Shown here: positions 1-38,121 of the stretch, piece after piece
How positions within the stretch are numbered: the stretch's first letter is position 1
Layout of the letters: each line of letters opens with the position of its first letter
IMG/VR virus record: IMGVR_UViG_3300047400_000075
Coordinates: 1-38,121 of that record
From: a virus
Taxonomy: Duplodnaviria; Caudoviricetes
Length of the DNA: 38,121 bases
Direction: 5' to 3' (one strand)
Program-made: the position numbers and the translations under genes
The notes under the pieces: model-generated
Database searches by the model: none
What the model was told of the DNA's origin: nothing
The model's input: only the letters and a program-made list of their open reading frames with translations

Positions 1-236
1 ATCCAGGAGCCATCGCCGACCACATGCGGCGACCGACGCAACCGGCGCAGCGTCTGACTGCCATCGGCTGCGGTATTGGCCGATAGCTCATAAATCGTGC
101 CGTCCGTCGCCGATCCAACGTAGTGATTCTCGAACGCGAAGATGTGCGTGCGCGCCAGTGGGAGATGCCAGTCCCCGTCGCGCACATTCCACGACAGCCA
201 CTCATGCCATTGCTCGGTCGTGTTGTCGTAGACCCA
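1..236. repeat. Terminal direct repeat, left copy (circular assembly overlap)
   Basis: Identical to 37886-38121 except T128 vs A38013. Confidence 0.97.
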
Positions 237-1175
237 GCAGGCGTCGGCGGTCGGAAACAGGAAGACGCTAAACACATGCCCGCGCCAGATATACTCGAAC
301 GTCGAACAGTCGTTGACCGTGCTATAGTCACTGAGCGCGACTTCCACAGCCGACGTGCTCACCCGCTTGGAAGCCGATCCCTGCGCGCTCCAAATCGCCC
401 GCCCGCCGTCGCTGTTCTCGCCAATCCAGACAATACCCTCGGTGGGCTGCGACACGCCAAACGGCGAGGACAGACCCAGGGAGATGATGGAATTGGGCAC
501 CGGCTCGAATGGAAACGTGCCGCCCGCATCCCACCACACTTCGGTATTCTGGCTGCCGAACAACCACAAGACCTTGTGGTCGAAGTCCACCGCCAACGCC
601 ACCAGTCGATCCGACGTTTGGGACTTCTGCGCCACGTCGAGCGCATCCCAGGAGGTAAAATCCTCGAGCGCCGAAATCTGGAACGTGGAGGCGCTGGACT
701 GCAGCACGATCCCGTAGCCATCGAGGAAACAGCACATCGAGGCCGTGCCCTGCGGGAAGTCTGGATCGGCAATCTGCGTCAGGATGTTCGTGGTCTTGTT
801 ATAGACGTAGCCGTAGCCCCCGACCACCACCAGCAATTGGCCGCCCGCATCGCCATTGCTGACGATGGTTCCCATGTCGGTGCCAGCCGCCACCGTGCCG
901 CGCAGCGTGACCGAATGATCGGAGAAGAACTCATAGAACCCGGTGCCGGAAATCAGGAACGAGCGGCCATCCTGCTGAAAGGCCGCCCGATGTGGGCCCG
1001 TCCCCGCCGTGCCGACCGCGACCAGTCCCGGCGTGCCGAGCAACCATTCCGCCGAACGAGGGGTGCCGCCCGCAATCGCCGCCTTTCCCAGATACCAATT
1101 CACGGTCCGCTCGGCATTGACCGCCGTGAACTGCCCTTGCGCCGATGGCCCGATAAATCCGCGCAGAGGGGTCAT
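1..1175 (-). CDS. P22 gp10-like tail hub / packaged DNA stabilization protein, N-terminal part (continues across the join to 37609; ~483 aa)
   Basis: Not in the ORF track because it runs off the edge. ATG at 1175 overlaps the upstream TGA; reads MTPLRGFIGPSAQGQFTAVNAERTVNWY...LLGTPGL; same frame as ORF 37609..38070; follows the gp4-like gene. Confidence 0.85.
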   Translation of the reverse strand, partial: MTPLRGFIGPSAQGQFTAVNAERTVNWYLGKAAIAGGTPRSAEWLLGTPGLVAVGTAGTGPHRAAFQQDGRSFLISGTGFYEFFSDHSVTLRGTVAAGTDMGTIVSNGDAGGQLLVVVGGYGYVYNKTTNILTQIADPDFPQGTASMCCFLDGYGIVLQSSASTFQISALEDFTSWDALDVAQKSQTSDRLVALAVDFDHKVLWLFGSQNTEVWWDAGGTFPFEPVPNSIISLGLSSPFGVSQPTEGIVWIGENSDGGRAIWSAQGSASKRVSTSAVEVALSDYSTVNDCSTFEYIWRGHVFSVFLFPTADACWVYDNTTEQWHEWLSWNVRDGDWHLPLARTHIFAFENHYVGSATDGTIYELSANTAADGSQTLRRLRRSPHVVGDGSW

Positions 1176-2266
1176 GCGCGGTTCGGCGCGTCCGACAGGA
1201 TTGACCAGTGGCCCGATCCAGAGCGACGCGGCTGGAGCAGTGCCGGTTCACAGGTCAATTCACGCGGCCGGTAGTTGGGTTTGGCGATCGCCAGCTTGCT
1301 TTCTCCTGCGATCCGCACGATGCCTTCGACCTTCGGGGCCGTCAGCCCAGCGGGATATTCCGCGAGCAGTTCTTTGGCGAGGTTGTAGCGCAACGCTCGC
1401 GCATACCCCGGGGCAAAGGCATACGCCGTATCCAAGGACGCGAACTGCGACAGCGTGGCCGAGGTATAGAGCGCAATCGAGACGGTCTGTGTCCCGCTCG
1501 GCACCGGCCAGAGCGTCACCGTGCCCAAGCCGTTGCTATAGGCGTGGTCGTAGTAGAACGAGGTCGGAAACGGCGCTTGCACGGACTTGTAACTGATGCC
1601 CGCATACCGATCCAGCGTCAAGGGCTCCAGCGGGAATTCGTAACTGACACTGGACGCGGTGTAAATCAGGCCCGCTTTCGCGATCCAATTGGGCCACGCC
1701 TGATTCCATGTCCCACCCGGGCCGATGGTATAGCTCGCCGTCCCACCCGTCAGGCTGTAGGTCGTCCGGGTCGTACTTGGCACCAAGACGCGCTCGGCAC
1801 CCCACGCATCGATCAGTTGATTGAGCGTAAAGAGGGCATCCGACGTTTCGGATGCCGTCGCGGATTCCCCTGGCGCCAACGCCCCCAAGAGCCGCATCGC
1901 CCCATGCACCAGTGTCCGCGCCGTAATCGACGTGGTGGCCGTGCTGGACGGCGACAGGGCGACCGCCGCCGCCGTGAGGTCTTGGAGGACTTCAAACTCG
2001 TCATTGCGCGGATCGCAGCCCGTCGCCGTCGCGTGCAGCATCAACGGGCCGAGCGTGTTCGCATCGGTCGCATTGGCCGCGACTTGATACAGGCCGTTCC
2101 CGATTTCCGTGACCGCGCCCGCAGGCGTGGTAAAGCTCGACGCGCCCGACTTCAGGATGGTAACGGTCGGCGTCTTGCCCGTGGCCCCGGTAATGTGGTC
2201 CGAGGACGAGACGAGCAGGAAGTAGAGCGGTGTTGCGGTGTTGTTCTGCTTGAGATAGCAGCCCAT
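1172..2266 (-). CDS. P22 gp4-like head-to-tail adaptor with an extra N-terminal beta-rich domain
   Basis: From about aa 112: TARTLVHGAMRLLGALAPGE..DALFTLNQLIDAW..PGYARALRYNLAKEL; position between head genes and gp10-like gene. Confidence 0.8.
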   Translation of the reverse strand: MGCYLKQNNTATPLYFLLVSSSDHITGATGKTPTVTILKSGASSFTTPAGAVTEIGNGLYQVAANATDANTLGPLMLHATATGCDPRNDEFEVLQDLTAAAVALSPSSTATTSITARTLVHGAMRLLGALAPGESATASETSDALFTLNQLIDAWGAERVLVPSTTRTTYSLTGGTASYTIGPGGTWNQAWPNWIAKAGLIYTASSVSYEFPLEPLTLDRYAGISYKSVQAPFPTSFYYDHAYSNGLGTVTLWPVPSGTQTVSIALYTSATLSQFASLDTAYAFAPGYARALRYNLAKELLAEYPAGLTAPKVEGIVRIAGESKLAIAKPNYRPRELTCEPALLQPRRSGSGHWSILSDAPNRA

Positions 2267-2473
2267 CTAGACCTCCCGCTTCGGCCGTCCGCGCCGCCGC
2301 GGCTCCATCACCGAGACTTCCGGCGTGTGCTCTGAGGCATAGAACGCGGCTGGGGTATCGGCCCAGTCCGGCCCCAACGCCCGATCCGCGTCCACGTCAG
2401 GCACAATCACGGCTGGCAACGTCCGGTGATACCGCCAGCGTGGATAGCAGGCGATGTCGTAATCCTGATCCAT
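2267..2473 (-). CDS. Small conserved head-region protein
   Basis: YPRWRYH...ALGPDWADTP and basic RRRGRPK tail; coupled to neighbours. Confidence 0.65.
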   Translation of the reverse strand: MDQDYDIACYPRWRYHRTLPAVIVPDVDADRALGPDWADTPAAFYASEHTPEVSVMEPRRRGRPKREV

Positions 2474-2751
2474 CAGCGATAGACCGCGATGAACGATTCC
2501 GCCGTCGAGCTGGCACCCACTCGACGCACGCGCAGCGGCAGAAAGAAACAGCCCGCCGCCTGCACCGTCAATGTGGTCGAATTGCCCGCCACATCGATGA
2601 GGATCGCCGTCTTTCCTGCGGCTGACGCATTGACGATGATCCCATCCGGCAGTGAGGACATCTGCATCGGTTTGGTGGTGTCGTTGCCGTCAATGTCCAG
2701 CGTGTCAGACTTGGTAATCGTGACGAAGCGTGAATAGCCCGCGTCAGCCAT
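2473..2751 (-). CDS. Small beta-rich virion protein (capsid spike/decoration-like)
   Basis: C-terminal LPLRVRRVGASSTAESFIAVY pattern of small phage structural proteins; operon context. Confidence 0.55.
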   Translation of the reverse strand: MADAGYSRFVTITKSDTLDIDGNDTTKPMQMSSLPDGIIVNASAAGKTAILIDVAGNSTTLTVQAAGCFFLPLRVRRVGASSTAESFIAVYR

Positions 2752-2962
2752 GAGTCGATGTCTCCCTTAACAGTCGTGCAATCCGATGCTGCACCGTGGT
2801 GACGCTGGCCGCACTCAACGGCCCAAACTCTTTGCGCGCCTCGGTAAGCAGGTCGAGGACCGCCAGGAGCGTGCGACGGTCAAGAGGTGCCCCACCCGCC
2901 ACGCTGGCATCCACCAGTTCCGCCAAATCAGCCGCCACCACGTCACGCCCCCACCAGTTCAC
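2744..2962 (-). CDS. Hypothetical protein
   Basis: Fills the gap between coupled genes. Confidence 0.5.
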   Translation of the reverse strand: MNWWGRDVVAADLAELVDASVAGGAPLDRRTLLAVLDLLTEARKEFGPLSAASVTTVQHRIARLLRETSTHG

Positions 2963-3746
2963 TCAACGGGCGAATCGCACACTCCGGTGGGCGAGGCGTC
3001 TCCAACGTCTCAAGCTCCACCTGTCGGCGAATGTCCTCTGGCATCACCTCGAGGCCGTGCCTGTCCAGTGTCTTGGCCGTCTCCACGCGGTCCCGCGTCC
3101 AGACCCGCTTCGTGTAGGCATGGACCAGCTTGCCGTGCTCGTCGTGCGACTCGTAGCCGTACAGCTCTTTCGGGTCGGCCAAGAGCGTGCAGGTCTCCGG
3201 CATCACCAGATGCACGCCCAGCGCCTCGGCGCGGCCCATCCAATACTCCGTGCTCCCCCGCTGCGTGCCGTATTCACAGTCGGGCGAGTAGTTCACGCCG
3301 AAGAAGCCGAGATGGGTCACGCCTTCCGTCAACGCCAGCGCAATCATGTAGGCGACATGCGAGGTGAAATACTTGCGCGCCATGCCCATCGAGACGCGCT
3401 CAAACGGGTAGGCGATCGACGCCGGCACTTCTGGAAATCGCTCCTGCATGTAGATAGGCGTCCGACAGGTCGCCAGCCACCGCAGATACTTCTGCCCCTT
3501 GTTGTTGGACTTCGCCCAGCATTCCTTGCGGTGCAGGTCGAAGAACACATCCGGCTCGCGCTGGAACATGCCGCGTGAACTGGCGTGCCCCCACAGTTCC
3601 CAGGAGGGATCGTCCCAGGGCGCGAACTTCAGGCTCTTTTCGTGTGAGCCGAGAAAGCCAATCTTGCGGAGGCGGCCCTGACCCGCCATTGGTGGACGAG
3701 GGACTTTCACCCCCGCCACTTCCGCCCGCGTCAGGGCCACCGCCAT
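2943..3746 (-). CDS. Putative glycosyltransferase with sialyltransferase/Maf-like fold
   Basis: KIGFLGS..APWDDPSWELWG; FFDLH; FTSHVAYMIALALTEGVTHLGFFGVNY..EY..QR pattern. Confidence 0.55.
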   Translation of the reverse strand: MAVALTRAEVAGVKVPRPPMAGQGRLRKIGFLGSHEKSLKFAPWDDPSWELWGHASSRGMFQREPDVFFDLHRKECWAKSNNKGQKYLRWLATCRTPIYMQERFPEVPASIAYPFERVSMGMARKYFTSHVAYMIALALTEGVTHLGFFGVNYSPDCEYGTQRGSTEYWMGRAEALGVHLVMPETCTLLADPKELYGYESHDEHGKLVHAYTKRVWTRDRVETAKTLDRHGLEVMPEDIRRQVELETLETPRPPECAIRPLSELVGA

Positions 3747-3747
3747 A

Positions 3748-4581
3748 CTACGAGAGCCCCAGGTCGCTCGCCGCGGCGAGCACGTAGGGGTAGTTCAGGA
3801 ACACCGGCAGACCCACACCCGTGTGTGAGACGGCCGACGTCACGTTGGTCGTTGCATCAGCGGTAATGAACATGTTGTAGATGTACCGCTGGGCCGTGGA
3901 CGTGGTATTGATGACGGCGGTCATGCCGGCATTCGGCGAGGACACCGAAGCGGCCACAATCGGCACATAGGCCGACGTGATACCGCTCGTCGCACTCGCG
4001 TCCTGCGCGTTGGCCGCGCCATACACCTGCACCCAGCCCCACTGATCCGACGTGGAGGTCTGCTCGGCGACCACCCCGACGGAGCCCTGGAAGCCCGCCA
4101 CCAGCACCGTGGCCGTGTAGTTGCCATCGTTGCTGATCGACACCGTCACGCCCGTATGGACCGTGGTGTCGAAGTTGCACATGACGTATTCCTTGCCCGC
4201 GACCGCCCGCCGCGTGCCCGGAACGCCATAGGTGGGCAGGATGCCGTCCGGCGTGCCGCCCGTGCCGATGAGGCCGACATAGCCCCCTTCGGTCGCCGCG
4301 CCGAACTTGTCCTTGGAGCCGAACCACACCGTGGAGCTGTTCGCGTGCGGCTTGGCCTTGGACCCATCCACCCCGCGAATCACCTCGACGGTGCCCGAGA
4401 TGGGGATGGACTGAACCAGCATCTTCTCGTCGTCGATGACCAGGACCGACTGGCCCTGACCCGCGACGAGCGATCCGACGCCGTAGATGTTCGAGGTCGA
4501 GGTCAGCACGAAGCGCGTCTGCCGCGCGTCGATACCGCCCGTGGTGTTCAGAGTCGTGCTCGAGAGCTGTGCGATAGACAT
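3748..4581 (-). CDS. Capsid decoration/cement-like protein
   Basis: Directly after coat; S/T/G/V-rich; GTRRAVAGKEYVM and QWGWVQVYG motifs. Confidence 0.6.
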   Translation of the reverse strand: MSIAQLSSTTLNTTGGIDARQTRFVLTSTSNIYGVGSLVAGQGQSVLVIDDEKMLVQSIPISGTVEVIRGVDGSKAKPHANSSTVWFGSKDKFGAATEGGYVGLIGTGGTPDGILPTYGVPGTRRAVAGKEYVMCNFDTTVHTGVTVSISNDGNYTATVLVAGFQGSVGVVAEQTSTSDQWGWVQVYGAANAQDASATSGITSAYVPIVAASVSSPNAGMTAVINTTSTAQRYIYNMFITADATTNVTSAVSHTGVGLPVFLNYPYVLAAASDLGLS

Positions 4582-4584
4582 GGC

Positions 4585-5826
4585 TTAGGCTCCCTGCACG
4601 CGCAAGCAGGTCCATTCCGGCCTGATGGCGTTCCAGCCCCAGAACATGTCGAGGCGTGCGAGGTTGTTGTCATTCGAGATGTCGAAGCTCTTGGTCAGCC
4701 GCATGCTGATCCCCAGCTCTTCATCCCGGGCAAAGACGCACACCGGGGCGTCCACGTCCTCCGCGTCGGCCATCGCCAGGACCAGCGAGTCTTCCGCGAA
4801 GATGAGGCCCTGACGGCTCGTGGTCGCCGTCTGCGAGCCACCGGCCGACATGCCGAGGTAGGTGATGACCGCCGAGTTCGCCGGCAGCGCCGTCACGTTC
4901 TGGAGCGGCGTGGCGGCGGCGTAGAGAGGCGGATAGAAGTTCAGCGTCACCGTGCCCGAACTATCCGTGGTCGTCTGGGTGACCGTGAACTGCCGCAGGC
5001 GGTTCGTGCTGGTAAACGTCGCCGAGTTGATCTCGTAGACGCCCGCCATCGTGAACCAGTCGCCTTCCTGGATGGTCGTATTGCCCGAGCCCCACCCGGT
5101 CGAACTGAGGGATGTGGCACCTTCCACGACGTTGGCCGAGGCGCTGACAATCGGGGTCGCCGTGGTCGTGGCGCCCGTGGTATGCACCGCCACGTTCGGC
5201 GAGCTGAACCACTTCTCGATGCCATACGCCGGGCCGCCGAACTGGCCCTTGGTGAACGCCGAGCTAATGGCCCCGGTCGGCGCGAAATACGCCTTCTGGG
5301 CATCGGCAATCACCGCGCTCTGGTCGGACGACAGAATCGCCACCAGATCCCGGTTGTTGCCGTTCATGTCCACGAGCTTGGCGTTGCCCTGCGAATACGT
5401 GAGGCCCGCCGTCGGGGACACACCCACGGAGCCAATGGAGTTCGGGATCTTCTTGTAGAGCCGCGAGAAGCCCTTGTTCTCCATGTCCTGCACGAGCGCA
5501 TTGGCCGCCGGGATGATGCAGGTCCGCATGATCTCGGACTTTTCCAGCGTCAGGGTGTAGCTGGAGAGTTCGAGCCCGATGTTGGTCTGGTCGGTGATGC
5601 TGATCGGCGTCACCTGATCGATCACGGGCTGCTTGTTCAACTGCGCGCCAGAGGCCGCACGGGGCCGCTGCGGCAGGCGGGCGTTGATGGTCGCTCCGAC
5701 CTTCGCCCCCTTCACGCGAAACTGGGAGTCATACGAGCGGTTCGCGTTCTTCGCCAGGACGCACCTGTTGAGGAACTGATACGCGATCTCGTTGACCACC
5801 CACTGTGGAGTGACAACTGATGCCAT
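4585..5826 (-). CDS. Major capsid protein, P22 coat (gp5)-like
   Basis: NRSYDSQFRVKGAKVGATINARLP; GDWFTMAGVYEIN...LRQFTV; RLDMFWGWNAIRPEWTCLRV. Confidence 0.93.
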   Translation of the reverse strand: MASVVTPQWVVNEIAYQFLNRCVLAKNANRSYDSQFRVKGAKVGATINARLPQRPRAASGAQLNKQPVIDQVTPISITDQTNIGLELSSYTLTLEKSEIMRTCIIPAANALVQDMENKGFSRLYKKIPNSIGSVGVSPTAGLTYSQGNAKLVDMNGNNRDLVAILSSDQSAVIADAQKAYFAPTGAISSAFTKGQFGGPAYGIEKWFSSPNVAVHTTGATTTATPIVSASANVVEGATSLSSTGWGSGNTTIQEGDWFTMAGVYEINSATFTSTNRLRQFTVTQTTTDSSGTVTLNFYPPLYAAATPLQNVTALPANSAVITYLGMSAGGSQTATTSRQGLIFAEDSLVLAMADAEDVDAPVCVFARDEELGISMRLTKSFDISNDNNLARLDMFWGWNAIRPEWTCLRVQGA

Positions 5827-5828
5827 GA

Positions 5829-6788
5829 TTACCTCGCCCGACGCTCACGGTCCTCGCGTTCCCGCAGGCGCACATGCTCCTTGAGGGACCGGGCCGACTC
5901 GTCGGTGGGCTGAGCACCCGAGCCCACCGTCACGGACGGGGGCGCCGGGGCCTGTGATGTGGGAACGGGCTTCGGCGCCATCGCCGCACGCACCGTCGCT
6001 TTGACTTCGCCCAGCGCGACCAACGGGTTCACGCCAGGAGCCAATACGTCCTTCACAGCGTCCGGATGGGTCGCAAGGTGATAGAGCACCTGCGGGCCGA
6101 GCGCATCACTCGCCACAAAGGCGGCAATGGCTGGCGAGGACGGATGCTGGGCGTATTGGGCGATAAAGGGGTCGGTTACCGCGTCGAAGTCCGAGAACTG
6201 CTCCCGCATCACCTGCGCGCGACCCTGATAGGTCGAAATCGCCTGTGAGACAGACTGCTCCTCGGCCACACGCTGACGCGCGGCGTGCTCCTGCTTCGCT
6301 TCCTGCCGTCGATCCCACGCCGCCTGGGCGCGGAGATAGCCCGCGTAGGGGTCGGCATGGTTCGGATTGGCCGCGACGAAGCTCTCGTAGGTGGGTTCCG
6401 GGTCGCGCGGGTCGATCGCCGGTGCCGCAGGGCGCGATTCTGCAGCGGGCGGAGGCTGAACCACGGCCATCTGCTCGCGCAATTCCTTGCGCTGGCGCAG
6501 CAGCTCGTTCAGTTCGCTGATTTCGGTCTGGAGCTTGGCCTTTCGGGCGTCGAGTCTCGAGGCGCGCAGCTTCCGGCCTGCCTCAGACAACTCGGCATCC
6601 GGCTTCAGGCTGTCGGCTTCGGCTGTCGCGGCAGCCTCGTCTACGACTGGCGCCGCAGGCGTTTCTGCGGCCTTCGTTTCGACAGGAATCGCGTCAGTCT
6701 TGGCGTCGTTGAGTTCAGCCTGTTCGCGCAGCGTAAGTGTCGCGGCCGTAATCGGCTGCGTCGCGGGCGCGGTTTCCGTTGCTTCCAT
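5829..6788 (-). CDS. Scaffolding protein
   Basis: Acidic A/E/P-rich coiled coil, GPQVLYHLATHP motif, directly upstream of coat; ATG 6788 has a GGAG SD. Confidence 0.85.
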   Translation of the reverse strand: MEATETAPATQPITAATLTLREQAELNDAKTDAIPVETKAAETPAAPVVDEAAATAEADSLKPDAELSEAGRKLRASRLDARKAKLQTEISELNELLRQRKELREQMAVVQPPPAAESRPAAPAIDPRDPEPTYESFVAANPNHADPYAGYLRAQAAWDRRQEAKQEHAARQRVAEEQSVSQAISTYQGRAQVMREQFSDFDAVTDPFIAQYAQHPSSPAIAAFVASDALGPQVLYHLATHPDAVKDVLAPGVNPLVALGEVKATVRAAMAPKPVPTSQAPAPPSVTVGSGAQPTDESARSLKEHVRLREREDRERRAR

Positions 6789-6801
6789 GCGTCTCCAGAC
6801 C

Positions 6802-6848
6802 AAAAGAAAAAGGCCGGCCCAAACGCAGATGCGTCTGGAACCGGCCTT
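6802..6848 (-). terminator. Intrinsic terminator-like hairpin in the scaffold leader
   Basis: Minus strand AAGGCCGG-ttccagacgcatctgcgtttggg-CCGGCCTT followed by a T tract. Confidence 0.7.
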
Positions 6849-6943
6849 GTGTTGGTGACCCGCTCGCGCGGGGCAACCGTCAGGCTATGAAGTTGTTCTG
6901 CGACCCGCGCCCGTAGCTGCGCGGAGTCTACACTACCGTGTCA

Positions 6944-6972
6944 AGGCTACGTGCGTTTCTGGGGCCTGTCAA
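6944..6972 (-). promoter_or_regulatory. Sigma70-like promoter for the scaffold/coat operon
   Basis: TTGACA-17 bp-TAGCCT on the minus strand. Confidence 0.55.
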
Positions 6973-7198
6973 GGAGGATTCGGATCGGTGGCTGCGGAAA
7001 TTCAGCCGCATGGGCAATCCCTTGGCCGAAGTGCAGCACCAGTGATCCGGTATAGCGTTCGGTATAGAGGCGCATCAGCAGATCGGGCATCGTTATCTGC
7101 TCTCCAATCGCAAACGCAGTGCGATTGGTTATTCGCTGCGCTTCGGTTTCACTAATGCCGAACTCTCTAGCCAATGCAGCCATTAGTCGCGTGGACAT
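6947..7198 (-). CDS. Hypothetical protein (C-terminus resembles DUF2292/YezD-like small proteins)
   Basis: ATG 7198; RYTGSLVLHFGQGI. Confidence 0.5.
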   Translation of the reverse strand: MSTRLMAALAREFGISETEAQRITNRTAFAIGEQITMPDLLMRLYTERYTGSLVLHFGQGIAHAAEFPQPPIRILLDRPQKRT

Positions 7199-7218
7199 GT
7201 CACCGATCCCCCATGTCG

Positions 7219-7246
7219 GCAACCGCGCCAAAGCCCCTTTGAGTCG
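7219..7246. repeat. 28-bp direct repeat, copy 1
   Basis: gcaaccgcgccaaagcccctttgagtcg, identical to 7922-7949. Confidence 0.95.
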
Positions 7247-7291
7247 GTCCCGGTGGTGGCCGAGAGGCTGGCAATCAACCGCGTGGTCACA

Positions 7292-7708
7292 CTACTTGCA
7301 CCCATAAAGCACGTCGAATTGAGCGACATGCCTGAATTCCGCCACGTCAGCCGGACCGCCTGTCAGTGTTGATACCATCCATTCTTCCAGCTCCAGCCCA
7401 CGCACCGACAACCCGGCCTGGCTGTCGCGGTAAAACGCGCACCCGGCGACTGTCTCGCCCAATCTTATGGCCGGCATGTCCCCACATTGGAACGCGCCAT
7501 GACGCAAGAGAGCCTCGGCCAACGCCAGCGCGGCGGAGTCAAGGATGGATTCGTCGGCACCCCAATCGACCACGATCGACTGCACCTGTGTCAATTGAGG
7601 CGTTGGGACGAAGGCGATGGCCTCATCGACAAACCGAAGCGGTCGGATTAACTTACTAGCAATAATCTCTGCCACTCGCTGCGTCATGCGCTCTAGTTGT
7701 GTACTCAT
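7292..7708 (-). CDS. Hypothetical protein
   Basis: ATG 7708 with GGAGG SD, overlapping the upstream stop. Confidence 0.6.
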   Translation of the reverse strand: MSTQLERMTQRVAEIIASKLIRPLRFVDEAIAFVPTPQLTQVQSIVVDWGADESILDSAALALAEALLRHGAFQCGDMPAIRLGETVAGCAFYRDSQAGLSVRGLELEEWMVSTLTGGPADVAEFRHVAQFDVLYGCK

Positions 7709-7902
7709 GCCGCCTCCTGCTGGCGATAGGGCTTCCCTGTCAACCACAGCCACCGCGCACAGACGCCCTTGTCGTAGGGCGTCATGCCGTCTTCATAGGC
7801 ATGGTCCAAGAGCTCCGTCACCATCGCCCGACGTTGCTTCGTGGTCTTGCCGAGCGACAAGAACCACTCGCGCTCCTCGTCTGCGGTGAGAATGTCCATC
7901 AT
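7705..7902 (-). CDS. Hypothetical protein
   Basis: Coupled start and stop with both neighbours. Confidence 0.55.
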   Translation of the reverse strand: MMDILTADEEREWFLSLGKTTKQRRAMVTELLDHAYEDGMTPYDKGVCARWLWLTGKPYRQQEAA

Positions 7903-8108
7903 CGACCCACCATCAGCCAACGCAACCGCGCCAAAGCCCCTTTGAGTCGTTCGCGGTCCTGCTCCAGCGCATCGACCCGCTGCGTCAGCTGATCGACACC
8001 GTGATGCAACTGGATCACGGCGTCCATGGTCGTGTTGACCGCTGCGCCCTGCTGCTTGATGGCTTTCTTCAGGTCTGCCCGATTGCCCATCGTGCCGTTA
8101 ATCCGCAT
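7899..8108 (-). CDS. Small coiled-coil protein
   Basis: GAGGAGG SD; heptad pattern; ends LARLRWLMVGR. Confidence 0.6.
   Translation of the reverse strand: MRINGTMGNRADLKKAIKQQGAAVNTTMDAVIQLHHGVDQLTQRVDALEQDRERLKGALARLRWLMVGR
7922..7949. repeat. 28-bp direct repeat, copy 2
   Basis: Identical to 7219-7246; encodes RLKGALARL. Confidence 0.95.
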
Positions 8109-8117
8109 CGTCCTCCT

Positions 8118-8894
8118 CTATGCCGCCAACAAGAGAATCGTCGCCAGTTCGTCCTCGGTCGGGTTTCGCACGCCTTTTGCCTTCACGCTGCCCACCGCAG
8201 ACCGTGCTACGCAACCACCGATCGGCAGGGCGTTCGTCTGACCGACAGCCGTAACCCGACCAACCCGGCAATGGGCGTTCGCACCCCATTTCAGGTCTGC
8301 CTGTGCCGCAATCGACTCGTGCTGCTCAGGGAATGGGGCAATACCGATCCGCTGTTGATTGGCAAAGACCCACCACGGGACGCCCTCGCCCAGCGCCGTG
8401 AGATTGCCGCTGTAACTGTAGGCGACCACGCCGACGACGGCAATCGTGGCGGCCTGCGAGGCACCCCCACCACTAGCCGTGACCGTGCCGACCGCGCTCG
8501 AGGCCGACACCCCAGAGACGGCATACAGCCCTGCCGCCGTTTCGGTCGTGCTGCCGACACTGGACGCACTGGAGACGCCAGAGACCGTCTTGAGCGCCCC
8601 CGCCTGCTCTGTGGCGGTGCCGATCGCACTCGTCGCACTGACGCCTGACGTGGCTTTGAACGCGCCAGCCTTAGCCGTCGACGTGCCAATGGCAGACGTG
8701 GCCGAGACGCCTGTTGCGGCTTTGAGTGCCCCGCCACTGACGACGACCGTCCCGATGGCGCCTGTCGCACTGACGCCAGAGACGGCAATCAGCCCATCCG
8801 ACCCAGGCAGGATTAGGAGGCCCTGCAGGGGAATCGGATGCGGCCGTCTCCCGCGTGTCAGCGGGAACAGGAGGGGATTCTGGTTATTCCGCAC
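8118..8894 (-). CDS. Fibre-like virion protein with five 22-aa repeats
   Basis: Repeats such as LKAATGVSATSAIGTSTAKAGA; ends EDELATILLLAA. Confidence 0.65.
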   Translation of the reverse strand: MRNNQNPLLFPLTRGRRPHPIPLQGLLILPGSDGLIAVSGVSATGAIGTVVVSGGALKAATGVSATSAIGTSTAKAGAFKATSGVSATSAIGTATEQAGALKTVSGVSSASSVGSTTETAAGLYAVSGVSASSAVGTVTASGGGASQAATIAVVGVVAYSYSGNLTALGEGVPWWVFANQQRIGIAPFPEQHESIAAQADLKWGANAHCRVGRVTAVGQTNALPIGGCVARSAVGSVKAKGVRNPTEDELATILLLAA

Positions 8895-8897
8895 GGA

Positions 8898-9452
8898 CTA
8901 GTTCAGGGACGTGACCTCGAGATCCTGCACGGTCATCGTCTCCGCTGTCGAGCCTGACCGCTTGGCCTGCACGCTGATGATGTTCGCCGCCGTCAAATCG
9001 ACCGACCCTGAGGCCACTGCCGCTGAGGCCGGGAGCAGAAACGTGCCGGCCGCAATCACCGAGGTATTGAAGAAGGCTTTCCCTGTCGCGAACAACGTGC
9101 CCGTGCTGCCCGTCGTGCGGCAATGCACGTAGAGATCCAGCCACCAAGACAGATTGGTCTGTCCAGCCACGAGCGTCTGTGCGGCCGACGAGACGATGAT
9201 CGTGCCGTTGGCGTTCCCGCCGTTGCCGTAATACACGTCAAACGTGAGATTGCCAGGTGTCGCGGCCGTCGTAATCTTGCCGAACATCCGGATGCGCATC
9301 TTCTTGCCAGGTCGCGCCCAATACTGACCGCCCAACACCGGGAAGTTTGACGCCGGATAGAGCGCCAAGTCCGTCGTGCTCAACGTCACGGCAGAGATGT
9401 CGGCGGAGATGAACGGTTCGCGCAGGTCGTTGTAGAAGAGTCCGTCAGCCAT
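8898..9452 (-). CDS. Beta-sandwich virion structural protein
   Basis: T/S/G/A-rich; GKKMRIRMFGKITT pattern; lies in the fibre module. Confidence 0.6.
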   Translation of the reverse strand: MADGLFYNDLREPFISADISAVTLSTTDLALYPASNFPVLGGQYWARPGKKMRIRMFGKITTAATPGNLTFDVYYGNGGNANGTIIVSSAAQTLVAGQTNLSWWLDLYVHCRTTGSTGTLFATGKAFFNTSVIAAGTFLLPASAAVASGSVDLTAANIISVQAKRSGSTAETMTVQDLEVTSLN

Positions 9453-9454
9453 GA

Positions 9455-9874
9455 CTAGGCAATCCTGATGAGCGCCGTCGCCGCTGCCGGCAACGGGAAC
9501 TGGACGGTAAACGTGCCATTCGTGCTCGTGATGTCCGAGCCGAAATCAATCACCGCGACCGCCTTGTTACTGCGCGTGCTGTTGTAAATGAGCGCCCCAC
9601 GCGCGGTGATCGTGGAATTGGCCCATGAGGGATCGGTAGACCAGTCGATAAACGCCGTATCCGTGTCTAAGGCGGCCGTAAAGCCGACCAACGTCTGCCC
9701 ACCAGCCACGTAGCCCGTCCCGCTCACCTCATTGGTCGCGCTGTAGGCTGTGGTCGCCTTGCTCAGCGTTGCCGCTGAGGTATACAGGGCAATCATGTAG
9801 ACGTCCGTCGAGACATGCGTCCCGGACAGAATCTCCGTCTTGAACGAATTGCACATTGCCTGCGTGATCGCCAT
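9455..9874 (-). CDS. Conserved phage fibre-associated structural protein
   Basis: MAITQAMCNSFKTEIL..ALYTS..NEVSGTGYVAGG..TARGALIYN..DFGSD..STNGTFTVQFP. Confidence 0.75.
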   Translation of the reverse strand: MAITQAMCNSFKTEILSGTHVSTDVYMIALYTSAATLSKATTAYSATNEVSGTGYVAGGQTLVGFTAALDTDTAFIDWSTDPSWANSTITARGALIYNSTRSNKAVAVIDFGSDITSTNGTFTVQFPLPAAATALIRIA

Positions 9875-12138
9875 TAGGCTTCCGCTCCTTCGGCCTCTGG
9901 CGCTTCACCTTCGACGGTCGCGCCTTCAATGGCCCCATCCGGCCCCCGCTTGAACGTGATGGACTTGCGCCGTTCCTGCTCTTTCCGCACGGTATCCGCC
10001 GCCCGATGGACCGCCCGCATCGACTCCATGCCGATGTCATGCGCGTGGGCGCGTGCCGCTTCCAGCTCCGCCCGCTGCCCTTCCAGCATCGCCAGCGCCG
10101 AGGCTTTCTCCACCTCCAGATTGGCAATCAGCCGCTTGGTTTCCTCTTGCGCGGCGGCGATCTCCTTCTTCGCCTCAATCTCCGCCGCCGCAATCAGTTT
10201 CTTGGTATCCAGTTCGGCTTGCTTCTCCGAGATCATCTGGTTGAGCTGCTGAATCTGCTCGTGCGCCATCTGGGCATACTGATCAAGCGCCTGGAGCCGC
10301 TGCTGGACCTGGGGCGGGATGTTCTGCTCCTTGTCATCCTGCGCCAGTGGATTGGCCTTCTTCAGCCGCTCCGCGAGCTCGTAGGAGCCTGGCCACGTCA
10401 TGTTGCGGACCCAAATGTCGGCGCCCACCTTCGCCAGTTCCGGGGCGGCCGTGAACAATTGCCCCATCGCGTCGGTCGCTTCCTGCTGCTGGCTCTGGTA
10501 GGACTTGCCCGCCGTGAACGCGAAGTCGTAATCCCCCGCCTGCAAGTCGAACACATGTTGGACGGCCTGCGTTCGCATCGCCATCGCCTGCTGCTGCTGT
10601 TCCGGCCCCAAATGCGTGATGATGTCGCGCTCCTTGTCGTCGGCGCCCTTGATGCGGAGCAAGCGCGGCGTGTCGTAGAGTTCGCGGACCATGTAGTAGA
10701 GAATCTTGGCCGTCAGGCGAATGCCTCGACCCAGATTGTCCATGTAGTCCGACGCCTGCATCTCCTGTTGGAGCTTGCGGGCGTTGATGGCCCGACCCGA
10801 GGCGGCTGCACCCTCCGGCCCAGCCTCGTTCATGGAGACATCGACGTAGCCGAGAATCGCTCGAAGCTGCATCGACGCCCGCTGGGCCGACATCGTGGTG
10901 GCCTGAATCGGCGGCTCGCGGTCAATCGGAATCGGGGGCGGCACCATGGACCCACCGACCGACTGCGGGCTGTAGACCAAGGCATCCCAGTTCTTGCGGT
11001 TCGCCGTGGCCCACATGTCCTGATAGTCGGCAATCTGTGTATCCGCGACCAACCACCGCGACTTGGCGCCAACACCTACGGATTCGGTGGAGGCCGACTC
11101 CATGTAGTTCACTTGGCGCTGCGGGTCTTTCGCCATCCGCACCAGGCCGCGATAGTCCACCTTCCCGCCGATGTTCCGGCGCTCGCCGACAATCTCCACG
11201 ATGGGAATGTGCCGACCGGGGATCGTCGTCTCGGCCAAGACCTCGACGCCATTGGTCAACATCCACTTGACCGTGCGCTTGGGTATCTCACGCGAGCGGA
11301 CAATGGACTGCCCCTCAGGCAGCAGCGGATCGCCCTTGGTGTATTTCCCCTTCACCCGCTTGCGTGGACCGCGCTCGAGCAAGTCATCCCAGACATACGT
11401 GCCGTCGCTCAGCGTGTGGCGGGTTCTCGAGCTTTCCTCGATGTAGAAGTATTCCGCGATCCTGACGCGCTCCTTGGTCAACCAATCAGGCGGAGCCGAT
11501 GATCCAACACCAAACAGCCCGTTGTGGGCCGCTACAGACGACTCGCCAAAGCGGGCTTTGTAGTCGTCCATCGTGAGGTCGTCATAGACGAATGCCCACC
11601 GCGCGTCGGACTTGTCCGGCTCCTTGGCTGAGGGGTCCAGGAACACGCTGTGCTGGTTGTCAATCCAGCACACCTTCAGGTCTTGTTCGTCCGAACTCTC
11701 CGCCACGTAATAGGGCAGAATCCGCCAGTAGCCCCGGCCCATCTTGACCTGATGTTGACTCGCCCACGTGTAGGCGTAGTCCGCGTTCGAGTTCGTCTCA
11801 ATGCGTCGGAGGATGGCCTGCCAGAGCTGCGCGGTTTCCTGTGTCGCCCCGTCCCCACGTGGATTGACCACAATCCCAGGACGGGCCGAGCGGGCCTGAT
11901 TCAAGACCTGCTTAGTCGGTCCTGACAGCAAATCAATCGTCAGGCAGGGCTTCCCTGACCTATCGCGCTCCTGCTTGACTGCCTCATCCCAATGCTCGCC
12001 CGACTCAAAGCGCAGGTCATCAAGCTCTTTGGTGATCTGTTCGCTGTAGGCGCCATCCGCAGACTTCCAGCGGTCTTTCAGCGCGGTCTGTTCGGCTTCG
12101 GTCAGGTCTCGTATCATCCGCGCGTCCTTTTCCGCCAC
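9874..12138 (-). CDS. Portal protein, P22-like
   Basis: DDLRFESGEHW, PCLTID, MGRGYWRI, GLVRMAKDPQR, ASGRAINAR, long C-terminal coiled-coil barrel; start may be ATG 12117. Confidence 0.95.
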   Translation of the reverse strand: MAEKDARMIRDLTEAEQTALKDRWKSADGAYSEQITKELDDLRFESGEHWDEAVKQERDRSGKPCLTIDLLSGPTKQVLNQARSARPGIVVNPRGDGATQETAQLWQAILRRIETNSNADYAYTWASQHQVKMGRGYWRILPYYVAESSDEQDLKVCWIDNQHSVFLDPSAKEPDKSDARWAFVYDDLTMDDYKARFGESSVAAHNGLFGVGSSAPPDWLTKERVRIAEYFYIEESSRTRHTLSDGTYVWDDLLERGPRKRVKGKYTKGDPLLPEGQSIVRSREIPKRTVKWMLTNGVEVLAETTIPGRHIPIVEIVGERRNIGGKVDYRGLVRMAKDPQRQVNYMESASTESVGVGAKSRWLVADTQIADYQDMWATANRKNWDALVYSPQSVGGSMVPPPIPIDREPPIQATTMSAQRASMQLRAILGYVDVSMNEAGPEGAAASGRAINARKLQQEMQASDYMDNLGRGIRLTAKILYYMVRELYDTPRLLRIKGADDKERDIITHLGPEQQQQAMAMRTQAVQHVFDLQAGDYDFAFTAGKSYQSQQQEATDAMGQLFTAAPELAKVGADIWVRNMTWPGSYELAERLKKANPLAQDDKEQNIPPQVQQRLQALDQYAQMAHEQIQQLNQMISEKQAELDTKKLIAAAEIEAKKEIAAAQEETKRLIANLEVEKASALAMLEGQRAELEAARAHAHDIGMESMRAVHRAADTVRKEQERRKSITFKRGPDGAIEGATVEGEAPEAEGAEA

Positions 12139-12236
12139 TCGTCAATCCAGTCTTCCGCGAACAACCCCACCACCAGCAAGAGGCAGCCGAGCAGGATCTC
12201 TTGCCAGGCGACGAGCTGCTGAGACAGCCAGCCCAC
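12114..12236 (-). CDS. Small single-TM protein (40 aa)
   Basis: Own translation MGWLSQQLVAWQEILLGCLLLVVGLFAEDWIDEWRKRTRG; coupled at both ends. Confidence 0.5.
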   Translation of the reverse strand: MGWLSQQLVAWQEILLGCLLLVVGLFAEDWIDEWRKRTRG

Positions 12237-12424
12237 TACACCAACCTCCGCAGATACGGCTCAATCAATGCCCGCACCGCCTCGGCCTGCTCATCCGTCA
12301 GACAGGCCAACGTGTCCTCCAAGTGCTGCCGCGACTGGAGATGCCGCGCAAACTTGGCAATCCGTTCGCTGTTGATGGGTTTGCCGCTGCCCACCAAGCG
12401 ATCGGCGAGGTCTTCAGCGGTCAT
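12236..12424 (-). CDS. Hypothetical protein
   Basis: ATGA overlap with the terL stop. Confidence 0.55.
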   Translation of the reverse strand: MTAEDLADRLVGSGKPINSERIAKFARHLQSRQHLEDTLACLTDEQAEAVRALIEPYLRRLV

Positions 12425-13698
12425 GCGCCCATCCATCCTGACGCCAACGGTTGCCGCATCGACGAGAGCACTGGCACCGCTGGCTGCTCCTTCAATGCGA
12501 CGGCCAGATACCGAAAGGCGTCCGCCGCGTGACTGGCCCAGTCATGCACCGGGACCGCCTTGAACTCATTGAGCCGCGTGTTGTAGTCGCGCCGGTAATG
12601 CTGCAAGGCTTCGAGGCCCGCTTGCGTCTTGTCGCGATCGAACCAGCAGCTTGCGAGCAGCATCCGACTCGCGTGGATGCCGTCCTCGATAGGCAGATTC
12701 GGGACGACCTTGAAGTTGATGCCAAGCTGCGCGGCCGTTTCAATCCGAGACCGTCCGCTGCCAAGTTCCCGCACCTGAATGTCATGTGGCGCGTAGTGCG
12801 TGCCGTAGACGTAGCCCTTCTCCTGCAACACCTTGGCGTAGTGCGGCAAGCCTTCCCCGCTGGCCTCGTAGAAGTCCACCACGCGCACTTCGCCACTCTT
12901 GAGCGTCTGGACGAACCAGATCGCGCAGGCATCGCCGACGCCCAAATCCCACGCCGTATGGACGGGCAACGTGCGCGAGACGGGCACTGACGTGATGCGC
13001 TCCTGCGTCCGCAACTGCTCCAGCTCCTGCGAGAAGATGGCGCCCTTCACGGCCGCTTCAAACGAGCATTCCCATTCCTGCCGATACTCGTCCTCCGTCA
13101 TGACGGCGCGAGCGGCTTGTAACTCGTGCTCAGGAATGAGCTTGGTATCGGACGCCTTGAACTCGAGAAAGGCCCAGTCATCGTTGCCAATCGCCTGCTG
13201 CTTCGCGTCGTAGAACTGGTTCTTCCCGTTCGGCGTGCCCAACCACAGCGCCCAGCCTTGCCGATCCGCGAGTGCCGGCCTGACGACTTCGGTAAAGATG
13301 TTCGACGGCTGTAAGCCATACTCATCGAACACCACGCCATCGAAGTAGAGGCCGCGCAAGGCATCGGGATTGTCCGCGCCGAACAATTGCACCCGCCGAT
13401 CACCAGGCAGATTCACAATCAGGTCCGACTCCCGATGCTCCACACGCGGAATCGGCTTGGTATACGCCTTCAGGTAATCCCACGCAATCAACTTGGCCTG
13501 TCGATAGGTCGGCGCAATATAGGCGTAGCGTGGTCTCGGCTTGGTGCATTCCAGCGCCGACATGACCAAGTGGTTGATCGCGCAGACGGTCTTTCCCATG
13601 CGCCGATGACAGACCGCGACGACCCAGCGATGCGCCTCGAGGGCATGATGAATCCGCACCTGTTGGGGGCGCGGCTCATACCCCAGGTCCACTACCAC
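12421..13698 (-). CDS. terL: Terminase large subunit
   Basis: Walker A CHRRMGKT, Walker B VVFDE, GTPNG, nuclease AWDLG and HAADAFRY. Confidence 0.96.
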   Translation of the reverse strand: MVVDLGYEPRPQQVRIHHALEAHRWVVAVCHRRMGKTVCAINHLVMSALECTKPRPRYAYIAPTYRQAKLIAWDYLKAYTKPIPRVEHRESDLIVNLPGDRRVQLFGADNPDALRGLYFDGVVFDEYGLQPSNIFTEVVRPALADRQGWALWLGTPNGKNQFYDAKQQAIGNDDWAFLEFKASDTKLIPEHELQAARAVMTEDEYRQEWECSFEAAVKGAIFSQELEQLRTQERITSVPVSRTLPVHTAWDLGVGDACAIWFVQTLKSGEVRVVDFYEASGEGLPHYAKVLQEKGYVYGTHYAPHDIQVRELGSGRSRIETAAQLGINFKVVPNLPIEDGIHASRMLLASCWFDRDKTQAGLEALQHYRRDYNTRLNEFKAVPVHDWASHAADAFRYLAVALKEQPAVPVLSSMRQPLASGWMGA

Positions 13699-13967
13699 TT
13701 CTTCACCACGTTGACCGTGAGATCCTGACCATCCTTCCCGGTCAGTTCAGTCCGCGCCAACTTCGGGATGTGATACTCCACGACATCCGAGAAACAGCGC
13801 CACGCCGCTTGTGGGCCTTCCTTCTGGTAAATCTCCTCTAGCCATTCCTCCAGACGCGGCGAGAAGCCATCCACCAGCCGCGCAATCGCCTCACGGGCAT
13901 TGGCGGTGGCTTTATTGGGCCGACCCTTGCGCCCCGGCGGTGGATTATTGGGTCCAAACTTCGGCAT
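13692..13967 (-). CDS. terS: Terminase small subunit-like protein
   Basis: GRKGRPNKAT N-terminus, EYHIPKLARTELTGKDG C-terminus; directly upstream of terL. Confidence 0.75.
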   Translation of the reverse strand: MPKFGPNNPPPGRKGRPNKATANAREAIARLVDGFSPRLEEWLEEIYQKEGPQAAWRCFSDVVEYHIPKLARTELTGKDGQDLTVNVVKKW

Positions 13968-13975
13968 ACTCGCGC

Positions 13976-14191
13976 TTACTGTGTGGATTTGGGCTCTCGA
14001 CCCATCAGCTCGTCATAGACGGCACGAAGCTCTCGCGCCTTGTCGGCTGGCACCTCACTAAAGGCAGCGACATTACGACCGTAGAAAATCTTCCACCCTT
14101 CCTCATAGCGGCGCTCTGCTAAGGCTTGACCTGGCGTGAGTCGCTCCTGATACGCCTGCCGCGTGCGCTGGAGTCGGCCTTCAGGCACCAT
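13976..14191 (-). CDS. Hypothetical protein
   Basis: ATG 14191 with GAGG SD. Confidence 0.5.
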   Translation of the reverse strand: MVPEGRLQRTRQAYQERLTPGQALAERRYEEGWKIFYGRNVAAFSEVPADKARELRAVYDELMGREPKSTQ

Positions 14192-14429
14192 ACACCTCGT
14201 GCGCGTCCGCAATCATCGCCAACAGCTCGGCATTGGTGCGATGGTCGAGCGCCGGCACCACCACTCTTGCCTCGTATGGGACAAATGGCGCTCGGGCAAA
14301 CTCTATCGCGTGCAGTAACTCGCATCCCTTGGCATGGCCCACCATCTTCATCTGCTGACAACTCGGGCAGACGTGATGGACGGGATCGCCTTCCCACTCA
14401 ATCGATTGCAAGAGTTCGAGGATGGTCAT
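14181..14429 (-). CDS. Small Zn-binding hypothetical protein
   Basis: CPSC..GHAKGC. Confidence 0.6.
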   Translation of the reverse strand: MTILELLQSIEWEGDPVHHVCPSCQQMKMVGHAKGCELLHAIEFARAPFVPYEARVVVPALDHRTNAELLAMIADAHEVYGA

Positions 14430-14432
14430 GGG

Positions 14433-14606
14433 CTAGCCTTCCAGGTCGATGCTTCTCGAGCCACTGCGCGTGAAGCCAATGACCCGACGGAACACGCTCG
14501 AGGTCGCCGTGCCGCCGTAGAAGCCGCCCAACAGCATGAACAGGAACAAGCCGCCCGGTGTCGCGGGCGTGACCACGGCGGGTTCCGACTTGAACAGGAA
14601 CAGCAC
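14433..14606 (-). CDS. Small hydrophobic, probably structural protein (57 aa)
   Basis: Own translation MLFLFKSEPAVVTPATPGGLFLFMLLGGFYGG...; GTG overlaps the upstream TAG. Confidence 0.5.
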   Translation of the reverse strand: MLFLFKSEPAVVTPATPGGLFLFMLLGGFYGGTATSSVFRRVIGFTRSGSRSIDLEG

Positions 14607-15061
14607 TAGTGGCCCGCTCCTGTCAGCATCAGGCCGCCGGTCCCTGCTCCGCCGCCGCCCAAGGTCAACGCGCTACAGTTCGACCGGAAATACAACGCCG
14701 GCCGTGGCTCCGCCCCCGTCCAGATAATCGCGCCATCCCCGTCACCAGCTTTCGTATGCGACATCACCGTGACGTAGTTGGTGCCGTCGAGACTGACTTG
14801 GAGATCCACCGTCCAGGAGGTGACGGTGCCGGTCTGTTTGACTTGGAGCCCGAAGCGGCTCATGCCCTGCGCGGAGACATCACGCGCGGTGCCGGCGACC
14901 GTGGTCGTATAGGTATCGGTGCCGGTCTTTTGATCGAGAAAGTCGGTGGCGGAGCCATCCGCGCCGACGCTGCGTTTAATGCGCTGGTAGAGGACGCCGC
15001 CGACGTCATCAGCCGCAGCGGTCGCCCCCGAGCCAGGTGTAATGGCGAGATTGTCGGACAT
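14606..15061 (-). CDS. Beta-rich virion-type protein
   Basis: MSDNLAITPGSGATAAADDVGGVLYQRIK N-terminus; LQVSLDGTNY motif; GGAGG SD. Confidence 0.65.
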   Translation of the reverse strand: MSDNLAITPGSGATAAADDVGGVLYQRIKRSVGADGSATDFLDQKTGTDTYTTTVAGTARDVSAQGMSRFGLQVKQTGTVTSWTVDLQVSLDGTNYVTVMSHTKAGDGDGAIIWTGAEPRPALYFRSNCSALTLGGGGAGTGGLMLTGAGH

Positions 15062-15112
15062 GCCCCTCCGCCTGACAACGACAAGGGACTGCCGACATCG
15101 GCAGCCGGCGTT

Positions 15113-15142
15113 ATTTTGCCATGAATCGCGAACTCAAGGCAA
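15113..15142 (-). promoter_or_regulatory. Putative promoter of the packaging/head operon
   Basis: TTGCCT-18 bp-CAAAAT with TG extension, followed by a CTGCCGA/TCGGCAG hairpin. Confidence 0.45.
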
Positions 15143-15180
15143 GGACTTTTGTGCAGACTGGAGAAGTGCGCAGGCTATCG

Positions 15181-15636
15181 CTACCACTCCCGCCGTCCGG
15201 CCCAGGTGTCATACACCGGTCGATTGAACGCCGCCAGCTCACGTTGATAGGCCAGCCATGCCTCGGATCCCTGCTCCACACCCACCCATCGACTGTGCCG
15301 CTGGACGGGATAGGTCGGCGTGGGTTGCGGGGGCGCTGGGCCACGGCGCTTGTCAGCGGCCAGGCGCCAGCCGCTCTTGCGTGTGCCATAGGCGGGATCA
15401 TTGCCGGCCCGCATGTTGCGAATGCGTTGCCGTTGCTTGGCGAGATGCACCGCGCATCGGGCCGCGCCATCCGTGTCCGCACGACATTCCACGCATCCTC
15501 CAGCACGACGCTTCCGACGACTTTTCGCCGCGTTCTCGGCCCGATGAACCGTGCAGCGTTCAAAGCCATCTGCCGGCTTACCACACACCACACACAGGCC
15601 CATCGCTCGGCGCTTTCTGACTGTGAACTCACTCAT
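15181..15636 (-). CDS. Basic protein with two tandem CxxC-x9-10-CxxH zinc-finger repeats (possible regulator)
   Basis: GLCVVCGK..RCTVH and GGCVECRA..RCAVH. Confidence 0.65.
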   Translation of the reverse strand: MSEFTVRKRRAMGLCVVCGKPADGFERCTVHRAENAAKSRRKRRAGGCVECRADTDGAARCAVHLAKQRQRIRNMRAGNDPAYGTRKSGWRLAADKRRGPAPPQPTPTYPVQRHSRWVGVEQGSEAWLAYQRELAAFNRPVYDTWAGRREW

Positions 15637-15833
15637 CGGGCCTCCTTCCACGCCTCCAGACACTTCGGGCAGATGGTGACGGCGCTTCCGAAGTCGCTGG
15701 CGCTGCCGTCGTGGATCATCTGCATCATGTCTTGCGAAATGGACGACGCAGGTTTCCATTCAGGACAGTAGGACCACCACAACAAGCTCTTGGTGATGAT
15801 GTCGCGTCCGACATGCCTGCGAATGTGCGTCAC
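15633..15833 (-). CDS. Hypothetical protein
   Basis: Coupled; VTICPKC motif. Confidence 0.5.
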   Translation of the reverse strand: MTHIRRHVGRDIITKSLLWWSYCPEWKPASSISQDMMQMIHDGSASDFGSAVTICPKCLEAWKEAR

Positions 15834-16021
15834 TGGCGATAGTCCTCGTACACCTCAGCTCGGTTCACGCATTTCCACCAACTGCCATCACTGCTCCGCT
15901 TCCACACGCCACCGCGCCACCGACGCCACCAGCGCAATCTGCCAAGAGCAAAATCAATCAGCGAACAACCAATCCAAGAGAACTCCCCGACGCCAGCCGG
16001 GCATTGTTCTGATCGCGTCAT
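15830..16021 (-). CDS. Hypothetical Trp/Arg-rich protein
   Basis: Coupled overlaps. Confidence 0.45.
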   Translation of the reverse strand: MTRSEQCPAGVGEFSWIGCSLIDFALGRLRWWRRWRGGVWKRSSDGSWWKCVNRAEVYEDYRQ

Positions 16022-16203
16022 GCGGCATCCTCCCGGCCTCGGACGACTTGTGCCGCCTTGGCTTCATCCACGCACACCTCATCCGTGGCGCGCTCCAACT
16101 CCTGCACAATGTCCAGCCGAATCAGGCTCAACAAGGTCTGCATCTCACTCACCCGCGCATGCAGGCGCAGTAATCGACCCAATCGCTCGCCGTGTGTGCT
16201 CAT
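16018..16203 (-). CDS. Hypothetical protein
   Basis: ATG 16203 overlaps the dnaB stop. Confidence 0.5.
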   Translation of the reverse strand: MSTHGERLGRLLRLHARVSEMQTLLSLIRLDIVQELERATDEVCVDEAKAAQVVRGREDAA

Positions 16204-17552
16204 ACACGCTCCATTGAGGCAAATCGATACTGATCGCGGAAGTTCGCCAGGTCCACCAGCCCGGTCGGGTTGCCGCGCTGTTTTTCGATAATCAACTCCA
16301 CCTTCGACGGCTGACCAGGCGGCAAGTCGGCAAGCTCGGCTCGGGTTTCCAGTCGATGCAGCAGCAGGATGATGTCCGCATGCGCCTCGATGTCCCCGGA
16401 CTCCCGCAAGTCCGCCATGCTCGGCCGGTCTTTCTCCTCTGCCGACCGCCGCAACTGGCTGAGGACGAGCACGGGTACCTGCATCGACCGAGCAAGCTCC
16501 TTCAGCTCCCACGCCATTTCGCCCACGACTTGCGTCCGGTTCTGCGACTTCGCCGCTTTACCGTCCGACGGCCGCATGAGCTGGAGATAGTCCACAATCA
16601 CCAACCCAAGCCCGTGCCGCAGTTGCACCTGCTGGGCCTTCGCACGCACGTCCGTCGCGGACATACCGGGTTGCTCATCGACCCAGAACGGCAAGGTGGC
16701 CAAATCGCCCAGAGCCGACCCGATGCGTCGATCGACCTGTTCGTCTCGCTTGCAATACCCGCGCAGATAGGAGAATCCGTCCACTTTGGCGGTATTCCAC
16801 AAGGCGCGGGACCAGACCGACCGAGAGCCCATCTCGAGCGAACAAAACAGCACGGTCATGTGTCTCGCCGCGTGCAGGCCAATCTGGAGCGCCAACGCCG
16901 TCTTGCCGACCGATGGCCGTGCTCCCAGCACCACGAGTTCGCCCGGTTGCAGGCCGAACGACAGCCGATCGAAGTCCTCGATGCCGGTGGCAATGCCGGT
17001 CGGCTGATGGCGTCGGTCGGCCAGCGATTGCAGGTAGGCAAACAGGTCTTGCGTCATCGCGTTGGCGTCGAACAGGGTGTCTGTCCGCTTGCTGCTCGCG
17101 AGTCGGAAGAACACGTCTTGCGCCTTGGCGATCACGTCGTCGGCTTCGGCGGAGGTTTCCATCGCGGCGTCAATGACTTCCGAGGCCCGCTCGATGGCCG
17201 CCCGTCGCCGCGAGGCGTCGATCACGATGTCAGCGTACCGGGTGACATTCGCGCTCCGAGGGATGCCGTCGGTCAGCTTGGACAGCCGCGAGATCCCCAC
17301 ATCGTCCATCGCGGCTCCAAGCGCATGACGGACGGTCAGGAAGTCGATCGGCTGACTCTGTTTTGCCAACGACAGCATCGCGGTATAGACCAACCCGCAC
17401 CAACCCTGCCCGAAATGCTCAGGCTTGAGCCGGTCGGCGATCTCCGCCAGTCGGGCGTTATCCACCATCACGGCGCCGAGCACAGAGCATTCGGCATCCG
17501 AGGCACGCGGTAGATCGGCCGTTAAACGCACTGTGGAGCCCGTAGAGGCCAT
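16200..17552 (-). CDS. dnaB: Replicative DNA helicase
   Basis: AECSVLGA N-domain, GARPSVGKT, SLEM, IVDYLQLM, LSQL, DLRESGDIEAHAD. Confidence 0.96.
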   Translation of the reverse strand: MASTGSTVRLTADLPRASDAECSVLGAVMVDNARLAEIADRLKPEHFGQGWCGLVYTAMLSLAKQSQPIDFLTVRHALGAAMDDVGISRLSKLTDGIPRSANVTRYADIVIDASRRRAAIERASEVIDAAMETSAEADDVIAKAQDVFFRLASSKRTDTLFDANAMTQDLFAYLQSLADRRHQPTGIATGIEDFDRLSFGLQPGELVVLGARPSVGKTALALQIGLHAARHMTVLFCSLEMGSRSVWSRALWNTAKVDGFSYLRGYCKRDEQVDRRIGSALGDLATLPFWVDEQPGMSATDVRAKAQQVQLRHGLGLVIVDYLQLMRPSDGKAAKSQNRTQVVGEMAWELKELARSMQVPVLVLSQLRRSAEEKDRPSMADLRESGDIEAHADIILLLHRLETRAELADLPPGQPSKVELIIEKQRGNPTGLVDLANFRDQYRFASMERV

Positions 17553-18349
17553 TACGCACGCCCCCGGCCCAGGAGGTAGTCCATCCGGGCGATCGCGGCT
17601 GGAGACCGCATTAAATCGATTTTGGGGGCTTGTGCCGATGCGCCGCGATCATTCGCCCGCCCCAGCCACGCCACGATGAACCGAGGCATCCCCTTCGCCG
17701 TCTTCCGCCGTGTCGGATTGGCATCGAGCCACGCCTTAGCCCTATACAGCTCGCCTAGGATATTTAGGCTGGGGAAGGCACGCCTCCATTCGTCGATATG
17801 GGCCTCATAAACGCCCCAGCGCGACTTCGCTCCAACCGTGACAAATTCAAGGATCGGAGGCGTTGGCGAAGCCATCTCAGCGCCCTCGGGCTCGGAGTCG
17901 GCTTGTGCCGGCTCTGAGCTATCCTCCTTCCCTTCCCTTCCCTTCCCTTCCCCACGTGCGTGCACGTGCGTGCACGTGCGTTGCAATGCGTCTATTGGTA
18001 GCTCGCCCTCTGGAGTCGGGGCCGGGATCATGGACTTGGCTTCGCGTAAATTGACCACTTGATGCTCATGCCACGAAGGGATATAGCCGTACCACCGGTC
18101 CTGGTGCTCGTATTTGATGATGTGCCCGTTGACTCTCAACGCCTCGAGCACGGCGGAGAAATCAACCGGGTCGAACGGTAGGCAGTCCAGCTTCAGCACG
18201 TCCGGTTCCCACTCAAAGCGGCCTTCTCGGTCGGCGGCAGTCCACAGACCGGCAAATGCCACGCGGAGCGGTAAACCTGACTCACGCTCAGCCCGATACA
18301 GCCGAGTGTGGCGAAAGAAGTTTGGCTTGATGGTGCGAATCCGGGCCAT
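17552..18349 (-). CDS. Phage replication initiator
   Basis: MARIRTIKPNFF..GLWTAADREGR N-domain, internal repeats, WLDANPTRRKT..GMPRFIVAWL C-domain; upstream of dnaB. Confidence 0.85.
   Translation of the reverse strand: MARIRTIKPNFFRHTRLYRAERESGLPLRVAFAGLWTAADREGRFEWEPDVLKLDCLPFDPVDFSAVLEALRVNGHIIKYEHQDRWYGYIPSWHEHQVVNLREAKSMIPAPTPEGELPIDALQRTCTHVHARGEGKGREGKEDSSEPAQADSEPEGAEMASPTPPILEFVTVGAKSRWGVYEAHIDEWRRAFPSLNILGELYRAKAWLDANPTRRKTAKGMPRFIVAWLGRANDRGASAQAPKIDLMRSPAAIARMDYLLGRGRA
17926..17980. repeat. Putative replication origin repeats inside the initiator gene
   Basis: (CCTTC)x5 then (CACGTGCG-TG)x3. Confidence 0.6.
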
Positions 18350-18377
18350 TACCGAGTGCTCCGGATGCATGTGATCG

Positions 18378-18386
18378 TGCTACTAT
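18378..18386 (+). promoter_or_regulatory. Extended -10 antisense promoter
   Basis: TGcTACTAT, 7 nt before the structured RNA at 18394. Confidence 0.5.
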
Positions 18387-18393
18387 CAGAAAC

Positions 18394-18466
18394 GGGGCAG
18401 GGCATCAGTTAGCTCCAGTCTAACGAAATGTTCACAGCCAGCGGCAAACTGGCTCGCCCCCATTTT
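18394..18466 (+). ncRNA. Putative ~70-nt antisense sRNA opposite the initiator leader
   Basis: GGGGC/GCCCC closing stem, arms GGGCAT-GTTAG/CTAAC-ATGTTC and AGCCAG/CTGGCT, ends ATTTT; G-U pairs favour the plus strand. Confidence 0.55.
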
Positions 18467-18491
18467 CGCCTATTTCGTGAAGTTGTGTCAA
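18462..18491 (-). promoter_or_regulatory. Putative promoter of the replication operon
   Basis: TTGACA-18 bp-GAAAAT. Confidence 0.5.
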
Positions 18492-18494
18492 GTG

Positions 18495-18887
18495 TTAGGC
18501 TCTCACGGCACTCTGCCGGCAGATATTGAAGTCCGGCGTAAAGAACATCACCACATGAAAGCCGTATACGTCGTCTGGCTCTGCCTTCAGCGTCCCCGCG
18601 TGCAGCGACAAGATCGGCCCTCGGTGATGTTCCTCACACAACACGATCAAGTTCTCGCGGCTGCTTCTGATGCCATGATCGCCGCCCATGCCTTTCGAGA
18701 CGATGTGGCAGACTTCGCGTGAGGGCGTCCCACAGAACCGACAACAGCCGCCGTCACGCTGTCTGACGTAGGCTTTCTCCTTCCGCTCAAAGGCATCCAC
18801 GGCAGTACGCTTGGCCTTGCGCGCACGTTTCGCGGTGCCTTTGGTGGGCTTGGGGTGGGGTGCGGTCCAGGGGTTAATCGCGGTCAT
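18495..18887 (-). CDS. HNH endonuclease
   Basis: RDGGCCRFCG..CHIVSKGMGG..ENLIVLCEEHH. Confidence 0.85.
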   Translation of the reverse strand: MTAINPWTAPHPKPTKGTAKRARKAKRTAVDAFERKEKAYVRQRDGGCCRFCGTPSREVCHIVSKGMGGDHGIRSSRENLIVLCEEHHRGPILSLHAGTLKAEPDDVYGFHVVMFFTPDFNICRQSAVRA

Positions 18888-19200
18888 CGGCCTTCCCCGC
18901 TGGCACGCCATGCAGCGCGGTCCAGTCTTTCCACGACAGGATCACGAGGGCGTCGGTGTCCTTCTGGCCGGGTGTCTTCAGGACGAGAATCCCTGACTTC
19001 CCCTGCGTGGCTGCGGTGGCTTGAATGCCGCCCAACCAGTGCCAGAGCCAAGACGGCAACATCCGACGCACCTTGAGTTGGTAGGCCGCTATCGCGTCAG
19101 TGAAGTCGGCCCCGTGACGCTCGCCAGTGACGGGGATACGGTCCACGCCGACATCGCGGGCCATGCGGCGCTCGCAGGCTTTCCAGGCTTTGTCGCTCAT
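18874..19200 (-). CDS. PD-(D/E)XK nuclease, Holliday junction resolvase-like
   Basis: WKACERRMA..GAD..YQLKVR..LVILSWKDW. Confidence 0.7.
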   Translation of the reverse strand: MSDKAWKACERRMARDVGVDRIPVTGERHGADFTDAIAAYQLKVRRMLPSWLWHWLGGIQATAATQGKSGILVLKTPGQKDTDALVILSWKDWTALHGVPAGKADDRD

Positions 19201-19204
19201 CGGC

Positions 19205-19852
19205 CTACGCGCCTCCCTCGCTGCTCACGGCCAGTGAGGCGATGATGGCGTCTCGCTCGGCCTTGGTCACGATGTGTATCCCGCCGCGCTTGACTGGCGT
19301 GTCGTGGGCTGTCCAGTACATCCAGGCGCTCGTCACGCTGTCTGTGGATCCACTACCTCTATAGTCGGTCCGTGGGAGCACAATCACTTGTTGCGGTGGA
19401 TGCGCGGCTAACCATGCGCCACGCTCGTCTGTCGGCTCCAGAAACGACAGTCGCAGCAGCATCACCGCGCCCCAGATGCTCCACTTGTGCGCGTGCTTCA
19501 AAATCTCGAAAGCTTGATTGAAGGGCGGGTTCGTGATCGTCAGCGTCGGTTTCCCCTTCTGTCCACACACCCACGTCCACGAGTCACGCATGGTCGCATC
19601 GGCCAAGAACGTCGGCGCGAACGGTTCTCTGGCAACAATGTCCGACGTGAACCAGTGCAGCTTCGGCCGAACCCTCTGCATCGCTCTCACGATGGCCCCG
19701 TCTCCAACACAAGGCTCGTAGACCGAACACAGCTTCGGGATGTTGACGTAGCGCGCCATGGCTACCGTTTGCCACGCTGGCGTGACGTAAAAGTCATCCG
19801 AACGCCGAGCCTGCGGATCGCCAACGTCTTTGAGCACGCCGGACGTATTCAC
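19205..19852 (-). CDS. DNA adenine (amino) methyltransferase
   Basis: DFYVTP, motif I YEPCVGDG, catalytic TNPPF, LLRLSFLE; GTG 19852 coupled to the upstream stop. Confidence 0.85.
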   Translation of the reverse strand: MNTSGVLKDVGDPQARRSDDFYVTPAWQTVAMARYVNIPKLCSVYEPCVGDGAIVRAMQRVRPKLHWFTSDIVAREPFAPTFLADATMRDSWTWVCGQKGKPTLTITNPPFNQAFEILKHAHKWSIWGAVMLLRLSFLEPTDERGAWLAAHPPQQVIVLPRTDYRGSGSTDSVTSAWMYWTAHDTPVKRGGIHIVTKAERDAIIASLAVSSEGGA

Positions 19853-19962
19853 CGCTGCCACCGTGGATGCACCGGAAAGCCGTACTGCTTGAGCGCCTCC
19901 AATCGCGTGGTGGCAGAGGGGCCAGCCATCAGACGCCAGAGGATTGTGCGAAGCCAAGTCAT
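19849..19962 (-). CDS. 37-aa hypothetical protein
   Basis: Own translation MTWLRTILWRLMAGPSATTRLEALKQYGFPVHPRWQR; ATGA and GTGA overlaps. Confidence 0.45.
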   Translation of the reverse strand: MTWLRTILWRLMAGPSATTRLEALKQYGFPVHPRWQR

Positions 19963-20183
19963 GCGTCCTGCTCCTTGATCGCCTGTTCGATGCGTTCGGC
20001 GGCAGCGATGAGCTCGGCGGCGAGTTGACGTGCATTGGCCGCACCATCGCTATTCCATCCCGGCAGGTAAACCATGTCTGGCGCATCTTCGTGATCGATG
20101 CCTACGATATAGCCACGTTCGTAGGAATACTCAAGCACCACATCCACGACACCGAGCAAATCGAAACGCTGTACTTCTTTCAT
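19959..20183 (-). CDS. Hypothetical protein
   Basis: ATG 20183 with a GAGGGAGGGAG SD; ARQLAAELIAAA motif. Confidence 0.65.
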   Translation of the reverse strand: MKEVQRFDLLGVVDVVLEYSYERGYIVGIDHEDAPDMVYLPGWNSDGAANARQLAAELIAAAERIEQAIKEQDA

Positions 20184-20206
20184 CTCGCGCTCCCTCCCTC
20201 TGTGAA

Positions 20207-20344
20207 CTGTTGGCGGCGTGCAGCGCGGCATGCCATGAGGCGTTGACCGTGCCCCGTGTGCGACCTCGCAAGGTGCCTCTAGGTTGAACACCCCGTGACT
20301 TCAGGTGTTGGGCTCAACCGCACCCACGCCGACGCCGCCAACAG
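20207..20344 (-). ncRNA. Structured RNA unit C (3' unit of tandem array)
   Basis: Perfect 13-bp closing IR CTGTTGGCGGCGT/ACGCCGCCAACAG with nested stems GTGCG/CGCAC, GGTTGA/TCAACC, AACACC/GGTGTT, ACCT/AGGT. Confidence 0.6.
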
Positions 20345-20350
20345 ACTGAC

Positions 20351-20439
20351 TGGTGAGTGGGGCCGTTACCGAAAAACGGCGACTTGGGCACATCAGCCCG
20401 CTGTCCCGGCTCACTCGGCAAAGCCGCGCCCACTCACCA
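20351..20439 (-). ncRNA. tRNA-like cloverleaf RNA unit B ending in ACCA
   Basis: 11-bp closing IR; GAGTGGG/CCCACTC + A + CCA; three arms; non-canonical loops. Confidence 0.65.
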
Positions 20440-20445
20440 TCTCAA

Positions 20446-20586
20446 TTGCCGCGAGCGCACCATCGGATGCGCTGCGTGTCGTGGTGTTCTCTTCTACATA
20501 TGCTGCCGAGGTCATCGCATGATTCCTTTCGATGAATCAGCATCGCGTTCTGTAGCACCACTACACGCCCAGAACTGGCGCGGCAA
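20446..20586 (-). ncRNA. Structured RNA unit A (5' unit of tandem array)
   Basis: TTGCCGCG/CGCGGCAA closing stem; CCAG/CTGG; GCGTGT-GTGGTG-CTACA-ATGCTG nested long arm; AGCGCA/TGCGCT. Confidence 0.6.
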
Positions 20587-20588
20587 AC

Positions 20589-20921
20589 TTAAACAGTCGC
20601 CTTGAACTCCTCCGCACTCGCCCGCGCAAAGGCTTTGAGCGTGCGGCTCATCTCCAACACCAGCACCCGCGCATCCTTGGCCGTGCGATAGCGGGCGTAT
20701 TCCTCACTCGCCTGCGCTCTGACCTTGGCCCTATTAGCAGCTTCCTGACTGTCCAGCGCCGCATCGAGCACCTTGAGATAGGCCAGCTCCGCCTCCCGCT
20801 CCTCGACCATCACGTAGCCGAGTAGCGCGACGGCCTGATTGGATAGCTCGCTGGCCTTGAGCGGGGACAAGTCGCCGAGCATTTCCCTCTGCATGGCGGC
20901 GATGCGATCACGGACGGTCAC
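20589..20921 (-). CDS. Helical protein, possibly a UvsY-like recombination mediator
   Basis: AANRAKVRAQASEEY coiled-coil pattern; early-region context. Confidence 0.5.
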   Translation of the reverse strand: MTVRDRIAAMQREMLGDLSPLKASELSNQAVALLGYVMVEEREAELAYLKVLDAALDSQEAANRAKVRAQASEEYARYRTAKDARVLVLEMSRTLKAFARASAEEFKATV

Positions 20922-21220
20922 ACCAGAGCCCTCCACAACGTGACCGTCCGCCCATAGGGCGACAGGCCGTGTTCATCCGTGCGGGCCTCGATGAGATTGG
21001 CCCGCAGTAACCCATTCCGCACGCTGCACACCGTGGACATCGGCCAGCCGGTCAAACGCACGATGTCGTGATCCGTGAGTCCGCGCGGCGCCGTGCGTAG
21101 CAGACAGAGCAGCGACGTCGTCTTCGTCAGGCGCGTCTCTCGTGCCGCCTCCGCAGCCTTGGCTGAGTGGTGGCGACTGATCGGCGTGGAGCCTGAGAAC
21201 GGCAGCGAGGCTGGTGTCAT
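20918..21220 (-). CDS. Winged-helix DNA-binding protein
   Basis: RGLTDHDIVRLTGWPMSTVCSVRNGLLRANLIE..GRTVTLW. Confidence 0.7.
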   Translation of the reverse strand: MTPASLPFSGSTPISRHHSAKAAEAARETRLTKTTSLLCLLRTAPRGLTDHDIVRLTGWPMSTVCSVRNGLLRANLIEARTDEHGLSPYGRTVTLWRALV

Positions 21221-21489
21221 GCCTCTTCTCGCGCCTGCCTCGTGATGGCGGCGATCTCGTGCTCAACGGCTTGCCGGATGGCCGTCTCTAGGATTGGCCG
21301 CCACCGCTCGTCACGGTCGGTCGGCCACTGTTCGCAGATAGCGTCGGCTATCGCTTCACAGGCCGACGCGATGATGGACTCCTGCCGAAGTTCTTCAAAT
21401 CGTTCTGTGCTGCCGTCGATGGCAACCACCTCGGCGTCGATCTTGGCGTTTTGTTCAGCAATCGCCCTGTCCAGGCTGACCACCTTCAT
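21217..21489 (-). CDS. Hypothetical protein
   Basis: GGAGG SD; coupled to neighbours. Confidence 0.55.
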   Translation of the reverse strand: MKVVSLDRAIAEQNAKIDAEVVAIDGSTERFEELRQESIIASACEAIADAICEQWPTDRDERWRPILETAIRQAVEHEIAAITRQAREEA

Positions 21490-22154
21490 CACGCCGCCTC
21501 CCGCAGATGACTGAGCTTCTTTGCCAGTCCCACGGTCAGCTCGACATCCGCCCGGCAATGCGCGGAGATGGCCTCCCAGTCACCCGCGTTGACCAGCGTT
21601 TGGATGTCGGCGCCACTGATTGAATCGTTCTGCGTTGGCACATCAAAGACGCGGCAGGACGTCTTCAAATCGCGCGGGATCGCGCTGAACAATCGCGGGT
21701 TCCCCATGCAGATGCCATCGACGTAGACGTCGTAGACATCTCGCAGCTCTCGCCATACGGCCTTGGTGTACCGAGGCCGAACGCCCAGCAACTGCGATCG
21801 CCGGATCAAATGCGGGATGTCGAAATCCACGCAGTTGTAGCCCATAAGCAGGCGCGGATGGCTGACAGCCCAGAAGAACTCAAGCGCCTCACGCTCCTGG
21901 GTCTCGTCAGGGATTGTGATGACTTGTGTTCCCTGACTTGCGATCCAATAACCGAGCGCCACAATGCGGCTCGTGTTCGGATCCAGTCCCAGCTTGCTTT
22001 CGCGCTCGGCCTTCTTGCGCGCGATGTCGGCCGCGATCTTGACGGGATCAGTTAGACGCTTGTCGGCCTGAATATCGTCGTCGCTCAGAAGCGATGCCGC
22101 CCTCGGATGTGCCGCCGTCTCCAGGTCGAACACAATCGGTGTGATGTCGGTCAT
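21489..22154 (-). CDS. DEDD 3'-5' exonuclease (PolB-exo-like)
   Basis: FDLET, GYNCVDFDIPHL, HCRADV. Confidence 0.88.
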   Translation of the reverse strand: MTDITPIVFDLETAAHPRAASLLSDDDIQADKRLTDPVKIAADIARKKAERESKLGLDPNTSRIVALGYWIASQGTQVITIPDETQEREALEFFWAVSHPRLLMGYNCVDFDIPHLIRRSQLLGVRPRYTKAVWRELRDVYDVYVDGICMGNPRLFSAIPRDLKTSCRVFDVPTQNDSISGADIQTLVNAGDWEAISAHCRADVELTVGLAKKLSHLREAA

Positions 22155-22741
22155 GACAACAGCCCCATGCCGAGAATGGGCAGCAACAACGGAAGCACCC
22201 AACTGAACGGAATATCCGAGTCAGTCAGCGGCGGCACGTCTTCATCAGGCCATTCCGTCTTCACAGATGGCGCAGGAGCCGGATCTCGATCCTGCTTCCG
22301 CACATACTCCCGCGCGGCCATCGTCGGCATGCCCTTGACCAACGGCATGATGCTGACGACGTTGGCGTAGGTGCGATCCCCGACCTGGTTGTGCTGGATG
22401 TTGAGCAGGCAGTTGACGCCGATCAGCTTCTCGACGTCGAAGCCCATCTCCTCCTCGCGCGTGAACTTCCGGCCGCGCCAGGACTCGAGGTCTTTCCGCA
22501 GGCCCGACTTCTCGTGCAGGCTGAGCGTGTAGCGTTTGAACACGAGGAACGGCTTGCCGTCCTCCCGCTCCTCGGCAATCTGCCACGCGACGTTAATCTT
22601 GTGCTGCTGCTTCTTGGTGCCCTGCCACGTCACCTCCAGCACGCCCAGATCCTGCACATCCACACACACGGCCTGATGCACGCCGGATGGCGCTGGCTCA
22701 AAGCTCGTCCCCTCGCCGCTCGACTTCGCAATGATCGCCAT
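22151..22741 (-). CDS. Phage ssDNA-binding protein (NGO0469-like family) with acidic DIPF motif and hydrophobic extension
   Basis: PSGVHQAVCVDVQDLG, YTLSLHEKSGLRKDLESWRG, YANVVSIMP, TDSDIPF. Confidence 0.8.
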   Translation of the reverse strand: MAIIAKSSGEGTSFEPAPSGVHQAVCVDVQDLGVLEVTWQGTKKQQHKINVAWQIAEEREDGKPFLVFKRYTLSLHEKSGLRKDLESWRGRKFTREEEMGFDVEKLIGVNCLLNIQHNQVGDRTYANVVSIMPLVKGMPTMAAREYVRKQDRDPAPAPSVKTEWPDEDVPPLTDSDIPFSWVLPLLLPILGMGLLS

Positions 22742-22968
22742 TACTTCTGCTCCTTCGGGACGGCCTGGAAATACAACTTGTCGCCGTCGATCCTGATGCG
22801 CGAATAAAGCCCCTTCTTCGATGCGCTCGCGCGAAGCGTGACTGACCGCTTATACGGGTCTGTGTTGAAATCCACGCCGCGCACGAACAGTCGGCAGCGC
22901 CCATCCAACCATTCGTTGTTGAATGGGACCCTACGACCCACCGGCAAGTCGTCGACAATCTCTGCCAT
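22741..22968 (-). CDS. Hypothetical, possibly DNA-binding protein
   Basis: Coupled; EWLDG..LFVRGVDF. Confidence 0.6.
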   Translation of the reverse strand: MAEIVDDLPVGRRVPFNNEWLDGRCRLFVRGVDFNTDPYKRSVTLRASASKKGLYSRIRIDGDKLYFQAVPKEQK

Positions 22969-23183
22969 TACATCGCCTCCACTTCGCGCACATGGACGCC
23001 GGATGATGTCCGGCACACTTCCACCAACCCGGAGCCCGCAAACCCGACATCCAGCGTGCAGATCCGTTCTTCGTAGGGATCGACGCCGAGCGCCACCAGA
23101 GCTGCCACCAAGTCAATGATGGTGCCCTTGGCATAGGCCAAGGTGCGCGGGGGATCGGGCTGTGCTAGACTGTTTGCTGTCAT
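22968..23183 (-). CDS. Hypothetical early protein
   Basis: GGGAGG SD before the ATG. Confidence 0.6.
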   Translation of the reverse strand: MTANSLAQPDPPRTLAYAKGTIIDLVAALVALGVDPYEERICTLDVGFAGSGLVEVCRTSSGVHVREVEAM

Positions 23184-23240
23184 CTCGGTTGCCTCCCTCT
23201 GGCCCGGCGTGGTTCCTCTCCCACGTCGGGCCGTTTTTAT
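23163..23240 (+). ncRNA. Putative antisense sRNA with its promoter and terminator
   Basis: TGcTAGACT at 23163-23171; 12-bp hairpin 23201-23232 followed by GTTTTTAT; covers SD and ATG of gene 22968..23183. Confidence 0.55.
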
Positions 23241-23353
23241 TCGTCTCGCTTCAGGTCGTTAGCCGCCACCAGACACATGACGGCCACCCCGGACAGAAAC
23301 GCCGCCACCAGCAGCAGCACGAACTCGACCGGGTGAATGGCCCACGGTGTCAT
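23237..23353 (-). CDS. Small single-TM protein
   Basis: MTPWAIHPVEFVLLLVAAFLSGVAVMCLVAANDLKRDE. Confidence 0.55.
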   Translation of the reverse strand: MTPWAIHPVEFVLLLVAAFLSGVAVMCLVAANDLKRDE

Positions 23354-23664
23354 TCCGCCCCCCGTTCGCCCACATCCAGACGCCACGACAGGCCCTCTTG
23401 CTCGACGGCCATGTCGATGGCCTTCATCAGCCGCGCGTGTGACTGCGGATAGGCCGCACTCGCGGGCACTGGAATCCGGTCGCCCCGGCTGTAGCACCAG
23501 TTCTCAATCAGGATGTCGGCTAGTTCGCTGATGGCATCCCGCATCCGCGCCTGCTGATGCGCGTGCCAATTAACATCGGCCTGTCCCGGCTCTGGCAACG
23601 GTTCGCGCCGCAAGACCCGCTCGGCCATCGCCACCCCGAGCGCCACCTGATCGTTAATCGTCAT
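23350..23664 (-). CDS. Hypothetical early protein
   Basis: AAGGAGG SD; ATGA overlap. Confidence 0.6.
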   Translation of the reverse strand: MTINDQVALGVAMAERVLRREPLPEPGQADVNWHAHQQARMRDAISELADILIENWCYSRGDRIPVPASAAYPQSHARLMKAIDMAVEQEGLSWRLDVGERGAE

Positions 23665-23852
23665 CGCGCCTCCTTTACCACCGCCCACCGCAGGCCCAAC
23701 TTGGCCAGCATGGCATCCGACCACGCACTCCGGCCGTTGAGCAACCCACTGAGATACTGAGCACTCACGCCCAAGGCCGCCGCCGCCTCCGCCTGTGTGG
23801 GATAGTCTCGGCAGAACGCCTGTAAGACTGCAATCGGGTCCGTCTCGCGCAT
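23661..23852 (-). CDS. Cro/XRE-like HTH regulator (probably leaderless)
   Basis: TQAEAAAALGVSAQYLSGLLNGR; ATG 6 nt after the -10 box. Confidence 0.85.
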   Translation of the reverse strand: MRETDPIAVLQAFCRDYPTQAEAAAALGVSAQYLSGLLNGRSAWSDAMLAKLGLRWAVVKEAR

Positions 23853-23858
23853 GAACAG

Positions 23859-23910
23859 ACTGTAAGCGATACGCGAATCCGTTGTCAATAGGTTATTTTG
23901 AAATTATTTC
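23859..23910 (-). promoter_or_regulatory. Main early promoter with AT-rich UP element
   Basis: TTGACA (23888-23883)-18 bp-TACAGT (23864-23859); upstream gaaataatttcaaaataa is strikingly AT-rich. Confidence 0.75.
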
Positions 23911-23923
23911 TAGGAGGGACGAA

Positions 23924-23993
23924 CACGGCCCGCACGGCCCCACCTCGCCTCAGGGGTGTGAGGCGTTCCCAGCGGCGGCACCGTGCGGGCGTG
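23924..23993 (-). terminator. Long hairpin at the end of the late operon
   Basis: GCCCGCACGG/CCGTGCGGGC enclosing CGCCTCA/TGAGGCG, right after the radical SAM stop; weak T tract. Confidence 0.5.
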
Positions 23994-23996
23994 AAT

Positions 23997-24827
23997 CTAG
24001 GTGAGTGCTGGCTGCTTAACCCACTGAGCCCGAACGCGGCCACCAGGGAATGCGCTCTGCTCGTTAACTGAGCCGTCCTCGGCGTGTCCTCTGGTGATCG
24101 GATAGTCCACTGAGACGCGGCCAGAGGCGTACAGATTCACGCTGTTGACGGCGACGTAATGCACATCCCAGTACGTGACCGTCAACGGGCCCCACTTGTA
24201 GACTGGCATTCCGAACAGTTCATTGTCTGGCAACCAGGCACTCAGGGGGTTGCCTTGGTGCGGCTGTCCGTACGGCTCTCGAAGATTCACCTTGCGCGGC
24301 CCGTACGCGCAAAGCTTATCGAGCGTCCGTGGAACGTCTGCCCTGTTCTCTGGGCCGAGAACCACGTAGATCGCTATCTCGCGCGGATCGTGAAGGATGT
24401 CGGACAGGTCGGCTGGCGGGCCTCCCATCATCGACGCATTGATCACAGGGTCCAGCGAGCACACCGTGACGCTGGCCTTGTCATAGGCCAGCCATCTGTC
24501 GCGGTGATTGGGGATCGCGATTCCGTTCGTCCTGACACCCACTGGCACGCCCAGTTCACGGAGACGCCCAACCAACGCCTCAGTATGTCGATAGAGCAAG
24601 TGGTCCGTGTTCGTGCCGCTGACCCACACGTCTGACACGCGCCGTTCTCGGCACTGGCGCATGAACTCGTCAAGCCCTTCCAGCGGCCACGTGTCGCGCG
24701 TGTCGAATCCGTCTAGGGCCATCATGTGCTGGCCGATACAGAAATAGCAGGCGCGGTTACACGGCCCGGAGAGATGCACGTTGCCGAACCAGTGATCGAA
24801 TGCTGGCGACGAATTCAGGCAGCCCAT
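23997..24827 (-). CDS. Radical SAM enzyme
   Basis: CNRACYFC (CxxxCxxC), VSGTNTD, VRTNG, SLDP. Confidence 0.88.
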   Translation of the reverse strand: MGCLNSSPAFDHWFGNVHLSGPCNRACYFCIGQHMMALDGFDTRDTWPLEGLDEFMRQCRERRVSDVWVSGTNTDHLLYRHTEALVGRLRELGVPVGVRTNGIAIPNHRDRWLAYDKASVTVCSLDPVINASMMGGPPADLSDILHDPREIAIYVVLGPENRADVPRTLDKLCAYGPRKVNLREPYGQPHQGNPLSAWLPDNELFGMPVYKWGPLTVTYWDVHYVAVNSVNLYASGRVSVDYPITRGHAEDGSVNEQSAFPGGRVRAQWVKQPALT

Positions 24828-24986
24828 CTAGTTCGCCTCCTTCATCACCACACCATCCGGCCGCACTCTGACAACCTTGGCACAGCACGAGCACACCGCG
24901 ACGATGGTGCCCGCGCCTTCGACCCGTTCAGGCTTCAGGGTGTCGGCAGAGTCACAATGCGGGCAGTCAGGGAGTGGACGGCTCAC
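24828..24986 (-). CDS. Small zinc-ribbon protein
   Basis: CPHC...CSCC. Confidence 0.55.
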   Translation of the reverse strand: MSRPLPDCPHCDSADTLKPERVEGAGTIVAVCSCCAKVVRVRPDGVVMKEAN

Positions 24987-25149
24987 TGGTGATGCTCCAG
25001 AAATCGACGAAGAAGCCAAGACCGAGCAGCACGACGTGAGCGCTGAAGTAGAACGGCTTGCGCTTTCCGACCGCGATGTCTACCACGATCAGGCGCACCA
25101 GGCTGCCTCGCCAATCGTTCTCCCAGAAGAATTCGTGGTTCTTTGGCAT
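24967..25149 (-). CDS. Hypothetical protein
   Basis: Coupled to the upstream gene. Confidence 0.45.
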   Translation of the reverse strand: MPKNHEFFWENDWRGSLVRLIVVDIAVGKRKPFYFSAHVVLLGLGFFVDFWSITSEPSTP

Positions 25150-25301
25150 CACGGTATCGCCTCCCCACACTCCAGACACGTCACCGGGAGCAGTTGCCGT
25201 CCTGGCTTCGGTGCCGTCAGCCACGTCACCGCAGCACAGCGCGGACAGATAGCGCGGATAGACTCGATGAAGTTGCGGTCATCGTAGCTACCGGGAGTCA
25301 T
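25149..25301 (-). CDS. Small zinc-ribbon protein
   Basis: CPRC...CLECG; ATGA overlap with the endolysin stop. Confidence 0.55.
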   Translation of the reverse strand: MTPGSYDDRNFIESIRAICPRCAAVTWLTAPKPGRQLLPVTCLECGEAIP

Positions 25302-25684
25302 GCCTGCACCGTCGAGGATGGCGCCTTGACGCGCTCGAAATGGCCCATGTCTTTCTGCTGCCAACGGCCACCCCACCGCAAACCGACCGACTCGCCAATC
25401 TGGCCGATGCGCTGCCAAATCGGATCACCGGCATCCCACGCGAGCTTGTCCGGCCCGCGCAGGTCGTATTGGCTGTAGGGGCAGAGATCGATCGCGTCCC
25501 CGTCAATGTGCAGGCTATGGGCTGTCCACGAGACACCCTTGGCGAGATTGGCTTGATGCTCGGCCAGTGTGCGCCGTGTCTCCACGATAATCACGGGAAT
25601 GTTGGCTTCCACCAGACGCGCCAACAGTTCGATGGCGAGCGGCTTGAACGCGGGCGAGAGATCGTCAAGTAGGCGACTACTCAC
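25298..25684 (-). CDS. Endolysin, M15 (L-Ala-D-Glu) metallopeptidase
   Basis: ETRRT..Q, SLHIDGDAID, GLRWGGRW..DMGHFE; GTG 25684. Confidence 0.9.
   Translation of the reverse strand: MSSRLLDDLSPAFKPLAIELLARLVEANIPVIIVETRRTLAEHQANLAKGVSWTAHSLHIDGDAIDLCPYSQYDLRGPDKLAWDAGDPIWQRIGQIGESVGLRWGGRWQQKDMGHFERVKAPSSTVQA
25646..25683. repeat. 38-bp direct repeat (endolysin 5' end)
   Basis: 36/38 identical to 27154-27191. Confidence 0.93.
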
Positions 25685-26460
25685 CGCGGCAGCTCCGCGA
25701 CCGGCTTCCACGTCGTGAGGCTTCCAGTCGGATCGCATCGACGGATGCCGAACCGATCCTGATCGCCAGTCGTGAGCCCGTCCCTGTACTGGTAGTAACA
25801 GGCCGAGAGCGCGCCGTGCGCCTGAATGTCGAGCATCCGCTGAGTGGCCAAGCGGAACACATCGGCGTCTGTGTAGGTCGCGCAGTTCCCCGGCCACCAC
25901 TTCGGCAACCAGCGCCACCGCGGCGGCTGCTTCCCGGTGTGATACCCGAACTCCGTGCAGATCCAGCGCCGATCACCGACGAGGGACAGGAACCGCGGCC
26001 AATCCGGCGCCTCGTAGACGTGCGCGCTGATGCCGATGACCGGCACGGGCCCGAGCGCCTCGAGCATCTTCTCGAGCCAGGCCAGCGCGGATCCGGAGAC
26101 GTTCGAGATCGCCCCGATCCACAACTGACAACCGTTCTCATAGGCAATGACCGCCGCGTTCCGCGCCATCTCGGCGTAGTCGGTGGGCGGGATGTGGACG
26201 TCGACATTCCCGTCCGGCTCGTTCGCCAGTTCGACATCACAGCCCGCCAGCGCCGTGCCCAGGTCTCGCAACTGCCCGGCGTCACGCACGACGACGACCG
26301 GCCACAGGCCCGCCAGACGCGCCTCCGCGATGGCCGAGCCGATGCGCGCCGCGTCGTCGCCCAGGCTCCACGTCGTGAACCGCACCAGTTTCCAACCGCG
26401 CTCACGCACGGCGAGGAGGTCATCTGCCGACATGCCGAGTCCGTTCAGGCCGAGGTCCAT
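25681..26460 (-). CDS. Clan GH-A glycoside hydrolase
   Basis: ELANEPD (acid/base), SAHVY, WICTEFGY (nucleophile), YQY..FGI. Confidence 0.8.
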   Translation of the reverse strand: MDLGLNGLGMSADDLLAVRERGWKLVRFTTWSLGDDAARIGSAIAEARLAGLWPVVVVRDAGQLRDLGTALAGCDVELANEPDGNVDVHIPPTDYAEMARNAAVIAYENGCQLWIGAISNVSGSALAWLEKMLEALGPVPVIGISAHVYEAPDWPRFLSLVGDRRWICTEFGYHTGKQPPRWRWLPKWWPGNCATYTDADVFRLATQRMLDIQAHGALSACYYQYRDGLTTGDQDRFGIRRCDPTGSLTTWKPVAELPR

Positions 26461-26774
26461 TACTGCGCTCGGCGTTCCTGGTTGATCACGAAGCCAGGCC
26501 AGTCCGCGCCCCATTTGCCGCTGTGCCAGTCGGCCACGTCCTCCGCCATGTCGATGGACGGATAGCGGGCCTGCAAAGCGGTGGTATCCCCGTAGGCAAG
26601 ACCGTGATAGCCCTGGGCGGTCGGTGTCGGCGTCGGCGCCGGTGCGGGCTCAGGCGCTGGAGACGACGGCGCCGAGCCCAGACGCGACAGCGCCTCAGCC
26701 AGCGACAGCTCCACCGTGGTCGTCTGGCCTTCCTGCTCGGTGATCTCGGTGAGGCGGAGAAAGGTGCGTGGCAT
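26460..26774 (-). CDS. Hypothetical protein with Pro-rich linker
   Basis: PAPEPAPAPTPTPT; coupled. Confidence 0.6.
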   Translation of the reverse strand: MPRTFLRLTEITEQEGQTTTVELSLAEALSRLGSAPSSPAPEPAPAPTPTPTAQGYHGLAYGDTTALQARYPSIDMAEDVADWHSGKWGADWPGFVINQERRAQ

Positions 26775-27059
26775 TCAGGCCGCCTTCTTGACGAGGATGG
26801 CCTTGAGTGCGGCTTCCGCTTCGATGAGGTCATGTCGGAGCGCGGCCACCTTTTCGATGGCCGTCTTGACCGCCTCGTCGTTCAGGAGGTCTTTCCCGAC
26901 GCTGAACTCCGCGAGGGCGACCGAATCGGGAATCGAATCGATCACGGCCTGTACCTTGGCGTCCTTCGGGGCGTCCTTGACCTTGGAGACGATGCCCATC
27001 ACGCCGCCGATCACGGCAGGCAACTTCAACGCGAATCCAAGAATGTCCTGCGCCTTCAT
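26775..27059 (-). CDS. Hypothetical amphipathic protein in the lysis region
   Basis: Hydrophobic N-terminus, C-terminal coiled coil. Confidence 0.6.
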   Translation of the reverse strand: MKAQDILGFALKLPAVIGGVMGIVSKVKDAPKDAKVQAVIDSIPDSVALAEFSVGKDLLNDEAVKTAIEKVAALRHDLIEAEAALKAILVKKAA

Positions 27060-27063
27060 GTGA

Positions 27064-27192
27064 CTACCCTTTCAGCCGACCTGGTGTCGGCACAATCTGG
27101 CCGGCGACGAAGGCCCCGACCACGCTTCCAAGATGGATACACGCTTGCCCGAGGAACGCGGGCGAGAGGTCGTCAAGCAGGCGACTACTCAT
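27064..27192 (-). pseudogene. Truncated/chimeric copy of the endolysin start (42 aa)
   Basis: MSSRLLDDLSPAF matches the endolysin N-terminus, then diverges. Confidence 0.6.
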
Positions 27193-27493
27193 CGCTGCCC
27201 GCCTTCTGCCGCGAGCACCGCATATCCAGCCCCAAACGCGCCTCAGCATCTCTCGCGGCAAGCTCAGCATAACCAGCCAAATCCCTAAAATGGTCTGGCC
27301 ATGACGCTTGCCCACTCATGATCCTGGCGAGCTTGCACGCGATCATGTCCAGCGCCTCCCGCTGCACATGGGTGGCGTTCTCCCAGCCTTTCGACTGGCG
27401 GAACTGACTACGGAGCATTTGACCATAGCGGGCATTGTCTTCAAACTTGCCGTGGGTCGTGCCGCGCTCCGTCAACAGGGCGTCTGTAGTCAT
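27185..27493 (-). CDS. DUF6378-like protein
   Basis: LTERGTTHGKF..EALDMIACKLARI..DHFRDLAGYAEL. Confidence 0.8.
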   Translation of the reverse strand: MTTDALLTERGTTHGKFEDNARYGQMLRSQFRQSKGWENATHVQREALDMIACKLARIMSGQASWPDHFRDLAGYAELAARDAEARLGLDMRCSRQKAGSDE

Positions 27494-27894
27494 GCTCTCA
27501 CCAAGAGTGATTGGGCTGTCCACTTGTAATGCCTCAGGTAATCGTCTGGCTCCAGCCACATCTCCATGTTGCCGTCGATGATGCGACCGGCCCAGAGAAA
27601 CACGACGTGCGATACTTTCGGCTTGCGGACGTGCAGGATGCCGGTATCCTCGCTGATGTCGTAACGGCCGGCCCGCTTGATCGTCGTCTCGACGCCCAGG
27701 GCCTCACACGCCTTCCGAATCTCCGGCCACGTCATCCCGAACAGCAGGACATCCGGCGCCACCGTCACACAGGCCGCCAGCGATTCCTCGTAGTTGATGC
27801 CGCAGAGCGTGGCAATCGTCGCCACAGCACAATCGGCGTTGTGGCCGTTCTGCCGCATGGCCTTGAGATAGAACGGCGGCAGCGCATCAGTCAT
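27490..27894 (-). CDS. C39-like cysteine peptidase
   Basis: Q..DCAVATIA, SHVV, IIDG (Cys-His-Asp order). Confidence 0.7.
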   Translation of the reverse strand: MTDALPPFYLKAMRQNGHNADCAVATIATLCGINYEESLAACVTVAPDVLLFGMTWPEIRKACEALGVETTIKRAGRYDISEDTGILHVRKPKVSHVVFLWAGRIIDGNMEMWLEPDDYLRHYKWTAQSLLVRA

Positions 27895-28045
27895 GGCCCA
27901 CCGAGAAGTAGACCCACGCGATGTTGGACACCGCTGGGCCGAGCCAGATAACCGCCTTCGCGAACTGGCGGTCGAATCCGTACGCCAGCGCAGCAGTGCA
28001 TTCCAGGCCAGACACGAGCAGGATGAGCCAATCCCCGAGCGGCAT
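27887..28045 (-). CDS. Small two-TM membrane protein (52 aa)
   Basis: Own translation MPLGDWLILLVSGLECTAALAYGFDRQFAKAVIWLGPAVSNIAWVYFSVGHD. Confidence 0.55.
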   Translation of the reverse strand: MPLGDWLILLVSGLECTAALAYGFDRQFAKAVIWLGPAVSNIAWVYFSVGHD

Positions 28046-28260
28046 CACAGCAACCGATACGCGATGCAGCGCATCTTGCGACCACGGTCCTTGATGTCTG
28101 ACAGCTTGTAGGTCTTGACGGCCTTACCGGCCTGTATGAGATTGGACAGGCGATACCCCGCTGCACGCGGCGTCATGCCAAACAGCTCGGCAAATTCCCG
28201 CAACGTGAGCGCCGATTGATCGTTCTCCAGCGGCACGCCCGCCTCCGACAACGCCTTCAT
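28045..28260 (-). CDS. Small winged-helix protein (start uncertain)
   Basis: LTLREFAELFGMTPRAAGYRLSNLIQAGKA. Confidence 0.6.
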   Translation of the reverse strand: MKALSEAGVPLENDQSALTLREFAELFGMTPRAAGYRLSNLIQAGKAVKTYKLSDIKDRGRKMRCIAYRLL

Positions 28261-28282
28261 CCACGCCGATCTGTCGATGCCG

Positions 28283-29152
28283 CTACTCTTCGGCGCTTCG
28301 GTCGAGGCTCCAGACCTTACGTCGATAGTAGTGCTCCTCGTCTCCGCGCCGAATACAGATGCCTCCAAATTGCGGTTCGGCCAATCTGGCGCCGGCGATC
28401 TTCCAGGCGTAACTCGTCTTGCCTTGCCATGCTGGCGTAACGATCCCTGCGGCATATCCCCTCGCGCTGTCCAAGTCCACGGCCATGCTGCGGTGTCGAT
28501 GCGAACGCACAATGTAGTCCGGCGGGTCACGCCGCCACCGTGCCGCTTCGACGTAGGTCGCTGTCAGTTCGGCGTTGATGGCGCTGGCTTCGTGCGCGGC
28601 GGACGCGGTTGTGCCGATGTGATGGAGCAGATGCACCAATGGCCCGCCAAGACCGCCTACGCGCTTCCACAGGTCATAGCGGGCGTGCTGGCCCTGACTA
28701 TTTGGTTTTGCACCAAGACGACGTGCCAGCATCTCTTCGTAGACGCTGGACTGTCCGACGTGTGCGCCTGTGCCTCTGATGTGGTAGTAGGTGCCACCGC
28801 TCTCTTTGCATGCCGCAACGATGGGCGCCAGACACGCTTCCGCGATGCGGAGCTGATCCTCGATGTTGTGGCTAATCTGCGTCGTGCTGTTGTGATGCAC
28901 GCCGTCGATCACGTCTCCGTTATGCACCAAGTCGAATGCTTCCCCGCGTGTGACCTCTGGTACCCAGACATCCCAGAACTCACGCCAGAGTCGCCACATG
29001 GCGACTTGAAAAGGGCTCTGGTGATAGGTGCCGCCATCATCGAGCGGAATAGCCCCAGGTGGGCACAGGCCCAATCGACAGCCGCAATGGGTGTCTGAGA
29101 TGACAATTAGATTCGGCGGGTCTTTCGGAGTGGGACGTGCTTTGCGACTCAT
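28283..29152 (-). CDS. Calcineurin-like metallophosphoesterase
   Basis: ISDTHCG, NGDVIDG, RGT..H, HH, SHRH. Confidence 0.85.
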   Translation of the reverse strand: MSRKARPTPKDPPNLIVISDTHCGCRLGLCPPGAIPLDDGGTYHQSPFQVAMWRLWREFWDVWVPEVTRGEAFDLVHNGDVIDGVHHNSTTQISHNIEDQLRIAEACLAPIVAACKESGGTYYHIRGTGAHVGQSSVYEEMLARRLGAKPNSQGQHARYDLWKRVGGLGGPLVHLLHHIGTTASAAHEASAINAELTATYVEAARWRRDPPDYIVRSHRHRSMAVDLDSARGYAAGIVTPAWQGKTSYAWKIAGARLAEPQFGGICIRRGDEEHYYRRKVWSLDRSAEE

Positions 29153-29325
29153 GCCTGCGGCAAAACTGTCACAGGACTATCCGTCAGCACCCGCAGCACG
29201 ACGTTGGAGACGGTCTGCACGGGGACGCCGTATTTCGGTGGGAGGTAGCCGCTGACTTGTGCGGCCCCAAGGAGCAGGTTGACCCAGAAGGTCTTGGACT
29301 TCCAGATCGGTTTCGGATCGGCCAT
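29149..29325 (-). CDS. Small holin-like membrane protein (58 aa)
   Basis: KPIWKSKTFWVNLL...NVVLRVLT; GGGAG SD before ATG 29325. Confidence 0.65.
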   Translation of the reverse strand: MADPKPIWKSKTFWVNLLLGAAQVSGYLPPKYGVPVQTVSNVVLRVLTDSPVTVLPQA

Positions 29326-29368
29326 AGCGTCTCCCGCGTTCACAGGATGGGCACAATCAGGCCCCGAT

Positions 29369-29377
29369 AGTATAGCA
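29369..29377 (-). promoter_or_regulatory. Extended -10 promoter for the lysis/accessory block
   Basis: TGcTATACT about 44 nt upstream of ATG 29325. Confidence 0.5.
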
Positions 29378-29647
29378 GGTTTTGCGAAGGCTGGCGTCAG
29401 ACTGTCAATCTGTCCGGTGGGACTCAGGAGGACTTCCGCCGAGCACCCAGCACATAAGGCCGTCAACTGGACGACGCACGGTCCGCGCGTGGCCCAGCTC
29501 ACCACCGACAGCGCCGACCCGCAAGGACAGGACGGCAGAAAGACTTGCGCGTCTACCATCCGAACGGGCTGCCGTTCTGCCAGACGAGCCATGTCAGCCA
29601 CAGCGTGAGCGACGCCCACACGACGCGACCGGGCGTGACGCGCATGG

Positions 29648-29998
29648 CTACTTGATGACCAGCTCGAGGATGGCCGCCACGACCGCGCCGACCACCAGCA
29701 GGATCAGCCATTTGCCGCCCGACTGGAGCGTATCCACGGCGTCGGTAATCTTGTCCAGCTTCAAGTCAAGCTGCACGCTCAGCGCCTTGATGTCGGCCGT
29801 GACCGTGTGCTGGGCGTATTGGAGCTGTTCTTTCGTCGCTGCCGTCTCACGCAAATCTGACAAGCCGGACGACAACTGCCCGATGACAATCTCATGACGG
29901 GCCAAGGTGCCCTCGTGGACCGTCACCATATCCCCAATCTTGTGCAGTCGGCCACGAAGCGCCTCGACGCCTCCCAGCGGTTCATCGTCGTGGCTCAT
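29648..29998 (-). CDS. Coiled-coil protein with C-terminal TM helix (holin/XhlA-like)
   Basis: KWLILLVVGAVVAAILELVIK; follows the tail fibre gene. Confidence 0.65.
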   Translation of the reverse strand: MSHDDEPLGGVEALRGRLHKIGDMVTVHEGTLARHEIVIGQLSSGLSDLRETAATKEQLQYAQHTVTADIKALSVQLDLKLDKITDAVDTLQSGGKWLILLVVGAVVAAILELVIK

Positions 29999-30019
29999 GT
30001 CCGTCTCCCAGGGGATCGC

Positions 30020-31087
30020 CTACCACAGCTTGACCCACGACACGCGGGAGGCTTCCGCCGCCGTGGAGGATCCAAACGCCACATTGGTCGTCACGGCTTG
30101 CCCGTAGACCGTCAAGGCATCCGTCGCGGCCAATGTCAAGACCGCCGTTATGGTGGGACACGCCGCGCTCACGCTAGACCCGTCCGACTTAAACTTCGAG
30201 GTTTGGATGGTTGTGCCGTTCTTGTTGAGGTGTAGATACAGCACCACGTTCGAGAGCGTCGTCCATGACGCATTTGCCGTGACCGTGATCAAATAGGTGC
30301 CGTCGGCCCCGGTGCCAATGGTCAAGGCATTGGTCGCGAACATGCTGCCGACATCCGCGACTTCCGTGTCGAAGGTGAGCTGGGTCGTATTCCCCGCCGT
30401 CACCGTCTGCGCGGCGCTGTTGTAGGCACTCCCGCGCGGCTGCGTCGGGCTGTCGATAAAGTTCGTGCTGTCGAACTCCAGCGTCTTGATGCCGTTCACC
30501 GCCACCGCGATATTGTTCGCACCAATGCGATACATCCCCGTGTCGGTATCGCTGGCGAATGTCACCCCCGGCGCCCCGACCGCGCCATCGCCCGCCTTGA
30601 CCACGGCGAACGTCGGGCTGGCCGTGGTGGACACGTCCTGATCGCCCGTGAGATTGCCGCCGAGAGTCAGGGTGCGATTGGCGTCTCCGGTCGTAACCGT
30701 CAAGGTTCGGTCAGCCGTCAGGTTCGACCCCGGCTTGACCGTCAGGAGATGGTCGCCGTCCGTGTCATACACCTGCAGTTCGGTGTTCTGGAACACCTTG
30801 GACCCAGGCAGATAGAAGGAATCCTGCGTGAAAACCGGCGAGCTGGGCGGATCGCTATCCGTGGACGGCGCGATCACGATCTTGTAACCGAGCGTTGGAT
30901 CGAGGAACACGGCCGGAAACAGGCCATTGCTGTCCGCCTGCACCGGGTTGCTGTTCGCCACCGACAATGCCGAGGTCGTATAGGTGTATTGCTTGGTGGT
31001 GGTCCCCGGCTGATAGAAGAACGCCTTCAGCCCACTGGTGAGCGGGAATCCCAACCGGGGAAGGGGGCAGGCAATACCTACAGACAT
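30020..31087 (-). CDS. Tail fibre/spike with head-binding N-domain and C1q-like tip
   Basis: FFYQPGTTT..TY..ANSNPVQADSNG; PGVTFASDTDTGMY; LTFDTE..GTYLIT..VKLW. Confidence 0.8.
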   Translation of the reverse strand: MSVGIACPLPRLGFPLTSGLKAFFYQPGTTTKQYTYTTSALSVANSNPVQADSNGLFPAVFLDPTLGYKIVIAPSTDSDPPSSPVFTQDSFYLPGSKVFQNTELQVYDTDGDHLLTVKPGSNLTADRTLTVTTGDANRTLTLGGNLTGDQDVSTTASPTFAVVKAGDGAVGAPGVTFASDTDTGMYRIGANNIAVAVNGIKTLEFDSTNFIDSPTQPRGSAYNSAAQTVTAGNTTQLTFDTEVADVGSMFATNALTIGTGADGTYLITVTANASWTTLSNVVLYLHLNKNGTTIQTSKFKSDGSSVSAACPTITAVLTLAATDALTVYGQAVTTNVAFGSSTAAEASRVSWVKLW

Positions 31088-31147
31088 GCTACGATCCTCC
31101 GCGCGTGTGGCGCTTGATGCTGTTGCTCGCTGTCATCGGGGCGCTCG

Positions 31148-33754
31148 CTATCGCTCAGTGTCATCAGTCTGCCCAGCCATCACTGGAATCCCTACCGGCA
31201 TGGCGCCACCCGACCTTGCGCCCGCGATGGCCGCCGCCACGCCCGCGCGCTGCGCCAGTGCGGTTCGTGCCGCCGCCGAGGCCGGCGCCTTCTGCCTCAA
31301 CATGGCCGTCAGGAACCGCACGCCACCGGGCGAATAGAGCAGCTTCCCGACCGGGGCGACCATCGCCTGCGTGATCAGATTCGTGCCCAATGTCGTGGCG
31401 GTGCCGGATGGGTTCGGGTTCTCCGAAACGCGCTTCATGAGCAGAAAGAAGTCGCCGAGGTCTTTCCGTAGATTCGGGTCGGGAAACAAGATCGCCTTGG
31501 TGGCATCGCTCATCTTGTTCCATCCCGCCGAGGCTTTCTGGGCGTGCAAGAGCTTGCCGTCCTCAAACGCGGTTTCGACTAGGTTTGACACCACGGCGCG
31601 CCCAATGTTGGGTATCTGATCGGGCGTCTGCCGGCGCACTTCGATCAGATTGCTCAAGCCCTTATTGCCCGGTCGCGTGACGGACTCGAAGACGGTCTGT
31701 GGGTTATCCGACAACAGATCTAGCGTGGCGGCTTTCTGATACTTCAGGGCTGTGGCGGCTCGCCCCTCTTTGAGCGCATCGAGGACGCCGCCGCGTTCGG
31801 CCGCAGCCGTCACCTGCCGATCCAACGCGCTGACTGCTCTCGCATACCCACCCTGCGCCTTGGTTCGCAATTCAGGAATGTCCGCCCGTGCGGCGTCTTT
31901 GAGGTCAGAGAGCACGCTATCGACATCGGACAAGCGCGCCACATCTGGCCCTTGCATGATCTTGTCCAGCGCCACCAGCAGCCGACCCCGCCCGCCCATG
32001 AGCGGCGTTAGTGCGGCTTCCCGCTTCAATGACTGATACAAAGGCGCCAGATCAGAACGTGCTTCAGTTAATCGAACTGCGCTTGGAACTTGCCGCAATG
32101 ACGGCTGCGGCTCCGTCGTCGCCCGCGTGGCTTCTCGCACGTCACCGGACCACCACTTCGTCCCAGGCCCCGCGCCTACCGCCTCAAGCGACTGTGCCAA
32201 ATCTTCGCCGCTTGTATTGCCCTTCCATGTCGCGGCGGTTTCAATGGCATCCGCCAAGTCTGACGGGCCGCTGATATGCCGGAACTCTGGATACGATTCA
32301 CGTAACCGCTCCGCCATCGACTCAAGCGAATGCCCACGGTCAGGGAAGACCACGCCACGCACACCATTGAGGCCACCCGTGGCACGTTTCGTCGTGGCAC
32401 CGCGCAACCCGGTTTCTTGTGATTGCCGACCCTTGACGACCGTTCGATCTTGCCCCTCCAGCCATCTCCGGATCTCGCCTTTTAGGCCCGTTTCTTTCGC
32501 AAGACTGATCCCGCCCTCGTCGGCAACGGCTTCCAAAATGCTGCGCGGGTTATAGTCTCCGCGCATCGACGCCATTTCCTCACGTAGGCCATTAGCCGTG
32601 GCGATCTTCTCGGCCGCTAATGGCTGAAATTCTCGAAATGTGCCCCCATATCCCTGAGATACCGCATCATCGTAAAGCACGCGCGCCACCGCGTCAGACG
32701 ATGGACGTTCACCCAACGCCGACAAGCGATCAATGGTCGCCGATGGCTCGACGGTTCTCGAGCGGACGATCGGCGCATTGGCGATCTGTGCGTCTTCCGC
32801 TGCGCGCACCTTGCTATAGGCTGCGTCCGACTCGGAATTGAGGTCGCGAATCTGCTTCGTGAGCACATCACGAATACCAGCGCCCACGTCGTAGCCAGTT
32901 TCCGTGCCTTGCACGTTCGGCGCGACCTGCTTGGCGAGCTTCTGGCCCGTCGCGCTCAACGCTTCAGCCTGCTTCTGGATCAAGGCTTCGGCTTGGCCCT
33001 CGGCGCCGAGACTGTTCGCCGCCCGCTTTTGGACATTCCGTAGATACCGGCTACCCGTGGCCGTCGCCGCATCGAGCGGCACGCCTTCACGCTCGGCAAA
33101 GGCATTGGAGGCCTGCTCGGCTGGCGTCAAGCGCGACGGGCGCGTCTGCGGCTTCGGCGTGCGCGGCGTGGCGGCTGAGATGACTCCGAGCGATCCTCCT
33201 GCTATCTCGCCCAACCCGCCAGCGACATCGCCATTCAGCACGCGCGATCCGCCATGCGTCACCATCGCGGCACTCGTCGTGCCCTGGACGGCCCGCTGGA
33301 GCGCCTGCACCTTCGGCAAAGCGAGCAGCCCCTTAAGTGCCGGCACCTCTTTGACAATGGCGCTGTCCGGCGTCAGCCCTGACAACGTGAGCGCGATACC
33401 AACGGGAGAGGTCATCGACTCGACGATGTTGCCGCCGCCCTCGACCATCCCCGCCACGGCACCACGCACCGTCTCGGTCGGATGCTGCCAGAGATTCCGC
33501 GCCACGTCCGACAGCGTGGACCATTCCAAGATCGATTGCTTGGTATTGCGGTCGGCGGTGTCGAGATGATTCGCAATGGCCCGCGCCGCCTGCCCCACAA
33601 TGGGAAGCAGGGGCGTATTGGCGGTATCCCATGCGCGACCGACGCGCGACTGCTGTGGCTGTGCTGGCGTCGGCTCTGCGACAGGCGTCCAGCCAGCCGC
33701 CGCTTCTGGCACGACCGTCCATCCAGGCGCCGGCATTATGGCTCCATCTTCCAT
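31148..33754 (-). CDS. Large DNA ejection/internal virion protein (gp16-like)
   Basis: 868 aa Ala-rich helical protein, NPNPSGTA motif, last of the ejection genes. Confidence 0.7.
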   Translation of the reverse strand: MEDGAIMPAPGWTVVPEAAAGWTPVAEPTPAQPQQSRVGRAWDTANTPLLPIVGQAARAIANHLDTADRNTKQSILEWSTLSDVARNLWQHPTETVRGAVAGMVEGGGNIVESMTSPVGIALTLSGLTPDSAIVKEVPALKGLLALPKVQALQRAVQGTTSAAMVTHGGSRVLNGDVAGGLGEIAGGSLGVISAATPRTPKPQTRPSRLTPAEQASNAFAEREGVPLDAATATGSRYLRNVQKRAANSLGAEGQAEALIQKQAEALSATGQKLAKQVAPNVQGTETGYDVGAGIRDVLTKQIRDLNSESDAAYSKVRAAEDAQIANAPIVRSRTVEPSATIDRLSALGERPSSDAVARVLYDDAVSQGYGGTFREFQPLAAEKIATANGLREEMASMRGDYNPRSILEAVADEGGISLAKETGLKGEIRRWLEGQDRTVVKGRQSQETGLRGATTKRATGGLNGVRGVVFPDRGHSLESMAERLRESYPEFRHISGPSDLADAIETAATWKGNTSGEDLAQSLEAVGAGPGTKWWSGDVREATRATTEPQPSLRQVPSAVRLTEARSDLAPLYQSLKREAALTPLMGGRGRLLVALDKIMQGPDVARLSDVDSVLSDLKDAARADIPELRTKAQGGYARAVSALDRQVTAAAERGGVLDALKEGRAATALKYQKAATLDLLSDNPQTVFESVTRPGNKGLSNLIEVRRQTPDQIPNIGRAVVSNLVETAFEDGKLLHAQKASAGWNKMSDATKAILFPDPNLRKDLGDFFLLMKRVSENPNPSGTATTLGTNLITQAMVAPVGKLLYSPGGVRFLTAMLRQKAPASAAARTALAQRAGVAAAIAGARSGGAMPVGIPVMAGQTDDTER

Positions 33755-35160
33755 CCAGCCGGGAGAGCCGTCCCGGCTGGCGCTTCATGAAGCACGCCAC
33801 GCTGATCGCGCGCTCGGATGGTGCGTGGCGCAACCGGCGCGGCCTGGGCCGGCGCATACTGGTTCCCGGCACTTGCCCCCTGCACGCCGGTATTCCGAAT
33901 GGAGTTCTGGCGGATGGTCACGTTCTTCCGAGCCAGCGCCACCATGTCCTTCAGAACCTTTTCGCTCCAGTCCCCAGACAGGCTCTTACTCGCCAGTTCA
34001 ATGGCGTGGTCTGTCGGGGAATTGCCGCCCATGTAGACATTCGCGAGGTCGGCGGTAATATCGGCAATCTGGCTGTCCAATTGCCTCGCGACCGTCGCCA
34101 CCTGGTCGCCATACGCGCCGTTCTTTGCGGCGGCGAGGTTCGCACGATTCAGGATCGGAAACCGACCGCCCTTCCATTTCGCCGCGAGCGCGTCCACGGT
34201 GTCGAGTAGTTCGGGCAGCGCATTGATGGACTGGTTCAGCCGCGTCTGCTGATTCCCGTTCAATGTCGCGATGTGTTTCTGTGTGGCCGCCCAATCCGTC
34301 GCCGCCGTGGCAAGGTCGTAGCCTTGCCGCTTCGCTTCGGCCATCGTCGCCATGTATTCCTTCGTGGCTCGACCGGGCAGCATGGGCGGTAGCGTGCCGT
34401 CCTTCATGCCCTGCACCGCGAGCGCCACATCCGACGTGCTAGCGACTGGCGCTCCACCGACCGGCCGAGCTTCCATCGCCTTGTTGTGGCGCTTGGTTTC
34501 GTCCAGGGCCGCATTGGCGCGGTCTTCGGCCGCCTTCTTGGCAGCCGCGTCCGCCAACTGCTGCGGCGTCTGCGGAGCCGACTGGAAGATGTAGGAGCCG
34601 TCCGGCTGCTTGGTTGCCAGCGACCCATTGACGGCGATCGGCTTCTCTTCAGGGAACAGCGCCTTGTATCGCTCGACGGCCGGCATCAGCCGCGCCATCT
34701 GGCCCTTCACCCACGTCGGACCCTGGAACTGTTCGGGAATGGTCGCCAAGTCTTGCTGATCCAACACGCCAGCCTGCGCGAGCGCCGATCGGCCCTGTGC
34801 GTAGATGCCGGCTTGCGCGTCAGGTGGAGCCGCCGTAATTGACGTGAGCCAATTGCCGATGGCCTGTGCATGTCGCGCTTCCGTACGGGCCTTATCCTGT
34901 TCGGCCTGATCACGGCTGGCGAAGTCCATGCCCTGGTTGATTTGGGCAATCTGGGCATCCCGCAGCTTGCCAATCTGCGCCTGCTCCGCGATCTGCCGGG
35001 CGCGATCCTCCTGCGCCCGCTGCGCCTGCTGCACATTGCTGGCAAGCTGGCCGAGGCTCGTAATGGCTGGCGTGAATGCCTGCGCCCGACCAAGAATGCC
35101 CGCGGCGCGAGCATCCCCGACCCGCAGCATCAGATCCGTGAGGTTGCTGACCGTGCTCAT
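33736..35160 (-). CDS. DNA ejection protein (gp20-like)
   Basis: A/Q-rich coiled coil, ETKRHN motif; position. Confidence 0.7.
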   Translation of the reverse strand: MSTVSNLTDLMLRVGDARAAGILGRAQAFTPAITSLGQLASNVQQAQRAQEDRARQIAEQAQIGKLRDAQIAQINQGMDFASRDQAEQDKARTEARHAQAIGNWLTSITAAPPDAQAGIYAQGRSALAQAGVLDQQDLATIPEQFQGPTWVKGQMARLMPAVERYKALFPEEKPIAVNGSLATKQPDGSYIFQSAPQTPQQLADAAAKKAAEDRANAALDETKRHNKAMEARPVGGAPVASTSDVALAVQGMKDGTLPPMLPGRATKEYMATMAEAKRQGYDLATAATDWAATQKHIATLNGNQQTRLNQSINALPELLDTVDALAAKWKGGRFPILNRANLAAAKNGAYGDQVATVARQLDSQIADITADLANVYMGGNSPTDHAIELASKSLSGDWSEKVLKDMVALARKNVTIRQNSIRNTGVQGASAGNQYAPAQAAPVAPRTIRARDQRGVLHEAPAGTALPAGWKMEP

Positions 35161-36026
35161 CAGAGGCTCGGCGCGGGCGGCTTGCCAAGCGCCGCCAGAT
35201 TGAGGTTGTTCAGAATGCTGTCTTGGTTCAGCCCACGGACAAAATTCCGGTTGTCGTTGAACGTTCCATAGTCAAAGGCCCGATTCGTGTTGAAGATGTT
35301 GAAATCGTCCAGCCGATTGACCCGTCCCATGTTGAAGTAGTCCGAGTTGATGCCCCACTGATCCAGCAGGTTGTTCCGCTGGGAGTTGTAGCGGTTGGCT
35401 TCATTGGTCAGGAAGTTCTGTCGTGCCGTGTCGTATTCGTTATAGGCCCGGTTGTAGACGTTCTGGTATTCCTGACTCGCCCTGTTCTGGGCATAGTCAT
35501 TCAACGCCTTCATCGTGCCACCCGTTAGCAGCGTGCCCTTCGCGGCTGCGCTGTGCTCAATGGCTGCCAACCCGTTCTTGAGGTCAAACTGGAACCCCGG
35601 CGAGTTCATCGCGTCCTGCGCGGTCGGGGCGGTGAACGTGCCGGTCCACGGCTGGAGCGACTGCGGAGACGCGAACTGCGACAGGTTCGGCAGCGCCGGC
35701 CCACCCGACAATCCGCTCCCGTCGTCCTGCGCGACACCGCCGGGCGTGTTGTGCCCACGCGCGGCAATGTCGCTCAGGAGTGAGCCCTGCGTGCCGTAGC
35801 GGTAGGCATTGTCCATGTCAGACAGGAACTCTGCCTGCGTGGGCGCCCGCTTGATGTCCGACTGATAGACGGCGTTAATCGCCGCCGCGTTCTGGTTCGG
35901 GACGTTCTCAGGTCCGACCAAGGGATACCGACCGGCCAACGGGTCAGGCTGCGCCGACTGCGCCGGAGGCGGATTACTGGCGAACCAGTCCTCGTTCTGC
36001 GTCGGGTCGTTGAAATCCAACTGCAT
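35160..36026 (-). CDS. DNA transfer/pilot protein
   Basis: SPGFQFDLKNG..IEHSAAAKGTLLTGGTMKALNDYAQNRASQEY. Confidence 0.8.
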   Translation of the reverse strand: MQLDFNDPTQNEDWFASNPPPAQSAQPDPLAGRYPLVGPENVPNQNAAAINAVYQSDIKRAPTQAEFLSDMDNAYRYGTQGSLLSDIAARGHNTPGGVAQDDGSGLSGGPALPNLSQFASPQSLQPWTGTFTAPTAQDAMNSPGFQFDLKNGLAAIEHSAAAKGTLLTGGTMKALNDYAQNRASQEYQNVYNRAYNEYDTARQNFLTNEANRYNSQRNNLLDQWGINSDYFNMGRVNRLDDFNIFNTNRAFDYGTFNDNRNFVRGLNQDSILNNLNLAALGKPPAPSL

Positions 36027-36027
36027 G

Positions 36028-36954
36028 TCAGCCTCCGATCACCGTCGCGCCGAGCGACTGATAGTGCCCGACCGCCGAAGACGGCACATACGACACCTGC
36101 CCATTCGGCGCCCGCATGGCGACTTGGCCCTGTGGGGCCTGCACGCCCGCCTGGGCGGCCTGCATCGTTCGCCCCATCAGACCCCCCATCGGCACCGGCT
36201 GCGTCGTCGAGACGGGCTGCGGAGCCGCCTGCATGGGCGTCTGCGTCGAGAGGGCCGAGAGGGTCAATGGCCGGACGGTCGTGCCGTATTTGCCCTGCAT
36301 CGCCGTCTGCTGGCCGAGCAAATTAGACAACCCCAGTACGGCGTTCGTGCCGGCCGTGAAGTACGGCTGGTTGCGCTGCATCGCATCGCCATACTGCTGC
36401 TTCATGAAGTCGAGCGCGGCTTGTGCGGCTTGCGCCTGCTCTTTGGAGGCGTTCCCCGCCGCGTGGGCATTGATGAGCGACCCCACAATGGACGCCCCCG
36501 CGTTGAGGGCCGATGGCATGCCGACGCTACTCCACAATCCCATAGTTCCACCTGTTGTCGCCGCCGCTGATGTCGCGGCTGTCGGAATCGTGATCCCTGC
36601 CGGAAGTCCTCCCGGCACTGCTGCGCCCCATATCGGCGCCGAGCTTCCCACCGCGCTGGACCCGCCCGCCGCCGCACTGGCGGGCGCAGCGAAGAGTCCC
36701 AACCCCAACGACGCGCCACCTACCGCCAACGGCCCCACCACGCGCGGATCGCTATACCAGTGGTCCGCGTTCGGGTCGTAGAACTCGCCGCGCTCGTTGA
36801 CCGCCCCGGACGGCACATCCGTCCAGGGAATACCCGCCTGCGCGGCGAACTGCCTCGCCACCTGACCCCGCACATACGGGCTCGCCGACTGCACGGCGCC
36901 GAGATACCCCGGGATGGCGGCCAGTCTCGCGTTGAGGGCGGAATAGTCGGCCAT
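36028..36954 (-). CDS. DNA transfer protein (gp7-like)
   Basis: G/A-rich hydrophobic segment, AAGNASKEQAQAAQAALD..QPYFTAG. Confidence 0.72.
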   Translation of the reverse strand: MADYSALNARLAAIPGYLGAVQSASPYVRGQVARQFAAQAGIPWTDVPSGAVNERGEFYDPNADHWYSDPRVVGPLAVGGASLGLGLFAAPASAAAGGSSAVGSSAPIWGAAVPGGLPAGITIPTAATSAAATTGGTMGLWSSVGMPSALNAGASIVGSLINAHAAGNASKEQAQAAQAALDFMKQQYGDAMQRNQPYFTAGTNAVLGLSNLLGQQTAMQGKYGTTVRPLTLSALSTQTPMQAAPQPVSTTQPVPMGGLMGRTMQAAQAGVQAPQGQVAMRAPNGQVSYVPSSAVGHYQSLGATVIGG

Positions 36955-36958
36955 TGCC

Positions 36959-37612
36959 CTACGTCGTCACATCCAGCGATACCGCATGTTCGCGTGTGGA
37001 CGCGCCTGCGGAGGTCACGAGCTTGACCGACACCGTATCCCCCGCTGCGACCGTCACACTGTGCGTCAGATCCGAGGCCGTCGTCGCCGCATCCGCCATC
37101 GTCGCCGTCACCGCCTGATCGATGCCATTGACGCGCAGCGTGTAGGTAAACGACTTCCCGGCGCCTGGACTCCCATCAGCCACCACGCGCAACCGTTTCA
37201 GCACCGAGGCGATCGGAAACACCACCGCCGTAGAGGATTCCGTGGCGTGCGCCCCACGCGGGCTGAGATAGACCGTCAAGCCTGCCGCAATCCCCGTCCC
37301 AGGTGTCGTCCCGCCATACCAGCCCGCTTTCGTGTGCGTGGCCAGTTGTGTTTCCGTGATGCCCGCCGAGGCCGACAACTGCGAGGTCGTAATCCCCGAC
37401 AGTCGAGCCAGGGGCACGGTGCCGCTACTCAAGTCCGACGCGCTGCGGACGGCCAAATCGGCGAGGCTAGATCCCGTAAAATTCAATGTGGACCAGGCCA
37501 CGCTCACAATCCGCGAACTCAGCGTCTTGAGGAACGCCAGCCAGCCGAAATTGATCGCGCCGGTCTGCGGATCGACGAGTAGTTGATCCTTGGGGATATA
37601 GATGTTGCTCAT
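36959..37612 (-). CDS. Tail-associated protein (needle/fibre position after gp10)
   Basis: LVDPQTGAINFGWLAFL N-terminus, SGTVPLARL, beta-rich C-domain. Confidence 0.6.
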   Translation of the reverse strand: MSNIYIPKDQLLVDPQTGAINFGWLAFLKTLSSRIVSVAWSTLNFTGSSLADLAVRSASDLSSGTVPLARLSGITTSQLSASAGITETQLATHTKAGWYGGTTPGTGIAAGLTVYLSPRGAHATESSTAVVFPIASVLKRLRVVADGSPGAGKSFTYTLRVNGIDQAVTATMADAATTASDLTHSVTVAAGDTVSVKLVTSAGASTREHAVSLDVTT

Positions 37613-38121
37613 GCGGCGGCCCCTTCAAAGTCGCCCCACGCGCCAACCATCGCCGTCACGACAGGATCGGTGACCACCACCTCGATCACGCCATCGCGCC
37701 ATCGGCCATTCCGCCGAAGTTCCGCGCGTGTGGTATAGGCACCTGTGGCCCCAAGCGGCACCCATCGTTCATCGCCGAACGTCTTGCCACCATCCCGCGA
37801 GATCCGCACCATCGCCTGCGGAGTGGCCCCCTGACCGCTCGTGCCGACACCAGACTGGAAGTCAAACCGCAAGCGATGGCACGTGATCCAGGAGCCATCG
37901 CCGACCACATGCGGCGACCGACGCAACCGGCGCAGCGTCTGACTGCCATCGGCTGCGGTATTGGCCGATAGCTCATAAATCGTGCCGTCCGTCGCCGATC
38001 CAACGTAGTGATACTCGAACGCGAAGATGTGCGTGCGCGCCAGTGGGAGATGCCAGTCCCCGTCGCGCACATTCCACGACAGCCACTCATGCCATTGCTC
38101 GGTCGTGTTGTCGTAGACCCA
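37609..38121 (-). CDS. gp10-like tail hub, C-terminal part
   Basis: RRLRRSPH..FQSGVG..PQAMVRISRDGGKTFG..LGATGAY..VTDPV. Confidence 0.88.
   Translation of the reverse strand, partial: WVYDNTTEQWHEWLSWNVRDGDWHLPLARTHIFAFEYHYVGSATDGTIYELSANTAADGSQTLRRLRRSPHVVGDGSWITCHRLRFDFQSGVGTSGQGATPQAMVRISRDGGKTFGDERWVPLGATGAYTTRAELRRNGRWRDGVIEVVVTDPVVTAMVGAWGDFEGAAA
37886..38121. repeat. Terminal direct repeat, right copy
   Basis: Matches 1-236 at 235/236. Confidence 0.97.

Follow-up and report, generated by a model that had tools for sequence, protein, structure and literature searches.

We report three separately closed, non-coding folded units, shown to be structured well beyond chance, which occupy a gap in the early operon of an uncultured freshwater phage. 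The phage is represented by a complete IMG/VR virus record of 38,121 bp (GC 62.7%), and we refer to this whole stretch of DNA as the window. The element formed by the three units is real, modular, strongly structured and non-coding; it is not tRNA-like, and it belongs to no described family. It is one case of a sporadic, lineage-specific architecture, which we found in 3 of 27 phages carrying a member of the family of the upstream gene, each time with a sequence of its own.

The structural genes of the window include those for a P22-like portal, a large terminase, a major head protein and a scaffold, and its early/replication block encodes an exonuclease, a DNA methyltransferase, an HNH nuclease, a replication-initiation protein and a DnaB helicase. 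A scan of 59 ORFs against PHROGs, extended to Pfam for 20 of them, detected neither an integrase nor a reverse transcriptase. According to a crude GC3-based gene call, the minus strand carries 53 of 58 ORFs, most of them abutting or overlapping. Phage early operons usually leave little room between genes; in this one, a non-coding gap of 405 nt (20184-20588), about 1% of a tightly packed genome, extends from the stop of a 110/115-aa ORF to the ATG of a 74-aa ORF. The initiator and DnaB genes are located 1.8 kb downstream of the gap, and the genes between include the methyltransferase. The nearest isolates (VvAW1 and the Manatee Spring contigs) show identities of only ~33% (portal) to 50% (N-domain of the initiator), and are not syntenic with the window. 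We named the units M1, M2 and M3 in 5' to 3' order on the minus (sense) strand; they correspond, respectively, to units A, B and C of an earlier description made from the letters of the DNA alone (hereafter, the sequence-only reading). The features of the region are the following:

20589..20936, minus strand: upstream gene, a 115-aa ORF, likely 110 aa from GTG 20918; all-helical, from a phage family of unknown function
20589-20591, minus strand: stop codon of the upstream ORF, read from the sequence
20446..20586, minus strand: M1, a four-way junction with a closing helix of 7-8 bp
20440..20445, minus strand: spacer 1, 6 nt, pairing with spacer 2
20351..20439, minus strand: M2, a perfect 11-bp closing helix and a rod
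20345..20350, minus strand: spacer 2, 6 nt, pairing with spacer 1
20207..20344, minus strand: M3, a perfect 13-bp closing helix and a branched rod
19959..20206, minus strand: ribosome site GGGAGGGAG and 74-aa ORF (ATG at 20183), an orphan
19849-19962, minus strand: 37-aa ORF, with an ATGA overlap with the 74-aa ORF
19205 to GTG 19852, minus strand: DNA methyltransferase (phrog_799, E 6.8e-26), with a GTGA overlap with the 37-aa ORF

The units tile 380 nt (20207-20586) of the gap. The sequence-only reading had described abutting units with 6-nt spacers, each closed by a perfect inverted repeat, beginning 2 nt after a stop codon and ending just before a ribosome site, and our analysis agrees with it on all these points. 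The three repeats are present (8 bp in M1, 11 bp in M2 and 13 bp in M3), M1 begins 2 nt past the upstream stop, and M3 ends 8 nt ahead of the ribosome site. Spaced perfect inverted repeats of at least 11 bp within 200 nt occur only three times in the whole window, and two of these are in the gap. The units are also closed independently of each other: the ensemble has 141 expected pairs, of which only 3.9 join different units or flanks, and part of these form a helix between spacer 1 and spacer 2 (20446-20442 / 20349-20345; 5 bp, mean P 0.85) that lengthens the closing stem of M2. The gap had also been presented as the largest one free of genes; this holds within the train of minus-strand genes, but the crude gene caller also left empty the segment 718-1171 (454 nt), which is unstructured.

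The closing helix of M1 (20585-20579 / 20453-20447, 7-8 bp) leads to three arms: a 3-bp hairpin, a long arm of 6+6+5+2+6+6 bp, and an 8-bp hairpin (-63.6 kcal/mol; helix probabilities 0.72-1.00). The best fold of M2 (-50.2 kcal/mol) consists of the 11-bp closing helix (P 0.99) and then a rod of ~34 pairs, with a three-hairpin fold as the alternative. In M3 (-75.4 kcal/mol; P 0.95-1.00 in the lower stem) the 13-bp closing helix continues past single-base bulges with 8 and 4 bp, resulting in a near-continuous duplex of ~25 bp from which two branches depart. All three units had been called cloverleaf-like; the term is a loose one for a four-way junction (M1), a rod (the best fold of M2) and a branched rod (M3). 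Unit lengths range from 89 to 141 nt, and the positional entropy of the folds from 0.29 to 0.57. The region of the ribosome site (20184-20206) is mostly unpaired (mean unpaired probability 0.65). The units have no sequence in common, with 17 of 148 columns invariant in the three-unit alignment, and they are neither paralogues nor the products of a tandem duplication. A CRISPR array was rejected, as it had been in the sequence-only reading, for no repeat family covers the units. The whole array is single copy in the window.

We assessed the folding by comparing the fold energy with that of dinucleotide shuffles (z-score). The 405-nt gap reaches -194.5 kcal/mol on the minus strand (z -4.5) and -180.1 kcal/mol on the plus strand (z -4.9), and the 380 nt of the array have z-scores of -6.9 (minus) and -6.1 (plus). 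Taken singly, M1, M2 and M3 score -4.35, -4.42 and -4.67, respectively, on the minus strand, and -4.46, -4.87 and -3.29 on the plus strand. The minus-strand value of the array is far beyond the controls: 26 evenly spaced 380-nt windows from the same genome have a mean z of -0.45 (sd 1.13, minimum -2.56). Among the other ORF-free gaps (n=14), only 6804-6946 approaches the array (z -4.1), and it has a classic intrinsic terminator. It is therefore very improbable that the array is functionless chance structure in a GC-rich spacer: GC-rich sequence does fold readily, and no conservation is demonstrable for the gap, but against this stand the distance of its z from the genome background, the two thirds of the window's long spaced perfect inverted repeats that fall in the gap, and the three independent units, each with a z of about -4.4.

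The gap encodes no protein. GC3 in its six frames is 0.59-0.64, versus 0.78-0.88 in seven of the eight reference genes, which indicates no periodicity, and every frame is interrupted by two or more stops. The gap does contain small ORFs, of 34-39 aa on the minus strand and of 60-82 aa on the plus, but they were rejected as genes for want of a coding signal. We found no match at gathering threshold in Rfam 15, including tRNA, tmRNA, C4, GOLLD, ROOL, HEARO, riboswitches and ribozymes; at E<=10, the only hits were LPR10 (E 6, outside the gap) and mir-491 (E 8.4). On both points, the absence of a protein and of a described family, the sequence-only reading was right. A narrow literature search found no description of such module arrays. 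Neither a sigma-70-like promoter nor a minus-strand terminator was detected in the gap. Two other candidates were discarded: a retron msr-msd, since no reverse transcriptase is adjacent (same ORF scan as above), and a CsrA sponge, since by eye only one or two GGA motifs occur in loops.

The sequence-only reading had proposed a polycistronic precursor of three tRNA-like RNAs, freed by RNase P and RNase Z. The abutting closed units and the short spacers do recall tRNA clusters. RNase P recognition, however, uses a free (single-stranded) 3' NCCA tail, and the end motifs on which the proposal relied turned out to be buried: the ACCA of M2 exists but is within the 11-bp closing helix, leaving no free tail; the GCAA of M1 exists but is paired; and M3, which had been assigned an NCCA end, ends in ACAG, also paired. 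ARAGORN predicted no tRNA or tmRNA in the window, and none in the gap at the default and 85% thresholds; at the 70% threshold it gave four hits in the gap, which are meaningless and do not coincide with the units. The lengths of the units, their closing stems of 8-13 bp, and the lack of any tRNA, tmRNA or C4 match in Rfam even at E<=10 also argue against this model, which we consider highly unlikely.

Searches for relatives of the gap itself were unproductive. Using blastn against GenBank phages and PLSDB plasmids, we obtained no match at 1e-5, and at E<=10 only chance pieces of 25-52 nt. Locus searches with the 115-aa and 74-aa proteins gave no match in viral, metagenome and genome collections, nor did the one with the exonuclease; the methyltransferase gave only a 25% match (L002), and DnaB one identical 17-kb contig (L003), which ends before the gap. 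By word-index search among 5.8 billion proteins, the 74-aa protein matched only its own cluster; the same kind of search gave only a 95% cluster for the 115-aa protein. At close range, the two genes on either side of the gap are near-orphans. A comparison of the gap with the whole records of five relatives returned nothing beyond a 17-nt match (E 0.004), which falls where an ORF ends and which we take as chance. No homologue of the gap was reached.

The upstream gene proved more informative. A full HMMER search placed the 110-aa protein in a family of ~112-aa proteins with 173 representative clusters at E<=1e-3 (36 at E<=1e-10). The family has no name in Pfam, PHROG or PDB, and the Pfam and PDB family searches returned only chance-level rows. 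AlphaFold2, run with 50 members, produced a confident four-helix model (pLDDT 97.3). The best PDB fold match of the model is T4 UvsY, with weak scores (E 0.19, TM 0.55), and the nearest named Atlas cluster carries the UvsY annotation on 11% of its members (score 0.86). The model thus offers a weak lead that the upstream protein may be UvsY-like.

Scanning IMG/VR with an alignment of the family (the first one was too diverse for locus search, and a smaller one was used), we collected 26 loci with the family gene, two of which (L020 and L021) look identical. In 24 of the 26, the start of a same-strand ORF (mechanical ORFs, 45 codons or longer) falls within a span reaching from 60 nt ahead of the family gene's stop to 30 nt past it, with a 4-nt overlap in 9 of the 24. 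Since these 24 loci have an abutting ORF and no such element, the element is dispensable for the context of the family gene. The two exceptions are L029, which has an AT-rich, unstructured gap of 150 nt (z +0.5), and L026, in which 419 non-coding nt separate the family gene from a replication initiator. The L026 initiator starts with MARIRTIKPQFF, and that of the window reads MARIRTIKPNFF from its eighth residue. The first ~220 nt of the L026 gap form two stem-closed multi-arm modules and a hairpin (z -5.41 on the sense strand, -4.12 on the antisense), with 11 G-U pairs in the sense strand versus 1 in the antisense, and -106.2 versus -82.3 kcal/mol.

A scan of 43 gaps of at least 110 nt in 23 GC-rich loci (the three low-GC loci were skipped, and the L026 gap was missed owing to a spurious ORF) revealed a further outlier, L023 3783-4046, with a z of -7.5 by script and -5.25 by tool on both strands. 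It also consists of two abutting stem-closed modules and a hairpin, with 10 G-U pairs in the sense strand versus 7, and -133.0 versus -110.3 kcal/mol. The L023 array is located directly upstream of the gene for a 270-aa protein that, in its C-terminal part, has 36% identity with the L026 initiator. L031 (z -3.3 to -3.5) is less convincing. No sequence is common to the gaps of the window, L026 and L023, and none of the three has an Rfam match. By their family protein, L026 and L023 are close kin (79%), yet their modules differ. Relatives with 74-85% protein identity (L007, L013, L030, L035 and L037) lack the L026 modules, and their similarity to L026 stops at the end of the family gene. The L026 modules are single copy in their own 42-kb record, and absent from the whole records of four relatives. 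The recurrence of the architecture in two distant relatives, with unrelated sequence, suggests a fast-changing RNA device, invisible to family searches based on sequence.

Whether the structure acts as RNA or as DNA can be approached through the two strands. Over the 380 nt, the sense strand folds 16 kcal/mol better than the plus strand; this edge is largely compositional, as the shuffle means differ by 12.5 kcal/mol in the same direction. The sense strand of the 405-nt gap is G-rich (A81 C112 G139 U73; GC 0.62). The minus strand has 12 G-U pairs and no A-C single mismatch, versus 8 G-U pairs and one C-A in the plus strand; the bias that the sequence-only reading had noted has the right direction, but it is slight. 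The helices are mostly Watson-Crick, and DNA folding parameters give a z of -6.06. The data tilt slightly to a sense-strand RNA, and are compatible with a DNA-level element; with both strands and DNA parameters equally extreme, action at the RNA level is tentative. The stretch, or part of it, is present in 11 public runs from five studies. Four of these are metatranscriptome runs (from one study) with contigs identical to the window, one of 34.6 kb, but they cover almost the whole phage evenly, without variants or ends, and so are no evidence of transcription or processing. Contig breaks were seen in run X8 (20188-20194) and in run X10, and are uninformative.

The explanation that we favour, and hold tentatively, is that the units act in cis, as RNA modules occupying a variable slot of the early/replication operon, and are co-transcribed with the operon and cut by RNase III. 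Co-transcription is the simplest reading, since the genes are nearly all on the minus strand, the gap has no promoter or terminator, and the ribosome site is mostly open. The modules would be made as part of the minus-strand early messenger, and each would fold as an insulated domain, so that the 380-nt untranslated stretch would stay compact. The host RNase III would then cut the long closing helices, chiefly the lower stems of M3 and M2. The cut would leave a stem at the end of the upstream message (the 110-aa gene) and another at the beginning of the downstream one (74 aa, 37 aa and methyltransferase). In the manner of the RNase III signals of the T7 early precursor, cleavage would uncouple the messages on either side and protect their ends, and it could free as many as three compact RNAs of 90-140 nt. 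Measured against the idealized E. coli substrate (~22 bp), two of the predicted folds have near-continuous duplex of sufficient length, namely M3 (13+8+4 bp) and M2 (5+11 bp, then the rod). The like architecture in the same operon in 2 of the 26 loci, both directly before a gene of the replication-initiator type, also counts for the cis-acting reading; the closing helix of M1, of only 7-8 bp, counts against cleavage by RNase III.

The RNase III signals of T7 are single hairpins of ~60 nt. To our knowledge, this is the form that such signals take in phage early operons, rather than 380 nt of multi-arm modules, which is a point against the favoured explanation. The T7 polycistronic early mRNA precursor is cut by RNase III at five signals, and the idealized E. 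coli substrate is 22 bp (PMC3867540). The likeness of the window to these signals, and to the leader-trailer stalks of rRNA, is in the untranslated structured elements between early cistrons (T7), in the ~two helical turns (M3 and M2) and in the open ribosome sites beside them (PMC3867540). The window differs in that three multi-arm modules, including a four-way junction, cover 380 nt, and in that cleavage is here predicted. By this analogy, the element of the window would work most like intercistronic RNase III signals, though larger, multi-arm and tiled.

A possible but doubtful alternative is that the units are excised as stable small RNAs acting in trans, off the operon, for example in phage-host conflict, where they could be decoys or regulators. 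Such a role would account for sequences that are peculiar to each lineage, and the lack of common sequence among the window, L026 and L023 fits fast-evolving conflict elements. Compact, self-closed folds with a positional entropy such as that of the units are typical of stable RNAs, and the phage spends 1% of a tightly packed genome on them. There is also a parallel in the crAss-like phage phi14:2, whose early genes are separated by long non-coding stretches; sense-direction transcription of these yields abundant, stable RNAs of no known function (10.1101/2020.03.07.982082); abundance and stability were shown there, whereas the gap of the window is known from its sequence. Against a role in trans, the modules lack a promoter or terminator of their own, no conservation is demonstrable, and their loops (with the exception of the 12-nt M1 loop, left out by the script) pair with the phage's 60 translation starts no better than shuffled loops do (best -18.2 vs -17.4 +/- 1.4 kcal/mol).

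Other small phage RNAs are cut from longer transcripts, among them the C4 antisense RNA of P1/P7, processed by RNase P, and the stable RNAs of the T4 tRNA cluster. The units resemble these as small structured phage RNAs cut from a longer early transcript, which for the window is proposed, but differ in having no Rfam match or tRNA-like features. A second comparison is with GOLLD, ROOL, HEARO, OLE and raiA, described as large, ornate, multi-domain and highly structured RNAs of lake metagenomes and phages, some of them phage-borne (PMC12286853, PMC2864571). The array is likewise large, multi-domain, highly structured and non-coding; it differs in having no Rfam hit, and its domains are fully independent instead of forming one interlocked fold. 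If the modules are processed RNAs, they would constitute an added class of phage non-coding elements, as well as compact natural folding insulators.

We assign a similarly low probability to a DNA-level element, in which the units would be palindromes inserted into a hypervariable slot, whether selfish or MITE-like elements, recombination scars or hot spots, and the RNA fold would be a by-product. That the helices are nearly all Watson-Crick, and that both strands and DNA parameters give similar z-scores, is in agreement with this, as is the high variability of the slot after the family gene, which holds small ORFs, HNH genes or modules in different relatives. A weak hint comes from two DNA runs of two studies (X2 and X6), in which the assembly graph branches at the single 31-mer 20335-20365, with other sequence on both sides. 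This 31-mer, unique in the window, spans the end of the M3 closing stem, the spacer and the start of the M2 closing stem; it is absent from the three public collections searched (viral, metagenome and genome), which counts against the DNA-level reading. A CRISPR repeat-spacer-repeat arrangement was rejected for the 31-mer, as its two foreign flanks differ. In run X11, a diverged relative of the phage (80-95% identity, low depth) has a joint from 19908 to 20447 that skips the 74-aa ORF, M3 and M2, resuming at the first base of the M1 closing helix; with one contig, a side of 35 and 80% likeness, the joint is a weak hint for inserts.

Several observations do not fit palindromic inserts well. Unlike MITE/REP-like palindromic repeats, the array of the window occurs in one copy in its record, with no target-site duplication flanking the units by eye, and the L026 array, as described above, is equally single copy, with no counterpart in four relatives' records. 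Simple palindromic inserts would not give multi-arm junctions with local hairpins, and the sense strand is favoured by the G-U pairs, with a clear excess in L026. Small structured non-coding cassettes in variable slots are also found in T4-type phages, as PeSL cassettes; these occur in hyperplastic regions, together with modular shuffling of accessory genes, and their repeated motifs are a strong sigma-70-like promoter and a terminator stem-loop (PMC2839356). The gap of the window, by contrast, has no promoter, terminator or repeat within the genome. If the modules were DNA-level inserts, they would mark a recombination hot spot shaping phage mosaicism.

Some elements of these explanations may be combined. 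The gaps of the window, L026 and L023 could represent an undescribed class: arrays of self-closing multi-arm RNA cassettes in a hypervariable slot ahead of phage replication genes, with sequences particular to each lineage, freed as stable small RNAs for phage-host conflict (e.g., as decoys for RNA-sensing or RNA-cutting defences), and with closing stems that double as recombination joints for cassette swaps. We regard this broader proposal as speculative and, in its entirety, unlikely.

A replication origin or replication-control region, as structured DNA or as a transcript, seems improbable. The L026 and L023 arrays are directly upstream of a gene of the replication-initiator type. In the window, 1.8 kb separate the gap from the initiator and DnaB genes downstream, and the methyltransferase that lies between is absent in a natural variant, P0007. 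T4 has a replication origin at uvsY, and the upstream gene is weakly UvsY-like in its modelled fold. On the other side, the gap has no iterons, only short weak direct repeats, and no AT-rich unwinding stretch (GC 0.62); the initiator gene is not adjacent in the window, and 24 of the 26 relatives have no such region at the slot after the family gene.

In P0007, the variant without methyltransferase, the 74-aa protein is fused to the C-terminus of the methyltransferase. This fusion, the branching of X2 and X6, and the joints of X11 indicate that the neighbourhood of the gap is plastic. A second joint in the X11 relative, from 19167 to 21252, has 20 other letters in between and a depth of 2; it is a weak hint, and would delete the block from the methyltransferase to a helix-turn-helix gene.

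The protein encoded directly upstream of the non-coding gap defines a phage protein family (alignment A2) that comprises at least 173 clusters.

20589-20918, minus strand: gene of the 110-aa protein.

A confident four-helix model was obtained for the family, and this fold, together with language-model leads, weakly suggests a link to UvsY, the recombination mediator of T4. In two other IMG/VR loci with the family gene, L026 and L023, a RecE-like exonuclease and an HNH gene precede it, and both loci have a gap containing stem-closed modules.

L026, 2834-3252: non-coding gap of 419 nt that separates the family gene from a gene for a replication initiator.
L023, 3783-4046: gap of 264 nt immediately preceding an initiator-like gene of 270 aa.

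The first ~220 nt of the L026 gap hold two stem-closed multi-arm modules and a hairpin (z -5.4, the folding score against dinucleotide shuffles), with G-U pairs favouring the sense strand over the antisense (11 versus 1); among its relatives, this array was seen only in the L026 record itself. The L023 gap contains a hairpin and two abutting stem-closed modules (z -5.3 to -7.5), whose sequence is unrelated to the modules of L026 or of the window.

Public DNA runs gave weak hints of variation around the modules. In two runs from two studies (X2 and X6), the assembly graph forks at exactly the 31-mer 20335-20365, with foreign sequence attached on both sides; this 31-mer was not found in viral, metagenome or genome collections. 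In a third run (X11), a diverged relative at 80-95% identity has two joints, both weak and of low depth. At the first (19908/20447), the 74-aa ORF and the units M3 and M2 appear to be skipped, the match picking up again at the first paired base of the unit M1; at the second (19167/21252), 20 letters seem to stand in place of the whole stretch that runs from the methyltransferase to the HTH gene.

Downstream of the gap, the 74-aa ORF (19959-20183) is followed by two overlapping genes.

19849-19962, minus strand: 37-aa ORF with a good ribosome site, in ATGA overlap with the stop of the 74-aa ORF.
19205-19852, minus strand: DNA methyltransferase, with a probable GTG start at 19852 in a GTGA overlap.

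This GTG is most likely the start of the methyltransferase, rather than the ATG at 20086 of the long ORF. Within the cluster of the 74-aa ORF, P0007, encoded on a 7-kb contig, is a variant of 87 aa in which the last residues of the methyltransferase are joined to the 74-aa protein; it is a natural loss of the methyltransferase gene by deletion between two short similar stretches.

Elsewhere in the window we recorded other structured sites and one further ORF.

6804-6946, minus strand: 143-nt gap with an intrinsic terminator, upstream of the genes for the scaffold and the major head protein (z -4.1).
15435-15566: long imperfect inverted repeat (30 nt, 73%, arms 72 nt apart).
32945-33141: long imperfect inverted repeat (18 nt, 89%, arms 161 nt apart), within an 868-aa ORF.
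23997-24827, minus strand: ORF of 276 aa whose radical-SAM match is weak (E 1.4e-5) and falls short of the Pfam cut-off.

The terminator is of the classic intrinsic type, a GC-rich hairpin of 9+8 bp followed by UUUUUCUUUU.

Follow-up and report, generated by a model that had tools for sequence, protein, structure and literature searches.

A tRNA-shaped 85-nt element of a G+C-rich freshwater phage lies in a strongly folded gap and belongs to a putative accessory cassette

An 85-nt stretch on the minus strand of the genome of an uncultured freshwater phage can be drawn as a tRNA cloverleaf that ends in CCA, and we wondered whether it works as a tRNA mimic or belongs to some other structure. To answer this, we analysed the whole IMG/VR record that carries it (38,121 bp, hereafter the window), which is estimated to be complete and contains the element once. 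The G+C content stays at 61-66% along the whole record, the minus strand carries nearly all of the long ORFs, and the runs containing the stretch are labelled as aquatic or freshwater metagenomes. PHROG matches delineated a podovirus-type structural block, with P22-type coat, scaffold, portal, large terminase, head closure and ejection proteins, and an early/replication block, with DnaB helicase, replication initiator, HNH nuclease and DNA methyltransferase. The element is found in the replication gene block, with the exonuclease, initiator and DnaB genes nearby. The nearest cultured phages show only ~30% identity in the coat protein and <60% identity in DnaB. Both ends of the record carry the same 236-nt direct repeat (1-236 and 37886-38121, 100% identical), and the head-closure gene is divided between these two ends. 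Thus, although the record is classed as 'linear', the genome is likely complete and circularly permuted or terminally redundant, with a length of ~37,885 bp.

Other repeats were noticed elsewhere in the record. A 36-nt direct repeat (7219-7254 and 7922-7957, 94% identical) lies near two gaps among the structural genes and may be a repeated regulatory site, and a 45-nt direct repeat (25646-25690 and 27154-27198, 91% identical, 1.5 kb separation) lies near the lysis region. Within ORF 8118-8894, a 32-nt unit occurs four times at 8485-8780 with a spacing of 66 or 132 nt, suggesting that this unannotated structural gene encodes a protein with a periodic repeat. Finally, the 276-aa early ORF at 23997-24827 matched radical SAM only weakly (E 1.4e-5; 25.8 bits, the cut-off being 29.5).

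Table 1. Position of the element, of its parts and of the surrounding features in the window
Feature	Position	Strand	Remarks
85-nt element	20351..20435	minus	sequence exactly as given in the original prediction
Acceptor stem, 7 bp	20435-20429 / 20361-20355	minus	
D arm	20426-20407	minus	5-bp stem, 10-nt loop (20421-20412)
'Anticodon' arm	20405-20381	minus	3+4 bp, 3x2 internal loop, 6-nt loop
T arm	20380-20362	minus	6-bp stem, 7-nt loop (20374-20368), flush on acceptor
ACCA	20354-20351	minus	
Domain 1, 139-nt stem domain	20447..20585	minus	from the fold; outside the putative cassette; 50 predicted pairs
Domain 2, 102 nt	20345..20446	minus	from the fold; contains the element; 39 predicted pairs (5 G-U)
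Domain 3, 138-nt branched stem	20207..20344	minus	from the fold; 52 predicted pairs
Putative accessory cassette, 538 bp	19909..20446	minus	domain 2, domain 3, 74-aa ORF and first half of 37-aa ORF; skipped in relatives
74-aa ORF, orphan, acidic (pI 4.2)	19959..20183	minus	ATG 20183, strong Shine-Dalgarno GGGAGGGAG
37-aa ORF	19849..19962	minus	our own reading of the sequence
Possible 34-aa ORF or remnant	20411..20515	minus	AAGGA 7 nt upstream; our own reading
DnaB helicase	16200-17552		PHROG match
Replication initiator	17552-18370		PHROG match

The sequence of the element and all the helices listed for it in the original prediction were present as described (Table 1). A script check counted 25 cloverleaf pairs, all of them Watson-Crick and none G-U, every helix being perfect. 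The linkers between the arms count 2, 1 and 0 nt, and ACCA follows. The arm said to be T-like and stacked on the acceptor is indeed flush with it and bears a 7-nt loop, but its stem has 6 bp where that of tRNA has 5. The lack of a proper anticodon loop and of a variable region was borne out as well, with a 6-nt loop, UGAUGU, capping an interrupted stem and 0 nt left for the variable region.

How often would such an arrangement occur by chance? A strict descriptor was used that admitted Watson-Crick pairs only. It placed a T arm (5-6 bp, 7-nt loop) directly against the acceptor, called for a D arm of 3-5 bp behind a 2-nt linker and a closing stem behind a 1-nt linker, and left no room for a variable region, CCA being optional. 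It had a single match in the window, at the element, and none in 100 dinucleotide-shuffled copies, both strands being searched. This showed that the cloverleaf arrangement is not a chance product of base composition. Among the same 100 shuffles, an acceptor with a flush T arm arose 32 times and an acceptor with both T and D arms twice. With a loose descriptor, in which G-U pairs and variable loops were allowed, no enrichment was observed (9+5 matches in the window vs 7.9 per shuffle). The 85-nt fold itself had a z of -2.97, and none of 200 shuffles was equally stable. Stems of 7 bp with NCCA behind them are frequent in this genome (8 sites for the minus strand, 17 for the plus strand). Hairpins with an NCCA end do not appear as gene punctuation among these sites, the element being the only one located in a gap.

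The likeness to tRNA comprises the 7-bp acceptor, the 2-nt linker, the D-type hairpin, the 1-nt linker, the central arm, and the T-type hairpin whose 7-nt loop arm lies flush on the acceptor and is followed by A-CCA. Differences begin with the central arm: tRNA has a 5-bp anticodon stem, a 7-nt loop and a variable region of at least 4 nt, whereas the element has 3 bp, a 3x2 internal loop, 4 bp, a 6-nt loop and 0 nt, respectively. In addition, tRNA conserves a set of nucleotides engaged in tertiary structure, namely U8, G18G19, T54-Psi55-C56 and G53-C61. The element is devoid of all of these, with a C at position 8, a D loop (UUGCCGAGUG) without GG, and a T loop, UUUCGGU, closed by U-A. Helix connectivity is the only positive support for tRNA mimicry.

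As the original prediction had anticipated, ARAGORN reported no tRNA or tmRNA in the window, and the region stayed empty with -ps and down to the 80% threshold (-ps80). At the 60% threshold (-ps60) a 'tRNA-Ser' appeared in another register, and we regarded it as noise. The tRNA model RF00005 matched nowhere in the record at E<=10, and its control was positive in 14/14 genomes. Scanning the whole window with Rfam at gathering thresholds yielded no match. When the cut-off was relaxed to E<=10, the sole match on 1 kb was a spurious Legionella sRNA located elsewhere in the stretch; on 131 nt, with the laxest filters, a microRNA hairpin model and archaeal C/D-box sRNAs came up, all far below threshold. 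The best of these near-matches was a plain hairpin model, and no tRNA, tmRNA, C4 or Y-RNA model was among the E<=10 matches on the 131 nt.

The 3' end had been described as a discriminator plus CCA, but these letters are not a free tail. The segments TGGTGAGTGGG (20351-20361) and CCCACTCACCA (20429-20439) are perfect inverted repeats of each other over 11 nt; ACCA consequently pairs with the UGGU located just 5' of the element and makes up the outer end of the repeat. The NCCA of tRNA is single-stranded, whereas ACCA in the unprocessed sequence here is paired with the leader. In a fold of the whole gap in which the element lies, this 11-bp stem gains 5 more pairs and closes a predicted 102-nt domain (20345-20446).

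The cloverleaf was not the fold preferred by the energy model. Its energy was -36.9 kcal/mol vs -42.7 kcal/mol for a rod that pairs the D-arm with the T-arm sequences, and the D and T helices had an ensemble pairing probability of 0.004. In all three dangle settings the rod had the better energy, with a margin of 5.8 to 10.6 kcal/mol at 37 C that widened at 20 C, bearing in mind that nearest-neighbour models often misjudge four-way junctions. Because the barrier from cloverleaf to rod was estimated at 13.6 kcal/mol, a cloverleaf made during transcription could persist. The D and T loops are complementary over 6 contiguous pairs (-6.9 kcal/mol), and the central helix of the rod could instead be a kiss between these loops; this is weak evidence, since 14% of random loop pairs offer an equally long pairing by chance.

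A possibility raised by these features was that a tRNA-shaped RNA is excised from an early transcript by RNase P, to act either as a regulator like C4 and CI or as a tRNA-like processing signal. The C4 RNA of P1/P7 and the CI RNA of P4 are cloverleaf-like regulators that RNase P cuts from the transcript of their own operon, and the loops of C4 are complementary to a target in that operon. The element resembles C4 in its size (~80 nt), its several hairpins on a basal stem, its location in a phage early operon, its orientation in the direction of the genes and its CCA-like 3' side. C4 has a complementary target. For the element, no target stood out among 51 translation start regions: when antisense duplexes were computed against these, 68% of 60 shuffled elements were equally good, with energies from the routine that looked inflated. 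A further difference is that the phage studied here is without recognisable immunity or antirepressor context. In a table of PMC2864571, 'c4 antisense RNA' is listed as RF01695, from Proteobacteria and phages, and the c4-a1b1 motif is listed without accession. The proposed kinship with C4 and CI was not upheld by the RF01695 model, which had 0 matches at E<=10 over the whole record (7 candidates scored). Likewise, no C4-like family, c4-2 or c4-a1b1 match was obtained in three whole-library Rfam scans, the membership of c4-2 and c4-a1b1 in the library being unconfirmed.

According to PMC4919922, bacterial RNase P takes hairpin model substrates, pre-4.5S RNA and some phage-induced regulatory RNAs, and the same review states that the RNA of the bacterial enzyme pairs with free RCCA. 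In the mascRNA of MALAT1, as described in PMC8457004, a leader-trailer extended acceptor stem aids processing in human cells. The element shares with such substrates a long helix or tRNA-like fold, an RCCA-type 3' side and a position within a longer transcript, and, as with mascRNA, leader-trailer pairing extends its acceptor stem too. Moreover, the strict connectivity found once in the window and in none of the shuffles argues for a tRNA mimic of this sort, the acceptor and T stems would stack to 13 bp followed by ACCA, the 6-pair loop-loop contact could build an elbow and bring the cloverleaf near the energy of the rod, and the folding barrier could let a co-transcriptional cloverleaf persist. 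In contrast, the RCCA of a bacterial substrate is expected to pair with RNase P RNA (PMC4919922), whereas that of the element would pair with the UGGU of its leader, as judged from sequence. The silence of RF01695, RF00005 and ARAGORN, the absence of U8, G18G19, the T-loop motif and G53-C61, the 14% chance rate of the loop pairing and the antisense score matched by 68% of shuffles also argue against this scenario, which we consider distinctly unlikely.

The gap that contains the element was also folded as a whole. This gene-free gap of 405 nt (20184-20588) separates the 115-aa ORF (20589-20936) from the 74-aa ORF, both on the minus strand, and sits in a one-directional early/replication gene block. 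It folds with -194.5 kcal/mol (z = -4.5), a stability equalled by none of 100 shuffles, and its energy per nucleotide, -0.480, is the lowest of the 17 gaps of at least 60 nt in the gene map of the record. Three predicted domains stand back-to-back and fill most of the gap, and the final 23 nt, where the 74-aa ORF has its Shine-Dalgarno sequence, stay single-stranded in the fold. Domain 2 has the perfect 11 bp (20429-20439 / 20351-20361) as its lower stem, with the 5 additional pairs. Domain 3 opens with a perfect 13-nt inverted repeat (20332-20344 / 20207-20219), has a predicted lower stem of 13+8+4 pairs with two 1-nt bulges, and ends just before that Shine-Dalgarno sequence. No promoter-like site was found in the gap region. 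A search for an intrinsic terminator on the minus strand of 19900-21000 yielded no G+C-rich hairpin followed by a U run.

The plus strand of the gap folds equally well (z = -4.9 vs -4.5 for the minus strand). The raw energy of the minus strand is better by 14 kcal/mol, and shuffles show an equal difference. Thus, folding tells neither which strand is concerned nor whether RNA or DNA is. Such behaviour is consistent with a structure at the DNA level, in which compound palindromes would extrude as hairpins in single-stranded DNA, for instance at a priming or recombination site. The 25 cloverleaf pairs being all Watson-Crick, both strands can form the cloverleaf, and the surroundings are a replication gene block with exonuclease, initiator and DnaB near. 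However, neither iterons nor repeated boxes were found in the gap, and relatives with the same neighbour genes are without the element (see below). A DNA-level role strikes us as improbable.

We looked at how the locus is arranged in related phages. In the freshwater runs X11 and X12, one contig each places 19908 immediately next to 20447 and so lacks the 538 nt between them, although joints seen, as here, at 80% likeness with a 35-nt side can be unreliable. Independent support for the skip was provided by the geometry of a 2,801-nt contig (X12 record 10), in which 217 nt lie between the matches to 20589 and 19908 as compared with 680 nt in the window. The first paired base of domain 2 is exactly where the skipped segment starts. 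We read 19909-20446 as a putative accessory cassette that is absent from contigs of related phages. Absence of the element from relatives also speaks against an RNase P substrate.

Several observations were made at the borders of this segment. The 3' hairpin of domain 1 (20445-20484) is identical over its 40 nt in an X11 contig of a related phage, the adjacent gene of which differs at many positions. This hairpin may serve regulation or recombination as a conserved site; a 24-nt pattern derived from it had 0 matches in viral contigs and 0 in metagenome contigs. The possible 34-aa ORF (ATG 20515) reads into the element as far as a UGA in the 'D loop', where it terminates, and its upstream frame is not kept in relatives, which show a 1-nt length difference. 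By our reading, the joint 19908/20447 would fuse the frame of this ORF in phase with that of the 37-aa ORF, which would happen by accident in one case out of three; a small gene may thus be interrupted by the cassette. A group I or group II intron was considered and rejected: no intron family matched at E<=10 in 19900-20900, and the bases flanking the joint, A/A and C/A, are non-canonical. In run X8, two main contigs end at 20335-20364 with a 30-nt overlap, and another contig matches from 20335 onward and has unrelated A+T-rich letters before. This departure at 20335 may reflect a population variant or a chimera beside the element.

Searches for homologues were then considered together. A blastn search with 20251-20620 found no match in the phage collection. 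The 115-aa ORF, the 74-aa ORF and the exonuclease had no relatives in viral contigs, where DnaB recovered only a 100%-identical fragment (L002) that ends before the gap. A protein search with the 115-aa ORF gave one relative, at 95%, and a metagenome scan with an alignment of this ORF found none. A pattern of the acceptor stem hit 2 viral and 6 genome sequences, all eight unrelated inside; when aligned globally with the element, fixed ends counted, they agreed at 52-58/85 positions. Judged by these viral, genome, metagenome and phage-collection searches, the element is apparently without homologue, and covariation thus cannot support any fold. No base difference within it was seen in any run containing the stretch. 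In the metatranscriptome-labelled runs X1-X3 and X10, the region is embedded in contigs as long as 34,593 nt with broad coverage of the phage, and such contigs show neither transcription nor ends.

These results bear on two other explanations. The element may have no function of its own, being palindromic sequence carried along with the cassette or created at its acquisition. That it is an orphan in all homologue searches, is dispensable in relatives and shows no variation that could reveal selection would agree with such a history; yet a structure so strong and regular is not expected from unselected sequence, and we find this explanation unlikely. The original prediction also envisaged a decoy for tRNA-targeting defence toxins. 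What would speak for a decoy is only the overall shape of the element and its location in the cassette, next to the gene of an acidic orphan protein. However, the 7-nt anticodon loop and the anticodon-stem geometry are absent, which makes the element a poor mimic for anticodon nucleases, its CCA end is paired and no conservation was found, so that a decoy is highly improbable.

The protein encoded next to the element was examined for hints. The downstream gene most plausibly starts at ATG 20183 behind GGGAGGGAG, and the 74-aa ORF is the only gene wholly inside the cassette. A protein search recovered only the protein itself, no Pfam or PHROG family matched it, and the atlas gave nothing above chance. 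Its single-sequence model (pLDDT 71.8) has four strands and a long helix, and the best Foldseek match in the PDB had an E of 0.3, none being significant. The 74-aa protein gives no clue to the role of the RNA. On its 3' side, the ATG of the 37-aa ORF overlaps the stop of the 74-aa ORF (ATGA), and the stop of the 37-aa ORF overlaps a GTG (GTGA) that is the likely methyltransferase start at 19852. These overlapping stops and starts in 19849-20183 suggest translational coupling.

Domains 2 and 3 might also constitute a stand-alone non-coding RNA of ~240 nt, of an undescribed class, which may work with the 74-aa protein. The two domains adjoin each other, have strong folds and share the cassette with the ORF, and no Rfam family matches them. 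Against this, no promoter-like or terminator-like site brackets the two domains, the missing homologues leave no sign of selection on the structure, and an acidic protein (pI 4.2) is unlike an RNA binder. A separate RNA is in our opinion rather unlikely. Still less credence is due to a combined scheme, in which the cassette would supply an anticodon-less tRNA-shaped RNA with a D/T-loop elbow, released when the leader-CCA helix opens, that would deceive or regulate host enzymes handling tRNA together with its 74-aa partner. The tRNA-mimic interpretation in general is neither supported nor refuted by these analyses.

What, then, is the element most plausibly doing? It is a real, strongly structured and lineage-specific part of the accessory cassette. 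Our preferred reading, to which we assign a probability of roughly one in three, is that the 85 nt form the core of the 102-nt domain and that this domain would act as a folded RNA leader, that is, as a double-stranded processing or stability signal for the accessory gene, and not as a tRNA mimic. Such a leader is the most economical reading given the position in the gene block, the folding of the gap, the preference for the rod, the lack of a terminator-like site on the minus strand and of any recognised RNA family, the unpaired Shine-Dalgarno sequence and the accessory nature of the segment. The gap would be transcribed with the flanking genes into an early polycistronic RNA. The helix of domain 2, with its 11-bp perfect stem in ~34 pairs, would then be cut by a double-strand-specific RNase, RNase III for example, or would block an exonuclease, and the lower stem of domain 3, with 13 perfect bp in ~25 pairs, would likewise be cut or block exonucleases. 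Cleavage or stabilisation would uncouple the message of the accessory gene from the upstream message and set its stability.

Hairpins of the RNase III type consist of near-continuous double-stranded RNA of at least about 2 helical turns, and domains 2 and 3 have this in prediction. RNase III processing hairpins lie between the early genes of T7-type phages. The domains resemble them in being intergenic within a one-directional polycistronic block and in having imperfect stems of more than two helical turns and no U-tract. They differ in being larger, branched and G+C-rich and in coming as a pair or triple per gap. Some results sit less easily with the folded leader. The four local helices of the cloverleaf are perfect and placed as in tRNA, an arrangement found in 0/100 shuffles and far more specific than a double-stranded signal needs. 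The plus strand folds too (z = -4.9), and the sequence does not tell whether RNA acts, nor from which strand. Finally, the cassette joints, at 80% likeness with a 35-nt side, may be unreliable.

Collectively, these data provide a useful positive result in the form of a map of a 538-bp cassette, with two stem domains and an orphan acidic ORF, which would be inserted at a conserved hairpin. They also call for caution in reading function from sequence only, as an apparently perfect acceptor stem with CCA can simply belong to the tip of an extended inverted repeat, and helices connected as in tRNA do not by themselves make a tRNA mimic. If the element did prove to be a working tRNA mimic, this G+C-rich freshwater phage would join the few cases of phages with tRNA-shaped regulators or counter-defence.
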